A stretch of DNA of 64,000 nt from a virus: the IMG/VR virus record IMGVR_UViG_3300017927_000001. One strand, given 5' to 3'. Positions 1 through 64,000 of this stretch are shown here, in pieces (the first letter of the stretch is position 1; every line of letters starts with the position of its first letter). Position numbers and translations under genes: made by a program. Below the pieces are notes generated by a model, which was not told the origin of the DNA, made no database searches, and saw only the letters and a list, made by a program, of their open reading frames with translations.

Positions 1-195
1 GAAGTCACCATCGGAGACAACACCTACTCGGTCGAGGAGCTGGTCGATCAGCACAAGGCCCTCCGCAAGATCACCGAGGTGTACGATGCGCTGGACGAGA
101 AGTCCGAGAACGACAAGGAGGCCATGAGCGACAAGCAGAAGCTCAAGGCGTTCGACAAGATCCAGGAGATCGTGAGCAAACACGGCATCAGCTAA
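1..195 (+). CDS. 3' end of a CDS entering from upstream (hypothetical protein, last 64 aa)
   Basis: Frame 1 is open from the window edge to TAA at 193-195. Translation is EVTIGDNTYSVEELVDQHKALRKITEVYDALDEKSENDKEAMSDKQKLKAFDKIQEIVSKHGIS. Codon usage (AAG/GAG, G/C third positions) matches neighbouring genes. Confidence 0.5.
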   Translation, partial: EVTIGDNTYSVEELVDQHKALRKITEVYDALDEKSENDKEAMSDKQKLKAFDKIQEIVSKHGIS

Positions 196-288
196 GACCG
201 CCGACGAGCCCGTGCAATCCGGGCGAAACGGGTGCAGCGACACCCGTCCGGTCAATCTCGACCGATTCACCTACCAAGGAGTTCTATC

Positions 289-720
289 ATGGCTGCTACC
301 AAGACGATGCAAGACCTCATCAACAACGCCAAGACCACGAAGGCCGGCAAGGGCAAGAAGCCGGTCGTCAAGGCGGGCAAGCCCACCATCAAGCAGGGCA
401 AGCCGGCCCCGAAGTCCAGCAAGCCGGTCGTCAAGGCGAACGGCAAGTTCAAGGGCATCGTGGTCGCGGTGACCGCCGAGATCAGCAAGGGCAAGGAGGT
501 CACGCTGAACGTCACCCCGAAGAACCAGGATGCGGACGTCACCCGCATCAAGTCGCGTGCCCGTCAGGTCATGCGCCGGTACCTGCGCCGTCTGGGAAAG
601 ACGGATTGGCAAGGCTTCTCCACCGAGCTGCTGGAAGGCGTCGAGGCGTCCAAGGCGCAGAAGATGAGCGCGTACAAGGACCCGAAGACGGGTGCGCAGC
701 GGTTCGCCGTCTGCCCGTAA
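289..720 (+). CDS. Lys-rich hypothetical protein with a histone-H1-like basic N-terminal tail (possible DNA binding)
   Basis: ATG 289 is preceded by AAGGAG (276-281). N-terminus is MAATKTMQDLINNAKTTKAGKGKKPVVKAGKPTIKQGKPAPKSSKPVVKANGK, with KPVVKA repeated. A hairpin plus T-run follows the gene. The upstream extension to 232 lacks an RBS. Confidence 0.65.
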   Translation: MAATKTMQDLINNAKTTKAGKGKKPVVKAGKPTIKQGKPAPKSSKPVVKANGKFKGIVVAVTAEISKGKEVTLNVTPKNQDADVTRIKSRARQVMRRYLRRLGKTDWQGFSTELLEGVEASKAQKMSAYKDPKTGAQRFAVCP

Positions 721-744
721 CATGGGCCGGCTGCACGCTGGTAT

Positions 745-775
745 CAGGCAGGCCCTTCAGTGGGCCTGCTTTTTT
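745..775 (+). terminator. Rho-independent terminator
   Basis: Stem caggcaggccc (745-755) pairs imperfectly with gggcctgc (762-769), loop ttcagt, followed by tttttt (770-775). It lies directly after the stop at 720. Confidence 0.75.
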
Positions 776-839
776 CAACTCCGCATCGACCGACTGCTGA
801 TGGGCGAGCGGGCTTTCAACTACCTATACGGAGATCAAC

Positions 840-1661
840 GTGAGCAACGACGATCGCGACCGCGCGCTTGAGAAGATCAAGAAGCTGCTCGCACTGGCAA
901 AGGACGACCGGGGCAACATCAACGAATGCGAAGCCGCGATGCGGCAGGCACAGGCGTTGATGCGGAAGTGGCAGATCGACGAGACCGAGGCGATCCAGCA
1001 AGAGATCGCCACCATGGACGACGCCTTGGTGGCAGCGTGGGTCAAGGCGGGCCAGATGGCCTCCAAGGTCGTGCGCAAGTCGAACACCGGGCGCGGCAAG
1101 ACGCCGGAGTACGCGCAATGGCTCGCGGTGGCAACCGCCAACCTGTTCGACTGCAAGGTCGGCATCCACTACATCCACGAGCATGGCAAGGTGTTCATGT
1201 TCTACGGCTACAAGCACGACGTCGTGGTCGCGTGCTGGACCTTCGAGTACCTGTTGGCGTGCATCCGGCGCGGCAGCAAGGCGTTCAACAAGGCGATGAA
1301 CACCGGCCTCAAGCTCGACGAGTGGGGCATCACCCAGTACGACGCCGAGCGGATGCAGTTCTCGACCCCGGTCAAGCGCAACACGTCGTTCCGCGAGGGC
1401 ATGTCAAAGGGGCTGTGCAAGCGGCTTCGGGACATGCTGGCCGACAAGAAGAACCACCCCATCAAGGGTGAGAACGCTCTGGTCGTGCTCAAGGAAGACG
1501 CCATCAAGAAGAAGTTCGGGGACTTCTGCTACAAGACCAGCAAGGCAAAGGACGTCCACGATCTGGCTGCGTACTCCGCAGGGGTTACGCAGGCCCGTCG
1601 GACGAACATCAACACCGCAGTAGACCACACGAAGGACGAGAAGCTGCGGCTCAGCCACTAG
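840..1661 (+). CDS. DUF2786-like protein (common phage/plasmid family, function unknown)
   Basis: GTG start. N-terminal RALEKIKKLLALAKDDRGNINECEAAMRQAQALMRKWQI matches the DUF2786 signature as I remember it (KIxKLLALA...NxxEAxxAxxxAxxLM). The frame has high GC3. Confidence 0.7.
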   Translation: MSNDDRDRALEKIKKLLALAKDDRGNINECEAAMRQAQALMRKWQIDETEAIQQEIATMDDALVAAWVKAGQMASKVVRKSNTGRGKTPEYAQWLAVATANLFDCKVGIHYIHEHGKVFMFYGYKHDVVVACWTFEYLLACIRRGSKAFNKAMNTGLKLDEWGITQYDAERMQFSTPVKRNTSFREGMSKGLCKRLRDMLADKKNHPIKGENALVVLKEDAIKKKFGDFCYKTSKAKDVHDLAAYSAGVTQARRTNINTAVDHTKDEKLRLSH

Positions 1662-1672
1662 GAGATCAGGGC

Positions 1673-1879
1673 ATGGCGAAGAAGGCAATGACGCTGGAGG
1701 ACTGGCGCGGGCGGGTCCTGTCGATGACGGGCAACCAAGCGAAGTTCGAGTGGCTCAGCGCGGTCCACTGCCAAGCGATATTCAACCGGCAGTGCGTCGC
1801 GGAGTTCCAGAAGGATACATGGTGGATCGCAGACCCGGACGGGTTCACCATACACGGAGGGGACGTGCTCCCCGCGTAG
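1673..1879 (+). CDS. hypothetical protein (68 aa)
   Basis: ATG ORF with GGAG upstream. It is tightly packed after the previous stop, co-oriented, and followed by a hairpin. Confidence 0.55.
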   Translation: MAKKAMTLEDWRGRVLSMTGNQAKFEWLSAVHCQAIFNRQCVAEFQKDTWWIADPDGFTIHGGDVLPA

Positions 1880-1884
1880 GGTTT

Positions 1885-1912
1885 CCGGGAGAGGGGATAG
1901 TCCCTCTCTCGG
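1885..1912 (+). terminator. stem-loop after a CDS (weak terminator candidate, no T-run)
   Basis: An 11-bp stem, ccgggagaggg (1885-1895) with ccctctctcgg (1902-1912), includes one G-T pair. The loop is 6 nt. Confidence 0.3.
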
Positions 1913-1955
1913 GCATCTTGCCCGGTTTCAACCTACACCCAACCAGGAGATCCAC

Positions 1956-2168
1956 ATGGCAATGACCATCGAACGCGCGATGCTGACCACGCAGCAGCGC
2001 AGAAAGTATGACGACCTCGTTGCGCTGATAGAGGAGGCGTACAACGCGGGCTGGAGGAACTGCGTCCAGGCCCGCAACCGCGCGCCCTACCGCCCGATCA
2101 CCGGCACCGACGCAACCGCGATGCGCGACGACGCGGTGCAAGGTCTGGTTCGTCGATTCACCAAGTAA
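1956..2168 (+). CDS. hypothetical protein (70 aa)
   Basis: ATG preceded by CAGGAGA. Co-oriented and compactly spaced. Confidence 0.55.
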   Translation: MAMTIERAMLTTQQRRKYDDLVALIEEAYNAGWRNCVQARNRAPYRPITGTDATAMRDDAVQGLVRRFTK

Positions 2169-2181
2169 GTAAGGAGACAAC

Positions 2182-2547
2182 ATGCAACACGGAGACGAAG
2201 ACCCAGTGGCGGACCAGTCAAGCGCCCCCACCTACAGCATCCGGATCTCGCGCACCGAGGAAGGCAGACTCGAGCTCGACATATCGGACCTCAGCACGCT
2301 GACCAATGGCCGCACGTTCCCGTTCGGGTTCGACGTGTATGAGCACGAGTGGCAGATCACGGGCCGCTGGACCACTGGGCAGGATGGCTATGCCTCGTGG
2401 GCTGTGCTCTATACGGCAGTCGACCGCAGGCTCATCGTACGACGCGGTGTCTGCCGGATCGGCGCTCTGGTGCTGGCAATAATGGGCGCCATCAACGAGG
2501 TCACCCGGGAAGCCGGGTGGCCCCTTCCCCTCAACCAAGGCATGTGA
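2182..2547 (+). CDS. hypothetical protein (121 aa)
   Basis: ATG preceded by AAGGAGA (2171-2177). Co-oriented. Confidence 0.55.
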   Translation: MQHGDEDPVADQSSAPTYSIRISRTEEGRLELDISDLSTLTNGRTFPFGFDVYEHEWQITGRWTTGQDGYASWAVLYTAVDRRLIVRRGVCRIGALVLAIMGAINEVTREAGWPLPLNQGM

Positions 2548-2572
2548 ACCACAACCACCACAGGAGATCACC

Positions 2573-2740
2573 ATGAAGCTCAAAGTTACGCTCAGCAATT
2601 CCGCGGGCTGGCTTGACTCGCGCGTTACCGGCGAGGAGGAGCCCGAAACGCACGCGGCGCAGCTTGCCTGCCAAATGATTTCGGAGGCCGGCGAACTGCA
2701 CGCGGGAGACACCATCACCGTCGAAGAGGTGTCCGAATGA
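2573..2740 (+). CDS. small hypothetical protein (55 aa, below the ORF-track cutoff)
   Basis: ATG 2573 follows CAGGAGA. Translation is MKLKVTLSNSAGWLDSRVTGEEEPETHAAQLACQMISEAGELHAGDTITVEEVSE. Its stop overlaps the next start (ATGA at 2737-2740). Confidence 0.45.
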   Translation: MKLKVTLSNSAGWLDSRVTGEEEPETHAAQLACQMISEAGELHAGDTITVEEVSE

Positions 2741-2973
2741 ACAAGGCCCGCCGCAAGGAGATAGAAGACGCACGGGACCTGCTCGAACGTGCCAAGGACA
2801 CACTCGAGAAGTGTCGCGACGAGGAGCGGGAAGCGTTCGACAACATGCCCGAGGGTCTGCAGAACTCGGAGCGGGGCCAGCAGACGGATACCAATGCCAG
2901 CGAGTTGGAGTCCGCTTGTGAAGTCCTGGACGAGATCCTCAGCAGCCTCGACGAGATCGAAGGAGGTGAGTAA
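2737..2973 (+). CDS. hypothetical acidic helical protein (78 aa)
   Basis: ATGA-coupled to the upstream ORF. Charged helical sequence KEIEDARDLLERAKDTLEKCRDEEREAFDNMPEGLQ. Confidence 0.55.
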   Translation: MNKARRKEIEDARDLLERAKDTLEKCRDEEREAFDNMPEGLQNSERGQQTDTNASELESACEVLDEILSSLDEIEGGE

Positions 2974-3486
2974 ATGAACCGCTTCAAGAACCACGTCATG
3001 CGCAAGGAGTACGAGGTCGCTTCGTATTGCTGGCGCATCAAACACCGAGACCTCTTCCGCAACGGGGAACCCTACCGCCACGGAAGCAGCTTCGCGAACT
3101 TCTTCTGGGCCGGCTACGACGGCCGCATCCCGTCCGGGTGCGGGCGGGGCTTTACCGACCGGGCCAGCCGGGAGATGATCGGGTACGCGTGGTACCGGGC
3201 GGGGCAGGACTGCGCCGGGGAGGCCCAAAAAGCCTCCAAAACGGCCCCCAGTGCCCCGCAGGCCGGCATCCCTGCCCACACCCCCACCCCCGGCACCCGG
3301 GACGCCCCAAAAGGCCCTAAAACGGCTCCCAAAGGCACCGGCATCCCGGGCCTAGCCGTACCCCTTGCCTCCCAAGCCGGGGAGGCACCACGGGCCGCTA
3401 ATGGCCCCAAAAAGGGTCCCAATATGGGGACCGCTGGTAGGTTTGCCACCCAAGCCGACCGGGACGATTTCGACTGCCGGAGGTGA
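2974..3486 (+). CDS. hypothetical protein with a Pro/Ala/Lys-rich repetitive C-terminal half
   Basis: The ATG directly follows the previous stop. The N-terminal half looks globular (MNRFKNHVMRKEYEVASYCWRIKHRDLF...). The C-terminal half is low-complexity and carries phased A-tract repeats (see findings), so coding status of that half is less certain. Confidence 0.5.
   Translation: MNRFKNHVMRKEYEVASYCWRIKHRDLFRNGEPYRHGSSFANFFWAGYDGRIPSGCGRGFTDRASREMIGYAWYRAGQDCAGEAQKASKTAPSAPQAGIPAHTPTPGTRDAPKGPKTAPKGTGIPGLAVPLASQAGEAPRAANGPKKGPNMGTAGRFATQADRDDFDCRR
3223..3429 (+). repeat. three copies of an A-tract-containing repeat unit (CCCAAAA..AAAACGG type)
   Basis: Units are gcccaaaaagcctccaaaacggccccc (3223-3249), cgccccaaaaggccctaaaacggctccc (from 3303) and ggccccaaaaagggtcccaatatgggg (3403-3429). 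ccggcatccc also recurs, at 3262-3271 and 3338-3347. Confidence 0.6.
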
Positions 3487-3489
3487 GCC

Positions 3490-3681
3490 GTGATCATCGC
3501 ATTTTTGTTCCTCATCCTGCTGTGCCTGCTGTTCCCGAACCTCATGCGGGCGCTGGCCCTGCTGTTCATCATCGTGTGCGTGCGTGCCTGTGCTGGCTCT
3601 GAGGAACCCAAGCCGGCACCCACACCCGCAATCCATCAAACCCTGAAAGGAGATCACCATGCGCCTCGGGCCGATCATTGA
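3490..3681 (+). CDS. small hydrophobic (membrane) protein, 63 aa
   Basis: GTG start 4 nt after the previous stop. Very hydrophobic N-terminus (IIAFLFLILLCLLFPNLMRALALLFIIVCV). High GC3 over the hydrophobic part. Confidence 0.45.
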   Translation: MIIAFLFLILLCLLFPNLMRALALLFIIVCVRACAGSEEPKPAPTPAIHQTLKGDHHAPRADH

Positions 3682-3826
3682 CCTGTTCGACAGATGGTGG
3701 AGCCGGTACCGCTCCCGGGACTTCTCCACCTATAAGGAAGCCGCTCGGGCTGGCTACGTTGCCGGGTTCCGTGCTGGCAAGAAGGCATGGGAGGAAGACT
3801 TTGCGCGTCGATCCAGGGGGGAATGA
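3659..3826 (+). CDS. small hypothetical protein (55 aa, below the ORF-track cutoff)
   Basis: ATG 3659 is preceded by GAAAGGAG. Translation is MRLGPIIDLFDRWWSRYRSRDFSTYKEAARAGYVAGFRAGKKAWEEDFARRSRGE. Its stop overlaps the next ATG. Confidence 0.4.
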   Translation: MRLGPIIDLFDRWWSRYRSRDFSTYKEAARAGYVAGFRAGKKAWEEDFARRSRGE

Positions 3827-4119
3827 TGCTCACGCCGGAACAGGCACGTCTCCTCCGCGAGAGGATCAGGAGGCAGGAGGAGGAGAGGCTGGCTCAAGCT
3901 GGCACAGGGCACGCACGCCATCAGAAGCCCCGGGAACGCCCCCTGGAGGATCAAGTCGAACGTGCCCGCAACTTGACCCGCAACATGGTATCCCTGGAAG
4001 GTGCGGATCACGTCGACGTTTGCATGTCCAAGGACAACAAGACCCTCTGGATCAACGTGGATGGGGTGTGCGTGCTGCGCATCTGCCGCATCAAGAAAAT
4101 GGACCTTACCAGAGCCTGA
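3823..4119 (+). CDS. hypothetical protein (98 aa)
   Basis: An internal ATG at 3823 is ATGA-coupled to the upstream ORF, so I prefer it over 3787. Translation MMLTPEQARLLRERIRRQEEERLAQ...DNKTLWINVDGVCVLRICRIKKMDL. Confidence 0.5.
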   Translation: MMLTPEQARLLRERIRRQEEERLAQAGTGHARHQKPRERPLEDQVERARNLTRNMVSLEGADHVDVCMSKDNKTLWINVDGVCVLRICRIKKMDLTRA

Positions 4120-4130
4120 AAGGAGGAACC

Positions 4131-4193
4131 CTGAATCGAGGAACACTGGGCAGCGAGCGCAGCGAGCCTGCTCCAGTGGAATCCTCGATTCAG
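4131..4193. repeat. long imperfect inverted repeat (hairpin) in a non-coding region
   Basis: ctgaatcgagga (4131-4142) is a perfect 12-bp complement of tcctcgattcag (4182-4193). Inner arms are cactgg (4144-4149)/ccagtg (4173-4178) and gcag/ctgc. Confidence 0.7.
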
Positions 4194-4220
4194 CTCGCGG
4201 GAGCGAAGCGGAGCGAGCAG

Positions 4221-4253
4221 TCCCGTCAATCCGAACACCTACTCCCGTCAATC
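4221..4253. repeat. 11-bp direct repeat tcccgtcaatc x2, start-to-start spacing 22 bp
   Basis: Copies at 4221-4231 and 4243-4253. Followed by the palindrome gtagtac-gtaa-gtactac (4271-4288) and two GTAAGTA motifs. Confidence 0.7.
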
Positions 4254-4330
4254 GCCAAAGGCATGACGGAGTAGTACGTAAGTACTACGTAGTCTACGCG
4301 CGTGCGTAAGTAAATACGAAGGAGTGGACC

Positions 4331-4585
4331 ATGAGCAAGGAACGGGAGTTCCGGAAAGACGCAGAAAAACTTCTCAGAAACGCTGCTCGAAGGATCCAAG
4401 GCAAGCCCAGTCAAAAGGATCTCATCGAAGCTGCCGCGATGAGCAAACGAGCTGGCAGGCTAATCAACCGGCTAGCGTGGGTCCGTCTCAACCGGATGAA
4501 GTGGCTTGCAAAGGAGGGATACTATTCCGCGCCCAAGGCAAGGAAGCCGCGTATCAAAACCAGCAATGAAGGAGACATACCATGA
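4331..4585 (+). CDS. hypothetical basic protein (84 aa)
   Basis: ATG preceded by GAAGGAG (4318-4324). It is the first gene after the 210-nt non-coding region. Confidence 0.55.
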   Translation: MSKEREFRKDAEKLLRNAARRIQGKPSQKDLIEAAAMSKRAGRLINRLAWVRLNRMKWLAKEGYYSAPKARKPRIKTSNEGDIP

Positions 4586-4806
4586 CAAAGGTCCGCAACG
4601 TCACAAAGGTCCGGAACAAGGGAGGCCGGCCGAAGGGCTCCCGAAACAAGAGCAAGCTGCAGAACGCAGGTATCCAGCGCAGGCTCGAGAAGGTCCTGGT
4701 TGAGAAGGCCCTCGCCGGGGATATCGACGCCATCAAGGCGTGCTTTGACATCCTTGGCAGGCGAGTGGAACCCCGCAGGGCTGGAAGGATGGCAGCCACC
4801 GTATGA
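4582..4806 (+). CDS. hypothetical basic protein (74 aa; GGRPKGS motif, possible DNA binding)
   Basis: ATGA-coupled. N-terminus MTKVRNVTKVRNKGGRPKGSRNKSKL contains an internal duplicated TKVRN. Confidence 0.55.
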   Translation: MTKVRNVTKVRNKGGRPKGSRNKSKLQNAGIQRRLEKVLVEKALAGDIDAIKACFDILGRRVEPRRAGRMAATV

Positions 4807-5303
4807 ACACGCAGCAGAAGGCGGGCGACTTCCTGAACAGGTTCTACGAGTTGGGGGGCGAGGTGCAGCGCGCCGTGCTGGCCCTGCTACACGTGAGCAG
4901 GGACCAGAAGCGCGCGGTCTTCGACGAGCTGAGCCAGGAGCACGCCCTCTACCAGCTCATCTGCGACCAGTTCATGCAGCGCAAGGGCATCAAGCTCAAG
5001 AGCTTCCGCAGCGCGTGCCAGCGCCGGTACAACCGCCAGCTACTCACCGAGGCCATACAGCTCATCGTGCCGGCAGGTACCACGCGCAAGATCCGCGACA
5101 CGCTGTTCCTGATGACCGCGGAGGCGGTTGTGATATCCACGCGGGTCCCACCGCAAACAGAGGAGGAGTACATCACGTTCCTCGAGAGGATCGTTCTTTG
5201 CGTCGAGCTCAACTATCCCGGCTACCGGAGGTCCCGGCTTCTGGTCCCGATTGCCGTGATGCGAATGAGCGGCCGACTGGTTCACAACAGAGTCAAGGAG
5301 TAG
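4803..5303 (+). CDS. hypothetical protein (166 aa)
   Basis: ATGA-coupled to the upstream ORF. The alternative 249-aa ORF 4700-5449 is Arg/Pro/Gly-rich out-of-frame noise. Confidence 0.55.
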   Translation: MNTQQKAGDFLNRFYELGGEVQRAVLALLHVSRDQKRAVFDELSQEHALYQLICDQFMQRKGIKLKSFRSACQRRYNRQLLTEAIQLIVPAGTTRKIRDTLFLMTAEAVVISTRVPPQTEEEYITFLERIVLCVELNYPGYRRSRLLVPIAVMRMSGRLVHNRVKE

Positions 5304-5309
5304 CCCCCA

Positions 5310-6056
5310 ATGTTCGGCACGAACCCAGTGCGTCACCTCGAGAACAGAACCGACGGCATGTTCCGGGTGCAGGAGATCTTCCGCACCATCCAAGGCGAAG
5401 GCCCGTTTGTGGGAACCCCCGCGATCTTCATCCGGCTGGCCGGCTGTAACCTGCGCTGCCACTTTTGCGACACCGACTTCGAGTCGAACTATGAGAACCT
5501 CATGTCGGTGTTCGACATCCAGAAGCGCGTCGAAACCCTTGCTGGTCACGGAATCCGCCTCGTCGTGGTAACAGGCGGCGAGCCTCTGCTCCAGCGCGTC
5601 GATAACCTAGTTGTCACGATGCCGGGGTACCACTTCCAAATCGAAACCGCAGGCACCGTGAACCCATTCAACGGGTTCATCCTCTCCGACCTGTGCGTGT
5701 CAAAGCTATCCGAGCGCCCGGTACCGGGCCGGATGTCAATCGTCATTAGTCCCAAGACCCCCGTGCTCAACAAGCAGATCGCAAACTGGGCTCACTCCTA
5801 CAAGTACATCGTCAGCATCAATGCCAACATCGACCGGGATGATGGTCTGCCGGTCGACAACACACAGCAGCTTGAGGAGGGCGTGAGCATGTATCCGCTT
5901 GCGAAGCCCCCACCCGGCTTTCCCAGGAACCGCATCTTTATCCAGCCGTGCGATGACCTGAACAAGCCGGAGAACACGAAGCTCGCGATTGACGTCTGCC
6001 TCGAGTACGGCTACCGGCTGTCCCTCCAGACCCACAAGCTGATAGGTCTCCCATGA
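5310..6056 (+). CDS. queE: 7-carboxy-7-deazaguanine synthase QueE (radical SAM)
   Basis: EIFRTIQGEGPFVGTPAIFIRLAGCNLRCHFCDTDF contains the QueE-type CxxxCxxC cluster motif and the conserved QGEG segment. Length 248 aa. Confidence 0.85.
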   Translation: MFGTNPVRHLENRTDGMFRVQEIFRTIQGEGPFVGTPAIFIRLAGCNLRCHFCDTDFESNYENLMSVFDIQKRVETLAGHGIRLVVVTGGEPLLQRVDNLVVTMPGYHFQIETAGTVNPFNGFILSDLCVSKLSERPVPGRMSIVISPKTPVLNKQIANWAHSYKYIVSINANIDRDDGLPVDNTQQLEEGVSMYPLAKPPPGFPRNRIFIQPCDDLNKPENTKLAIDVCLEYGYRLSLQTHKLIGLP

Positions 6057-6241
6057 ACGACGAACTTGAGATCCTGCGAGCACGCTTCCGGCGATGGTGG
6101 TACCTTCTGATCTCCGGCATGTGGCGCGGCGAGTGCGCCATCAACGTCCGGGATGACGATGGCAACGTCATCGGGCTGGCCTCTGGTGTATCCACCCAAG
6201 GCGCATTCACCCACATCCGCATCTGGTGGGAGAAGCCATGA
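6053..6241 (+). CDS. hypothetical protein (62 aa)
   Basis: ATGA-coupled at both ends, between queE and the helicase. Confidence 0.5.
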   Translation: MNDELEILRARFRRWWYLLISGMWRGECAINVRDDDGNVIGLASGVSTQGAFTHIRIWWEKP

Positions 6242-7656
6242 AGGACTCGGAGCTTCCAGTACCGCTTCAAGAGAACCTCCTCACACTGGCGATCTACAAC
6301 GACACCGCAGCCAAGCGCATCCGGGCTACGGTGCCCGTGAACCTGTTCACGACCCGGCACTACCGCGACATCATGTCGAAGGTCTACGACTATGTGGACC
6401 GTTACGGGGCCGCGCCGAAGAACCATCTGGCGGATGAGTTCGATGAGCTTCTGATCCAAGAGTCCGACGAGGCCGAGCTGGTAGGCAACGCATTGACCAA
6501 TGCGACCAAGCTCAAGGACACAATGAACGAGGTCTACATCCTGGACCAGCTCGACAAGTTCACTCGCCAGCAGACACTCAAGATCGGCATCATAGAGGCC
6601 CACGAGAAGATACAGAACGGGGACCTGGACCAAGCCGAGGAGCTGCTCCAGCGGGCACTGCGCACCCGCAGCATCAGCTTCGAACCGGGAATAACCCTGC
6701 CGGCAGTGGTCAAGATGTTGAAGGACGGCGCCGACATGCGGGACCCGATTGCCACGGGCGTAGAGCTCATTGATAGACTGGGCCTCGGGCCGGCACGCCA
6801 GGAGCTTCACCTGTTCATCGGCCCACCCAAGCGAGGGAAATCATGGTGGCTGATCCACATGGTCAAGCGGGCGCTGATGCAACGGCTGCGCGGTGTGGCG
6901 ATCACGCTTGAGATGAGCGAGAAGCTGTGGGGCCAGCGGGTGCTCCAGTCCGTGAGCCGCATGACGATGCGCGAGATCGAGAGCCTGACCATGACCGAGA
7001 TCGTGAAGGACAAGCACGGCAAGCTCGAGAGCTTCAACCGCAGGGGCGTGAAGCCGGAATCGCTGCTGAGCCCCGGCGCGCTCGACAAGGTCACGCGGCG
7101 GGTGGATTGGCTGAACTACGAGGACCGGCTGCTTATCAAAGGCTTCGCCCCCAAGTCCCTCACGCTCATGGGACTCGAGGCGTACCTCGACGCGCTGGCC
7201 GACACGGGTTTCTACCCCGACTTCCTTGTGGTCGACTATCCGCAGCTCATGAAGCTGGACATCAAGAACTACCGGCTGGAGCTTGGCGAGCTGATGGTGA
7301 ACCTGCGCCGGCTGGCAGTGGAGCGGAACTTCGCGATGGTCGTGGCTCACCAATCGAACCGGGCCGGGGCCGGGGCTTCGCTGCTCAAGGAGGAACACGC
7401 GGCGGAAGACTTCTCGGTTATCGCGACCGCTGACTGTGTGTTCACGTACAGCCAATCCAAGGCCGAGCGTGAGTGGAACCTTGCGCGGCTGTTCGTCAGC
7501 AATGCGCGCAACGAGGCGGACCGGTTTGCCATGCTGCTGACACAGAACTACGCACTGGGCCAGTTCGTGCTCGAGAGCATGAGGCTAAGTGACGAGTACG
7601 CGGAGATACTTAGAGAGACCACTGGTGAAGAGGAGCAAGAAGATGAAGAGACTTGA
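6238..7656 (+). CDS. DnaB-like replicative DNA helicase
   Basis: Walker A FIGPPKRGKSWW, Walker B FLVVDYPQLM, and VVAHQSNRAG (DnaB-type QxNR motif). The N-terminal helical domain begins LQENLLTLAIYND. Start 6238 is ATGA-coupled. Confidence 0.8.
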   Translation: MKDSELPVPLQENLLTLAIYNDTAAKRIRATVPVNLFTTRHYRDIMSKVYDYVDRYGAAPKNHLADEFDELLIQESDEAELVGNALTNATKLKDTMNEVYILDQLDKFTRQQTLKIGIIEAHEKIQNGDLDQAEELLQRALRTRSISFEPGITLPAVVKMLKDGADMRDPIATGVELIDRLGLGPARQELHLFIGPPKRGKSWWLIHMVKRALMQRLRGVAITLEMSEKLWGQRVLQSVSRMTMREIESLTMTEIVKDKHGKLESFNRRGVKPESLLSPGALDKVTRRVDWLNYEDRLLIKGFAPKSLTLMGLEAYLDALADTGFYPDFLVVDYPQLMKLDIKNYRLELGELMVNLRRLAVERNFAMVVAHQSNRAGAGASLLKEEHAAEDFSVIATADCVFTYSQSKAEREWNLARLFVSNARNEADRFAMLLTQNYALGQFVLESMRLSDEYAEILRETTGEEEQEDEET

Positions 7657-7777
7657 GGACTACGATGAGCAGGAGTTGTTCGAGCGGGGGCTGGTAGCCA
7701 TCGCGATCGTTCTGACCCTGTTGGGCCTGTGTATCTACAGCTCGCTGTTCCTGCGGCTGCTTTACCTGGGAGCGTAA
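7643..7777 (+). CDS. small membrane protein (44 aa)
   Basis: An internal ATG overlaps the helicase stop. MKRLEDYDEQELFERGLVAIAIVLTLLGLCIYSSLFLRLLYLGA has one clear TM helix. Confidence 0.4.
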   Translation: MKRLEDYDEQELFERGLVAIAIVLTLLGLCIYSSLFLRLLYLGA

Positions 7778-7779
7778 CC

Positions 7780-7968
7780 ATGGACCTCGAAGAAGCGAAG
7801 AAGTACCTCGGCGACCGCTATGTGCTGAGCCCGAACTACAAGCCCCGCACCACGAAGGTAGATGTCGCGGCCACTTTTCGCCGGGTGCTCCGGGCGAACA
7901 AGGTGAAGAAGGTGGTCAAGCTCCAGCTCGTGGTCGATGAGGTCAAGGCCGTGCGGAGGGCAGCATGA
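7780..7968 (+). CDS. hypothetical protein (62 aa)
   Basis: The ATG at 7780 follows the previous stop directly. MDLEEAKKYLGDRYVLSPNYKPRTTKVDVAATFRRVL... Confidence 0.5.
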   Translation: MDLEEAKKYLGDRYVLSPNYKPRTTKVDVAATFRRVLRANKVKKVVKLQLVVDEVKAVRRAA

Positions 7969-8330
7969 GCGACGGACCGTGGAGGGCGTGGGTTGGATTC
8001 GACGGGCGCGGGGTGTGGGTTCTGGGGACACGAAATCAGAGCTTCGATATGATTCTCGAACTGCATCCAGGCCCTAGCTTCGGGTGGGACATGGAGAAGT
8101 ACGCGAAGTGGCTGGCAGACCGGCTCAACACGTTCCCGCCCTACGACCAAGTCGAGACTCTTCGGCTTGAGGTCGAGAAGTGGAAGGAGCGGGCCACGCC
8201 TCCGGATCCGAAAACACCGGCCGAGGTCCAGAAGCGCATCGGAGAACTGCACGCAGAGATTCAGTATCTGAGTCGCATCATACTCGGCGACCCAACCAAG
8301 TCGGTGTCAACGATTATCCCGTCGCCGTAG
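7965..8330 (+). CDS. hypothetical protein (121 aa)
   Basis: ATGA-coupled. High GC3. Confidence 0.55.
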   Translation: MSDGPWRAWVGFDGRGVWVLGTRNQSFDMILELHPGPSFGWDMEKYAKWLADRLNTFPPYDQVETLRLEVEKWKERATPPDPKTPAEVQKRIGELHAEIQYLSRIILGDPTKSVSTIIPSP

Positions 8331-8366
8331 CGGGTCTTCTACGGCAAATCAAACCGAGGAAACATC

Positions 8367-9566
8367 ATGGCTAAGTTACTGAAGCCCTTACTTTGGATAT
8401 ACCACTGGATACTTTTGCTTCTTCGACTTCGAAAAGAAGAGACCGAACTGCCTCCTCCCGTAGTGGAGGAAACAAAAGTGCCGCCGCCAACCGAGGCCAT
8501 GGAGAAGCCGAAACAGAAGCGTCAAAAAAGCAGGCTACCGGAGACCTTGTCTGAACTTCTTGATAATTTGGAAGCCACATTCAAACATTGGACCTTGCCA
8601 CACAGTTCCATGTCTTGGATATCTAAGTGGGAAGTTCGAGGGTTAAGGAAATTGGGTGCCTACGTCGTCAATGCAGATGTGAATGCTTGGCTAGATGCGG
8701 CGAAAGTGGGAAGCGAGTTCTGTTTCATCCCAACAGAATGTCTTGAAAAATTTCCAAGCCTGATGCTCTTTGGATTTCCTGGAACAACCACGCCTGAATT
8801 TTCTACGTTGCGTTTTGCCTATGCCATCAAGCAAGAGAAACCCCACAAAGACGTGGAGCAGTTGAGAGGAGTGAATTACCTCTTTGGGTTTGCGTTCGCA
8901 TTTGGACGAAAAGAAGAGAAGCTAACTTGGCTTGTCTCCCATGTTGTGATAGATCCAAGCACAGGAAAAGTCACATGCTGCGCCGAGCGCGGTCCTAAGC
9001 AAAATATAATCCCGTGCCGCTCTCCAGCAGACAGAAAGAGATATGGGAGCCATAGAGTAATAACGACACAAACTTGGCACAAGCCTAAGATGGCTGCGGT
9101 AGCGGAATGGAAGAATTCCGATAACACGGAAGAAACTAAGACGCGAGCTATCGCAATTACATTCAGGGAGTGTTTTCGACTTTGGATTGACAGAAAGAAT
9201 CAATGGTCTGTGTCTGTTACCAAGAACGATGATCGCGTAACGTTTGCCGTTCCGACTAGATCTACGGCAGCATATTTCAAAAACCGGGATAAGATAGTGA
9301 ACGATAACGGTTCGACGAAACGAATCATCCATTATGTGCAAGAGCACACAAGATCCACCGGCGCATTCGTAAAGGCGCACATCCGTGGATTAAGAGAATT
9401 CAATTGGAATGGGTACCATTGTCTCGTCACATCCCCGGAGTTCCATCACCCGCTAACTTCGTTGGAGTGCGACATTTCTATGTGGAACAGAGAGGACCAT
9501 CCAAACGATAAAGGCATTAGCAGCGAAAAATTCGCCGGACTAATAGCGGAGATGGAGGACAGGTGA
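8367..9566 (+). CDS. orphan protein with an N-terminal membrane anchor, encoded on an AT-richer island
   Basis: A 399-aa ORF fills a sharply AT-richer tract (about 8340-9560). ATG is preceded by GAGGAAA. N-terminal TM (LLKPLLWIYHWILLLLRL), then a Pro-rich linker, then a Cys/His/Trp-rich globular part. The stop overlaps the SNF2 start (GTGA). I recognise no family. Confidence 0.65.
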   Translation: MAKLLKPLLWIYHWILLLLRLRKEETELPPPVVEETKVPPPTEAMEKPKQKRQKSRLPETLSELLDNLEATFKHWTLPHSSMSWISKWEVRGLRKLGAYVVNADVNAWLDAAKVGSEFCFIPTECLEKFPSLMLFGFPGTTTPEFSTLRFAYAIKQEKPHKDVEQLRGVNYLFGFAFAFGRKEEKLTWLVSHVVIDPSTGKVTCCAERGPKQNIIPCRSPADRKRYGSHRVITTQTWHKPKMAAVAEWKNSDNTEETKTRAIAITFRECFRLWIDRKNQWSVSVTKNDDRVTFAVPTRSTAAYFKNRDKIVNDNGSTKRIIHYVQEHTRSTGAFVKAHIRGLREFNWNGYHCLVTSPEFHHPLTSLECDISMWNREDHPNDKGISSEKFAGLIAEMEDR

Positions 9567-11137
9567 GACCGCGCTGGAGACGTAGACCATTCAAGCCCCC
9601 GGCGATTGCGAAGTCCGCGGTGCGTGCGTTCCTCACGCGCAAGCTGAACGACTGGCGGTGGATGAAGGAGATCCCAAGGGCCGAACTGCGGGAGGCGGTA
9701 CAAGGGATCGAGTTCCATACCAAGCCGCGCATCCACCAGATGGTCTGTACGCTGATCGGGGTGAACCAGCCGCGCTTCCTGTTCAGCCTGGACATGGGAG
9801 CCGGCAAGACCAAGATCGCACTGGACCTCATACGGCACGCGAAGCGGGAGGGCAAGCTGCGCCGCGCGCTGGTATGCGTCCCGCACTTGATCAACGTCGG
9901 CTCGTGGGCCATGCAGATAGAGGAGCACGCACCGGACCTGAGCTACTGCGAATTCGTGGGCAGCCGAGAGCGCCGGCTCGAGCTCCTCAACGGCAGGGAC
10001 TTCGACATCTACCTCATCAACTACGATGGGTTGAGTGTGTTCATGTCCGAGCGGTTCAAGAAGCGGGGCAAGAGCTTCGAAGGGGTGTCGCGACAGAACG
10101 CAGCCGCGTTCGCGGAGCTGTTCAACTTCCTGGTACTCGACGAGTGTCACAACGTGGGCAACCACCAGACGCTCTGGTGGAACATGTGCAACATCCTGTC
10201 GAACGCGGCCGACTTCGTATACGGCATGACAGGGACACCGCACGGCAAGAAGCCGGACCGGCTGTGGCCGCAGTTCAGAATCATCGACCGTGGAGACACA
10301 CTGGGGGAGACTCTGGGCCTGTACCACACCGCGTTCTACACACCCCACAAGCACCACTTCGCCGGCATCGAGTGGAGGTTCCAGCGCCGCATGGCCCTCA
10401 AGCTGCACCGCATCATCCAGCATCGCAGCTTGAGGTACGACGAGGACGAACTGGGCAGCCTGCCACCCGTAAGCCGCATCAAGCTCCCGGCTACCATGAC
10501 GACGGCGCAGCTCACACGGTACCGGCAGCTCACGGGGGAACTGCGGGCTGCGGAGGATCACAACGAACGCGAGCAGGTGTTCATCCGCACCCGGCAGGTG
10601 ACCTCGGGGTTCCTCGGAGCCAGGACCGAGGACGGGTTGCGGGTTGAGGTCGCGTTTGAGAAGAGCGGGAAGGTGCTGGCGCTGGAACAGTTCCTGCTCC
10701 AGCTCGACGAGTCGGAGAAGGTGGTTGTGTTCCACGAGTACACATTCAGCGGGAAGCTGATACGAGAGATGCTGGCACGGCACAAGATTCCGTTCACGGG
10801 GGTGGGCAGGTTCTTCAACAAGCTGGACCCACGCCAGGAACTCAAGAGGTTCATGCAGGACCCCCGGAGGCGGGTATGGCTGGCGCAAAACGCGGCGGGG
10901 GCGGAAGGCGTGGATGGTCTGCAAAAGGTGTGCCGGTACTGCATCTTCTTCGAGTCGCCGGTGTCGCCCATCACGCGCAGGCAGGCGGAGAAGCGCGTCC
11001 GCCGGGATGGGCAGAAGCGACGCACGTTCATCTACGATATTGTGGTCCCGAAGACTGTGGACACGCGGATCCTGACCTCGCTTGCTCAGGGGCGGGATCT
11101 TTTCGAGGCAGTGTGCAACGGAAGGGAGACCCTATGA
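9563..11137 (+). CDS. SNF2-family DNA-dependent ATPase/helicase
   Basis: Motif I LDMGAGKTKIAL, motif II LVLDECHNVG, motif III MTGTPHGKKPDRLW, motif V AAGAEGVDGLQ, motif VI RQAEKRVRRDGQ. Confidence 0.85.
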   Translation: MRPRWRRRPFKPPAIAKSAVRAFLTRKLNDWRWMKEIPRAELREAVQGIEFHTKPRIHQMVCTLIGVNQPRFLFSLDMGAGKTKIALDLIRHAKREGKLRRALVCVPHLINVGSWAMQIEEHAPDLSYCEFVGSRERRLELLNGRDFDIYLINYDGLSVFMSERFKKRGKSFEGVSRQNAAAFAELFNFLVLDECHNVGNHQTLWWNMCNILSNAADFVYGMTGTPHGKKPDRLWPQFRIIDRGDTLGETLGLYHTAFYTPHKHHFAGIEWRFQRRMALKLHRIIQHRSLRYDEDELGSLPPVSRIKLPATMTTAQLTRYRQLTGELRAAEDHNEREQVFIRTRQVTSGFLGARTEDGLRVEVAFEKSGKVLALEQFLLQLDESEKVVVFHEYTFSGKLIREMLARHKIPFTGVGRFFNKLDPRQELKRFMQDPRRRVWLAQNAAGAEGVDGLQKVCRYCIFFESPVSPITRRQAEKRVRRDGQKRRTFIYDIVVPKTVDTRILTSLAQGRDLFEAVCNGRETL

Positions 11138-11244
11138 AGACGCTCAAGCAATTATGGGATGCGCTGCTGTTCGGACTCGGGTTCTGGTTTGCAGCCAAGG
11201 TTCTCGAGTGGTTGACCCGGCTCATGCATTCCATCATAACGTGA
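11134..11244 (+). CDS. small membrane protein (36 aa)
   Basis: ATGA-coupled to the SNF2 stop. MKTLKQLWDALLFGLGFWFAAKVLEWLTRLMHSIIT. Its stop overlaps the primase GTG. Confidence 0.4.
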   Translation: MKTLKQLWDALLFGLGFWFAAKVLEWLTRLMHSIIT

Positions 11245-12218
11245 AATTCGATTGGAGGAAGTTTTGCCGGGAGGAGAGGCTCGAGTATGTGACCAGCGGC
11301 CCGAACACAAGCAAGAACAACATCAACATCAAATGCCCGCTCTGTTCGGACCACTCGCACCACATGGGCCTCTCCCTCAACATCCAGCGGCCATACTGGC
11401 ACTGCTGGAAGTGCAATCGCGGGGGCAGAGATCCTACGGCACTGGTATCTACCCTGCTCAACGTCAAGCACGCCGAAGCCAGCCGGATCGTTAGGGAGTA
11501 CCAAAGCAACCCGGATGACTTCGATGATCTCTTTGAAGAGGACCCAATGACCAAAAAAGAGGCTCCGGGAACTCTCGAGCTGCCGGCTAACTGTAATCCC
11601 ATCACAGACAACCGCGCAGCCCTGCGTTTCGTCGAGTACCTAGCCCGTGCCCGAGGCTTTGGCGCCGATGCGCTGCGAGTGGCGAAGGCGTATAATCTGC
11701 ACTACGCACTCGCGGGGAACTGCGCGCAACGCATCATCTACCCGGTCTACGACGAAGGCCGATTGGTTGGGTGGACGGGGCGCGCGATCTCTCATACGAA
11801 TACAAGGTACCTGAGCTCTGAGGGGGACTTAATGAAGTCCACGGTAGGCAATTTCGACGGCGCCCTGAAGAGCGGGCGCTGGCTTGCCATCACCGAAGGC
11901 CCGTTTGACATGATGAAGCTAGACTTCTACGGCGCCCCGATGGGAGTTCGTGCCGTATGCACGTTCGGGACCTCACTCAAGCTGGCGCAGATCGCGAAAC
12001 TCGTGCGCCTGCTGACCACGGGCCGGCTTGAACAGGGCTACGTCGTGTTCGACAAGGACGCGAACGGACCAGCGTGGAAGCTTTCCGAGTACCTATCCGA
12101 GACCACTAGCAAGCGCGTCATTGCCGCGCGATTGGAGGAAGCAGAAGATCCAGGAGACCTCAGCGAGAAGCAAGTCCTCGAGTTTCTTTCACAGCTCATC
12201 GAAAAGAGATCACCATGA
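11241..12218 (+). CDS. DNA primase (Zn-finger + TOPRIM, DnaG/T7 gp4-like)
   Basis: Zn-finger CPLCSDHSHHMGLSLNIQRPYWHCWKCNRGG. TOPRIM motifs LAITEGPFDMMKL (ExxxD-type) and VVFDKDANG (DxD). GTG 11241 is chosen because the upstream part of ORF 11082-12218 overlaps the SNF2 gene. Confidence 0.8.
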   Translation: MKFDWRKFCREERLEYVTSGPNTSKNNINIKCPLCSDHSHHMGLSLNIQRPYWHCWKCNRGGRDPTALVSTLLNVKHAEASRIVREYQSNPDDFDDLFEEDPMTKKEAPGTLELPANCNPITDNRAALRFVEYLARARGFGADALRVAKAYNLHYALAGNCAQRIIYPVYDEGRLVGWTGRAISHTNTRYLSSEGDLMKSTVGNFDGALKSGRWLAITEGPFDMMKLDFYGAPMGVRAVCTFGTSLKLAQIAKLVRLLTTGRLEQGYVVFDKDANGPAWKLSEYLSETTSKRVIAARLEEAEDPGDLSEKQVLEFLSQLIEKRSP

Positions 12219-12406
12219 CGAACGATCAACTCGCAGCCAAGATAGTCAATCGGCTGCTCAACGAGGGGCTTGCCAGAAGCACATGGCGGGACACCCATCC
12301 GGAGGCTTACAACGAGCTCGTTGAGCACCGCCCAGAGATGATCCGGGATGTGCTCAAGTTCCTGGATAACGAGAGGCCGCAGCGCCGTCCGAGGAACCGG
12401 CTATGA
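12215..12406 (+). CDS. hypothetical protein (63 aa)
   Basis: ATGA-coupled at both ends. Confidence 0.5.
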   Translation: MTNDQLAAKIVNRLLNEGLARSTWRDTHPEAYNELVEHRPEMIRDVLKFLDNERPQRRPRNRL

Positions 12407-12888
12407 AGCCCAAGATCAAGCACAAGGCAACGAAACCAGTCATCCACAGAATCCCAAAGGTCAACGGGATCCTTCAATGGTGGCTGCGCACCGACCTCGA
12501 CGAGAAGGAACTCACCCGGCTGCGAACCCTCAATAACTGGGAACGCTGGACCATCTGCGGCGCACACCGGGGCCAGATTGCGGCCGAACCCGGAGGGGTC
12601 AAGTTCTACTGCATTGGCGAGACGAAGGTGGTTGGAGTCCGTTTGCTGCGCGGCGACCGCCAGATTTGGAGCTACGCGCTGCTGAACAAGCAGAGGCCAG
12701 ACACCGCAGCGGCCGTCGAAGCGGCGAATGAGGCCGCGCAGAAGAACCCGTGGCAGGGGGTTGAGCAGCGGGTGCTGGACATCATGCTGCCCAAGAAGAC
12801 GAAGCCAAAGATCGCGAGCAAGCCAGCCAGCAGGTTCATCCCCAAGATCAAAGGAGCCAAGCGTGATAGTCGCCACAAGGAAGCATGA
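12403..12888 (+). CDS. hypothetical basic protein (161 aa) with similar Lys/Pro motifs at both termini
   Basis: The N-terminal KPKIKHKATKPVIHRIPKV resembles the C-terminal KPKIASKPASRFIPKIK. The 3' end overlaps the queD start by 26 nt. Confidence 0.55.
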   Translation: MKPKIKHKATKPVIHRIPKVNGILQWWLRTDLDEKELTRLRTLNNWERWTICGAHRGQIAAEPGGVKFYCIGETKVVGVRLLRGDRQIWSYALLNKQRPDTAAAVEAANEAAQKNPWQGVEQRVLDIMLPKKTKPKIASKPASRFIPKIKGAKRDSRHKEA

Positions 12889-13321
12889 GATCTGCTGCGG
12901 GCACCGCATCCACCTTCACGAGTCGAAGTGCCGGCATCTGCACGGGCACAACTACGGGTTCACGTTCCACTGCGCCGCGAGGGAGCTGGACCATGCGGGC
13001 CGGGTGATCGACTTCTCGGTCATCAAGGAGCTGCTGTGCCAGTGGCTCGAGGAGAACTGGGACCACAAGACACTCATCTACACCGGAGATCCGCTGGCGC
13101 TCGAGCTTCGCAAGCTGGACCGCGATGGCGTTATCCTGGTCACGTTCATACCGACTGCCGAGAACCTTGCCCGGTATATGGTCGACTACATTGGGCCGGC
13201 AAGGCTGCAAGGTACGGGGGTCGCCTTGGTGCGCTGTGACGTGGACGAAACGAGCAAGTGCTCGGCCAGCTACAGCATCCAAGACACAATCACGGTTTCA
13301 CCGGCGTCTCAGCGGCCCTGA
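12863..13321 (+). CDS. queD: 6-carboxy-5,6,7,8-tetrahydropterin synthase QueD
   Basis: GTG 12863 is preceded by AAAGGAG. HEICCGHRIHLHESKCRHLHGHNYGF carries the QueD/PTPS CxxxHGHxY-type motif. Length 152 aa. Confidence 0.85.
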   Translation: MIVATRKHEICCGHRIHLHESKCRHLHGHNYGFTFHCAARELDHAGRVIDFSVIKELLCQWLEENWDHKTLIYTGDPLALELRKLDRDGVILVTFIPTAENLARYMVDYIGPARLQGTGVALVRCDVDETSKCSASYSIQDTITVSPASQRP

Positions 13322-13350
13322 GACAAATCCCATCCTTAAAGGAAGTCAAA

Positions 13351-13953
13351 ATGGCAAAGAAGAAAGCTGAACCCGTCGACGTGCGCGCTGAACTGCTCGA
13401 GGCTTATGGGGTCAAGCCCAAGAAGAACGAGGAGGACGCGGCGCTGGCCGAACGGGTCGCCAAGAAGATGAGCGACGACGAAGACGAGGAGAAGTACGAC
13501 GCGCTCAGCGACGAAGCGAAGGCGTGGTACGAGGAAGCCGCGGAGGCGCTCGGCGAAGGCGGCAGCGGCGAGGTCGAGCCAATGCCTACCCTCGAGGAGG
13601 AAGAGGAGGAGGAGGAAGAGAAGCCCAAGAAGTCCGCCAAGAAGGCCGCGAAGAAGTCCTCCAAGAAGGACGAGGAGGAAGAGGAGGAGGAGGAAGAGAA
13701 GCCCAAGAAGAAGTCCAAGAAGAAGGACGAGGAGGAGGAAGAGGAGGAGAGCGAACCGCGCGTCTCCGGCGCGGATACCATCCGGCAGATCATGGCAAGC
13801 AAGAAGAAGCCGGGCTACTGGACGGTCGAGCGGGTCCAGGCGAAGTTGGAAGAGAAGGAGGTCGAGGTCGACGAGAAGCGCGTCTACCGTCTGGTCTCCC
13901 AGATCAACCGCTTCATCGAGATCTGCGACGAGAAGGGCATCTGGCAGGTATGA
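13351..13953 (+). CDS. hypothetical protein with alternating poly-Glu / Lys-rich repeats
   Basis: ATG 13351 is preceded by AAGGAAG. EEEEEEEEEKPKKSAKKAAKKSSKKDEEEEEEEEEKPKKKSKKKDEEEEEEESE is flanked by ordinary-looking N- and C-terminal domains. The gene sits between queD and folE and is ATGA-coupled to folE. Confidence 0.65.
   Translation: MAKKKAEPVDVRAELLEAYGVKPKKNEEDAALAERVAKKMSDDEDEEKYDALSDEAKAWYEEAAEALGEGGSGEVEPMPTLEEEEEEEEEKPKKSAKKAAKKSSKKDEEEEEEEEEKPKKKSKKKDEEEEEEESEPRVSGADTIRQIMASKKKPGYWTVERVQAKLEEKEVEVDEKRVYRLVSQINRFIEICDEKGIWQV
13594..13752 (+). repeat. in-frame tandem GAG/GAA + AAG repeats (coding low complexity)
   Basis: gaggaggaagaggaggaggaggaagagaagcccaagaag occurs twice (from about 13594 and about 13672). 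A near-identical module occurs in the SSB tail at about 23371-23500. Confidence 0.8.
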
Positions 13954-14534
13954 CCACAGCCCCCGATAAGTGGGGGCTTGTGCGTGCTTTTCTAGCGGGA
14001 GTGATAGGTGAGGATCCTTCACGTGAGGGTCTTCACGAAACACCCGAGCGGGTTGTGAAGGCTTGGGCATTTGAGTGGGGTTGGGGCTACACGCAAGATC
14101 CTGCTCGAGTGCTCAAGACCTTCGAAGACGGGGCGGCTAAGTACGATGAGATGATCGTCGTAAGTGGCCTCCCCGTCTACTCGCATTGCGAGCACCACAT
14201 AGCTCCATTCTGGGGCGAGGCGCACATTGGATACATACCCGACGGCAGGATCGTCGGGTTGTCCAAGCTCGGGCACCTCGTGAACATCTACGCTCGGCGC
14301 CTACAGGTGCAGGAGCGGCTGACCACGCAGATCGTCGACGCATTAGAGGAGCACTTGCGGCCGAGGGGCTGCGGGGTGATCCTGCGGTGCCGGCATCTTT
14401 GCATGGAGAGCCGGGGCCTGCGCGCACCGGGGGCCATCACCATCACCAGTGCTCTGAGAGGAGTGATGCTTTCAAATGAATCAGCCCGTGCAGAATTCCT
14501 CAGCCTCAAGAGCCGGGCATCGGGGCCACTCTGA
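13950..14534 (+). CDS. folE: GTP cyclohydrolase I (FolE)
   Basis: GLHETPERVVKAW, VYSHCEHHIAPFWGEAHIGYIP and LSKLGHLVNIYARRLQVQERLT are the canonical GCH-I motifs. ATG 13950 is ATGA-coupled. The Arg/Gly-rich extension back to 13524 is the out-of-frame reading of the E/K repeat. Confidence 0.9.
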   Translation: MTTAPDKWGLVRAFLAGVIGEDPSREGLHETPERVVKAWAFEWGWGYTQDPARVLKTFEDGAAKYDEMIVVSGLPVYSHCEHHIAPFWGEAHIGYIPDGRIVGLSKLGHLVNIYARRLQVQERLTTQIVDALEEHLRPRGCGVILRCRHLCMESRGLRAPGAITITSALRGVMLSNESARAEFLSLKSRASGPL

Positions 14535-15633
14535 GCCAAGGAAGAAGCCCCGTATCGACATCGGGGTCGGGTTGCCGCTGGCACTCGACTCCGGTGCCTT
14601 TTCTATCTTCAACAAGTTCATCGTGCCCAACAGGGGGAAGGGCCGAGGCGACCGGCAGAAGAGCAATACGATCCGGGACCAGATGAAGCTCACGTACCAC
14701 AAGAGCCGGGAGTTCCGCGCCTACCTTGCGGACTACATCAAGTATCTGCACGCGCAGGCGTTACCGTACACCTTCTACGTGACCCTCGACATCATCTTCC
14801 AACCGGAGGCCACATGGGAGGTCTACCAGGAGATGCGGAAGAACGGGTTGCGCCCGCTGCCAGTGTATCACTTCGGGGAGGACATCAGCTACCTGAAGCG
14901 GTACATGAAGGATACGAACTACGTCGGGCTAGGCGGTTTGGGTCACGAGTCGAACCGGGAGCGATACAAGTCCTTTGCGGACCCCGCCTGGAAGGTGCTG
15001 TGCGACGGGGACTACAAGCGCAAGCCACCCACGCACAAGGTTCACGGGTTCGCCATTGGCGGGTACGAGCTCATCAGCCGCTACCCGTGGACCAGCGTGG
15101 ATGCGACGACGCCACTGTACTTCGGCCGCATGGGCGGAATCCTGATCCCGAAGTTCTACCGGAGCGGGCCGGACTACTCCGGGGTCCCTAGCCAGCTATC
15201 GGTGACGCAGCGCACCGGCACGAACAAGAAGCATGTTGGGCACCATCGCGAGGGAGGAGCGAAGGAAAAGGCGCTGGCCCAGTATCTCGAGCTTCTTGGG
15301 CTAACCAAAGAGGAGGTGATGACGGACTACGTTGCAAGGGACATCGCAAACACCTATTTCACGAACGGCATGATGCGGGCGGTGCAGCGCGTACACAGCG
15401 AGCGTTTTGGGCAGGAGTACAAGACGCTCTTCTACGTGAGTGGCACGCCAAACCATTCAGACCCCGCCTCCATCCTGCTGATCGTTACGGAGTGGCTCCG
15501 CAACCTGCGGTTCGACGAGCACCTGGGATACCTCGGCACCTACTACAAGGTCCGGGGCGCGCGGCAGGTACTCGAGGCGGTGCTTGGGGCTTGGCACAAC
15601 GTCAGACCGAAATGGGAGGAAGTGCAGAAATGA
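14476..15633 (+). CDS. dpdA: DpdA-like (tRNA-guanine-transglycosylase superfamily) DNA 7-deazaguanine transglycosylase, putative
   Basis: It lies directly after folE. LALDSGAFSIF, VGLGGLG, KVHGFAIGG and TSVDATTP resemble the DSGxF / HxFG / DS(T) segments I recall for phage DpdA/TGT-like enzymes. The start is uncertain: ATG 14476 overlaps folE by 59 nt. Confidence 0.6.
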   Translation: MNQPVQNSSASRAGHRGHSEPRKKPRIDIGVGLPLALDSGAFSIFNKFIVPNRGKGRGDRQKSNTIRDQMKLTYHKSREFRAYLADYIKYLHAQALPYTFYVTLDIIFQPEATWEVYQEMRKNGLRPLPVYHFGEDISYLKRYMKDTNYVGLGGLGHESNRERYKSFADPAWKVLCDGDYKRKPPTHKVHGFAIGGYELISRYPWTSVDATTPLYFGRMGGILIPKFYRSGPDYSGVPSQLSVTQRTGTNKKHVGHHREGGAKEKALAQYLELLGLTKEEVMTDYVARDIANTYFTNGMMRAVQRVHSERFGQEYKTLFYVSGTPNHSDPASILLIVTEWLRNLRFDEHLGYLGTYYKVRGARQVLEAVLGAWHNVRPKWEEVQK

Positions 15634-15678
15634 AGTATCTATTTGGGACATCGTAAATGGAAAGCATTGGAGACACGT

Positions 15679-16722
15679 ATGAAGACACAAGAGATCATTG
15701 ATGCCTGCAATCTCTGTAAGTCCTCTTTGATGGGGGGAGACTTTGTTCCAATCTTGAGTCACTTTTGTTTTGTTGGTGATTATATTTATGCGTATAACGA
15801 CATCAGCGCGGTCGTGGTTGACCTGGACACGGACCTGCACTGCGCGGTGAAGGGGCCACCGCTGCTCGGCATCCTGAACACACTCGGCAAGGAGGTATCG
15901 CTCGAGCAGACTGACAAGGGGGTCTGCATCAAGTCGGGCAAGACCATCATGTACCTTGCCAGCCTGCCCGAGTCCGACATGGTTTTCGAGTTCCCGCAGT
16001 TCGATGAGCGGGGCACGACGGTCGTGTCGCTTACTCCGGATATCATCGAAGGGCTGAAGCTGTGCTGCGAGACGGTTGGCGAGAACGCCATGGACAAGCA
16101 ATACACCGGCATCGCGTTCTCGATCTACGGCAGCGGCGAGTTGCACATCTACAGCAGCGACAACGTCACCGTGTCCCGGTTCATCTCGTCTACGGTTATC
16201 ACGCAGAAGACTGGCCCGAGGCTGTTCCTTCTGCCGGCTGCGTCGGTGCGCCAGATCATCGACATGTGGGAACCCGACAGCACGGAGAACCAGCGTATTG
16301 AGCTGGACTCGAACTGGGCAGTGGGCCAGTTCCCGAGCGGTGCCGTGGTGAGCAAGCTGATGACCGAGGAAGCACCCGACTACGCGAAGGTCTTCAACAA
16401 CGTGGCCGACGTGTCGTGGGTAACGCTGCCGGAGCAGTTTTCCCCAACCCTCAAGCGGGCGCAAGTGCTGTCCGAAGGGGCCAGTGACGCCATCGTCGAA
16501 TTCGAGCTCAAGGAGAACGTGCTCAAGCTGTCCATCAAGGCCGCACTGGGCAGCTTCACCGATGAGATGAAGCTGCGGACGGGGCCTGCCATGAAGGGCA
16601 AGATCCGGCCAGCGTCGGCACTGCACGCGGCTGAAGTGGGTGAGGAGATTGCGCTTACCAAGCGGTGTCTCGGATTCAAGAAGGGCGACTATACCTGTCT
16701 GGTCAGCCTCGTGGAGGAGTAG
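15679..16722 (+). CDS. DNA polymerase sliding clamp (beta-clamp/DnaN-like), putative
   Basis: ATG 15679 follows GGAG. About 347 aa, the size of a three-domain clamp. PILSHFCFVGDYIYAYNDISAVVV, FEFPQF, LFLLPAASVRQII and EAPDYAKVF are arranged like beta-clamp motifs (..atD.., fP, lvPak.l.el, yPdY..v). A clamp-loader gene lies nearby. Confidence 0.6.
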   Translation: MKTQEIIDACNLCKSSLMGGDFVPILSHFCFVGDYIYAYNDISAVVVDLDTDLHCAVKGPPLLGILNTLGKEVSLEQTDKGVCIKSGKTIMYLASLPESDMVFEFPQFDERGTTVVSLTPDIIEGLKLCCETVGENAMDKQYTGIAFSIYGSGELHIYSSDNVTVSRFISSTVITQKTGPRLFLLPAASVRQIIDMWEPDSTENQRIELDSNWAVGQFPSGAVVSKLMTEEAPDYAKVFNNVADVSWVTLPEQFSPTLKRAQVLSEGASDAIVEFELKENVLKLSIKAALGSFTDEMKLRTGPAMKGKIRPASALHAAEVGEEIALTKRCLGFKKGDYTCLVSLVEE

Positions 16723-16896
16723 ATGAGCATCATCACCGAACTGATTCGCCGGGTGGAGGAGCTTGAGCGGAAGGTACACGAGATCGACTTGCGTACCGGG
16801 AGCATGGTCAAGCTCGGACCGAAGCATCCAGGGCCGGATCCTGAGGCGCTGAGAGAGGCGTTTGAAAAGGTTTTGAAGAGGAAGGAGGACGGCTAA
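16723..16896 (+). CDS. small hypothetical coiled-coil protein (57 aa, below the ORF-track cutoff)
   Basis: The ATG abuts the clamp stop. MSIITELIRRVEELERKVHEIDLRTGSMVKLGPKHPGPDPEALREAFEKVLKRKEDG. Confidence 0.45.
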   Translation: MSIITELIRRVEELERKVHEIDLRTGSMVKLGPKHPGPDPEALREAFEKVLKRKEDG

Positions 16897-17099
16897 TGTT
16901 CGAGTGCCGGATAGATGAGTCTGACTTGGGTGAACCGACCAAGCCGGAAAGGGTGCCCAATGTTCGAGATGCGGCTCAGGAGATCTGGGGCGCCTGCAAT
17001 TTCGCGCGGGCCTGCCTGCTCGGAACACGGCGCTTCAGCAATTTCCGCATCTGCCTGCGGTACAGTTTCGTAGTTCATTCACGAAAGAGGAGAACACCA
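16895..17099 (+). promoter_or_regulatory. about 200-nt non-coding spacer with two pairs of direct repeats (candidate regulatory region)
   Basis: aatgttcgag at 16895-16904 and 16959-16968. gcaatttc(g/c)gc...ctgcctgc at 16996-17019 and 17038-17058. A strong RBS AAGAGGAG precedes ATG 17100. Confidence 0.3.
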
Positions 17100-17585
17100 A
17101 TGGACGTGGAGAAGATGGTGGACTTGTGGGTGCCGGTCATCAAGGCGCTCTGCATGGCACACTCCAAGGAAGAGATAGACCGCGCCGAATTCGCGATGGA
17201 GGACTTGCTCAACCCGCTGCTCACCGCGCCGGTGAGGGACCTGCGCAAGTTCTACACGAAGCTGGTCCAGTGCCTCAAGGCCGACACGACCATTCCGTTC
17301 TTCGTGTGGGCTGCGTTCGACGCATGGGAGGAGGTTGTGGTAAAGCCGGCCCCGGATGCCGACATCAAAATGCTCAAGAACGAGCTGGCAAAGGAGATCG
17401 CGGACATGGTGGAGGAGCAGGTGCGGCCGGACATCGGCAAGGCCATCGCGGGGGCGTTGCGGTGGAGGGACCCAGAGACGCTGGAGAAGATGCGGGCGTC
17501 CCTCAAGGAAGGTAAGCCGGCCAAGGTGCGCGGGCGGGAATCCTGCCTGTTCCTCGAAGTCGAAGACCATTGCGTGATGCTATGA
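17100..17585 (+). CDS. hypothetical protein (161 aa)
   Basis: ATG 17100 has the RBS AAGAGGAG. The upstream part of ORF 16896-17585 is low-GC3 and repeat-bearing, so it is treated as non-coding. Confidence 0.55.
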   Translation: MDVEKMVDLWVPVIKALCMAHSKEEIDRAEFAMEDLLNPLLTAPVRDLRKFYTKLVQCLKADTTIPFFVWAAFDAWEEVVVKPAPDADIKMLKNELAKEIADMVEEQVRPDIGKAIAGALRWRDPETLEKMRASLKEGKPAKVRGRESCLFLEVEDHCVML

Positions 17586-17785
17586 GCAAGTACACGAAGC
17601 CAGACCTCGTGGTACGGCTACGCGCCCCGCACATGCTGGCCCGCGCCGTTGAGAAGGGCCTGCGCATGGAGGCCGCTGCGGAGATCGAGAAGCTGCGCGA
17701 GCGAATCAGGGAACTCGAGCCTAAACCGTCCTGGGAGAAGACTGATGGGGTTCTTTCAAACCGAGGGGGCGGCGAAGTCCGCTAA
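17582..17785 (+). CDS. hypothetical protein (67 aa)
   Basis: ATGA-coupled. MSKYTKPDLVVRLRAPHMLARAVEKGLRMEAAAEIEKLRERIRELE. The 3' end overlaps the polA start by 41 nt. Confidence 0.45.
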   Translation: MSKYTKPDLVVRLRAPHMLARAVEKGLRMEAAAEIEKLRERIRELEPKPSWEKTDGVLSNRGGGEVR

Positions 17786-20366
17786 GAAGGCGAAGGCACG
17801 CATCCCCAAGAAGCCACGCCAGCAAAAGCAGGTGATCCCGATACTGGCGCAGTCCGGGCTGAGCTGCCGCGACTGCACGCTCGACAAGGAGCGGCTCAAG
17901 CACCCAAAGATGAAGCCCACGGGTGCTAAGTCCCCGCTGCTCTACATCCTCGGCGAAGCACCGGGGGAGACAGAGGACGAGCAGGGCATCCAGTTCATCG
18001 GCAAGGCCGGGGAGTACATCAGGGACTTCATACCCAAGGCCCTGAACAAGTACATCCGGTGGAACAACGTGCTGCGCTGCCGGCCACCGGAGAACCGCGC
18101 ACCCACCGAGCACGAGATGCGATGCTGTAGCCACTGGCAGCGCGAGGACATAGAGGAGTCGAAGCCTATGATCATCGCTGGCTTCGGCAACACGCCCCTC
18201 GAGTGGGCCATTGGCCGCAACGGCATCACACGCTGGCACGGGATGTTAGTGCCGGTACGCATCGGAACTCACGAGTGCTGGTATGCCCCCATGTGGCATC
18301 CGTCGTACGTCATGCGGATCAAGAACGCCGATGAGATAGGCCAGCCGACGTACAAGATGTATCGGTACGAGCTCGAGCGGGTGTTTGCGTTGATACAGAC
18401 CGTGCTCGATGGGGACGGAATAGACGTGCCGTGGATACCCACTCGAAACGAGTGCGATGAGGGCCTGCACGTTATTGACACTTGGATCGTGGGGGATGTT
18501 GAGCGTGCCCTGAACTCCATGAAGAAGTACCGGAACCAGTCCGTCGATCTCGAGACGACGCACTTGCGCCCGTACCACAAGGACGCGAAGATTCTCAGCA
18601 TCGCGTTCGGGGTGTGGGAGGAGAGCTACGCCATACCGCTGTTCCACCCGGAAGCAAAACGGTGGAAAGCTGAGGACCTCCTACGGGTAATCTCGCTTAT
18701 CCAGCTCTACCTGCTTCAAAGCGGGAACACGTTCTGGGCTCACAATCTCAAGTTTGAGCTCGAGTGGCTGTTCCACCAATTCGGTTCGGCGAAGTACCTG
18801 TACGACGTGAAGTGGGGCGATACGATGGCGCAGGCCCACATCCTGCACGACCAGCGCGAGAAGAGCCTCGAGGCGCGCAGCGTGGCGCTGATGGGCGTCG
18901 ATAACAAGGCGCTCGACAAGCTGGACAAGACCAATATGGCCGCGATGCCGCTGGAGAAGGTGTTGCGGTACAACGCACGCGACGTGAAGTTCACGGATCG
19001 GGTGCGGGAGATCCAAACGGACGAGATTGCTCGCCAAGGATTGCAGCGGCCCTACGAGGCCATGATCTCGAGAACCCCGACGCTGGTATTGGCCCAAGCC
19101 TACGGGCTCACACCCGACACGAAGTTTGCGGAAGCCAAGCATCGCGAGCTGACCCTTAAAGCCAACCTCATCACGAACAAGATCCAGAGGCTCGAAGAGG
19201 TAAGGCAGCACGTGAAGAAGACCGGCAAGCCGTTCAATCCGAACAGCCCGAAGCAGCTCCAGTCGGTGCTTCACATCACCGGCAGTACCGACGTGGATGC
19301 GCTGTCCCGATTGAAGAAGCCGCTGGCGAAGCTCGTGCTGGACCTGCGCGCGGTGACCAAGCTCGACGGCACCTACGTCAAGGGTTACTGCCCCTCGGAA
19401 GGCGCGGAGTACATCTACCCGGATGGCAAGATACACGCGAACTTCAACCACCTCGTGACCAGCACGGGCCGGCTTGCCAGCGACGACCCGAACCTGCAGA
19501 ACTTTCCAATCCGAACGCCCGAGGGCAAGCTCATCCGCAACCTGATAGCGGCCCCACCCGGTCAGACCATCGTAGCCATTGACTACGGGCAGATAGAGGC
19601 CCGCATCATTGCCATTGCCTCCGGGGATGTGAACCTCATCAAGGCCCTGTGGGAGCATTACGATATCCACATGGATTGGATCCTCAAGATCACTGGCAAG
19701 TTCCCGCAGCTTCTCGAACCTTACCGCATCCCGGAGAACAACACCGAGAAGAAGGTCATCAAGGCGTTCCGCCAGTATTTCAAGTCCGAGTGGACCTTCC
19801 CGTTGTTCTTCGGCAGCGAGCTTGACCCGGTAGCGGCGCGGTGGGACCTGCCGGCCCGCAAGCTGAAGCCGTTCTATGACGAGTTCTGGGAGCGGTACGC
19901 AGCGGTGAAGGCGTGGCAGGAAACGGTGATGCGCGGATATGGCCGGCACGGGTACGTTGAGACACTGACGGGTCGCCGGCGCTACGGGCCGCTGACGCAG
20001 AACGAGGCCATTAACCAGCCCATCCAGGGCACCGCCTCCGACATCGTGGTTGATGCGATGGAGCAGCTTGGAAAGATGTCGTACGAGCTCGAGAAGCCGC
20101 AGCTACAGCCGCGCATGAACATCCACGATGACTTGACCTTCGTGCTTCCGGAGAAGAGGCTCGAGAGCGAGTTGGAAATCATACTGCCCGTGATGTGCAA
20201 GCCCCGGTTCGACTGGATCAACGTTCCCATCACAGTCGAAGTGAAGACAGGAAAACGATGGGGAGAATTAGAGGAAGCGTTTACAGTTGAATCCACAGAG
20301 TTCGGATTCCCAAGGAATAAACATGAGCAGAAAAGTAACCATCCAAGAATCGCTCGAAAGGGCTGA
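17745..20366 (+). CDS. polA: DNA polymerase I (family A) with an N-terminal family-4 uracil-DNA-glycosylase-like domain and a 3'-5' exonuclease domain
   Basis: UDG-4 motifs: CRDCTL, ILGEAPGETEDEQGIQFIGKAG, VLRCRPPENRAPTEHEMRCC and MWHPSYVMR. Exo I: SVDLETT. Pol motif A: AIDYGQIEARIIA. Motif B region: KSEWTFPLFFG. Motif C: NIHDDLTF. Confidence 0.85.
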   Translation: MGFFQTEGAAKSAKKAKARIPKKPRQQKQVIPILAQSGLSCRDCTLDKERLKHPKMKPTGAKSPLLYILGEAPGETEDEQGIQFIGKAGEYIRDFIPKALNKYIRWNNVLRCRPPENRAPTEHEMRCCSHWQREDIEESKPMIIAGFGNTPLEWAIGRNGITRWHGMLVPVRIGTHECWYAPMWHPSYVMRIKNADEIGQPTYKMYRYELERVFALIQTVLDGDGIDVPWIPTRNECDEGLHVIDTWIVGDVERALNSMKKYRNQSVDLETTHLRPYHKDAKILSIAFGVWEESYAIPLFHPEAKRWKAEDLLRVISLIQLYLLQSGNTFWAHNLKFELEWLFHQFGSAKYLYDVKWGDTMAQAHILHDQREKSLEARSVALMGVDNKALDKLDKTNMAAMPLEKVLRYNARDVKFTDRVREIQTDEIARQGLQRPYEAMISRTPTLVLAQAYGLTPDTKFAEAKHRELTLKANLITNKIQRLEEVRQHVKKTGKPFNPNSPKQLQSVLHITGSTDVDALSRLKKPLAKLVLDLRAVTKLDGTYVKGYCPSEGAEYIYPDGKIHANFNHLVTSTGRLASDDPNLQNFPIRTPEGKLIRNLIAAPPGQTIVAIDYGQIEARIIAIASGDVNLIKALWEHYDIHMDWILKITGKFPQLLEPYRIPENNTEKKVIKAFRQYFKSEWTFPLFFGSELDPVAARWDLPARKLKPFYDEFWERYAAVKAWQETVMRGYGRHGYVETLTGRRRYGPLTQNEAINQPIQGTASDIVVDAMEQLGKMSYELEKPQLQPRMNIHDDLTFVLPEKRLESELEIILPVMCKPRFDWINVPITVEVKTGKRWGELEEAFTVESTEFGFPRNKHEQKSNHPRIARKG

Positions 20367-20880
20367 AATCGGAGAAAGCGGGTGTTGGTACCTACCGGGT
20401 GTTTACTCCCCAAACTATAGAACTCGAGAGATTTGGGAATTTGTTCACAAACGAAAGCTAGGTAGGTGGACCGTTAGGCACACTTGTGACCACGACCGCT
20501 GCATAAATCCAAAGCACTTGAAGCGGGGGACCCAAAAGCAGAACCTTCAGGACTGCATCAAAAGGGGCCGCTTCAACAAACCTAGAGGCGAAGATCACTT
20601 CCGAGCAGAACTTACTGAAGCGAAAGTTATCAAAATTCGCAAGCTCTACGCAACAAAAACAGCCAAGGAACTCGCAACGCAATTCGACACCTCAATGAAG
20701 AACATATACTCGATCGTCTACCGAGAGAGTTGGAGACATGTCAAATGAAAACCAAAAAGCCATCCAACGAGGACGGTTTCCCACTACATCTAAAGTATCG
20801 CCCAACGAGACTCGAACAGGTAATCGGTCAGGATGCAGTGGCAGAAAGTCTGGAATCCATGTTTAGGTGGGGAAAGTGCC
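20225..20880 (+). mobile_element. homing-endonuclease cassette: an AT-richer tract spanning the polA 3' end, the HNH gene and the clamp-loader 5' end
   Basis: Base composition drops abruptly at about 20225 (inside the last ~45 codons of polA) and recovers at about 20880 (inside the first ~45 codons of the clamp-loader gene). A free-standing HNH gene sits in the middle. Confidence 0.45.
20323..20748 (+). CDS. HNH homing endonuclease
   Basis: ATG 20323 follows AAGGAA. VRHTCDHDRCINPKHLKRGTQKQNLQDC is the HNH_3-type H-x-C-D-x4-C-x-N-P-x-H-L motif. A helix-rich C-terminal DNA-binding-like tail follows. AT-richer than the flanks. Confidence 0.8.
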   Translation: MSRKVTIQESLERAEIGESGCWYLPGVYSPNYRTREIWEFVHKRKLGRWTVRHTCDHDRCINPKHLKRGTQKQNLQDCIKRGRFNKPRGEDHFRAELTEAKVIKIRKLYATKTAKELATQFDTSMKNIYSIVYRESWRHVK

Positions 20881-21692
20881 CGCACGCTTTCCTGTTCACC
20901 GGACCTAGTGGAGTGGGGAAGACCACGCTTGCGCGCATCATCGCTTCCCATCTCAAGGCCACTGTTCTAGAGATAGATGCAGCCACCAATACAGGCATCG
21001 ATGCGATGCGTGCGGTGCAGGACATGGCGCGGTACAAGCCGCTCAACAACGAGCGGAGACTCATCATCGTAGATGAGTGCCACGCGCTGTCGAAGCCGAC
21101 GTGGCAAAGCCTGCTCAAGATCGTGGAAGAGCCCCCGGCTCACCTGTACTGGATCTTCTGCACCACGGAGCCAGACAAGGTGCCGGCCACCATCAAGACT
21201 CGATGCACTCAGTACCAGCTAGGTTCGGTATCGTGGGAGGAGATCTCGGAATTCCTCAAACACGTGAGCGACGAAGAAGGGGGAATCCTAGAGCCCCGTC
21301 TGGTTGATGTAGTGGCACGGAAAGCAAATGGTTCGGTACGCGCTGGACTTGTTTATCTGCAAAAATGTGTCGGTGTGAACGATGCCAGCGAAGTCGCCCG
21401 GCTGTGCGAAGGCGGGGAGGCGGAAGGGGAGGCGGCGATTACGCTCATCCGGGCCGTCTGCCAAGCCAAGGGGCTGAAGTGGCCCAACCTGATGAAGCTC
21501 ATCGAGGGCATTGACGAAACACCGGAGGGCGTCCGGCTTGCGCTCATCAACTACGCTGCCAAGATGGCACGGGAGGCAAATCAACCGCAAAGGTACCTAG
21601 CAATCATCCAGGCATTCAGCGGGCACACCTATTCACCGAGTGAGCATTGGGCACCGTTCATGCTCGACTTGGGACAACTTGTTTTTGAATGA
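20745..21692 (+). CDS. clamp-loader ATPase (DNA polymerase III gamma/tau, DnaX-like)
   Basis: KYRPTRLEQVIGQDAV, Walker A FTGPSGVGKTTLA, Walker B LIIVDECHALS, sensor-1 IKTRCTQYQL. ATGA-coupled to the HNH stop. Confidence 0.8.
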   Translation: MKTKKPSNEDGFPLHLKYRPTRLEQVIGQDAVAESLESMFRWGKCPHAFLFTGPSGVGKTTLARIIASHLKATVLEIDAATNTGIDAMRAVQDMARYKPLNNERRLIIVDECHALSKPTWQSLLKIVEEPPAHLYWIFCTTEPDKVPATIKTRCTQYQLGSVSWEEISEFLKHVSDEEGGILEPRLVDVVARKANGSVRAGLVYLQKCVGVNDASEVARLCEGGEAEGEAAITLIRAVCQAKGLKWPNLMKLIEGIDETPEGVRLALINYAAKMAREANQPQRYLAIIQAFSGHTYSPSEHWAPFMLDLGQLVFE

Positions 21693-21699
21693 GGCCATC

Positions 21700-22077
21700 A
21701 TGCCAAACCATAATCACAAGGAGGCGTTCTGCCTCATGTGGTACGGCTGCCCGTGCGGGCACCGTGAGCGCATCTGGAACAGCCGGGACGGTGTGACCCC
21801 GTTCGCGATGAGCTGCCCAAGCTGCGGCGAAGACACGATGCATCACATTGCGTGGAACCTGGACCAGTACGCACCGGAGCACACGCCACACGAGGGCCAG
21901 CGTATCTGGCTCGGCTATACCCTCGACGAAGCCCGGAAGGTTGCCAAGCTGCGCGTAGAGCTCAACAAGGTGATGGGCCGCGAGTTCGAGGGAAATGAGG
22001 AGGAGCTTATCGAAAGGATTGCTCAGAACATCTACAGTAACGGCGAAGCGCCCAACCTGCGCGTCGTCGACTTCTAA
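21700..22077 (+). CDS. hypothetical Cys-rich (zinc-ribbon-like) protein
   Basis: ATG 21700. CLMWYGCPCGHRERIWNSRDGVTPFAMSCPSCGEDTMHH suggests a Zn-binding fold. Confidence 0.55.
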   Translation: MPNHNHKEAFCLMWYGCPCGHRERIWNSRDGVTPFAMSCPSCGEDTMHHIAWNLDQYAPEHTPHEGQRIWLGYTLDEARKVAKLRVELNKVMGREFEGNEEELIERIAQNIYSNGEAPNLRVVDF

Positions 22078-22086
22078 GGAGATCAC

Positions 22087-22641
22087 GTGCCGAAGGTACC
22101 CATCCGGGCAAAGCGCGAAGGCCCGTCGATAGAGGAGCTTCACAGCTACCTCGCGGTCGACAGGAACTCGCTGGACGATGCGGCTGAACAGCAGCCGATG
22201 CTCTATCACCAAGTCGCCGAGGCGCATGTGCTGGCGCAGGCCGAACGCGACGAACTCAAGGAGGAGATGGCCCGCGTCGACGCGGACGTGGCCGATCGAA
22301 TCAGAAAGGAGTTGGACGAGGCACAGGAAAAGGCCACCGTGGACCGGGTGCGTGAAGCGGTTCTGCTGCACAAGGAGCACAAGCAGGCGTATGCGCGGTA
22401 CAGCGAGGCCATCAAGCGCGAGGCACTCATCCGAGCCTTGCGTGATTCATTCGAACAGCGAAGCCACTCCATCCACGAGCTGGTGACGCTGTACGGGGCC
22501 GGCTACTTCGAGACCGTGCGCGCCAACAGTAGCAAGCGGGGGCATGATTCCGCCCTCGCGAGTGCGAACAAGGCGAAGATGAACCAGAGGCGGCAGGAAG
22601 CAAGGGCCGCTGAGGACTCGTATTTCAACCGGAGGAAGTGA
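22087..22641 (+). CDS. hypothetical coiled-coil protein (184 aa)
   Basis: GTG start after GGAGA. Charged helical sequence. It precedes the SSB and recombinase genes. A recombination-mediator role is only a positional guess. Confidence 0.55.
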   Translation: MPKVPIRAKREGPSIEELHSYLAVDRNSLDDAAEQQPMLYHQVAEAHVLAQAERDELKEEMARVDADVADRIRKELDEAQEKATVDRVREAVLLHKEHKQAYARYSEAIKREALIRALRDSFEQRSHSIHELVTLYGAGYFETVRANSSKRGHDSALASANKAKMNQRRQEARAAEDSYFNRRK

Positions 22642-22644
22642 AAA

Positions 22645-23802
22645 ATGGTAATCAAGACCAAGTCATCCAAAAAGAAGTTCGAGTACCGCGCACGCACAGC
22701 GGATCAGGTGGGCAAGCGGGCCAGCCAAACGGGGTTCACCCGGGAGGGCTTCGTCAAGTCCGACTTCAACACCTGGACCCCTGCGGACGGCACGAACCGC
22801 ATCCGCATCCTTCCGCCCACATGGGACGACGCGGATCACTATGGAATGGACATCTGGGGCCACTACGGCATCGGGCCGGATCGCAGCTCGTTCCTCTGCT
22901 TGCAGAAGCATCAAGATGAGCCGTGCCCGGTGTGCGAGGAGCGGCAGGAGCTGTACGACGCCGGCGACGAAGACGAAGCACGGCCTCTGCTGGCGCGCAA
23001 GCGGGTCGCCATGTGGATCATCGACCGCAAGGAGGAGAGCAAGGGGGCTCAGCTCTGGTGCGCGCCGTGGACCCTGGACCAGGAGATCGCCAAGCAATCC
23101 AGCAGCGAGGACGGCGAGGTGCTGGCAATCGACCACCCGGAGGAGGGCTACGACGTCATCTTCACGCGGGAGGGCGAACGCGAGCGGACCAAGTACACGG
23201 GGGTCAAGCTGGCACGCAAGGAAAGCCCGATCGCCGATGACGAGGACGACCTTGCCGAGATCATGGAGTTCATCATCGAGAACCCCGTGCCGTCGGTGCT
23301 GGAATTCTCGGATTACGACCACATGAAGAAGACGTTCGCCGGCGCCGAGTCCAAGAAGAAGAGCAAACGCAGGGACGAGGAGGAAGAGGAGGAGGAAGAC
23401 GAGAAGCCCAAGAAGAAGGCCGGCAAGTCCGTCATCAAGAAGGGCAAGGAGGACAAGAAGGCCAAGAAGAAGGACGAGGAGGAAGAGGAGGAGAGCGACC
23501 TGCCCTCCTGGGACGAAGTCCACGACATGGACGAGGAGGAACTGGGCACGCTCGCCGAGGCCAACGACGTCGAGTTCGGCGACAAGGAGTTCGACTCGCT
23601 CGAGGAGGCGCAGGACTACCTGTGCGAGCAGCTTGAGATCGAGAAGCCCAAGAAGGCCAAGGCCGGCAAGAAGTCCATCGTGAAGGGCAAGAAGAAGGAC
23701 GAGGAGGAGGACGAGGAGGAAGGCGAAGACGACGAGGACTCGAAGACCAAGAAGTCCACGAGCGGCTGGCGTTCCAAGCTCGGCAAGATGAAGAAGAAGT
23801 AA
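22645..23802 (+). CDS. gp32-like single-stranded DNA-binding protein with a long Glu/Lys-rich C-terminal tail
   Basis: NRIRILPPTWDDADHYGMDIWGHYGIG...FLCLQKHQDEPCPVCEE resembles the T4 gp32 core with its His/Cys3 zinc site. The C-terminal 150 aa are EEEEEEEDEKPKKK-type repeats ending in a basic tail. Confidence 0.7.
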   Translation: MVIKTKSSKKKFEYRARTADQVGKRASQTGFTREGFVKSDFNTWTPADGTNRIRILPPTWDDADHYGMDIWGHYGIGPDRSSFLCLQKHQDEPCPVCEERQELYDAGDEDEARPLLARKRVAMWIIDRKEESKGAQLWCAPWTLDQEIAKQSSSEDGEVLAIDHPEEGYDVIFTREGERERTKYTGVKLARKESPIADDEDDLAEIMEFIIENPVPSVLEFSDYDHMKKTFAGAESKKKSKRRDEEEEEEEDEKPKKKAGKSVIKKGKEDKKAKKKDEEEEEESDLPSWDEVHDMDEEELGTLAEANDVEFGDKEFDSLEEAQDYLCEQLEIEKPKKAKAGKKSIVKGKKKDEEEDEEEGEDDEDSKTKKSTSGWRSKLGKMKKK

Positions 23803-23810
23803 GTACGGCA

Positions 23811-23837
23811 GGGGGAGCTTCGAGCTCCCCCATTTCC
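23811..23837 (+). terminator. stem-loop terminator candidate
   Basis: gggggagct (23811-23819) pairs with agctccccc (23823-23831), followed by attt. It lies 9 nt after the SSB stop. The T-run is short. Confidence 0.5.
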
Positions 23838-23857
23838 AACCCTTTGGAGATCTATCA

Positions 23858-24928
23858 ATGGCGAAACCAAAGATCAAGGGTCGCAGCGGCGGTGCCACCG
23901 GCCTCTTCTTCACGAACCCAAAGAAGGGACTCGAGTTCATCAACAGCGGGTGCGAAATCCTGAACTGCGTGTTGGCCGGCTCGGGGGGCGGGTGGCCTCT
24001 GGGCCGCATCAGCAATGTGGTCGGGGACAAGAGCACTGGGAAGACCCTGTTGGCTATCGAAGCGATGGCGAACTTCAATCACCAGTATCCGGACGGGACC
24101 ATGTGCTACGCGGAGACCGAGGCCGCGTTCGACGACAACTACGCGCGGGCACTGGGCATGGACATGAGCCATGTGCTGAGGCCCAAGGTAGACACCGTGG
24201 AGGACTTGTTCGACGACATGGTGGAGTTCCTGGCGAAGGTGGGCAAGAAGGGGCGCGGGCTCTACATCGTCGACTCCCTGGATGCGCTCAGCGACAAGGC
24301 AGAGAAGGGCCGGGGCATCGACGCGCCCACCTACGGGGCCAGCAAGCCCAAGCAGCTCGGCCAGCTATTTCGCCGGCTCATCAAGCCTCTCGAGCGCAGC
24401 TTGGTCCACGTCATGATCATTAGCCAGACCCGCGACAACATTGGGGTCACGTTTGGCGAGAAGCACACCCGCAGCGGAGGCAGGGCGTTGGACTTCTACG
24501 CCTCGCAGATACTGTGGCTCGCCAACCTCGGCCAGCTGAAGAAGACCATCGAAGGCATCACCCGTACCGTGGGGGTGCAGGTGAAGTCCAAGTGCAAGAA
24601 GAATAAGATCGACCTGCCGTTCCGGGAGTGCAGCTTCGACATCCTGTTCGGCTACGGCATCGACGATATCACAAGCAATCTGAACTACCTCAAGTCGGTG
24701 CGCCATCAGTACAAGATAGACGGGCGCTATGTGGACAGCGGAGGTACGTTCCGCCGGCTGCTCGAGAACGCGGGGTCCAAGTACCGAGCGGAACTCATCG
24801 GCGACCTGAACAAGACCGTGATGGACGTGTGGCACCAGAAGGAAACGAAGTTCCTACCAGAAAGAGGCAAGTATGCAGAAAGGGCGAGCTACGAAGAGCA
24901 AAGGGAACAACGAGGAGAATCGGAATGA
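23858..24928 (+). CDS. RecA/UvsX-family recombinase
   Basis: Walker A GRISNVVGDKSTGKTLLAIE, Walker B RGLYIVDSLDALS, and IISQTRDNIGVTFGEKHTRSGGRAL (RecA L2-like region). Adjacent to the SSB gene. Confidence 0.75.
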   Translation: MAKPKIKGRSGGATGLFFTNPKKGLEFINSGCEILNCVLAGSGGGWPLGRISNVVGDKSTGKTLLAIEAMANFNHQYPDGTMCYAETEAAFDDNYARALGMDMSHVLRPKVDTVEDLFDDMVEFLAKVGKKGRGLYIVDSLDALSDKAEKGRGIDAPTYGASKPKQLGQLFRRLIKPLERSLVHVMIISQTRDNIGVTFGEKHTRSGGRALDFYASQILWLANLGQLKKTIEGITRTVGVQVKSKCKKNKIDLPFRECSFDILFGYGIDDITSNLNYLKSVRHQYKIDGRYVDSGGTFRRLLENAGSKYRAELIGDLNKTVMDVWHQKETKFLPERGKYAERASYEEQREQRGESE

Positions 24929-24965
24929 ATGCGCGGGGCATAAAACTCAAAACTTGGAGACATAT

Positions 24966-25706
24966 ATGAAACGTGTCGTTCTGTACTCAGGCGGGTTGGA
25001 TTCGTTCTGCCTAGCGCATCTTGTCAAACCGGATCTGCTGGTCTATTTTCACACCGGCCTCCCAGAGCAGGATCTGGAGCTGATGAGCATCCGGCGGTTG
25101 GGCAAGGTTGGGGGGTTGCCGGCAATGCTCCAAGTCGACCGGAGGTTCAATCTGGCCCCGTACAAGCTGTCGAATGACACGATGCCGTTCCGCAACCTGT
25201 ATTTCCTCGCGGCGGGCTTTACCTACGGGGACGCTCTCTACCTTGGAAGCGCCGCATCCGACATTCGGCTTGATCACGGGGACCGGTTCACGAACAAGGT
25301 GCTTGATCTGCTCGCGTATCTGAGCCAGAACCCACAGGATAACCCTCCGGGCCTACTCGCGGAGAACATGCAGATACTGACCCCCTTCGAAAAGAAGACC
25401 AAGAGCCAGTTCCTTCGCGAGTTCCTGCGGAGCGACGGCAACGCGGACCATTTGATGCTGGCCTCCCGTAGCTGCTACCGACCCACTCTCAAGGAGTGCG
25501 GGGAATGCACCGCTTGCGTTCGCAAGGCTATAGCGTTCGTGAACAATAGCCTGCCTCTGACCATGTTTGAGAACGACCCAACCATCCACTTTGAAGAGGA
25601 GCTCAAGGCCAGAAGCGAGAGAATCACAGCACAAAGGGCAAACCTCGTATTCGAGGTAAGAGACGCAATCTGGGCAATCAACGAAAGGGAAAGGAAGAAG
25701 CTATGA
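24966..25706 (+). CDS. queC: 7-cyano-7-deazaguanine synthase QueC
   Basis: ATG 24966. PP-loop VVLYSGGLDSFC. C-terminal Zn-cysteines SRSCYRPTLKECGECTACVRKA. 246 aa, with no extra amidotransferase domain. Confidence 0.85.
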   Translation: MKRVVLYSGGLDSFCLAHLVKPDLLVYFHTGLPEQDLELMSIRRLGKVGGLPAMLQVDRRFNLAPYKLSNDTMPFRNLYFLAAGFTYGDALYLGSAASDIRLDHGDRFTNKVLDLLAYLSQNPQDNPPGLLAENMQILTPFEKKTKSQFLREFLRSDGNADHLMLASRSCYRPTLKECGECTACVRKAIAFVNNSLPLTMFENDPTIHFEEELKARSERITAQRANLVFEVRDAIWAINERERKKL

Positions 25707-26008
25707 CATCCCCATCCCAAAAGGAACCGGCTCTGACGAAGGAACAGCGCAATTACATCAGGGAGCGGCTTTCCGATATTCGCAGGGAGGCAAGGAAACG
25801 CAGGAAAGAGAAAAGGCCCGCGGAGGTGATCGCGGCGGAGAGGCTCCTCGACCGCTTTCAGGTACAGGAGGAGAGGAGCGAGAACTCCTTCTACAAAAAG
25901 GTGGAGGCGGACGAGCGCAAGGTGCTCGAGGCACTGCTGTTCAGCCCGGAGAAGGCGCTGGCAGAACTCAAGAAGTTTGAAGCGAAATACTTGGGAGGAT
26001 CCAAATGA
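25703..26008 (+). CDS. hypothetical basic coiled-coil protein (101 aa)
   Basis: ATGA-coupled at both ends. Confidence 0.5.
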   Translation: MTSPSQKEPALTKEQRNYIRERLSDIRREARKRRKEKRPAEVIAAERLLDRFQVQEERSENSFYKKVEADERKVLEALLFSPEKALAELKKFEAKYLGGSK

Positions 26009-26394
26009 AGATGAACAACTCGCTTGACCTAGCCGTGCTCCGGGCGATCAACATCGACCGCGCCCGTTACTGGCATCGTGGGTCGCTCCGCCCGTGGACC
26101 ACTGCGGAATGGTCTAACGCGATGTGCGGGGAAGCCGGCGAGGCGGCAAACGTGGCGAAGAAGCTGCTGCGCGTAGACCTCGGAGTAAGCTCCCCAAACA
26201 ACGAGGAGCGGGACATACTGCGCGCTAAGCTCAAGAAGGAGCTGGCCGACGTCCTCATCTACTGCGACCTCGTTGCGGCCAACGAAGGGATTGATCTCGC
26301 CGAAGCGGTTATCGAGGTCTTCAACCAAATCTCCGAGCGGGAAGGTCTTCCACACCGGCTCCAGTCGGGGCAGGAGCAAGGGGACCGGCGATGA
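26005..26394 (+). CDS. mazG: MazG-like nucleoside triphosphate pyrophosphohydrolase
   Basis: AMCGEAGEAANVAKKLLR and KKELADVLIYCDLVAANEGIDL match the MazG EAGE..N..KK and E(L)aDvl.Y helices. Confidence 0.7.
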   Translation: MKMNNSLDLAVLRAINIDRARYWHRGSLRPWTTAEWSNAMCGEAGEAANVAKKLLRVDLGVSSPNNEERDILRAKLKKELADVLIYCDLVAANEGIDLAEAVIEVFNQISEREGLPHRLQSGQEQGDRR

Positions 26395-26756
26395 AGATCC
26401 TGGACCGTGGGCACGCCTACGCACTTCGGATGCTCGACAGCCCGCGCGAGTGCCTGCTGAGGTTCGTCAAGCGGGCAGGTGAGGGCTACCCCGGCAACGT
26501 GGGCTTCTATCCGGGCACCAATCTCCAAGAGGTGCTGCGCGCGTGCATCGACCGGGTGAAGTACCTCGACAGCCAGATACCGGATCCAACGAACCTTGTC
26601 CTCGTCGACCACTTGCGCTCCTCTCTCAAGCTTCTCGAGATGCGGGCAGCGCGCCGGCACAATCGAGACATCCCCGTGTTCAGGTATGCCATCGAAGACA
26701 TGCCAGTGTGTTCTAAGTGCGGACACATTGGCTGCGAGGGGCAGTGCCATGAATGA
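26391..26756 (+). CDS. hypothetical protein (121 aa, C-terminal CxxCxxxxCxxxC)
   Basis: ATGA-coupled. C-terminal PVCSKCGHIGCEGQCHE. Confidence 0.55.
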   Translation: MKILDRGHAYALRMLDSPRECLLRFVKRAGEGYPGNVGFYPGTNLQEVLRACIDRVKYLDSQIPDPTNLVLVDHLRSSLKLLEMRAARRHNRDIPVFRYAIEDMPVCSKCGHIGCEGQCHE

Positions 26757-27171
26757 CGAATGGGACACCGGGGCCGGCACGTCGACGGGCATGTGGCAGA
26801 TGGTCAGCGAGCTGCTGCGTGGGGAGAAGCTACCGCAATCTGTGAGCCTAGCACTGCTCGGACTGTGCGCCGGGGAGTTAAGGCTCTATCCCCCATACCA
26901 GACACCTCCGTGGGTCGCTGCGTTCCTTAATCGGCGCTACAAGGTGGTCGAGGAGATGAAATCCGCAGCGAAGCTGATGGAAGCGGGGATCCCAATAAGG
27001 AGCTCTAGCATCCTTTACGATTGGGCTCGCCGATTGGAGGTCGAGGATGAAAAGGAGGCGTGTCCACTGGCCGGTTCAGTACACGAGGAACTTCCCGCAG
27101 TGCGAGGAGATGAACAAGCCAAGGAGTCCGGGGTTTCCACCGGACCAGTGCCACCGATTCGCCCAGTTTGA
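26749..27171 (+). CDS. hypothetical protein (140 aa); 3' third is doubtful
   Basis: ATG 26749 overlaps the upstream stop. GC3 is good until about 27050, then falls while the overlapping frame (27047-27316) takes over. Confidence 0.4.
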   Translation: MNDEWDTGAGTSTGMWQMVSELLRGEKLPQSVSLALLGLCAGELRLYPPYQTPPWVAAFLNRRYKVVEEMKSAAKLMEAGIPIRSSSILYDWARRLEVEDEKEACPLAGSVHEELPAVRGDEQAKESGVSTGPVPPIRPV

Positions 27172-27316
27172 GTACGACGGGCACGTCTACTGCAAACGGC
27201 ACGCGGAAGCCAGAGTAAAGGCAGATAAGGAGGCTGGACATGTTATCGACTCAGGCGAAGATCATGCGCCTCGAGGGTCTTCTCGAAACGGACGACCTAA
27301 ACGCGCGCGAGCATGA
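27047..27316 (+). CDS. hypothetical Cys/His-containing protein (89 aa); 3' part is doubtful
   Basis: ATG 27047 is preceded by GGAGG at 6-nt spacing. MKRRRVHWPVQYTRNFPQCEEMNKPRSPGFPPDQCHRFAQFEYDGHVYCKRHAEARV. GC3 drops after about 27235, where the next ORF starts. Confidence 0.45.
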   Translation: MKRRRVHWPVQYTRNFPQCEEMNKPRSPGFPPDQCHRFAQFEYDGHVYCKRHAEARVKADKEAGHVIDSGEDHAPRGSSRNGRPKRARA

Positions 27317-27425
27317 CTTCGTGGAACACATGCGGGACCTCCTCGCCAGGGGAAGGATCGGGGACCTGAGCGAGAAGCAGCTCGACTGGATAGAGAGGCT
27401 TTACGACAAACACTTCGCGGGGTAG
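27240..27425 (+). CDS. hypothetical protein (61 aa)
   Basis: High GC3. MLSTQAKIMRLEGLLETDDLNAREHDFVEHMRDLLARGRIGDLSEKQLDWIERLYDKHFAG. An alternative start at ATG 27264 is possible. Confidence 0.5.
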   Translation: MLSTQAKIMRLEGLLETDDLNAREHDFVEHMRDLLARGRIGDLSEKQLDWIERLYDKHFAG

Positions 27426-27428
27426 CTA

Positions 27429-28052
27429 ATGGCCGACTTGTATGAGGATTTGGGAGTTCCTCGTGATGCCACACCGCAGGAGCTGAAGCAAGCCTACCGG
27501 CGCAAGGCGATGCGGACGCACCCGGACCGACACGGGGGCAGCAAGGAGGACTTCAGCCGGCTGCGGCTGGCTTACACGGTGCTGAGTGATCCAGAGCGCC
27601 GGCAAAAGTACGACCGCGACGGAACCCTCGAGCACGAGATCTCCGGGGAGCTGCAAACACTGGCCCAGATGCTCATCGGAATCGCGGAAGGGAACAACGA
27701 GGATCAGGTAGATCTGATCTCGGCGCTGCGTATGGAGGTCCAGAAAGGAATACAGGGCCACACGAAGATGAAGGAATCCTGGGAGGCCAAGGCCAAGAAG
27801 TTCCACAAGCTGGCAAAGCGTGTCAAGCACAAGAAAGAGGGGGAGCGAAATCTGTTCGCCAATATGCTCGAAGCTCACGCCAAACAGGCGGAGGAGAACA
27901 TCGAGATTGCGAAGAAACACATCAAATTCGGCCAGCGAATGTTGGACATGCTTGCCGATTACGAGAGTCCGATCGACTTGGCAGAGATAATCAGGAACGA
28001 AATGCTGTCAAGCATCACATTCACCATCAGCACCGGAGGAATCAAGCCATGA
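27429..28052 (+). CDS. J-domain (DnaJ-like) protein
   Basis: DLYEDLGVPRDATPQELKQAYRRKAMRTHPDRHGGSKEDFSRLRLAYTVLSDPERRQKYD is a canonical J domain with the HPD tripeptide. No Zn-finger or C-terminal DnaJ domains. Confidence 0.8.
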   Translation: MADLYEDLGVPRDATPQELKQAYRRKAMRTHPDRHGGSKEDFSRLRLAYTVLSDPERRQKYDRDGTLEHEISGELQTLAQMLIGIAEGNNEDQVDLISALRMEVQKGIQGHTKMKESWEAKAKKFHKLAKRVKHKKEGERNLFANMLEAHAKQAEENIEIAKKHIKFGQRMLDMLADYESPIDLAEIIRNEMLSSITFTISTGGIKP

Positions 28053-28555
28053 GGAAGGGTGGAGGCAAGCAGAAGGGTGCGTTGTTCGAGAGGCTTGTGT
28101 GCAAGCAGCTGAGTCTCTACTACTCGGACGGGCGCAGGGATGACCTGTTCTGGCGCAGCGCGATGTCGGGAGGACGGGCTACGCTCAACAAGGGCAAAGC
28201 GAAGAACCAAGCCGGGGACATAACTGGCATCGGAGGGCACACCTTCCTGCACGATGTGTTTCTGGAACTCAAGCACTACAAGAGCTTGGACCTCGCTGGG
28301 TTCTGCCTGTTCGGCACAGGCAAGCTCCAGAAGTTCTGGGATACCGCGCTCAAGCAAGCGCGCGACGCGGGTAAGCGCCACACGCTACTCATCGCAAAGG
28401 AAAACCGGCTGCCGGCTATCGTCATTGCGTCCCCCGGCTGGCTATCGGACCCAGACCAACCAAAAGACCGGCGAGCCATCATCGACGGGTGCGACGTGTA
28501 CCTGTTCGACGAGCTTTTCCCAAAGCCCAAACGCAGCAAGCCGAGGATCAAGTGA
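28049..28555 (+). CDS. PD-(D/E)xK-type nuclease (Holliday-junction-resolvase-like), putative
   Basis: KGALFERLVCKQLS, then AGDITGI and FLELKHYK, fit a G.FE...D...ExK arrangement. The gene precedes sbcD. Confidence 0.5.
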   Translation: MRKGGGKQKGALFERLVCKQLSLYYSDGRRDDLFWRSAMSGGRATLNKGKAKNQAGDITGIGGHTFLHDVFLELKHYKSLDLAGFCLFGTGKLQKFWDTALKQARDAGKRHTLLIAKENRLPAIVIASPGWLSDPDQPKDRRAIIDGCDVYLFDELFPKPKRSKPRIK

Positions 28556-29553
28556 GAGCCATAGTAGTCTCTGACCTACATCTCACAGATAGGCCAGCGG
28601 ACGAGTACCGATGGACCGTGTTCTCTCAAATCGCGGAGCTCTCCAAAAAGCACGCAGCCGACGAGCTTTGGATACTCGGGGATTTGACAGAGTTCAAAGA
28701 TTATCACTCAAGTCGGCTGGTAAACCGGATAGCCAACCGGCTTCATTGGTGCCGGAAGTCCTCCAGGTTGAACTTCATCCACATACTCCGCGGGAACCAT
28801 GATGGACTTGATCCGAACACCCCCTACTTTCGATTCCTGGGATTCATTGGATGGTGTACGTTTTATTCGGAGCCAAGAATCCTGGAGTCCGGCCGAGATC
28901 GAATTGCTGTTCTCCCGCATTCGCGCACGCTTGCGGAGGACTGGAATAAACTCGACGTGGAGGATGCTACGCATATCTTCCTGCACGCCACCTTTGACGG
29001 TGCTAGAGCTGAAACTGGAACAAGGCTCCGAGGAGATGATCCTCACATGTTTGATAGAACGGGAGCGGTCGTACTATCGGGCGACATTCACGTTCCGCAG
29101 AAAGTGGGGAGCGTACTTTATTGCGGAGCCCCGTATCCCATCAGATTTGGAGATCGTTTTCGACCTCGAGCTCTTGTGGTGGTAGACAGGCAAGTGACTT
29201 CCGAGCGGCTGCTCAATATCCGCAAGCTCATCGTAGAGTTTGGGCCGGATGTGCGCCAAGATCCTCCCGCACTGCGCCCCGGAGATCAGATCAAGGCTAT
29301 CATCAAGCTGCGCGACTCGGAGCTCGGCGATTGGCAGGAGTGGAAGCAGCTCGTTCAGCAGTATTGCAAGGAGCAGAGCGCGGTGTTGTCCGCGGTTCAG
29401 CTCTCGAAGGTGGGTCACACAGGGAAGCCGAAGATACAAACCAAGGAACACAGAACGCTTACGCCAGCCGAGGCGCTGCGCGCCTATTGCGCCCGTAACA
29501 AAGTCGAAGCCCCGCTGGTAAAATTAGGGGCGCAGCTACTCGAGGAAGATTAG
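28552..29553 (+). CDS. sbcD: SbcD/Mre11-like metallophosphoesterase nuclease
   Basis: GTG 28552 is GTGA-coupled. Motifs IVVSDLHL, WILGDLTE, ILRGNHDG and IFLHATF are typical calcineurin-like phosphoesterase motifs I-IV. Confidence 0.8.
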   Translation: MRAIVVSDLHLTDRPADEYRWTVFSQIAELSKKHAADELWILGDLTEFKDYHSSRLVNRIANRLHWCRKSSRLNFIHILRGNHDGLDPNTPYFRFLGFIGWCTFYSEPRILESGRDRIAVLPHSRTLAEDWNKLDVEDATHIFLHATFDGARAETGTRLRGDDPHMFDRTGAVVLSGDIHVPQKVGSVLYCGAPYPIRFGDRFRPRALVVVDRQVTSERLLNIRKLIVEFGPDVRQDPPALRPGDQIKAIIKLRDSELGDWQEWKQLVQQYCKEQSAVLSAVQLSKVGHTGKPKIQTKEHRTLTPAEALRAYCARNKVEAPLVKLGAQLLEED

Positions 29554-29668
29554 CTAGGCCCCCGTGTGCAGACGGGTCCGGGGCAACCCGGAATGATGAT
29601 CTCCGGGAGGGTGGTACCTCTCGTTCGCCCTTGCGACTGGCAAGTATCTGCGTCGACCAGCCTCCTAC

Positions 29669-29703
29669 GCCCTCCGAGGAGAACACGGAGGGCTTTTTCT
29701 TTT
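29669..29703 (+). terminator. Rho-independent terminator
   Basis: gccctccg (29669-29676) pairs with cggagggc (29686-29693), followed by tttttctttt. Confidence 0.75.
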
Positions 29704-29718
29704 ACTCAGGAGATCAAC

Positions 29719-29940
29719 ATGATAGAACTAAGTGATGAGCGGATCGTTGACCTTTGGATTCAATCCGGCGGTGGGGATAAAACCGAGCCATATCCTGCGT
29801 TGATCGCCTTCGCCCGCGCCGTGATCGCCGCCGACCGGCAGGCCCGCCAAGTGCCGGAGAGTCCAGTCATTTGCAATTGCGGATACGAAATGGAGCAGCA
29901 GTGGGTTTGCGAACGATGCGGAATAAGGTGGGCAGTATGA
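29719..29940 (+). CDS. hypothetical protein (73 aa, C-terminal CxC...CxxC)
   Basis: ATG 29719 follows CAGGAGA. The upstream part of ORF 29566-29940 crosses the terminator and is rejected. Confidence 0.5.
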   Translation: MIELSDERIVDLWIQSGGGDKTEPYPALIAFARAVIAADRQARQVPESPVICNCGYEMEQQWVCERCGIRWAV

Positions 29941-30491
29941 AAGCGACCGACGAAGCCCGCCAAGCGCCGGAGGGCGAATCCATGCACGATCTGACGGCTC
30001 GGATGGCTCTGGCAGATGGTCCGTACAAGCCAGCGCCGGAGGGCGACAGGGACGAGGCGTTGAGGCTGTGGGAACAGGCCGGCTTCCGCGTATTCCATGG
30101 TGATGCGGTCGTAGAGGGAAGTGGGCAACTTGTCGCTATCACAGGGATGCTCGTCCGCCTCATCTCCCTCGCCCGCGCGAGCGCATCGCCGCCGCAGGAG
30201 CCGGTGGCGTGGCGTCAAGTAGTTCAGGGCTACTTGAATCAGGGCGACTGGGATCGGGACACGCTAGAAGCGCTGCTGAACGATGATCGCCTTTCCGCCG
30301 CCCCGGACGCGCTCGATGCGAGGCGGATTCAACGCGATGCCTTGGCGAATGCGGCGGACAAGATAGCTGCAAACCCAGTCTGGTTTCACGATAAGACTGC
30401 GATTGCAATACGGCATGAACTTCGACGCATGGCCGTTGAAATCAACGACGCGCTGGCCTCTGAGCCGCCACAGGAGGGAACAAAGTCGTGA
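29937..30491 (+). CDS. hypothetical protein (184 aa)
   Basis: ATGA-coupled at 29937. GTGA-coupled to sbcC at its 3' end. Confidence 0.5.
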   Translation: MKATDEARQAPEGESMHDLTARMALADGPYKPAPEGDRDEALRLWEQAGFRVFHGDAVVEGSGQLVAITGMLVRLISLARASASPPQEPVAWRQVVQGYLNQGDWDRDTLEALLNDDRLSAAPDALDARRIQRDALANAADKIAANPVWFHDKTAIAIRHELRRMAVEINDALASEPPQEGTKS

Positions 30492-32335
30492 AGATCAATA
30501 AGATCTGGCTCGAGAACTTTCGTTCGTTCACCGAGCCTCAATCCATCCTCATCAAACGTATGCCCCCCGGCCTCTACCACGTTGCCGGCCTAAACGAAGT
30601 CGAGCCATCACTAGGTGCTAACGGGGCCGGCAAGAGCAGCCTGTTCGAATCCTTGTTTTGGTGCCTGTTCGGAAAGACCTCGCGCAACATCAAAGCGGGC
30701 AACGTCGTCAACTGGGCCGCGAGTAGTGCCTCGGTGCAGATACTTACAGACCGAGGGTGGATCAAGCGGACCCAATCCCCGAACTCCCTTCGCATAGGCG
30801 GCGACGTTGCAGACGATAAGGAAGTGGATCAAGTCGAACTCGAGAAGTTCCTCGGAATAGACGCCGATGAGTTTCTCTACAGCTTCTACTTCAGCCAGTT
30901 CAGCCCGAGCTTCGTGGACCTGTCGCCGGCCGCGCGTATGGAAATCTACAGCCGGGTGATGAAGCTCGAGCGATGGGAGGAGAAGAGCGATCAGGCAAGG
31001 TTCCTGCGCGGCGAGTACGAGAAGGAAGTCGCGCAGATGGAGCAAAAGGTGGCCCGCGCCGAAGCCTCCGTTGAAGCGTTTGAGCAAAGTCAGAAGGACC
31101 TCGAGGAGCGGAGCAGTGCGTGGCAGGAGGAGCACATAGAGTCTCTTGGGCTGGCAGAGAAGAAGATCGAGAAGGCCACGAAAAAGCTGAAGGCGCTGCA
31201 AAAGGGGGTCCAGGAATACCTGGAGGAGCTCAAGGAGCTAGTTAAGGCATCCAAGCACGCAAACGCACAGCTCGGCAACGCGCTCGAGAAGGCCGAGGGG
31301 CTAAAGAAGCACTACCGGGCAGCCGAGCTGCGTCTCGAGCGTGCCTCAACGGAGCTTGAAAACGCGAACGCGGTGTGGTCCAGGTTCGTCGACGTGGCAA
31401 GGAAGCCGACCTGCGTCACCTGCGCTCAGGGCATCGACAAGCGCCACGCGCTCAAGCACCGCAGGAAGCTCGAGGCGGTTGCGGAAGCGTGCCAGCAGAA
31501 GCAGCGGGTGGCCCTGCGCGCGTTTGAGGAGGTGGCGGATGATCTGAAGAACTGCCAATCCGCGCTGAGCGGCTACAAGGAGGAAGCGGACAAGGCTGAT
31601 GCTGCCATGCGCCAGCTCAAGAACACTGCGGAGAAGAATGAGATCTACATCATTGCCGCCGAGCAGGAGGAGGCGGATGCGAAGCAGGACCTGAAGCGGC
31701 TTGCTGCCAAGCGTGACCCCTATGGCACGGAACGGGCCGTACTGGCAGCGCGGGTGAAGAAGGCGAAGGCGGACCTTCAGATCGTGAACAAGGAACTCGG
31801 CGGGGTTCGCTTCATGGCCTCCGCCTTCGAGTTCTGGCAAAAGGGGTTCAAGGACATACGGTTCCAGCTCATCGAAGAATCTCTGCGCCAGCTGAACGCT
31901 GAAGTGAACGAGTGCTTGGTGGCGTTAGGGCTTGAGGCGTGGCAGTTAGAGTTCTCCGTGGAGAAGGAAACGAAGAAGGGTACGGTGCGCCGGGGCTTCA
32001 ACTGCGACGTTCTAAACCCTGCGGTCGTGACTGGGGCGGTGCCGTGGGAGGTGTGGAGCGGAGGGGAGTCGCAGCGGCTTCGTCTTGCGGCTCAGCTCGG
32101 CGTTGCCAACATGATCTCAGCGCGCACCGGCTTCGACTGCAATCTCGAGCTGTGGGATGAACCTACGACGTGGCTCGGCGAAGAAGGCATCAAGGATCTC
32201 TTAGCGGTGCTCGAGGAGCGCGCGAAGCGGTACGGGCGCGTGATCCTCATTGCGGATCACCGCAGCATCGACTTCCCGTTCGCCGGAACCGTGCTGGTGA
32301 CCAAGACCGGGGCCGGCAGCACCCTCAGCTGGTAG
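30488..32335 (+). CDS. sbcC: SbcC/Rad50-like ATPase
   Basis: IWLENFRSF, Walker A GANGAGKSSLFESL, a long coiled-coil middle, signature SGGESQRLRLA, Walker B LELWDEPT, and LIADHRS. Confidence 0.85.
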   Translation: MKINKIWLENFRSFTEPQSILIKRMPPGLYHVAGLNEVEPSLGANGAGKSSLFESLFWCLFGKTSRNIKAGNVVNWAASSASVQILTDRGWIKRTQSPNSLRIGGDVADDKEVDQVELEKFLGIDADEFLYSFYFSQFSPSFVDLSPAARMEIYSRVMKLERWEEKSDQARFLRGEYEKEVAQMEQKVARAEASVEAFEQSQKDLEERSSAWQEEHIESLGLAEKKIEKATKKLKALQKGVQEYLEELKELVKASKHANAQLGNALEKAEGLKKHYRAAELRLERASTELENANAVWSRFVDVARKPTCVTCAQGIDKRHALKHRRKLEAVAEACQQKQRVALRAFEEVADDLKNCQSALSGYKEEADKADAAMRQLKNTAEKNEIYIIAAEQEEADAKQDLKRLAAKRDPYGTERAVLAARVKKAKADLQIVNKELGGVRFMASAFEFWQKGFKDIRFQLIEESLRQLNAEVNECLVALGLEAWQLEFSVEKETKKGTVRRGFNCDVLNPAVVTGAVPWEVWSGGESQRLRLAAQLGVANMISARTGFDCNLELWDEPTTWLGEEGIKDLLAVLEERAKRYGRVILIADHRSIDFPFAGTVLVTKTGAGSTLSW

Positions 32336-32588
32336 CGGGCCGGTGTAAGTACACACTAACACCTCCTCGACTGGGGCCTGCGGGGTGGGGGCAGCTACCG
32401 GGCGCGGGTGCCTGCCAGCCCGCCAGCCAGCCGGCTAGGCGCCGCGCGCCGGCATGGGTGCGCCCTAGGACAGCCACTCGGGGCCGCAGCGCAGCCTGGA
32501 GGCTGTATTAAAAAGTAAGCGCCCGCTAACTCCGGTAGGGCTTGACAAGCTGGTCCAAAGTGTGCGGGGGTGCCGGCAGGGACCACGG

Positions 32589-32629
32589 AAAAAAATGCCC
32601 CCGACCAGGAGAGGGGGAAGGTCGGGGGC
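32589..32629 (-). terminator. Rho-independent terminator of the minus-strand late operon
   Basis: gcccccgacc (32597-32606) pairs with ggtcgggggc (32620-32629). On the minus strand the hairpin is followed by the run complementary to aaaaaaa (32589-32595). It lies about 60 nt downstream of the last late gene. Confidence 0.75.
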
Positions 32630-32689
32630 GAAGGATGAGCAAGGGAGCCATCCATCCCCCCTACTCATCAGGCGCACGTTGATTTCAGA

Positions 32690-33082
32690 TCACGCTTTTG
32701 GCGCTGCCGCGATGTATGCCTGTGCAACCGACGCAGCTTCCGCAAGCACCGCGTTGAGCATCTCCGTTTGCAGAGATCCGAGCAGCGTGCCGGAAGCTAC
32801 CTGCTGAAGAGCCGCTGCCTTGGTCGAGAGCCACGAGATGAGCGTCTGGATTGCCATCGCGTTGCCCAGATTGCTTCCGGCCGCAGCGGCATTCAGCACG
32901 TCGTCCAACATGGTCAGGCCAGTCAGCACGTCGCCGCTGTTGATGGCGGTGAACGCCTTGCAGACGGACAGGACCTCATTGGCTTTCGCCAGTTGAGCCT
33001 TCGCGTCTCCGGCGTGGCTGATGATGGACCCGACGATCAGATCGACGTTGAACTTGATGAGGAATGGAGTGTTCTGGTTCAT
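32690..33082 (-). CDS. hypothetical Ala-rich helical protein (130 aa), last gene of the late operon
   Basis: ATG 33082 follows AGGAGA. No TM segment or lipobox, so it is not an obvious spanin. Confidence 0.5.
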   Translation of the reverse strand: MNQNTPFLIKFNVDLIVGSIISHAGDAKAQLAKANEVLSVCKAFTAINSGDVLTGLTMLDDVLNAAAAGSNLGNAMAIQTLISWLSTKAAALQQVASGTLLGSLQTEMLNAVLAEAASVAQAYIAAAPKA

Positions 33083-33117
33083 TTGTAGTTCTCCTGCTTG
33101 AGTTGAGGCCTCCACCA

Positions 33118-33834
33118 TTAGGAGGCCGGGGGTAAAGGGGTATCAGCCGAGATCCAGCCCTTCGACTTCGCGGTGTTGTAGAGCGCGTGCGCAACCCATG
33201 CGATGCACGCTGCCACGAAGGCGGTCACGTAGGCCGGAACCGGCGCATGTCGCCCATCGAATATCCAAGTCAGAAAGCCGACGAGCGAAGTTCCCCCCGC
33301 CCCTGCAATCATGGTATTCACGCTGCTGTTGGATGGTGCGGATGGGGATGGCATAACTTCCTCCTTCTGTAGTTCTGGCGCTGGACCATCCAGCGACCTC
33401 AGATCATGCGCGTCGATGATCTTCTCAATCTTGCTCACGTAGTCCGGGTCCGTGGAGTAGCCGGCCTTCCGGACAGCCGTGGCGAACTCAATCGGATCAC
33501 TTGTTTTGAACGCGTCCTTGTATCGGTCGTGCTGCAAGAACTGGGCATGGTCCGTGATCGAGGCGAGCCAGCTTGCGTACGTACGCCACTTGGCCTCCGT
33601 AGTTATCCATTGCCCGTTCAGGAACTCCTTCGTAGGCAAGGAGATGAACGCGCCACCCCACGAGGGGTCGGCTTTGATCCCGAAGAGGTTCATCGCCTCT
33701 CGGGCCAGAAGGGACGAACCCCACCCGGACTCCAAAGCGGCGGTCGCAATCGTAAACGACGCAGGAATCTTGGTCCGTGCTGCAGAAGCCCGTGCAGCGG
33801 GAGCCAGTGCATCTATGAATTGCTGAGGAGTCAT
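33118..33834 (-). CDS. endolysin: N-acetylglucosaminidase (FlgJ/glucosaminidase family) with a C-terminal double transmembrane region
   Basis: FTIATAALESGWGSSLLAREAMNLFGIKA is the glucosaminidase signature. The C-terminus carries two hydrophobic helices, MIAGAGGTSLVGFLTWIF and VPAYVTAFVAACIAWVAHALY, in the same frame with no intervening stop. Confidence 0.85.
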   Translation of the reverse strand: MTPQQFIDALAPAARASAARTKIPASFTIATAALESGWGSSLLAREAMNLFGIKADPSWGGAFISLPTKEFLNGQWITTEAKWRTYASWLASITDHAQFLQHDRYKDAFKTSDPIEFATAVRKAGYSTDPDYVSKIEKIIDAHDLRSLDGPAPELQKEEVMPSPSAPSNSSVNTMIAGAGGTSLVGFLTWIFDGRHAPVPAYVTAFVAACIAWVAHALYNTAKSKGWISADTPLPPAS

Positions 33835-34013
33835 TTTCTTTCCTGCCTGAACGCCTTATTGAACCAGCGCAGAACGAAATGCGTTGGATGGTGCTTCTGC
33901 AACCAAGCCCGAATCGGGTGAGTCAAGCACGGCAGGCCGGCAGCCGTCCAAAGGCTTCCGAGGAAGGAGCCCACTGTGCCCCAAAGCCAACTCCACAGTT
34001 TTTCGTTACTCAT
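33831..34013 (-). CDS. holin candidate (60 aa, one TM helix, basic C-terminus)
   Basis: WSWLWGTVGSFLGSLWTAAGL, then a basic tail RWFNKAFRQERK. ATGA-coupled to the endolysin start. Confidence 0.5.
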   Translation of the reverse strand: MSNEKLWSWLWGTVGSFLGSLWTAAGLPCLTHPIRAWLQKHHPTHFVLRWFNKAFRQERK

Positions 34014-34968
34014 TGGAAAAGACCCGGTGGAGACTGAAGTGACCAGGACCGCCTGGAAGCGTCATGCCGGCCGACAACGTAACGTAGATCGAAACTGTGT
34101 CATTCGCCGCAAGTGCAACCATCCCAGATGTAGCCAATGGAAGGTACTCTTGACCGGTGCCTATCTGTCCCTCATTCGCGTAGCCTGTTGACGCGCCATT
34201 CTTGAAGATCTCAATCCTCGCAACTCCAGCGTTCTGCACGGTGCTGAAGGTCTTGAATCCGCCAGAGACAAAATAGTTCCCTCCGACCGCGACCTTTGCA
34301 ACCCCGGCTGTATAGGACACGAGGCCCACGGGGGCGAGGGCCTGTAACGTGAAGTTCACAACTCCCGAGGTACTGGTCGCTCCAGCGTTGAACCAGCCCC
34401 CCATCGCCGGCGCGTAGTTGGCGATGGCCCCCGCCAGCGTGGCAAGCTGCGCGTTGATAGCGGTCTGGGCCGTCACCGCGCTCTGCGCAGTCGTCGCAGT
34501 CGTCGCGTTGCCCGAGATGTTGATCCCGTAGGTGCGTCCGTCGTTCTTCACGTACTGGGCCAGCAGGTCGGCCCATCCGGTCGGGGTAGTGCCATCCGGG
34601 TTCGACGTGTTGCCTTCAGCGACGGATATCCAGAAGCCCGTACCGTTCGCCTTCACCAGCACTGCACCCAGTGGATATCCACCAATCGCGGCGCTCAGAA
34701 CCGCGTTGTAGAGCGCCAGCCCTCCGGCCTGTAGCCATTGCAGGCCCGCGGACAGAAGCTGGAATATTCCGTTGAAGTCCTGCCCGAACGGGAACGAACC
34801 ACCGGCTTCCTTCTGCAAGAAGCACAGCGGGGGGAATCCATCCGCGAACGAAGCGGCGCCGTTCTGGATTCCAATCTGCGACAGCCACGGAGGCTGGCGA
34901 ATGTAGCCTCCGCCGGCACCCTTTGCCCATGTGCTCTGAAGCAAGACGGGGAGTTGATTTGATTGCAT
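34006..34968 (-). CDS. tail fiber protein
   Basis: ATG 34968. Gly/Ala/Thr-rich beta-type sequence with an NATTATTAQSAVTAQTAINAQLA segment. It is the last structural gene, after the baseplate genes and before lysis. Confidence 0.6.
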   Translation of the reverse strand: MQSNQLPVLLQSTWAKGAGGGYIRQPPWLSQIGIQNGAASFADGFPPLCFLQKEAGGSFPFGQDFNGIFQLLSAGLQWLQAGGLALYNAVLSAAIGGYPLGAVLVKANGTGFWISVAEGNTSNPDGTTPTGWADLLAQYVKNDGRTYGINISGNATTATTAQSAVTAQTAINAQLATLAGAIANYAPAMGGWFNAGATSTSGVVNFTLQALAPVGLVSYTAGVAKVAVGGNYFVSGGFKTFSTVQNAGVARIEIFKNGASTGYANEGQIGTGQEYLPLATSGMVALAANDTVSIYVTLSAGMTLPGGPGHFSLHRVFSNE

Positions 34969-34978
34969 GGTCGTTCCT

Positions 34979-36418
34979 CTACGGCGCGATCGTGAATTGA
35001 ACCCCGGTCGGGGGAGCAAAGATGCCGGTCTGTTGGAGGATCGCCTTCTGAATCACAGACAGCGGTGCCGGGAATGTGAGCTGTACTTTCATTGGTCCGG
35101 TCTCGACGACGTAACAGTTCCCAATGCCGGGGAATAAGGTCATCAGAGCCTTGTTATACGTTGCGATGGTGGCCCTCGAGATGTTCATGAGTGCCTTGAC
35201 CAGGATAACGGTTCTGAAGAGGTCATCCGACAGCGCGAAGTTCTGCGTTGCCTGCGCGCCGTTCCAGAACAGGCCCCAGTTGAACGGTTCGCCCGACAGG
35301 CTGTTCGCCTCCATGTATCCAAGGTACTTCTCGGAAGTGTTGGGTACCGCCAGCACGCGGTTCACGCCCACAATGCGGCCCCACACGTCCAGCCCGTAGC
35401 CCTGCGCGGTGTCTACATTCCACATCAGGTTGTAGAAGTTCTCGATGTCGGCTTCCGGATCTATTGCCTCCGCGAAGGATTGCATCAGGCCGGTAATGAC
35501 CGGACTGTTCGCGTACTGCGACATCAGAGGCGGATCCCATGCCGGCTCTTCCGCGGTGACGTAGATGTAGTTCCCCATCCACGTGAGCGCGGCGCCGAGC
35601 ACTGGGATCTGACCAAACGTGATAAGGCCCAGAAGCGTATCTACGCTGTAATCGGTGATAGTGTCCTGAGTAAGCTCCGTCGGGATGTACGAAGTCTGCA
35701 AGATGCCGGCCTCAAGCTGCGCGCCCCACACATAGTACGAGGACACCGTTCCGGAGTTGTCGTAGATCTGGAACCGCGCCTTCGTATTGCTTGTGTCGTT
35801 GCCAACCCCACCCACCGCGATTCGATACCACCCGCCAGCCAAAGGAATGACCGCGTAGTGCGCCAGCGTGGTCCCAGGAGAACCGCCGTTCGGCACGAGC
35901 ACCCCCGTCGAGGGGTTGAACGTGGCGGAGACTTCCTGCGCGACACCGCCCGTGAACCACCAGAGGGTCAGCTGGAGTGCGGTTGCCGTGGCAGGCGCAA
36001 TGAAGACAGACGCTGCGGCTTGCTGCCCACCCGAGAACGGAACATCCTGGTAGAGGGAGGAGCCATTGGCGCTCTGCGCCACGAGCTTCGCGGTCAGCGA
36101 GCCATCCGGCGCAACGGCTGCGGCCCCGGTAAGGTTCACACTTCCAAGCGTTGCCCACGGAGCTTGAAGGAACGCCTGCGACTGAAGAAGCAGGTTCGTG
36201 CGCGGAGTCGTAGAGAGTTGAAGGTTGCCTTGCCAGTCCTTGCGCCACAGCGCAAACACGTTGCACGAGATGATGTCCTGACTGTCGGGCGCGAGCCAGA
36301 ACTGAGGCGTGATTCCGTCGCCGGTCGCGAACTGCACCGGAGCGTTCGTAACGAAGTTCGAGGAGGCCTGATCCTGCCCAAGTACATCCGGGCCGGCAAG
36401 GTCGTCGAAGTCGCTCAT
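34979..36418 (-). CDS. baseplate wedge/tail-fiber-connecting protein (C-terminal half DUF2612-like)
   Basis: Directly downstream of the baseplate J-like gene. C-terminal [51 protein letters not shown] resembles the DUF2612 family as I recall it. Confidence 0.55.
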
Positions 36419-37836
36419 AGGAACGTCACCGTGATGTTATTTGCTGCCAGCGTGGGCACTTGGTTGATCTGTATCAGCAGCGAGTTCTGGTTCGCCGATG
36501 CCCCGACGCCCACCTGGATGGAATAGATAACCGCCCACGAACCAAGGGCCGCGATGTTCTGGTAGAAGCGGGACGCCAGCAGCCACGCTCCTATCCGAGC
36601 GCGCGGCCCGCCATCGAGCCCGTTGAAGGATGCAGTGACCGCGTTCTGAACCAGGGAGATCGCGTTCGACGGGACGTTCGGGTTGTTCTGCATCGAGATC
36701 GCGAACAGTATCGCGATCGCGGCAGGTGTTTGGAAGTTGACGTTGTACGAAGGCAGCGGGGGCAGGTAGCCCGATACTGTGTCATAGACGACCTGCGTCG
36801 TGTTGCCGGCTGTCGGAGCTCCGGGACCCTTCTTCGTCCAGATTGCCTGCGCAACCGCAGCGGGCGAGCCTCCAGCTACACAGCAGTAGAGGGAGTTCGC
36901 TGGAATTATCTGACCGCCCGGACCGGAGGTCATTGCCTCAGAGGCAACGCTCTGCGAAATACTCACGGTGTAGGTACCGGCCCCGCCCGTGCCGGTCAGG
37001 AAGGCAACGATGGTCGTGGACTGCGCAACCCCTGGACCCACTACGGTCTGGCCGATGGCGAGCGTGCCTACGGGCGCGGGGGAAGCGGCAACCGTGAGGA
37101 CCGTTGTGGCGATTGAGCCGGTGAACGATGCTCCGGCTTGCGTATTGCTTTGATTGTCGAGGACATAGGCATCCAGCACACCCGGCACGCCCAGTATCGC
37201 CCCGAGCACCGCTGGAGACGTGCCTTGCGCGTTGACCGCGACGGATTGCTGACGACGGGACTCGAAGGCGTATTGCGTCTCTACGTTTGTGCCAACCACA
37301 CCCGCGACCAGATTGTTGATGGAGTCCCACCCGGGAATAGCTTTGTAGATTGAATTGAGGAATCCGATGGGGCAGAAGGTTGGACCAACCTGCGCGCACG
37401 CGAACTCGAGCGTGATGTTTCCCGCTGCCGGAATGGTGCCCCCGGAGACGCAGAGGTAAACGTTGCCCGCTTGGTCCACAGCCTGCGCGTTGATCGGGAT
37501 GACTGTTCCCGTGAGCCCGTAGCACGTTGCGGTGACGACGGTGGATTGGGCGGGCAGGCGCTTCAGGTAGTAGATGCGGCCAATGGCGTCCTGCATCCGT
37601 CCGGAGTTGAGCGCCGGGTCCATGCCGTTCACAACCTGCAAGAACTTGTCATTCTTGTCGCCGATGCAGGCTGTGTCACTCTGCATCAGCTGGCCCTGCG
37701 GTGTGGTCAGCGCGAGGCTCAGCTGCGCGCCGAACGCAGACTGGTAGTCGAGCTGCCTGCCGGCAAGAATCGCCTGCTCAGTGGGCACCGAAAACCCGGC
37801 AGGCCCGAAGACTGGGGAAGGAACATTGGTTGGCAT
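36415..37836 (-). CDS. baseplate J-like protein (gp6/gpJ family) with an inserted Gly/Thr-rich module
   Basis: Its position in the baseplate block and its size fit. The region [28 protein letters not shown]...[13 protein letters not shown] is typical of Baseplate_J proteins. Confidence 0.65.
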
Positions 37837-38186
37837 CAGAAGCTCGCTGCGGCAATCGTGCCGTCTGTGTCGGTTATTTGAACCTGACCGTGAACCGTGC
37901 GCCCGCTAATGTCCGAGAGGAACACCTGCGCCGCGACTATCCCTGGAACCGCGAGGGCCGCGTCTGTCAACAGGGAACGAAGCAGTGCCAGATTCAGCGG
38001 CTGAGAAAGTACGAGTCCGAAGTAGTCGATCCCTTGTGTTGTGTCATAGAAGACTTCACCCTTGAAGGTGCGTAGCTGGCTCGCTGCGTCCTGTGCTAGC
38101 GAATACGGTTCCGTAGCGACCGCAATGTTGCCGTTCGCATCCAGGACAAGGTCCCAGGTAGTCGGATCTAAGTAGAGGGTCGACAT
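37836..38186 (-). CDS. baseplate wedge protein (gp25/gpW-like)
   Basis: ATG 38186. 116 aa. [30 protein letters not shown] resembles the GPW/gp25 family. It lies between the spike gene and the J-like gene. Confidence 0.55.
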
Positions 38187-38196
38187 CTGAGTGTGC

Positions 38197-38901
38197 TCAT
38201 ACGTTCGGGACGTTCGTGTTACTTCCACCCGGCTGGATACCGCCGTGGGTATGCGTACTGTCGATGTGATGCCCGTTGTTCACGATGGCTCCGGTCCAGG
38301 TGGTCGCCGTCGCATTGATGTTGAGCTGCGCGGTGGTTATCCCGATAGAGGTACTCCCGTTCAGCTCAATCGTGGGCGCTACCAGCTTGATGTCCGGCGC
38401 GTCCAGCTCGATTAGGGTGGGCGACTGAAGGTGGATTCCGTCCGTCGAGAACCTCACGAACTGGTTTGGCACCCCGTTCAGCAGCCCACCGATATACAAG
38501 GCATCGGCCATGTCAAAGAGTCGGCGACTGCCGGGGTTCGACTGCGCCTGCGTTGCCTTGACCGCCGAAATGTCCCGGCTCGCAAACACCGCGATTCCAA
38601 TGTCCCCCTCCTGCGGATCCAGGATGATTGCGTTCTGCCCGCCCTGCGCGCGGTAGTACGGGCAGTGATAGATGACCGCGTGCTTGGTCGCAATGCCAGC
38701 TCCATTGAGGATGTTCACGAGAGGCAGAATGTCCACGAACCCGAACGGAGCAAGTCCCCCGCTGTTCGTGCAAGCCTTGACCTGAACCAGTGTTGCGGTC
38801 GCCATACGGGCCACGACCGACTGGATGTGGGTGTTCATCGCCTCGAAGTCGCTAAGGAGATCGAGGAAGCTCTGATAGCCGGTGTCGGTAGCGGTGGTCA
38901 T
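38197..38901 (-). CDS. baseplate central spike protein (Mu gp45 / P2 gpV-like)
   Basis: N-terminal ATLVQVKACTNSGGLAPFGFVDILPLV is an OB-fold-like gpV/gp45 signature. C-terminal GHHIDSTHTHGG is a His-rich spike-tip motif. Confidence 0.7.
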   Translation of the reverse strand: MTTATDTGYQSFLDLLSDFEAMNTHIQSVVARMATATLVQVKACTNSGGLAPFGFVDILPLVNILNGAGIATKHAVIYHCPYYRAQGGQNAIILDPQEGDIGIAVFASRDISAVKATQAQSNPGSRRLFDMADALYIGGLLNGVPNQFVRFSTDGIHLQSPTLIELDAPDIKLVAPTIELNGSTSIGITTAQLNINATATTWTGAIVNNGHHIDSTHTHGGIQPGGSNTNVPNV

Positions 38902-39803
38902 TGTGGCTTCTGCGGGCTGAAAAGGTCTGAATCCATTGGGAACCCGTGTATCGCGGTGAACCAGCGGCCGTTCGGCATCTCACTCTCGAGCTCGTGGTCC
39001 ACCTTGGTGATTCGATACTTGGCACCGTTCGCGAACCCCAAGCTGCTCCGAACTTCGCACAGCCCTCCTTGACGTAGGTTCCCATTGAACTCTGTCAACA
39101 CGGCGACCCCGATCTCGAAGTTCGTGGGGTAGCCTACCAAGCCGGTCTCCGGGGAAATGAGTGATATCAATCCCTCCCGTCCACCACCCTTGGGCCAGAT
39201 CTCTAGCGTTCCGAATTGCAACCCGTTCCACTCGATGTCTGCATCATGCACAATCTGAAGCATCTGTTCGCGCACCGTGCCCCAGTAGTAGCCCCGATCA
39301 AACTGCTTCGAGACCCCGTAGTTGTAGAAGGCATAGCCCCCAGTGGCCGCGAGATCGGATAGCGCACCCTCTACGGTGAACGGCACCGAGTAGCTGGTCG
39401 GTGGGATCATCTGCACCGCAGCGAACGAACCCGCGTAAGCAGACAGCTCCAGCACCGCGTCGGGCACCCCTCCCATCTGGATGTTCGAGATTTGGATTTG
39501 TCCCTGGAAGACGGTTTGCAGAGTCTCCCCGTAGTTGCCCGCCTTGATGATGAGGTTGTTGAGCTGCTGGATAAGCCGGCCGTCCGCGAGCCGAACGTAG
39601 CGGCCCAGAGCGTTCATGTGCGACAGCGTGAGACCGTAGACCCGAACCTCGGCGTGGGACATCGACACCCCACCGAGGGCGGAAATGTTCGCACTGATGC
39701 GCAGCCCTTGGGGCAGAGTCAGCTCGTTTGTTCCGCTCTCTTTGAAGGTGGCCCCTTGCGCGAGCTGGAACGTGAGCTGGATGGCGCGTCTCTTGAAGCT
39801 CAT
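38898..39803 (-). CDS. baseplate hub protein (gpD / Mu gp44 / XkdQ-like), putative
   Basis: A 301-aa gene directly upstream of the spike gene and downstream of the tape-measure block. ATGA-coupled. Confidence 0.5.
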   Translation of the reverse strand: MSFKRRAIQLTFQLAQGATFKESGTNELTLPQGLRISANISALGGVSMSHAEVRVYGLTLSHMNALGRYVRLADGRLIQQLNNLIIKAGNYGETLQTVFQGQIQISNIQMGGVPDAVLELSAYAGSFAAVQMIPPTSYSVPFTVEGALSDLAATGGYAFYNYGVSKQFDRGYYWGTVREQMLQIVHDADIEWNGLQFGTLEIWPKGGGREGLISLISPETGLVGYPTNFEIGVAVLTEFNGNLRQGGLCEVRSSLGFANGAKYRITKVDHELESEMPNGRWFTAIHGFPMDSDLFSPQKPQ

Positions 39804-40129
39804 GCCAGTGGGTTCGCCGCAAGTATCGCCGCTACGTCAGCGGCTTCGAGGTAGTAAAGCTGATACCTCGCCCCTAGACCCGGGCTCGTTGGATCGCTCG
39901 AGCCCTGAGTATCCTGCCAAATCAAGTCTCCTGTGAATCCCAAGTATTCATCCCGAACAATCCGGTTCAGGTTCTGGCAAGCCACACCCGCCACGACCGG
40001 AACTCCAGTCTCTGAGACGTCGAGGTACAGTCCGGTCGACTTCTGGTAGATGTTGATCGTGCATTGCTGCCCGCCCAACAAGATGTCGAAGGTCTGCGCA
40101 GGCACGTCTTGGACAGGTATGATCTGCAT
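39800..40129 (-). CDS. hypothetical tail/baseplate assembly protein (109 aa)
   Basis: ATGA-coupled inside the baseplate block. Confidence 0.5.
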   Translation of the reverse strand: MQIIPVQDVPAQTFDILLGGQQCTINIYQKSTGLYLDVSETGVPVVAGVACQNLNRIVRDEYLGFTGDLIWQDTQGSSDPTSPGLGARYQLYYLEAADVAAILAANPLA

Positions 40130-40131
40130 GG

Positions 40132-40803
40132 TCAGTGCGCCAGCCCGAGAATCTGCTGTGTCAATTGGTTGGACAGCGACTGCGAGGGTATTGGAATACC
40201 CGTGCTCGCTATCTGAGAGGTCAGCTGCTGCGACAGAGACTGCACCTGACCTCCTATGACCGGAGACAGACCGGACACCGATGCGGTATTCGTAAACGCG
40301 GTTGGAGTCGCGGAGACCACAATCCTCCGCATGTGAAACTCCACTCTGAGTAGCTGCATCCCTCGCTCGCTAGTGCGCCGGTAGCTGTAGCGTTCGATGG
40401 TCATGCTGTCGTAGCTATCGGTTGGCGTAATGACCGTATAAAGGTCTAGGGAAGCAGCGGCGGATTTCGCCTTTAGCAGAAATGCGTTGCGAACCTGCTC
40501 AGATCCAGACTTGAGCAGAGTGATTCGAATCTGACTGGGACGCCGAACCTTGTTATAGGTTTGGAACCCGCCCTGCTCAACCGGGTAGTCGGAAACGTTC
40601 CACTCCTCCTGCACCTCAATACTCAGCGTGGAGTCCGCAGCAATCACCGGCGCGTTGTTGAAGTAGATCCCCCAGATGGGCTTTGCGCGCGTGAGGATGT
40701 TGAACGCATCGGCAACCATCAAGCCCTGATTCACAATGCTCAGGACGCTCGAGACGCCAGGAACGTTCATTAGCGAAGGCATACCGGGCAGCAGCTGAGC
40801 CAT
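40132..40803 (-). CDS. tail/baseplate protein following the tape measure (Mu gp43 / DNA-circularisation-N-like), putative
   Basis: PIWGIYFNNAPVIAADSTLSIEVQEEWNVSDYPVEQGGFQTYNKVRRPSQIRI resembles that family. Its start abuts the tape-measure stop. Confidence 0.5.
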   Translation of the reverse strand: MAQLLPGMPSLMNVPGVSSVLSIVNQGLMVADAFNILTRAKPIWGIYFNNAPVIAADSTLSIEVQEEWNVSDYPVEQGGFQTYNKVRRPSQIRITLLKSGSEQVRNAFLLKAKSAAASLDLYTVITPTDSYDSMTIERYSYRRTSERGMQLLRVEFHMRRIVVSATPTAFTNTASVSGLSPVIGGQVQSLSQQLTSQIASTGIPIPSQSLSNQLTQQILGLAH

Positions 40804-42243
40804 TTACCTTCCCCCGCTTGCAGCCATCGTGGACGTTCTGACACCGGGCTTCGCCCCCAAGTCTGTAAGCCCCTGGACGACTCCCTTTGCGTCGTTTGCT
40901 TGCACCACGACGTTTCCATTGATCGTGACTTGGTTCCCGTACTGAGACACGTCGGCACCGTGCGCGGCCATCTCCGCGATGCCGGACTTCCTTGACTCCG
41001 CCAGCCATTCGAGTATCTTGTTCTTGCCCTCAGGCGTGTGAGTCATCTCGTAGAGCCAACCACCCAGAGTCTCACTGTCCCTGCCGGTAGCTGCCGACAC
41101 ACCCTTGTCGATAAGCCAGTTCAGCCCCGTGCCAATCGACAGCCCACCCGCCAGCGCCAGCAGCACACCGCCCACGGAGGAAGCCGCGACCGGCATCACC
41201 AGGAAGCGCCCGATCATGGCGAGGCCGGTGACCAGAGGCATGAACTTGCTCAGCACCCATGCGCCGGCCAAGCCCTCTACCACGTTGCCCCAACCTCCCA
41301 TCGCCGTCGCTGCCTTGTCGGCGTAGGTCCAAATCTTCTGGATCTCCAACCCGATGGCGTGCCACGGAACAGACTTAAGATGATCTGCGATCCACCTGAT
41401 AGCTTCTTTGACCTCGCGAACGTTCTCCGGCTTGTGGAGCCAGTTCGAGAGCTGGTTGAGCATGTCGATGACGGTTGGAGCCAGCGCAAACACAAGCTCC
41501 TGACCCAGAGACTTCCAGCCCGCAGCCATCTGGTCGATGAGCTTCTGCATCCGCGCAGCCGCTTCGGCCTGCGCCTCTGAAACCTTGTAGATCTTCCTGC
41601 GCTCCTCGAGCTCCTTGGTGAGCACAGGCACGCCCTTGAGGAGCGCGTTGATCTGGTCTTCGGTGTAGCCGGCCTGTTGACCCCATAACTGGGCCTGTTC
41701 CCGGCCCATCTTAGTCAAGCCCTCGGAAAGCAGAAACGCGCGGCGCTGGTTCGACGTGTTGCCGAACATGAACTCGCCGAGATTGCCCTGGAGGATGCGA
41801 GACAGCGGCCCCAGTGCGGTGGTCTCCTGCCCCGCGCGCACCTGCATCACCGTCTTCTGGATGGTGCGGAACATGTTGTCGGCGTCCGAAGCCGAGGAAC
41901 CCATCTGCGTGAAGATCCCTTCCCACGCAGACAGGTCTTCCGTGGTCATGTTCAGGTTCTTTGCCAGCCGGCCAACCGCTGCATCGGCGTCGATAAGGCT
42001 CGTGGCGAAGTTCTTCGCCCACGCCATCGTGAGCGAGATTCCTACCAGCCCGAGAACCTCATTGCGGATTGCCTTGAAGGTGTTGACGGCTTTCTTGCCA
42101 TCCTCCTCCCAGACCTTGCGGGTCTTCTCAGACCCCTCCCGCATCTTCTTCTGACCCTCGTCGACCTCCTTGCGACCCTTATCGTAGTCGCTCGAGTCGA
42201 GGCCGAGCGTCATTATAAGGCGGTCGATAATTGTGGCAGCCAT
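40804..42243 (-). CDS. tail tape measure protein
   Basis: 479 aa, helical, with a hydrophobic Gly-rich central segment (GLAGAWVLSKFMPLVTGLAMIGRFLVMPVAASSVGGVLLALAGGLSIGTG). It follows the chaperone gene. Confidence 0.75.
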   Translation of the reverse strand: MAATIIDRLIMTLGLDSSDYDKGRKEVDEGQKKMREGSEKTRKVWEEDGKKAVNTFKAIRNEVLGLVGISLTMAWAKNFATSLIDADAAVGRLAKNLNMTTEDLSAWEGIFTQMGSSASDADNMFRTIQKTVMQVRAGQETTALGPLSRILQGNLGEFMFGNTSNQRRAFLLSEGLTKMGREQAQLWGQQAGYTEDQINALLKGVPVLTKELEERRKIYKVSEAQAEAAARMQKLIDQMAAGWKSLGQELVFALAPTVIDMLNQLSNWLHKPENVREVKEAIRWIADHLKSVPWHAIGLEIQKIWTYADKAATAMGGWGNVVEGLAGAWVLSKFMPLVTGLAMIGRFLVMPVAASSVGGVLLALAGGLSIGTGLNWLIDKGVSAATGRDSETLGGWLYEMTHTPEGKNKILEWLAESRKSGIAEMAAHGADVSQYGNQVTINGNVVVQANDAKGVVQGLTDLGAKPGVRTSTMAASGGR

Positions 42244-42494
42244 TTTGGTCAGTCTCTCTTGTAGGCTAGGTGCTCGTTGTACCTGTCGACCACAATTATC
42301 TCGATCAAGTCGAAGAGATCCTTTACCCCGAGTACAGTATCCAGCTCATGCAGCGTCGCCAGTCGGCTCGAGACTACTGCACCGATTGTCCTTGGGACGT
42401 TGCTGTAGCTGGCGTATCGTTTGCCGTCCCCCTGGACATGGCCGATTTCAAGGGGCCGGCGAGCGGAAAAGACCCCAGATGCAAGTGCAGGACC
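42179..42494 (-). other. open -1 frame with no start codon: putative gpGT-type frameshift extension of the chaperone
   Basis: The -1 frame is open from 42494 to TAA at 42181-42179 (about 105 codons) with no usable ATG/GTG/TTG near its 5' end. It encodes ...YASYSNVPRTIGAVVSSRLATLHELDTVLGVKDLFDLIEIIVVDRYNEHLAYKRE... Slip-prone runs are GGGG (42476-42473), TTTT (42470-42467) and GGGGG (42432-42428). Confidence 0.4.
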
Positions 42495-42850
42495 TCACGA
42501 CGCAGTTGAAGCCGCGTGCCGATCTCCTCAATGTCATCTTCGATCAGGGGGCGCGTGACCTGCGGATGCCGCGCATCGGGCACAAGCTGCACGCACGTGA
42601 ACATCTCATCGAGCAGAGGCTTCGCGTCCTCGAATGAGACCCCCTTGAGTGACTTGAGGGTTAAGCTGGCAAGGCCCGCCATGCCCATATCCTCAATCTC
42701 GTCGGGAATCTCGACATTCGACTTTGCCAGCGCGAGGAAGACCCGAGCGGCCCACATCTCGCCCTGCGTTGCGGACATCTCTGTGATGCGAAACACCTTG
42801 CCTTTGTCCCGTCCTTCGGATGTGACGGTGTAATCTGCTGTGTTCCTCAC
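42374..42850 (-). CDS. tail assembly chaperone (gpG-like, frame-0 product)
   Basis: It lies between the tube and tape-measure genes. 158 aa, with a disordered frame-0 tail. The 130-nt apparent gap to the tape measure is covered by an open -1 frame. Confidence 0.65.
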   Translation of the reverse strand: MRNTADYTVTSEGRDKGKVFRITEMSATQGEMWAARVFLALAKSNVEIPDEIEDMGMAGLASLTLKSLKGVSFEDAKPLLDEMFTCVQLVPDARHPQVTRPLIEDDIEEIGTRLQLRREVLHLHLGSFPLAGPLKSAMSRGTANDTPATATSQGQSVQ

Positions 42851-42882
42851 TTCTATCTCCTTGGATGGTCGGAGTGTTCAGG

Positions 42883-43317
42883 TCAGATCGGCGCGGCTAC
42901 GACGGACTCCCAGGTGATCTCGTAAACGCGCGGCTGTAGCAGCTTCTTCACGTCGGGGCTTGGTTTGTGTGATGTGAGGACTCCATTGGTTAGGACGTAG
43001 GACCGCTGGACTGCCGGCAGACGAAGGATCCCTTGGGCGAAGTAGATGTCCTGAGCCGCCTCGTTGGAGGCGTACCAGTTCTCGAAGATCGAATTGCTGT
43101 CGCTGTCGGCCTGTAGCGTGATCTTTTGGATCACGGGAACGTAGACCCAACCAGCAGACATCTTGGCATCGACGCCCGTCAAGATTTCGGCGGGCTTGAC
43201 CGGATCGATGTCCGTAACGTCGTCGGCCGCGAAGCGCTGAAGCTGCTGAGCGATCGCGTAGAGCGGCGGGATCGACAGCAGGATGACTGAGTTTGCACCC
43301 GTTAGGGACTTTGCCAT
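42883..43317 (-). CDS. tail tube protein (DUF3277-like)
   Basis: A 144-aa gene directly after the sheath gene and before the chaperone, which is the canonical tube position. Confidence 0.7.
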   Translation of the reverse strand: MAKSLTGANSVILLSIPPLYAIAQQLQRFAADDVTDIDPVKPAEILTGVDAKMSAGWVYVPVIQKITLQADSDSNSIFENWYASNEAAQDIYFAQGILRLPAVQRSYVLTNGVLTSHKPSPDVKKLLQPRVYEITWESVVAAPI

Positions 43318-43320
43318 TTT

Positions 43321-45264
43321 TTACTCCACCTCGATCGAAGCCAAGTTGATCTTCTGGATGGAACCTACATCCAGGTACCAGAACGTCATCTGCGGAGACT
43401 TGCGCTGCGCCCGGATGGCTGCGGTTGCCGGCACGATTTGCAAGTACCACCCCTGCGAGGCAATCACGTCGTCGATCTTCGTGCCCGCTGCATTGTTGAC
43501 TTCCGCGATCTGCGCAGCCGACAGAATGGCACCGCCAGCAAAGGCCCCGAAGTTCAGTCCCGCATTGATTGTGTCCATGCAAGCCGCATGAACCAGAGCG
43601 TAGCCGGCCGCGTTGTACGGGATGCTGTTCACGTTGAACAGCAGGTTCATCAGATCGTCCTGGAACGAGTTGTTCAGCCAGATCTGATTGACGTAGCTGT
43701 CCAGCCACGCGAACGGGCCTGATACAGTTCCCGTTGCGTAGCCGATGAACGGCTGGTCCGCGGTGGCCCACTGCCCGTAGTAGTTGTATCCATTGGCTTC
43801 AAGGTTCGAGCGAACCAGATCACTCGTGACCTTCACCGCGAGGTTCGGGTTCGCCTTGTACGCGAAGGAAATCCGACCGTTCCGACGCGTGAAGTCGATG
43901 GACGCAATGGCACCGCAGATGAACGCGGCGGTCGTGTAGTCCGTGTCCCAAATCAGTTCCGTCCCGCCCCACCCATTCGACGCGATGGCCGAACCGAAGT
44001 CGCTGGGGGCGTTCGGGGACAGCGTCGGGGAGATATCGGTATCCCACGCGACGTAGACGTGATCATTGGCATCCTGCGCAGCGAGCCACGAGGAGAACAG
44101 AGCCTTCTGCGTGTAGCCGAAGCCATTGTCCGGGTCGAACAGTGTCATGAACGAGCCGTACTTGTCGGTGATGGCTTCGACGGTTGGCATGAAGGAAGCC
44201 GGAGCTTGGACCGGGGCGCCCTGAGACAGAATGGCTCCGGTCAGCTGAGTCAATAGCAGAGACGCAGACAGCGTTCCGGTTGCGTAGCCAATGGTTCCCG
44301 CAACTCCCGGAGTTCCGCCGGTGAAAATGAACGCGTTCGAGACACTGTCGAACGTGACCAGCAGCGGCCCCGCCGAGATGGCAGTCGCGGAGACGGTTTG
44401 CGCACCGCCCGACGTGTAGTAGGTACCGATTCCACCCGTACCTGAACCGAGCGCGGTGATGGTCGTTCCAACCGCGACTCCCGTACCAGAGATCGCTTGG
44501 CCTACAGCAAGAGTTCCACTTGCCATGCCACCCACGGTCAGCAATCCCGCGCTCTGCGTGATGTTCGTGTTAGCAGCCACGTTCTGAGGCGGCGATACGG
44601 TGTAAGTGCCAACTCCGCCGGCGGTTCCGGTCAGCTGATTCACGATCTGGGTACCCGATGCGACATTCGTGCCCGACAGCACGCCACCCGCGACCAGCGT
44701 ACCGGAGCCGATGCCGGAGACAGTCATCACACTGCCTGTGATGCCGGCTGTGACCGAGGTAGCGGGCGCGGCTGTGATGGTGCTGGTAGCTGCTGTCACT
44801 CCATCGAAGGCACCGAAGGAAGACTGAATCAGCGCCGCTGCATTGCTGAAGCTCGTTGCACCGGACAGGTTGATGTTCCCGCTCGACTTCAGCACGCCCT
44901 CGACGACAACCTGCAGAGTTCCCGAGAGCGCCTGTAGCTGCGCCAGAGTCATCGCAGCCACGGACCCTCCACGCAACCACGCGGGGACCGCGGACGTGTT
45001 GTACTGCGCGAACATCAGGTTCCCGGGTTTCACCGTGGAGTTTGTGAACCCCCCAAAGTAGATCCCCGCTGCCGTGGCCTCTGCGGAGGTCGCACCGAAA
45101 TAGCTGGCGACGGCCGGCGCGGTTGGGAACGAGAGAACTGCTCCCACCGGAACTCGGTTCCCATTGGTAAGGAACAGACCGCTGAGTGCAAGCGTGCTCC
45201 CACCCGCAGTCAGAACGCCGGGGGTGACGTTTACGATCGAGGATGCCGGAATTGATGCGGTCAT
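43321..45264 (-). CDS. contractile tail sheath protein (DUF3383-like) with two inserted Gly/Thr-rich modules
   Basis: A 647-aa gene upstream of the tube. N-terminal SSIVNVTPGVLTAGGSTLALSGLFLT and C-terminal ...MTFWYLDVGSIQKINLASIEVE fit the DUF3383 sheath family as I recall it. Confidence 0.7.
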   Translation of the reverse strand: MTASIPASSIVNVTPGVLTAGGSTLALSGLFLTNGNRVPVGAVLSFPTAPAVASYFGATSAEATAAGIYFGGFTNSTVKPGNLMFAQYNTSAVPAWLRGGSVAAMTLAQLQALSGTLQVVVEGVLKSSGNINLSGATSFSNAAALIQSSFGAFDGVTAATSTITAAPATSVTAGITGSVMTVSGIGSGTLVAGGVLSGTNVASGTQIVNQLTGTAGGVGTYTVSPPQNVAANTNITQSAGLLTVGGMASGTLAVGQAISGTGVAVGTTITALGSGTGGIGTYYTSGGAQTVSATAISAGPLLVTFDSVSNAFIFTGGTPGVAGTIGYATGTLSASLLLTQLTGAILSQGAPVQAPASFMPTVEAITDKYGSFMTLFDPDNGFGYTQKALFSSWLAAQDANDHVYVAWDTDISPTLSPNAPSDFGSAIASNGWGGTELIWDTDYTTAAFICGAIASIDFTRRNGRISFAYKANPNLAVKVTSDLVRSNLEANGYNYYGQWATADQPFIGYATGTVSGPFAWLDSYVNQIWLNNSFQDDLMNLLFNVNSIPYNAAGYALVHAACMDTINAGLNFGAFAGGAILSAAQIAEVNNAAGTKIDDVIASQGWYLQIVPATAAIRAQRKSPQMTFWYLDVGSIQKINLASIEVE

Positions 45265-45276
45265 TTAAGTGCTCCG

Positions 45277-45828
45277 TCAGGAAGGTGGGTACTTCGCATC
45301 GACGTCGATCAGGCCGAGTACCAGTTCGCCCGCGAAGTCCTGGCTGACCGTCACGATCGGGTTGCATTGAACGTGCGCTTGAACCATCCAGCGGCGCTCG
45401 ATCTGCTGTTCGCCGTTGAGGAACGGAACCTGCTTTGGCTCGTCGGTGTAAAGCGGGGTCACATCGTAACCACTTGCGGCGAACTGATCAACGCCCCATG
45501 TATCCCGGAATAGCGTTGAAGCGATGTGTGCGTAGTCCGCGCCCTTCGGCCCGTGGAAGTCGAGCTGTATCACAAGCTCAACGGCCTGCTTCGAGGTCAG
45601 CTGGCCCGGTGCTTGTGGAAAGTAATCGGTGTAGGTGTCCTCGTTCGTCGAAAGCCGGTCGCGCAGTATCGGGATCATCACAACGAAGTTTTCTTCGGTT
45701 GGCTCCGCGACGCGGTTGTCTAACCCCTGCACAGCAGGAACCCCCGGAGGAAGTACAACCTCCAGGAAGTTGCGCATCGCCTCGAGGATTTGATCCTCCA
45801 GGAGATCTACTGTGACAGTAATAGGCAT
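45277..45828 (-). CDS. tail completion / tail terminator-like protein, putative
   Basis: 183 aa. Assigned by position only, immediately upstream of the sheath gene. Confidence 0.45.
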   Translation of the reverse strand: MPITVTVDLLEDQILEAMRNFLEVVLPPGVPAVQGLDNRVAEPTEENFVVMIPILRDRLSTNEDTYTDYFPQAPGQLTSKQAVELVIQLDFHGPKGADYAHIASTLFRDTWGVDQFAASGYDVTPLYTDEPKQVPFLNGEQQIERRWMVQAHVQCNPIVTVSQDFAGELVLGLIDVDAKYPPS

Positions 45829-45835
45829 CCAAGTC

Positions 45836-46225
45836 TCACTGGTTTGTGTCGTTTTGCTGAGACACCGCTACCTTCGTCCAGCCCGCAGTGCGTGACCAGT
45901 TCTCGAGCACGTGAACCACAAGCCACACGGTTCCATCTGGCAGCTTGAACATGTCCCCGCCTCGTGCATCCGGACGATTCACGCCTTCTATGTTGCCGTC
46001 TACGTAGAGGGCCTGACGTACTCCTGCAAGGTTGAGCCCCTCTAGCTGAATCAGGTCCTTGAACTGTAGAGCTTGGCACTGCACCCGAACTCCCTGGACG
46101 GTGTTGTATCGTGGGGTCCTCTTCCCCGACTCTTCCTGCTCGTAACCGTCAGATTGCTTCCACAGCGCCAAAAGCCATGGATTGACCTTGGCAACGTAGG
46201 GAGCTACGATAGAGTGCAGGTTCAT
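45836..46225 (-). CDS. hypothetical head-tail joining protein (129 aa)
   Basis: ATG 46225 overlaps the upstream stop. It lies within the neck gene block. Confidence 0.5.
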   Translation of the reverse strand: MNLHSIVAPYVAKVNPWLLALWKQSDGYEQEESGKRTPRYNTVQGVRVQCQALQFKDLIQLEGLNLAGVRQALYVDGNIEGVNRPDARGGDMFKLPDGTVWLVVHVLENWSRTAGWTKVAVSQQNDTNQ

Positions 46226-46226
46226 C

Positions 46227-46496
46227 TCACTGCACCCAATTACTGTTGACCAACATCCCGGTCCATCTGTGGCCCTGCGCATCGGTCACCGTGACCGGGC
46301 TCGTGGAGGACACCGTGCCATCCGGGTTATCGACCAGAGGCTCGAAGCACTGAACCTGCGCCGGCAGACCAGATGTCGGATGTAGCGCGATCCACTGGCC
46401 GAGCTTGTTCTTCTGGTAATCCCCGGCAGTGGACAGAGACGGATTGCCAGCGGTGTCTACAGCCTTGATCTTCTTTCCAATCACTGTTGTCATCAT
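46227..46496 (-). CDS. hypothetical protein (89 aa)
   Basis: ATGA-coupled. It lies within the neck gene block. Confidence 0.5.
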   Translation of the reverse strand: MMTTVIGKKIKAVDTAGNPSLSTAGDYQKNKLGQWIALHPTSGLPAQVQCFEPLVDNPDGTVSSTSPVTVTDAQGHRWTGMLVNSNWVQ

Positions 46497-47056
46497 CTCA
46501 CCTCATAGTCGACAGAGTGAAGCATGTGGCTTGTGTCTATTAGCGGCTTGCTAAATCCCTTCCTCTTGACTGTCGACGCCTTGAGCGGAGGCGCGTTTGT
46601 GTCGATGATTGATTGGCGAAGGTCGCCGGCTATTTTCTCCCCCATCAGAGCAAGAGCGCGGTCAACATCGTAATCCACTGCCTTGAGCACCTTTGCCAGA
46701 TCCGGACCCCACGTCTTCGAGTGCTTGGAGATCATGGCGCGGAAGAAGGGGCGCGGTGGAGAGGTTGCCGTACCGAACTCGGCGTAGGCAGCTACCTCAG
46801 CGACTCCAGTGGCCCCGGACTTCAACGACGCGCCCTTGATGGCTTTGACGTCCGCGTAGTAACCCGGCTGGCCCGTGCGCTTCTTGCGTGCCGCGTACAT
46901 CTTGCGCAGCGTGGCTGCTGAAAGCTTCGGGTAGGTCGCGTTCTCGAGGAATCCGACGTTGAGCGCGCGGCTCTTCATCAGCCGGCGCGACAGCTTGTCC
47001 AGGTGGGCAGTGAGCTTCTCTCCACCTGTAAGCCGGATCGTCGTCTTCTTTGCCAT
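46493..47056 (-). CDS. virion morphogenesis / neck protein (Mu gpG / HK97 gp10-like)
   Basis: ATG 47056 overlaps the upstream TGA. APPLKASTVKRKGFSKPLIDTSHMLHSVDYEV resembles the p.L..sT...K....piL.dTG.L..Si motif of that family. Confidence 0.55.
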   Translation of the reverse strand: MAKKTTIRLTGGEKLTAHLDKLSRRLMKSRALNVGFLENATYPKLSAATLRKMYAARKKRTGQPGYYADVKAIKGASLKSGATGVAEVAAYAEFGTATSPPRPFFRAMISKHSKTWGPDLAKVLKAVDYDVDRALALMGEKIAGDLRQSIIDTNAPPLKASTVKRKGFSKPLIDTSHMLHSVDYEVR

Positions 47057-47535
47057 CACATCCCCACGTTCCAGGGGTCCTGGTACAGCCACGGGTAGGG
47101 CTCGATCTCCCGTGGGGTGTGCCTCGCGTAGCGCATCGTCCGGTACTGGGCCGTCGCCGCCCAGTATTCGGCCCCGTACTTCGTCTGCTGGTACCAAGCG
47201 GCGGCGCGTGGCTGATTGTTCCCCATGTCGGCCTGCACAGACACACTGCCTTCCGTCGCATTGCTGATGCGCCCGACCAGCGGTGAAGAAGGACTGCCGT
47301 TGAGGGGCGCGTTCAGCGCGGTGATGTGGGCAGTGAGCAGGTGAAGCAGGGTGTACCGCTGCCCTCCGACCGAAGAGTCGCAGATAGGGCTCATCGGCGT
47401 GTTGTCGCAGAGCATGGTGGCGCGGTTGAAGTAGCCCTGCGCCTGCTGCGAGGTGACGCTCGAAGAAAGCTCCGGGTAGGCCCCTTGAAAGAAGCCCCAG
47501 TCAAACGCGACGACGCCGGAGGGAACCGCGCTCAT
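47056..47535 (-). CDS. head-tail connector/adaptor protein (DUF4054-like)
   Basis: FDWGFFQGAYPELSS...YTLLHLLTAHITAL resembles the DUF4054 signature (F...fPEf ... l.AH.l.l). It lies downstream of the capsid gene. Confidence 0.55.
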   Translation of the reverse strand: MSAVPSGVVAFDWGFFQGAYPELSSSVTSQQAQGYFNRATMLCDNTPMSPICDSSVGGQRYTLLHLLTAHITALNAPLNGSPSSPLVGRISNATEGSVSVQADMGNNQPRAAAWYQQTKYGAEYWAATAQYRTMRYARHTPREIEPYPWLYQDPWNVGM

Positions 47536-47550
47536 GCCCGCTGCTCCGGG

Positions 47551-48072
47551 TTAAGCCGCTACGCGGTCGTCTTTGCCGTCGTACTTCTGGATGCCCTTCG
47601 GCAGCTTGTTTGGATCGAGCCGCTCGAGGCCAGACTTCAGCGTGGCACCCTTGTCTTTCGCTTCCGCTGCCGTGTTCGCTTCGCTGGTATGCGCGAAGAT
47701 GAGCCCGTTCTTGACCAGCATCGATTCCTGGTTCTGCTCGAGCCACAGTTCCCAGAAGTCTCTTGGGATACCGGGGGTCAGAGCAAAGCCCGCGATGATC
47801 TTGTGATCCGGGGCCTTGGTCTGTGGGTGCGCGAATCCGTTCAGCAGGAACCGCCGACCGAATTCGTTGTAGACCTTGGATTTCTTCCTGCCCCCGCCAA
47901 TCACGAACTCATCCACCTGTTGAGGCTCGAACACTCGGAGCCAGAACCCCGCCGGCAGCTTGCACCCGACCGTCACGGTGTCGGTGTTGTTCTGATTGCT
48001 CTTTTGCGCCTCGATGAGCTGCTGTTCTTTCCCTTTGACGTCCGGATTCTTGTTTCGGATGGCTGGCTTCAT
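47551..48072 (-). CDS. hypothetical structural protein (173 aa)
   Basis: The first gene after the major capsid gene. Good RBS context. Confidence 0.5.
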   Translation of the reverse strand: MKPAIRNKNPDVKGKEQQLIEAQKSNQNNTDTVTVGCKLPAGFWLRVFEPQQVDEFVIGGGRKKSKVYNEFGRRFLLNGFAHPQTKAPDHKIIAGFALTPGIPRDFWELWLEQNQESMLVKNGLIFAHTSEANTAAEAKDKGATLKSGLERLDPNKLPKGIQKYDGKDDRVAA

Positions 48073-48089
48073 CTCACTTCTCCGTTAGT

Positions 48090-48112
48090 GGAGCCCCGAC
48101 CATCGGGGCTCC
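48090..48112 (-). terminator. stem-loop downstream of the major capsid gene (attenuator/terminator candidate, no U-run)
   Basis: ggagcccc (48090-48097) pairs with ggggctcc (48105-48112), 7-nt loop. It lies in the 84-nt gap after the capsid stop. Confidence 0.35.
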
Positions 48113-48156
48113 GTCCCGTAGCTTCTCATGGGTCGTTGCGTGGCGTCTCTGGGTGG

Positions 48157-49224
48157 TTAGACTCCGATCATCTGGGCAATGGCGAACGGTTGGCGAACGA
48201 TGGCGCCCCACGTCCCTTGAGCCATCTTCTGCTTGTAGGACGACAGGTCGCGGATCACCGGGCCGGCGCGCAGCTTCTCGCTGAACGCCATGTATCCGGT
48301 CTCTTGCCCTTCGACGGTCTTCGCGATCAGCTGAACGATCTCGCCCGCTGCGGAACCTTGTGGGTTCTGCGCGGTCAGCGCCCCGTATTGCATGGCGGGG
48401 ATGACCGTAAGGTTGGGGTAGTTCGACTTCAGCTGCGTCTTCACGTTCACGTTGTAGGTGTTCGTGAAGTTCATCGCGGCAGACGAGTGCGGCGACATCG
48501 CCAGGATCATCTCGCTGTCCGCGTTGATGTTGCCGCTCGACTGGTTGATGAGCTGAGCGACCAGCGACAGAACATCCTGGTAGACCTCGAGGCCGGAAGC
48601 GTTCGGCGAGTTGCCGGAGAACCACGCGATCCCGCCCGCTGCCTTCGGTGCCGGGGCAATGTAGGCCGGCAGCGACGGGTCGTTCAGCAGCCCGTAGTTC
48701 TGCAAGCCCGCGACCCCGTAGAAGTAGGTCAGGTTCTGGAACTTGTTCAGGCTGACGACGCACGCCTGCTTCAGTTCCGCGGCCCAACCGATCTTCGCCA
48801 CGCCCGCACGAGCCATCTCCAGTTCGCCGTACTCCGCGATGATCTGGTAGAGGTAGTTCTCGCGTTGCGGGAAGTTCGTGTTGGCACCCGCACGGCCCGC
48901 TGTGCTGAAGTCGCCGTAGCTGGACACCTCCCCGGTGTGCTCCACGACTGGGAACGCAACGGCAATGTCTTCGAAGCTGCCCTTTCGGACCTCCCCGAAA
49001 ATGTCCACGGCGACGTTCTTCGCAGTCAGGATCCGCAGCAGTTCCGGGTCGAGGAACGTGACCAGGAACGAGGGGATGCCTGACTGTCCAACCGTCACGA
49101 GCGACGGCTGAGCATCCATTGCAAGTCCAAAGTTCGTCTTCCATCCTGGTTTCAGGAAGTCGACAGCACCTTCGAATGAGATGCCCCAGTCGCGTTCGAA
49201 TACTGCCAATGCAGGGTTACGCAT
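48157..49224 (-). CDS. major capsid protein (DUF2184-like)
   Basis: 355 aa. It follows the scaffold and decoration genes and is followed by a stem-loop. The overall sequence resembles the DUF2184 capsid family that accompanies DUF2213 scaffolds. Confidence 0.75.
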   Translation of the reverse strand: MRNPALAVFERDWGISFEGAVDFLKPGWKTNFGLAMDAQPSLVTVGQSGIPSFLVTFLDPELLRILTAKNVAVDIFGEVRKGSFEDIAVAFPVVEHTGEVSSYGDFSTAGRAGANTNFPQRENYLYQIIAEYGELEMARAGVAKIGWAAELKQACVVSLNKFQNLTYFYGVAGLQNYGLLNDPSLPAYIAPAPKAAGGIAWFSGNSPNASGLEVYQDVLSLVAQLINQSSGNINADSEMILAMSPHSSAAMNFTNTYNVNVKTQLKSNYPNLTVIPAMQYGALTAQNPQGSAAGEIVQLIAKTVEGQETGYMAFSEKLRAGPVIRDLSSYKQKMAQGTWGAIVRQPFAIAQMIGV

Positions 49225-49270
49225 TTTCTCGAGTCCTTATCTGTGAGTTGAGGGTCGGTTGCCGTTAGGA

Positions 49271-50437
49271 TCAACCGAGCGGCCAGCTTGACATCTTCAC
49301 CAGCTCGCCGGGTTGGCCGACCGACAACGCATAGAACTTGGTCTCGGTTGCAGCATTGGCGTTGATTGCCTGCGAGGTCATCGTCTGCCCTTGGTTCAGG
49401 TAGTACGTCCCCGCCCCGCCCGTGCCGGTGCCCAGTGCCGTGATGTAGGTGCCGGCATTGACACCCGATCCCGTCAGCAGGTCGCCGACCGCGTAGGTGC
49501 CGGCCACCGTGCCACCGATGGTCAGCACGCCTCCCGTTCCCGTGATGGACGTTGACGTGGCAGCGCCCATCGTGGTCGGCGCGAACACCGCCATCTTGTC
49601 GCCGTTCGTCTTGCCATCCGTGCCCGAGGCCAGACCGGCGACCGTCGTGCCCGTGGTGACGTTCGTGCCCGACAACACCTGACCCGGCAGGAACTGGCCC
49701 GTGATGGTCGTGGCGACCAGCAGGATGCCCCACAGCGGAGCGGTGATCGTGCTGGAGGCGACCGTCTGATTGACGCTGACCAGATAGGTGCCGGTCGAAC
49801 CCGTGGTTCCGCTCAGCTGCGAGAGGATGGTGGTCGCGGGATCGACTGGGTTCCCTGCGGTTCCGCCGGCGAGGACCATGCCGGGGAACAGTGCAACCCC
49901 CGCAGCCAGCGCCGATACCGTCAGCACCTGCCCCGAGATCGAGGCGGTCATCGAGATCAGCGTAATCGTGCCCGCGCTCGTGTTGTTGAGCGCGATGGTC
50001 GAGGCGGTGCTCGTCGCAGCCGAGGGCGGGGAACCCGTGGCCGCGAATGACACCAGACCGGTGCTGTTGTTCGCGTAGGCTTTCTGACCGATCGCGGAGG
50101 CGGTGGTTCCGTTGTTGATGACCCAGAACTCGCCCTCGTTGTAAAGCGTCACGCCCAGTCCGACGGGAATGACCTGCGTGTTGTCGGCCAGGAACTGCGT
50201 GATGACGGCGTTCATGTGCCGGCCCACGAAGCCGGTCGGGGCTAGACCGCCCGAATTGCCGACCTTCGTGTTCGTGAGCGTCGCATCCGCCCACGCAAAC
50301 GCGCCGACTGCGACACCGTTCGGCCCGGATACGAAAGCTCCCGGGCCGTTCACCACCGAAGCACGGGGATTCGCCGAGCAGAAGTCGCCCGCGACCCCGA
50401 CTGCCGGCACTACGTTTACTGCTTTGGGAAATGGCAT
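49271..50437 (-). CDS. head decoration/structural protein with three inserted Gly/Thr-rich modules
   Basis: It lies between the scaffold/protease and capsid genes. The N- and C-terminal parts (MPFPKAVNVVPAVGVAGDF... and ...KFYALSVGQPGELVKMSSW) flank three copies of the roughly 50-aa module. Confidence 0.55.
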   Translation of the reverse strand: MPFPKAVNVVPAVGVAGDFCSANPRASVVNGPGAFVSGPNGVAVGAFAWADATLTNTKVGNSGGLAPTGFVGRHMNAVITQFLADNTQVIPVGLGVTLYNEGEFWVINNGTTASAIGQKAYANNSTGLVSFAATGSPPSAATSTASTIALNNTSAGTITLISMTASISGQVLTVSALAAGVALFPGMVLAGGTAGNPVDPATTILSQLSGTTGSTGTYLVSVNQTVASSTITAPLWGILLVATTITGQFLPGQVLSGTNVTTGTTVAGLASGTDGKTNGDKMAVFAPTTMGAATSTSITGTGGVLTIGGTVAGTYAVGDLLTGSGVNAGTYITALGTGTGGAGTYYLNQGQTMTSQAINANAATETKFYALSVGQPGELVKMSSWPLG

Positions 50438-50481
50438 CTTTCTACTCCTGTTTCAAGTGTCGAAGAGAGCCAGCGCGGGTA

Positions 50482-53268
50482 TCAGGCGTGACGAAGGCGC
50501 GCGGCGTCGGGGAACTGCTTGGCGAAGGCTTCCGGATCGTCCGGCGAGGCCGAGCTGTCGGAGGCCAGACGCAGATCCGCGCGGGGCTTCGGCAGGTGCT
50601 CCAGGATCGTTCGGAACGCGCTCGGGTGGACGTTCTTGGTCTTGACGCCCATGATCTTCAGGGCCTCCTTGTAAACGTCCTCGGCGCTGTCGAACGCCAT
50701 CGTCATCTTGCCGACGAGCGGCTGAACGAAGGTTTCAGCATCCGCGATCTCACGCATCCGGGCCACGGTGGCGTCGGTCGCGTTCTTGGTTGCCGCCTGT
50801 ACGGCTGCGGCAATGGCCGCGTCCATCGCGGGCTTCGTCACCATCTGCGGTTCCTCCTTCTTGACTGGCGCGGCGGGTTGCGCCGGACCTCCCGGGGGTT
50901 GATCGGCTGCCGGCTTCGCGGCGGGGGCTGCGGCTGCGGGGGCGGCAGGAGCTGCGGGATGCAGAGCCTTCAGCTTCTCCGCGATTGCTGCGCACAGTTC
51001 CGGAGGCATGTGCGCCTTGCAGATCTCAAGGATCTCCGCGAGCGGGTTGGGAGCCGCTGCGGCGGGCGCAGCCGGCGCGGCTGGCGCTGCCGGGTGGGTC
51101 GCGACGGCTCCCGGAATGTCCGTGTCCTTGCCTTCGGACTGGGCCAGCGCGTCGGCGGGATCCTCGACTGTGGTTTCGCCGTCGTCCTGCGCGATCTTGG
51201 CCTTCCCCTTGTCCAGACCGTTCAGCAGCTTGGTCAGCGCGGGGAATTCGTCCTGGGCCAGCTTGGATTTGAGGGCCGCGAGGATCTTCGGCTTCTCGGT
51301 GGACCAGTTATCGGAGGCCACGTTCTTGAGCAGGACCTTCAGCTCCTTGCCGGTCGGAGGCTTCGCATCCGCCGCGAGCTTGGGCTTCGCGGTTTTGAAG
51401 TAGGCGCTCAGCGCGCCCATCGCGAGCATCCCCTTGCGGGACAAGGCTTCTCGCTTTACGCTTGCTTCAGGCATCTTCGTTCCTTTCGGTTTTGAGTCTC
51501 CAACCACAACGTCAGGACCGGCGCGGCCGTCCGGCACTAGAGCAACGTGATTACCGCGAATGTTCCGCATGACCCCATCGTAGGGCTCGCCTTCGAAGGT
51601 TCCCGGAGTCATATCGGCTTGATAGTGGTAGGCGCAGGATAGTTGTTTCTTCTCCCCGGATTGGATGCCTGTGATTGCGTCCTTGCTCCAGAAGACAAGC
51701 GAGTTCCGCAGGTAAGGCGATTGGAATTCACAATCGGTCCCGGTGGAACCGATCACCAAGTCGGGCCGGTGCGCGTCTGCCGTCACCGGCACATGCTGAG
51801 AGAGGATGGGGAGGTTGTTGAAGGTGGAGGCTGCCTTCTCGAGTTCGGCAGGGTCCCTGAGCATTCGGTACTTCTTGCGCGGGTCGAGGCCCATCTCCTC
51901 CCCGCCATTGACCTCGAACCCGTAGTATTCGCAGATGTTCGACTTGCTGATGTTTGAGGAGTCGACGTGCAGCCGGCCATCCTGGTCAAAGCGCCGCAGA
52001 GACTTGAGATCGAAAGCGAGGGAGTCCTGCGCGTAGTCCGAGTATTCCCCGGATTCCCCATCAGCGTATTGCTTCACCCTGATATTTACATGGGTGACTT
52101 CCCCGCCCTTTGTTCCCTTTGTTGTGTTCCGACCAACAATTTGATACGTTGTACCACGAGGAAGAAGCACCTCGTCCTCTTCCTTCATACCTCTGTACTC
52201 TTTGCTCTTTGGCGCCCTCACGCCCCGCGCATTAATAGGAGTCTCTAGGTGCAGCACTAGACCACCACTGGAAAACTGAACCGTCTTTCCAGTCTTCGGG
52301 TGGGCCACATTGCCCCCAACCGAGGAAGTGAATCTGGAAGCTACTCCCTCCTTCGTTGAAGTTGCCGTGAACCCCGGATCAACGAACTCCTTGACCTTCT
52401 TGTTGAGGAGAAGCTGGCGACCGAAGTTTGATACTGGATCTACCCCGTAATGCAGGGTCCTTGCCCTCGACAGTCTCTGGCTGGTTTTTTCGTCGAGGAA
52501 TGAAACGGTTGCCTTCTCAGCCTTGGTGAGAGATCTACCATGACGAAGAGCAGAGGAGACGTGGGCTCCTTCGCCATCTTGGTAGGATTTCCATTGCTTT
52601 GCTTCTTCTGGGGAGGAGCCACCGCCTCCCCCCGAAGCGAACTCCCCTTCCTTGTTTCTTGGATGTTCTGACTCCACGAACTTGCCGGCGTCCTCTGCGA
52701 GATCCTTTCCCTCCTCTATGCTGTGGTGATCCGGGTTGAGTTCCGCGCTCTTGCCCTTCACAATCTCCTCGCACGTCTGGCGCACGCCCGGGAGCAGCGG
52801 TTCGGGGGGCTGATCCAGCGGAGCCCATATCCAGTCGGAGTGCTCCGACTCGTCCAGCTCCGGCTCGAACTCCTCATCCACCGCTTGCAGGAACGTGATG
52901 AAGTTCACGCCCTCGTCGCTGATGAAATCGGTAACGAGGATGAGTGGGGACTCGCTCTCGGGTATGTCCCCGACCTCCTCAATGGCCTCGCGCCGCGCAG
53001 TTTCGATGGGGCTTTCGTGTTCTTCGTGGTGCCCTCCAGGGAAGTCCCAGCTTCCTGGATGTCGTGCTGTGTGCGCCCGCTTGAGGAAGAGTGCCTTGCC
53101 GTCCTCCGTGACAAAGGCGATGCCGGCGCCTTTGAGCTTGATGTTCTTGTCTTCGCTGTAGCCGGCAGCGTGGGCCGCTGCCGCTTGCCTCTCAGCGCCG
53201 GCCCTATCGGGGTAGACCTTACCGTGGGTCCCCCATTGGTACCCTCCTTCGACTTTGCGGATGGGCAT
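50482..53268 (-). CDS. multidomain head protein: Nudix hydrolase + ADP-ribosyltransferase-like domain + DUF2213-type prohead protease/scaffold + Ala/Pro-rich scaffold tail
   Basis: Nudix box GGHHEEHESPIETARREAIEEVG (aa 78-100). ART-like segments KSYQDGEGAHVSSALRHG, FTATST and KEEDEVLLPRG (aa ~225-400). DUF2213-like segments LPILSQHVPVTADAH...RGNHVALVPDGRAG (aa ~420-590). HPAAPAAPAA repeats near the C-terminus. Confidence 0.8.
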   Translation of the reverse strand: MPIRKVEGGYQWGTHGKVYPDRAGAERQAAAAHAAGYSEDKNIKLKGAGIAFVTEDGKALFLKRAHTARHPGSWDFPGGHHEEHESPIETARREAIEEVGDIPESESPLILVTDFISDEGVNFITFLQAVDEEFEPELDESEHSDWIWAPLDQPPEPLLPGVRQTCEEIVKGKSAELNPDHHSIEEGKDLAEDAGKFVESEHPRNKEGEFASGGGGGSSPEEAKQWKSYQDGEGAHVSSALRHGRSLTKAEKATVSFLDEKTSQRLSRARTLHYGVDPVSNFGRQLLLNKKVKEFVDPGFTATSTKEGVASRFTSSVGGNVAHPKTGKTVQFSSGGLVLHLETPINARGVRAPKSKEYRGMKEEDEVLLPRGTTYQIVGRNTTKGTKGGEVTHVNIRVKQYADGESGEYSDYAQDSLAFDLKSLRRFDQDGRLHVDSSNISKSNICEYYGFEVNGGEEMGLDPRKKYRMLRDPAELEKAASTFNNLPILSQHVPVTADAHRPDLVIGSTGTDCEFQSPYLRNSLVFWSKDAITGIQSGEKKQLSCAYHYQADMTPGTFEGEPYDGVMRNIRGNHVALVPDGRAGPDVVVGDSKPKGTKMPEASVKREALSRKGMLAMGALSAYFKTAKPKLAADAKPPTGKELKVLLKNVASDNWSTEKPKILAALKSKLAQDEFPALTKLLNGLDKGKAKIAQDDGETTVEDPADALAQSEGKDTDIPGAVATHPAAPAAPAAPAAAAPNPLAEILEICKAHMPPELCAAIAEKLKALHPAAPAAPAAAAPAAKPAADQPPGGPAQPAAPVKKEEPQMVTKPAMDAAIAAAVQAATKNATDATVARMREIADAETFVQPLVGKMTMAFDSAEDVYKEALKIMGVKTKNVHPSAFRTILEHLPKPRADLRLASDSSASPDDPEAFAKQFPDAARLRHA

Positions 53269-53283
53269 CCTACAGCTCCAAGG

Positions 53284-53643
53284 TCACAGAATGTTAGTGA
53301 CGTTGAACACCGTGGGGTTTCCGCTGGACGTGCAGGTGACGGAGTCTCCCGGACGTAAAAGGAAAGTGCCCGCTGTCTGCCCTGTGACCCCGCCTGCACT
53401 GAGCGAGATTGCAGATACGGTGCCCCCGCTGATGGTCACTGCTTGAAGGTACGGTCCCGGGTTCGTGTACGGCTGGCCGGTGCCCGGATATCCAGTCGCT
53501 GCGGTCGCGCTGTTCTGATTCGGCCGCGCGTTCGCATTGGTATATGCCGTGAGCGCGTTTGCAAGGGACTGGATAGCGGCAGCAGTCGCTCCCATGTCCC
53601 CCTGAGCAATGGACGCTAACTGCTGCTGCGTCAAGTTGGGCAT
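53284..53643 (-). CDS. hypothetical protein, paralog A of a tandem pair (119 aa)
   Basis: The C-terminus TISGGTVSAISLSAGGVTGQTAGTFLLRPGDSVTCTSSGNPTVFNVTNIL is nearly identical to that of the neighbouring gene. Confidence 0.6.
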   Translation of the reverse strand: MPNLTQQQLASIAQGDMGATAAAIQSLANALTAYTNANARPNQNSATAATGYPGTGQPYTNPGPYLQAVTISGGTVSAISLSAGGVTGQTAGTFLLRPGDSVTCTSSGNPTVFNVTNIL

Positions 53644-53653
53644 GATCTCTACC

Positions 53654-53992
53654 TCAGATCATGTTGGTGACGTTGAACACCGTGGGATTGCCGGACGAGG
53701 TGCAGGTGATTGAGTCTCCCGGCGCCAGAAGGAACTGTCCGGATGTGAGCCCGGTCACACCTCCACGCGACAGCGTTATCACGGTGACCGTGCCCCCGCT
53801 GATGGTGACCGTTTGGAGGAACGAGGTGTTGTTCGTGTATGCGGTTCCGCTGCCGGGATAGGAGACGGCGGTCGCGGCGGAACTCTGAGCCCCGCGCAAT
53901 TGTTGCGCCAGCACGTTCGCGAGTACGTCAAAGTCTCCGGCCGCGATTGCGTTGATCATCTGGGCCGTGAGTGCGGGATTGAGCGTTGACAT
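53654..53992 (-). CDS. hypothetical protein, paralog B of a tandem pair (112 aa)
   Basis: C-terminus TISGGTVTVITLSRGGVTGLTSGQFLLAPGDSITCTSSGNPTVFNVTNMI. DNA identity to paralog A is visible at 53287-53350 versus 53660-53722. Confidence 0.6.
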   Translation of the reverse strand: MSTLNPALTAQMINAIAAGDFDVLANVLAQQLRGAQSSAATAVSYPGSGTAYTNNTSFLQTVTISGGTVTVITLSRGGVTGLTSGQFLLAPGDSITCTSSGNPTVFNVTNMI

Positions 53993-54013
53993 TGTTTCGT
54001 CTCCTTCGATGGG

Positions 54014-54277
54014 TTAAGCGACTCTCGCGACAGGCAGACCGTCTTGATTTCGTGTGATGGACAATCCGAGGTCCGGGTGATGTCCTGGGTAGCACATGGC
54101 GCCGGACTCCGCGAAGTAGAGAAGCATGACCTGGACGTCGATGCGCCACTGCTCCAGAGCCCGCTTGACGTACTCGGCTTGCGCGAGGGCGGTTGCCACG
54201 GCTGAGGAAGCCGGAGTCGGACGCGTCGCGCGCCTTTGTCGCCGGTTGTTGAACTGATGAACACTCGCCGAACTCAT
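54014..54277 (-). CDS. hypothetical protein (87 aa)
   Basis: ATGA-coupled to the upstream HTH gene. Confidence 0.5.
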   Translation of the reverse strand: MSSASVHQFNNRRQRRATRPTPASSAVATALAQAEYVKRALEQWRIDVQVMLLYFAESGAMCYPGHHPDLGLSITRNQDGLPVARVA

Positions 54278-54477
54278 GGCAGAAGTTGCTCCCTGACTTG
54301 GTTCAGAAATTTTACTATTTTGTCAACAGTCTGAGGGTGAAGAAAAGAGGTACCGTTCTTCGCATCCCTAATGGTCTGCTTGCACACCCCCGTCCCTCTG
54401 GAAAGGGCCTTGGTTGTGAATAGACCACTGCGAAGGATCTCCTCCACCCTCACCCGCTTCTCGTCTTTCGCTTTCAT
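54274..54477 (-). CDS. helix-turn-helix (Cro/C1/XRE-like) DNA-binding protein
   Basis: LFTTKALSRGTGVCKQTIRDAKNG is a classic HTH. I prefer ATG 54477 over the TTG at 54495. The gene lies in a short AT-richer tract (about 54280-54520) inside the head module. Confidence 0.65.
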   Translation of the reverse strand: MKAKDEKRVRVEEILRSGLFTTKALSRGTGVCKQTIRDAKNGTSFLHPQTVDKIVKFLNQVREQLLP

Positions 54478-54517
54478 TGTTTGCGCCTGATGCAAGGAAT
54501 GGATAACTTATTGGTCC

Positions 54518-54823
54518 CTACTGCTCCTCCATTGGAAGATCGCCTAGGAACCAGCCTAGTGTCTGCGCGTTGCGTCCACTTTCAGTTTTGATCTCGTCCT
54601 CTGACGCATCGCGATACTCCCAAGTGCCATCCGGGTACACCTCAACGAGCTGCCCGGTACCGGGACGCCCGCACAGGAAGCCGGTGCCTTCCGCCTGCAC
54701 GGTGCTGAACCCTTTTCGAACTGCCATGTTCACGGTCTGGTCCAGGATGGCTTTGTTCGCCGCTTCGACGGAGGCGAACAATCGAACACCGTCCTCCTCG
54801 TCAGTCACAAACTTGTTCTTCAC
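54518..54823 (-). CDS. hypothetical acidic protein (101 aa), ATGA-coupled to the MuF-ART gene
   Basis: Its start overlaps the stop of the ART-bearing gene. A role as an immunity or partner protein is only a positional inference. Confidence 0.55.
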   Translation of the reverse strand: MKNKFVTDEEDGVRLFASVEAANKAILDQTVNMAVRKGFSTVQAEGTGFLCGRPGTGQLVEVYPDGTWEYRDASEDEIKTESGRNAQTLGWFLGDLPMEEQ

Positions 54824-56904
54824 AGCACTACCTCCACATGAAGCCGCTTCACATGCCCGCTATTCGGGTCCTTGTCGACGGCAGTGATCTTGAACTTGGT
54901 GCCGTCTTGGAGCAGGGTCTCATCCTCGTGCTTATGATTGCTGATCGGCTGCAATCGAATCGCCTTGGTGCCGGGGGGCGCTGTGATGTCCATCACAAGG
55001 CTGCCCCATGTCGTGTTCGGTTTATGGCTGGTTGAGATGAAGCCCTTGTCCACGAGAACATGCCCCGGCTGAATGTCGTCTATTCCAGAAAGCCCGGCCT
55101 CCTTTGCCATCTTCCCTAATGCACTGCCACTGATGCCCCGATAGGCACGCATCGCTTTCTTGATCGGTGATATTGAGGCAAACGCCTTTTGGATATTCAA
55201 GATGTGCTTCTGGATATACTTGTCCACGGGTGGAGGCGGGTGGCCTCCACGCATCGCCGTGTTCATGTACTTGTATCCGGCTCCCGTGTAGGACTTGAGC
55301 GAGCTGATGATGTCCTCAGGCAGCGCGTGAGGCATCACAGCGCCCTTAGCGTGGAACTTGATCTTGCCCTTCTCCACAGGCTCGGTAGGCTGGTCCGCAG
55401 TCTTCTTCTGTTTGTAGCCCTTGATAACTCCAGCCTCTATCGCCTTGATGAGGTTCAGCGCGCCTTCTCCTGTTGTGATATTCTCCCACACCCCATCAAT
55501 CTTCTTCGAGATGCGCCACGTCCCGGTATCCGGCTTGTAGCTGACTTTTGAGCTTCCAGTTTTGAAGTAATGGATATCTCCGTAGACGCCCTCCGGGTCT
55601 ATGCCCTTGGCAGCAAGTCCCTTCTTGACGATCTCAAGCTTCTGCTCACTTGATAACTCCGCTTCCACTGGAGTAGGATCGGGCGGGGGCGGAGCGGCAT
55701 ACTTCTCGACGAACTTCTGAAGCTGCTCTGTCTCCGTAGAAGCCGGTTTTGCTTTCGGTCCCTTGGGAACCTTGGGAGCCTTGATGCCGTAGAACTTCTC
55801 CCAGCGATGGAAGTACAACTCCGCGGACGCCTTGTTGATGCCGGCTGCTACAGCTTGAGCGACGACCTCCTTCGTTGTGGCATAGCCCTCCTTCGAATTG
55901 CTGATTGTGTCCGCAATCTTCCACACGCTGGCACCCACGGTACCTTCCGTGGGCTTGGTATGCCCTCCGGAGATGGAGACGAACTTACCCTCTGCATCGC
56001 GCGGGTGCTTCCATTCTATCCAGGTGCCCTTGTCCATCGCGAGGCGCGGGCGCGCGATGCCTCGAGGACGGAAGTCGAGGCCCGGGATGACTGGCTTGCT
56101 CACGCACCGGCAGCCCGGCTCCGTACCGGGCCACACCCACTTCTTCTCGAGGTATGCACCCTGCGAGAGCTTAAACCGCCTGCCGCTGAAGGCAACGTGC
56201 TCCGGGCGCGGGTGCTTGCCGGCCCCGCTGTGCAACCACACGTTCTCCGTGATTCCGAGGGAAGTCTGGCGAGTGCGCGAGATCATTGCGGTGGCCTTAT
56301 TGTTCTGGTCCAGCGCAATGAACGAGGCACGTCTCCAAGTGCGCGCGAAGAAGGACTTGTCGGACTCTCCGGGCTTCTGACCCATGCCAATGCGCGCTAG
56401 ATCAACCTTCGGCCCCAACATGGTCACGAGGGAGGCAAGGTCCCGACCTGCCGTTACGGAGCGCATCACCGCGCCCTCTACCTGCGTGAAGTATTGGCTC
56501 GAGATAGACTTGATGAGAGAGACGTTTTCTCCGATGGTCGCCTGCAGAACGTCGTTGACCTCGCGGGATAGGTTGAACCGGACCGCGATGCCGTGTTTCT
56601 TCAGGATAGACTTCAGAGCCCCGTCGGCCCGCTTGTGCGCCGCGATGGCGAAGTGCTTGGCAAGGTCCACAGCGAGATCGTCGAAGCGCTTCTGCCAGCG
56701 GCCCGCCAGCTCCTGGAGCAGCTTGCGCAGCGTAGACGCGGGGGAAGCATCCATTGCCATCTCGGGGGGCTTGGCCCGGTAGGCAGCTTGGAGCCAGTAG
56801 ATGACAGAGTTGTGCATCTGGGCGATCATCGTCGCCAGTCGCAGGCGATAGTCCGCCTGTATTCCCTCGTTGGGGCGTATCGCCGCTGCGACTCGAGGCT
56901 TCAC
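54820..56904 (-). CDS. head morphogenesis protein (Mu gpF / SPP1 gp7 family) fused to a C-terminal ADP-ribosyltransferase domain
   Basis: MuF-like N-terminus (aa 1-280, e.g. NVWLHSGAGKHPRPEHVAFSGRRF...GCRCV). KHPRDAEGKF motif. C-terminal ART with the full R-S-ExE set: AYRGIS, GFISTSH, HEDETLL (aa ~530-694). Confidence 0.85.
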   Translation of the reverse strand: MKPRVAAAIRPNEGIQADYRLRLATMIAQMHNSVIYWLQAAYRAKPPEMAMDASPASTLRKLLQELAGRWQKRFDDLAVDLAKHFAIAAHKRADGALKSILKKHGIAVRFNLSREVNDVLQATIGENVSLIKSISSQYFTQVEGAVMRSVTAGRDLASLVTMLGPKVDLARIGMGQKPGESDKSFFARTWRRASFIALDQNNKATAMISRTRQTSLGITENVWLHSGAGKHPRPEHVAFSGRRFKLSQGAYLEKKWVWPGTEPGCRCVSKPVIPGLDFRPRGIARPRLAMDKGTWIEWKHPRDAEGKFVSISGGHTKPTEGTVGASVWKIADTISNSKEGYATTKEVVAQAVAAGINKASAELYFHRWEKFYGIKAPKVPKGPKAKPASTETEQLQKFVEKYAAPPPPDPTPVEAELSSEQKLEIVKKGLAAKGIDPEGVYGDIHYFKTGSSKVSYKPDTGTWRISKKIDGVWENITTGEGALNLIKAIEAGVIKGYKQKKTADQPTEPVEKGKIKFHAKGAVMPHALPEDIISSLKSYTGAGYKYMNTAMRGGHPPPPVDKYIQKHILNIQKAFASISPIKKAMRAYRGISGSALGKMAKEAGLSGIDDIQPGHVLVDKGFISTSHKPNTTWGSLVMDITAPPGTKAIRLQPISNHKHEDETLLQDGTKFKITAVDKDPNSGHVKRLHVEVVL

Positions 56905-57245
56905 GCAGTTACCTTGTCCGTGAGGTTGAGGAGAACAACCGCGTCCTTATTGTTCCCGGCCGAGTCCGTGAACTGCACATGAAGCGTGCAGATTATCCCG
57001 GCAAGATTCGGGGGGATGACTCCACCACTGATGTGAACCTGAACTACCGTGCCGGGTGGAGCTATAGTTCCATCCGGGTAGATGTTCTGGAGCGTATTGA
57101 TAATCGGGGAACCAAACTGCACCCCAACATCTGGGTCGCACAGTATCTGGTTCACCTGCGCAATGGTAGCCCCCGACGGCAGCAGATCCATGCAATTGAT
57201 GTCGTAGGGGCAGGAATCGTAGGTCCGCTTTTCCAGGCTGCTCAT
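56901..57245 (-). CDS. hypothetical protein (114 aa)
   Basis: ATGA-coupled at both ends. Confidence 0.5.
   Translation of the reverse strand: MSSLEKRTYDSCPYDINCMDLLPSGATIAQVNQILCDPDVGVQFGSPIINTLQNIYPDGTIAPPGTVVQVHISGGVIPPNLAGIICTLHVQFTDSAGNNKDAVVLLNLTDKVTA

Positions 57246-64000: not shown

Follow-up and report, generated by a model that had tools for sequence, protein, structure and literature searches.

Nudix and ADP-ribosyltransferase-like domains fused to a DUF2213-type protease/scaffold in a phage head module: a candidate capsid-delivered cargo

The window, i.e. the whole stretch of 64,000 nucleotides of viral DNA that was analysed, encodes a 928-aa protein which is best explained as a 'polyvalent' head-assembly protein. 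In this explanation, which we consider fairly probable, a protease/scaffold carrier of the Pa193 gp24 type bears near its N terminus a two-enzyme cargo that would be loaded and delivered. Sequence searches gave the domain order leader, Nudix, HPR/Gly linker, ADP-ribosyltransferase (ART)-like domain, DUF2213 (Pa193_gp24) and scaffold tail. The features are the following:

50482..53268 (-): whole 928-aa ORF, with an ATG start, uninterrupted; stop codon at 50482-50484
53158..53268 (-): N-terminal leader motif, aa 1-37 (MPIRKVEGGYQWGTHGKVYPDRAGAERQAAAAHAAGY); phrog_31267 matches aa 1-34
52759..53130 (-): Nudix hydrolase domain, aa 47-170, from Pfam NUDIX and PDB sequence matches
52618..52668 (-): inter-domain 'punctuation' EHPRNKEGEF (aa 201-210) and Gly run (to aa 217), from BLASTP and motif search
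52069..52626 (-): VIP2/C3-type ART-fold domain, aa 215-400, from phmmer, alignment and predicted structure
51484..52008 (-): DUF2213 / Pa193_gp24 domain, aa 421-595, from Pfam, PHROG, PDB and model
51472..51486 (-): candidate internal in-frame start, Met599 (ATG 51472-51474), from sequence inspection and homologue alignment
50485..51474 (-): tail of the scaffold, aa 599-928, rich in Ala, Pro and Lys, containing helical segments as well as (AAP)n linkers
48157..50437 (-): downstream head genes, XM1_gp53-like decoration/minor capsid protein (49271-50437) and major capsid protein (48157-49224)
54820..56904 (-): neighbouring MuF-ART fusion, 694 aa, from Pfam, PHROG and alignment

The decoration gene lies 44 nt downstream of the 928-aa ORF and the major capsid gene comes next, which assigns the ORF to the head module, directly upstream of these genes as the earlier note had it. 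In the loci of relatives the gene order is terminase, portal, MuF, Nudix/DUF2213-type gene, cement protein and major capsid protein, and no other Pfam-annotated peptidase was found among their head genes.

The reading of the C-terminal part as DUF2213 plus an Ala/Pro/Lys-rich tail was borne out. Pfam DUF2213 (PF09979) matched aa 425-592 over profile positions 1-167 of 167 (E 6.4e-47, 160.1 bits vs a cut-off of 22), PHROG 2229 'head maturation protease' matched aa 414-926 (E 8e-119) and gp24 of PDB 9B40 matched the domain at E 7e-10 and 2.6e-14. When the model of the domain (pLDDT 77.6) was searched with Foldseek, the top matches were the proteases of EBV, KSHV, PRV, VZV and CMV together with T4 gp21. 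Herpesvirus proteases or T4 gp21 made up 17 of the 19 best PDB matches, those ranked 13 and 17 being MCE-domain proteins, with weak scores (E 1.6e-3 to 0.5, TM 0.2-0.54); hhalign gave no significant match between the DUF2213 profile and the sequence of T4 gp21. The residues His492, Ser544 and His574 are invariant in a 20-sequence alignment and retained in Pa193 gp24, and their His-Ser-His order presumably matches that of assemblin. As a new proposal, DUF2213 models as a prohead protease of predicted assemblin/T4 gp21-like fold with conserved His/Ser/His residues. A separate maturation protease, such as the earlier note had suggested for release of the enzymes, may not be needed because DUF2213 itself looks protease-like by its Foldseek matches.

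The scaffold tail (23% Ala, 11% Pro, 10% Lys) can be aligned with those of two homologues, P0009 and P0011. The ATG of Met599 is preceded, with a 5-nt spacer, by a purine-rich AAAGGAA (51480-51486), and all 39 homologues with a complete C terminus have a Met at the corresponding position. Shine-Dalgarno-like sequences precede the internal Met in five of five loci (the 928-aa ORF and 4 further ones); these elements sit in Lys/Glu/Gly-rich coding sequence, itself prone to purine runs, and Met809 is preceded by AGGAGG, an even stronger element than that of Met599. The conserved internal Met and the Shine-Dalgarno-like sequence suggest a nested 330-aa scaffold product, which is also a new proposal. 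Loading of the enzymes with every scaffold copy, as first supposed, probably overstates the dose, since the bulk of the scaffold would, to judge from the conserved internal start, be produced free of cargo.

The Nudix domain and its intact box, read from the sequence alone at nt about 52969-53037, were recovered at exact coordinates. Pfam NUDIX (PF00293) matched aa 47-158 (E 8.6e-17, 61.8 bits vs a cut-off of 21.1), and the box GGHHEEHESPIETARREAIEEVG occupies aa 78-100, nt 52969-53037. With G79, E85, R93, E94, E97, E98 and G100 all present, it reads G79-x5-E85-x7-R93-E94-A-I-E97-E98-V-G100 and fits GX5EX7REUXEEXGU, the sole departure being an Asp at the last hydrophobic position. PDB sequence matches were to MutT/Nudix, NUDT15 and ADPRase (up to E 5e-7), and the closest annotated phage proteins are of the T4-type NudE (40% identity over aa 38-130). 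No NCBIfam equivalog reached its cut-off for this domain (top score 33.8 bits vs 245).

For the ART-like domain, Pfam ADPrib_exo_Tox matched the C-terminal half only (aa 292-387, E 7e-4) and missed its gathering threshold (19.4 bits vs a cut-off of 23.4). An exhaustive phmmer search of 1.84 billion representatives yielded 32 matches at E <= 1e-3, the joint alignment of which gave the canonical ART motif consensus; nine of the ten matches scanned exceed the Pfam threshold, and P0049, the closest, is devoid of any Pfam match. The profile built from 17 retrieved homologues and the two ART domains of the window matched Vip2 at 9e-22. The AlphaFold model, built on an alignment of ARTs, has a pLDDT of 86, and its best 50 PDB structure matches include C3larvin, CDTa, Plx2A, iota Ia, C3bot, C2-I, Certhrax and ExoS (E 5e-10 to 9e-8, TM about 0.6); viral ARTs also match. 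Homology of the domain to ARTs is supported by these sequence and model comparisons, and the profile and structure searches taken together (Pfam, phmmer, AlphaFold model and PDB matches) agree with both the Nudix and the ART folds assigned by the earlier note.

The ART hallmarks were found at the expected coordinates. The first, KSYQDGEGAHVSSALRHG, occupies aa 227-244, and the N-terminal Y...LR helix motif is kept. LHYG (aa 272-275, nt 52444-52455) places Tyr274 in the column expected for the NAD-binding Arg; all 17 other aligned family members have Arg there, which confirms that LHYG in place of YRG makes the first catalytic motif atypical. The STS-like reading of FTATST (aa 300-305; GFTATS at nt 52354-52371) stands only in part, Thr-Ser being kept and the first Ser replaced by Ala; like the Arg, this Ser is near-universal in the family. 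The ExE hallmark stands in full: KEEDEVLLPRG (aa 362-372, nt 52153-52185) keeps the catalytic motif as E364-D365-E366, and the VLLPRGT that follows agrees with the family consensus. In P0049, M-H-Y-G is found at the Arg-motif position and P-M-S at the STS position. The predicted activity is uncertain because Arg is changed to Tyr and the first STS Ser to Ala, although ExE is kept, and the domain may be inactive or altered.

The ART-like domain could indeed be catalytically dead, a binding or adaptor module like the pseudo-ARTs of the XopAI type or the inactive ART-like domain at the N terminus of binary toxins, with the Nudix as sole enzymatic effector. We take this as a serious possibility, somewhat short of an even chance, and it departs from the main explanation only on the role of the middle domain. 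Besides the two substitutions and the ADPrib_exo_Tox score under the gathering threshold, it is favoured by the canonical R-S-E ART already present on the MuF of the same phage, by which catalytic ART activity would be supplied elsewhere, and by a second, weak ART-like stretch seen in Vip2 chains by profile search, which we take to be the inactive adaptor domain of binary toxins. Against it, the catalytic ExE and the Y...LR helix motif are retained and the fold is predicted with high confidence; moreover, P0049 (44% identity) has the same H-Y-G and E-x-E, suggesting a constrained variant site and not free decay.

The composition of the gene supports domain-level acquisition, as the earlier note had proposed from the AT-richness of the ART segment. 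The segment aa 215-400 is compositionally foreign, with a GC of 0.529 and a GC3 of 0.543, whereas the Nudix, DUF2213 and tail parts have a GC3 of 0.73-0.81; the GC3 trough spans aa ~181-390, and the HPR/Gly punctuation ('HPRxxEGxF') is the start of the low-GC3 cassette. P0049, the only close relative of the ART domain, lies in a different head-module protein of another phage and is also low in GC3 over the ART-related region. The linker stretch matches the equivalent stretch of the MuF-ART protein (BLASTP E 1e-7), in which a MuF head domain (PHROG 324 head morphogenesis, E 1.5e-63) is followed by the same HPR motif (nt 55981-56007) and by a canonical R-S-E ART (aa 525-694, nt 54823-55332; YRG / STS / EDE; Pfam ADPrib_exo_Tox E 2.5e-19). 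Within the window, the HPR motif is restricted to the two effector fusions and one off-frame match, and it precedes effector domains in many retrieved proteins. The ART cassette including the HPR linker would be a recently acquired, exchangeable module, as part of the best explanation, in which as a whole we have moderate confidence.

The 928-aa protein is not unique: in 33 of 47 homologues a Nudix domain lies N-terminal to DUF2213, with nothing between the two in about 20 of those 33. In other metagenomic relatives the middle slot is occupied by a GNAT, by a canonical ART or by inserts of unknown kind. Thus P0009 is composed of Nudix, canonical ART and DUF2213, P0017 of ART, Nudix and DUF2213, and P0001 of Nudix, GNAT and DUF2213, and P0045 has a PBECR1 nuclease instead of the Nudix, then DUF2213. 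From this sequence comparison the middle slot is a variable cassette. The 'NAD/ADP-ribose effector pair' put forward in the earlier note appears weak, since so many Nudix-DUF2213 proteins are without a middle domain and the slot contents vary.

The two front-end enzyme domains are probably there for capsid loading and delivery with the DNA. By analogy, loading of the 928-aa protein is plausible because its DUF2213 homologue, Pa193 gp24, is present in mature virions according to LC-MS and binds the inner five-fold vertices through a helix-turn-helix, in the part corresponding to the scaffold tail (PMC11456595). In the proposed mechanism, the C-terminal scaffold part would co-assemble with the capsid protein and bring the whole polypeptide inside the procapsid. 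The internal start at Met599 would furnish the bulk of the scaffold cargo-free, the full-length form being a minority passenger that may be likened to lambda C/Nu3 or herpesvirus UL26/UL26.5. DUF2213 would be the maturation protease (assemblin-like fold, His492/Ser544/His574) and would cut the scaffold and the linkers, perhaps at the HPR/Gly punctuation or close to it, freeing the folded Nudix and ART domains. Too large for exit via the capsid pores, these would be ejected with the DNA and act ahead of any phage gene expression. Once ejected, the Nudix would have ADP-ribose, NAD-derived molecules or other NDP-X compounds as substrates for hydrolysis, and the ART-like domain would serve as a non-catalytic binding module or else modify a host target by an altered chemistry.

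It seems unlikely that the N-terminal enzymes remain undelivered, with a role confined to the producing cell or the procapsid, for instance in nucleotide clean-up or assembly regulation, and are degraded or expelled with the scaffold fragments after maturation cleavage. Such a fate would find a parallel in HK97 and similar well-studied systems, in which scaffold and protease fragments exit the capsid. Furthermore, Pa193 gp24 is resolved in the capsid only at residues 286-326 (PMC11456595). However, folded 15-25 kDa domains cannot cross capsid pores unless degraded, and gp24 is present in mature Pa193 virions. The slot also holds effector types typical of injected arrays (ART and GNAT, with the PBECR1 nuclease in P0045), and the HPR-plus-ART module is found on MuF and on a portal-adjacent protein as well, which fits cargo delivery better than assembly.

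Beyond the preferred explanation, a new ART subclass, an HPR-Gly release/loading signal and a general 'cargo grammar' could be postulated jointly, a combination that we regard as doubtful. In its first part, the H-Y-G / A-T-S / E-x-E domain would be active, handling NAD in another way or acting on another target; only two members of this H-Y-G-type ART-like domain were found among the 1.84 billion representative proteins. In its second part, the 'HPRxxxGxF'-Gly punctuation, which precedes many other capsid-borne effector domains, would be a release/loading signal read by the DUF2213 protease. If true, a modular 'cargo grammar' would load exchangeable effectors into the capsids of Pa193/E217-like phages, the carriers being protease/scaffold, MuF or portal-adjacent proteins.

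The earlier note knew of no description of the architecture, but two surveys of the Aravind group, from 2017 (PMC5512222) and 2022 (PMC9503650), predate it. In the former, Iyer, Burroughs, Anand, de Souza and Aravind reported assemblin-like peptidases at the C terminus of polyvalent effector proteins; the latter reports a Nudix fused to a capsid-processing peptidase, and both works are computational and without experiments. The Nudix-ART-peptidase triple fusion is not described in the text of PMC9503650. As in the polyvalent proteins (PMC5512222), several unrelated enzymatic effector domains are found in the 928-aa polypeptide, a capsid-maturation-type peptidase is C-terminal to them, and the gene lies among late/head genes with packaging and injection predicted; Nudix, ART and peptidase domains share one head-module ORF, and relatives have swapped effectors. 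Polyvalent proteins end in the peptidase (PMC5512222) whereas the 928-aa protein continues into its 330-aa scaffold tail, and its ART is of the VIP2/C3 type and its peptidase DUF2213/Pa193_gp24. The case in PMC9503650 likewise concerns a Nudix most like T4 NudE on a head protein of a contractile-tailed phage, and is read in the same manner, as packaged and injected against NAD/ADPr-derived signals.

T4 Alt, whose ART belongs to the same R-S-E Alt/VIP2 fold class, is packaged in the head, from which it is ejected along with the DNA (summarised in PMC5512222). It is a separate protein and not a protease/scaffold fusion, and has the canonical R-S-E triad, whereas in the ART of the 928-aa protein Tyr stands for the R and Ala for the S. 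Its packaging is directed by a short N-terminal capsid-targeting sequence, with trimming by gp21. In the MuF 'polymorphic toxins' (Zhang et al. 2012, PMC3482391) a head structural domain similarly carries exchangeable effector cassettes, and the phage's own MuF-effector fusion has the same HPR linker motif; in these fusions the carrier is MuF and the effector C-terminal, whereas here the carrier is the protease/scaffold and the effectors are N-terminal. To its authors, Pa193 gp24 is no more than a putative scaffolding protein (PMC11456595), and no protease function has been put forward for it. This protein (PDB 9B40; PF09979, formerly DUF2213) has the homologous DUF2213 domain and a scaffold-like tail, and its gene likewise precedes the decoration and capsid genes, but with 478 aa it starts directly at DUF2213 and has no cargo.

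A protease domain followed by an in-frame scaffold is also found in lambda C/Nu3, Mu I/Z, P2 O and herpesvirus UL26/UL26.5. In these systems an internal start gives the abundant scaffold and the full-length protein is minor; in the 928-aa ORF, the internal start is inferred from the conserved Met and the Shine-Dalgarno-like sequences. We know of no classical nested protease/scaffold system with enzymatic cargo upstream of the protease.

That the fusion is an artefact, a frameshift, missed stop or chimeric assembly having joined separate Nudix, ART and scaffold genes, is very improbable: its only support is the compositional break at the ART segment, whereas the ORF is uninterrupted, the identical 2787-nt gene is present on a contig of an independent assembly (L007), the three domains occur in this order in a 923-aa homologue on ENA and JGI contigs, ENA, JGI and Logan provide dozens of homologous fusions, among them P0009 with this order on two contigs, and GC3 recovers to the gene level on both sides of the cassette with one reading frame throughout. 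The sequencing error envisaged in the earlier note can be set aside on the same grounds.

The leader motif appears, from sequence comparison, to be part of the protease/scaffold carrier and not of the cargo. In locus L012, a 73%-identical leader motif is found at the start of a 486-aa protein, which has a charged tail rich in Lys, Glu and Ala and is encoded beside a 264-aa ORF; by eye, the two resemble a putative protease/scaffold and a MuF protein.

The 928-aa protein is encoded by an ATG ORF without interruption, and 44 nt separate it from the downstream XM1_gp53-type decoration/minor capsid gene. The motifs quoted in the earlier note were all found at the positions claimed for them, and the features of the protein and of its surroundings are as follows.

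48157..49224: major capsid gene, downstream of the 928-aa ORF
49271..50437: XM1_gp53-type decoration/minor capsid gene, downstream of the 928-aa ORF
50482..53268, minus strand: 928-aa ORF
53158-53268, minus strand: leader, first 37 aa (MPIRKVEGGYQWGTHGKVYP...AAHAAGY), phrog_31267
aa 47-158: NUDIX (Pfam, E 8.6e-17)
aa 78-100 (nt 52969-53037, minus strand): Nudix box
aa 227-244: KSYQDGEGAHVSSALRHG
aa 272-275: LHYG
aa 292-387: ADPrib_exo_Tox (Pfam, 19.4 bits, below the 23.4-bit cut-off)
aa 300-305: FTATST
aa 362-372: KEEDEVLLPRG
aa 414-926: PHROG 2229 'head maturation protease' (E 8e-119)
aa 425-592: DUF2213 (Pfam, E 6.4e-47)
51472-51474, minus strand: ATG of Met599, candidate internal start

An artefact at the origin of the fusion (frameshift or chimera) was ruled out by the unbroken ORF, by an identical 2787-nt gene on the independently assembled contig L007 and by a homologue of 923 aa, present on ENA and JGI contigs, in which the three domains follow one another in the same order. 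An exact look-up in the cluster table left the 928-aa protein unmatched, although L007 holds the identical gene. The sequence observation of the earlier note is confirmed, and its overall interpretation is partly supported.

The DUF2213 domain matches gp24 of Pseudomonas phage Pa193 (PDB 9B40) with an E value of 7e-10, or 2.6e-14 with a profile. This homologue was detected by LC-MS in mature Pa193 virions, with residues 286-326 arranged as a helix-turn-helix pentamer on the inner five-fold vertices (PMC11456595). For aa 405-620, an AlphaFold model (pLDDT 77.6) was compared with the PDB, and 17 of the 19 best matches are herpesvirus maturational proteases (EBV, KSHV, PRV, VZV, CMV) or the T4 gp21 capsid protease, with weak scores (E from 1.6e-3, probability up to 1.0, TM up to 0.54). 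An hhalign comparison of the DUF2213 profile with T4 gp21 was not significant. His492, Ser544 and His574 are invariant in an alignment of 20 DUF2213 sequences and are kept in Pa193 gp24. With moderate confidence, DUF2213 is a putative maturation protease, consistent with its PHROG label.

Each of the 39 C-terminally complete homologues has a Met 6-26 residues past the protease domain, in a linker which is otherwise variable, and this Met is usually followed by a conserved LSRKA...GAL element. A purine-rich Shine-Dalgarno-like element lies 5-10 nt ahead of the corresponding ATG in the window and at four other loci. Because Lys, Glu and Gly codons make purine runs anyway, the start at Met599 is one that we only infer; it has a parallel in the nested protease/scaffold genes of lambda (C/Nu3), Mu (I/Z) and herpesviruses (UL26/UL26.5). 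A nested scaffold product from Met599 is probable on these features, and the arrangement suggests that the full-length cargo-bearing form is a minority species.

For the middle domain, the ART region (aa 200-415) used by itself in a word-indexed homology search gave no match at E <= 1e-3, and phmmer against PDB sequences returned a chance GTPase match only. An exhaustive phmmer search of 1.84 billion representatives yielded 32 proteins at E <= 1e-3, whose joint alignment gives the canonical consensus Y..N..LR.G / VYRG / GFxSTS / ExExLLPRGT. The Pfam ADPrib_exo_Tox threshold was passed by nine of the ten scanned proteins of this set, several of them MuF fusions; the closest relative, P0049, had no Pfam match. 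The profile built from 17 retrieved homologues and both ART domains of the window matches Vip2, C3larvin, Certhrax, CDTa, iota Ia, ExoT/S and C3 (E 9e-22 to 1e-11). An AlphaFold model of aa 215-415 (pLDDT 86, pTM 0.82) has C3larvin, CDTa, Plx2A, iota Ia, C3bot and ExoS as best PDB matches (E 5e-10 to 1e-8, TM about 0.6), with the caveat that an alignment of ARTs underlies the model. Among viral proteins, mycobacteriophage 'VIP2' proteins, MuF-ART fusions and T4-type RNA polymerase ADP-ribosylases are among its best matches. By these sequence searches and structure matches, the ART fold and homology proposed for this domain are therefore established. Several proteins of the phmmer set (P0053, P0057, P0050, P0059, P0061 and P0069) contain arrays of repeated ART domains: P0053 consists of MuF and four Pfam-confirmed ART stretches, P0057 also has four, and for proteins of 1300-2300 aa the library search gave 3-5 ART-like stretches, or up to 7 with permissive thresholds.

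The first catalytic motif is indeed atypical, as the earlier note had pointed out. It reads L-H-Y-G, with Tyr274 at the column of the NAD-binding Arg, a residue present in 17/17 other aligned members ([YFH]-R-G). In addition, an Ala replaces the first Ser of S-T-S, and E364-x-E366 is retained. P0049, the sole close relative of this domain (44% identity, E 1.6e-32), shares these motifs in the form M-H-Y-G and E-S-E, with P-M-S at the STS place. Judged from sequence, the two H-Y-G ART-like domains look like a rare variant subfamily.

P0049 itself, of 712 aa, is no scaffold protein, and its gene lies between terminase and portal of a Pa193/E217-like phage, which has its own Pa193_gp24 homologue of 515 aa without Pfam-detectable effector domain. 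The ART segment of the 928-aa protein was said to be AT-richer than the remaining gene, and this holds (GC3 0.543 versus 0.73-0.81, with a trough over aa ~181-390). In both phages the GC3 of the variant ART segment is far below that of its surroundings: 0.54 in the window and 0.49 in P0049, versus 0.67-0.86. In both proteins the segment is preceded by HPRxxxGxF and then a Gly run. Within the window this HPR motif is confined to the 928-aa protein and the neighbouring MuF-ART protein encoded at 54820..56904, apart from one off-frame match, and the stretches of the two proteins align at E 1e-7.

52639-52665, minus strand: HPR motif copy
55981-56007, minus strand: HPR motif copy

Many retrieved proteins (P0049, P0048, P0055, P0070 and others) carry HPRxxxGx[FW] ahead of effector domains, usually with a Gly/Ser run next, and some have two copies. 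The motif behaves like inter-domain punctuation and could be a processing or docking site; no description of it was found in the two Aravind-group surveys consulted (PMC5512222, PMC9503650).

All of the Nudix box is present, and the annotated phage proteins nearest to the Nudix domain are T4-type NudE (40% identity over aa 38-130), which were also the main matches of this part by tblastn in 50,697 GenBank phage records. An NCBIfam scan gave no equivalog- or substrate-level assignment. Among the same records, the DUF2213 part matches 743, and coverage of the 928-aa query stays at about a third or less in every isolate; the match of MW202455 to aa 297-606 was rejected as a fusion since it spans two adjacent genes (MuF C terminus and DUF2213). 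With the N-terminal 415 aa, GTDB genomes gave a leader-motif match only and IMG/VR no relatives. The leader is found at 73% identity on a Desulfobulbia MAG contig (L012 3989-5449), at the head of a 486-aa protein that by eye combines a protease-like part with a scaffold-like tail rich in Lys, Glu and Ala; a 264-aa ORF directly before it is MuF-like by eye. This suggests that the leader is a conserved N terminus of head protease/scaffold proteins, behind which the cargo would have been inserted in the 928-aa protein.

A search with the full-length protein retrieved 48 proteins at E <= 1e-10. The gene order terminase, portal, MuF, protease/scaffold, cement protein, major capsid protein and E217-like neck and tail genes is kept in relatives, and no further Pfam-annotated peptidase was found among the head genes of their loci. 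A Nudix box lies N-terminal to DUF2213 in 33 of the 47 DUF2213-bearing homologues; the gap between the two is empty in about 20 of these and holds an insert of at least 120 aa in 13. The following orders were observed.

P0009: Nudix, canonical ART (E 2e-19), DUF2213
P0017: ART, Nudix, DUF2213
P0001: Nudix, GNAT, DUF2213
P0045: PBECR1 nuclease, DUF2213
P0011: Nudix, HPR motif, unknown ~170-aa domain, DUF2213

The usual cargo is thus Nudix, with an exchangeable middle slot, which argues against a dedicated Nudix-ART pair. The specific NAD/ADP-ribose effector pairing that had been proposed is rejected, the slot being variable and often empty. P0011 (L005 2273-4813) is 36% identical over 96% of the query, and its aa ~225-390, between HPR motif and DUF2213, form an unrelated domain (TFHGTT...YEGDRG...) without significant Pfam match, which may be another effector type.

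Polyvalent, virion-delivered effector proteins were defined by Iyer et al. 2017, with assemblin-like peptidases always at their C termini (PMC5512222); in both surveys, packaging and injection are taken as implied (PMC5512222, PMC9503650). Both the concept and the fusion of Nudix to the peptidase are therefore already known from computational work, and the architecture cannot be called undescribed. Four points are specific here: a VIP2-type ART with Tyr and Ala in place of Arg and Ser, the way in which this ART behaves as a cassette along with the HPR punctuation, the protease assignment proposed for DUF2213/Pa193_gp24 at fold level, and the putative conserved internal start. The locus extends a known theme and brings no new principle.

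Proteins delivered with phage DNA act ahead of any phage gene expression, and so form the first line against host immunity based on NAD+ or nucleotide signals. A maturation protease/scaffold carrying exchangeable enzyme cassettes is a prediction from genomics, to which this locus offers a clean experimental entry point. It is a compact test case: a single phage has two carriers (a canonical ART on MuF, Nudix and a variant ART on the protease/scaffold), the two have a common linker motif that could be a processing site, and a probable nested scaffold start would determine the cargo dose. Confirmation of this would explain cargo loading and release and give a handle for engineering phages to deliver chosen proteins.

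Between the MuF-ART and protease/scaffold genes lie two tandem paralogous small genes (53284-53643 and 53654-53992, minus strand) encoding 119 and 112 aa, with a common C-terminal block TISGGTV..I.LS.GGVTG.T.G.FLL.PGDS.TCTSSGNPTVFNVTN and no Pfam match. Directly upstream of the MuF-ART gene, at the relatives' portal place, two large genes (57242-62252, minus strand) encode an 890-aa Ser/Thr-rich repeat protein without family match and a 778-aa protein with apiosidase-like glycoside hydrolase and collagen-binding-like domains, the latter protein resembling a fibre or depolymerase. Neither a portal nor a terminase was recognised in those proteins of the window that were scanned. One gene (17649-20366, plus strand) encodes a family A DNA polymerase of 905 aa with an N-terminal uracil-DNA-glycosylase-superfamily domain and a 3'-5' exonuclease domain; together with DnaB-like and SNF2-like helicases and an SMC/AAA_23-like ATPase encoded elsewhere in the window, it points to a phage that has a replication module of its own. 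Finally, a 585-aa ORF (47326-49083, plus strand) runs antisense to the major capsid gene and adjacent head genes. Its GC3 is low (0.59) and its translation rich in Arg, Leu and Val, and it is almost certainly a shadow ORF of a GC-rich region.
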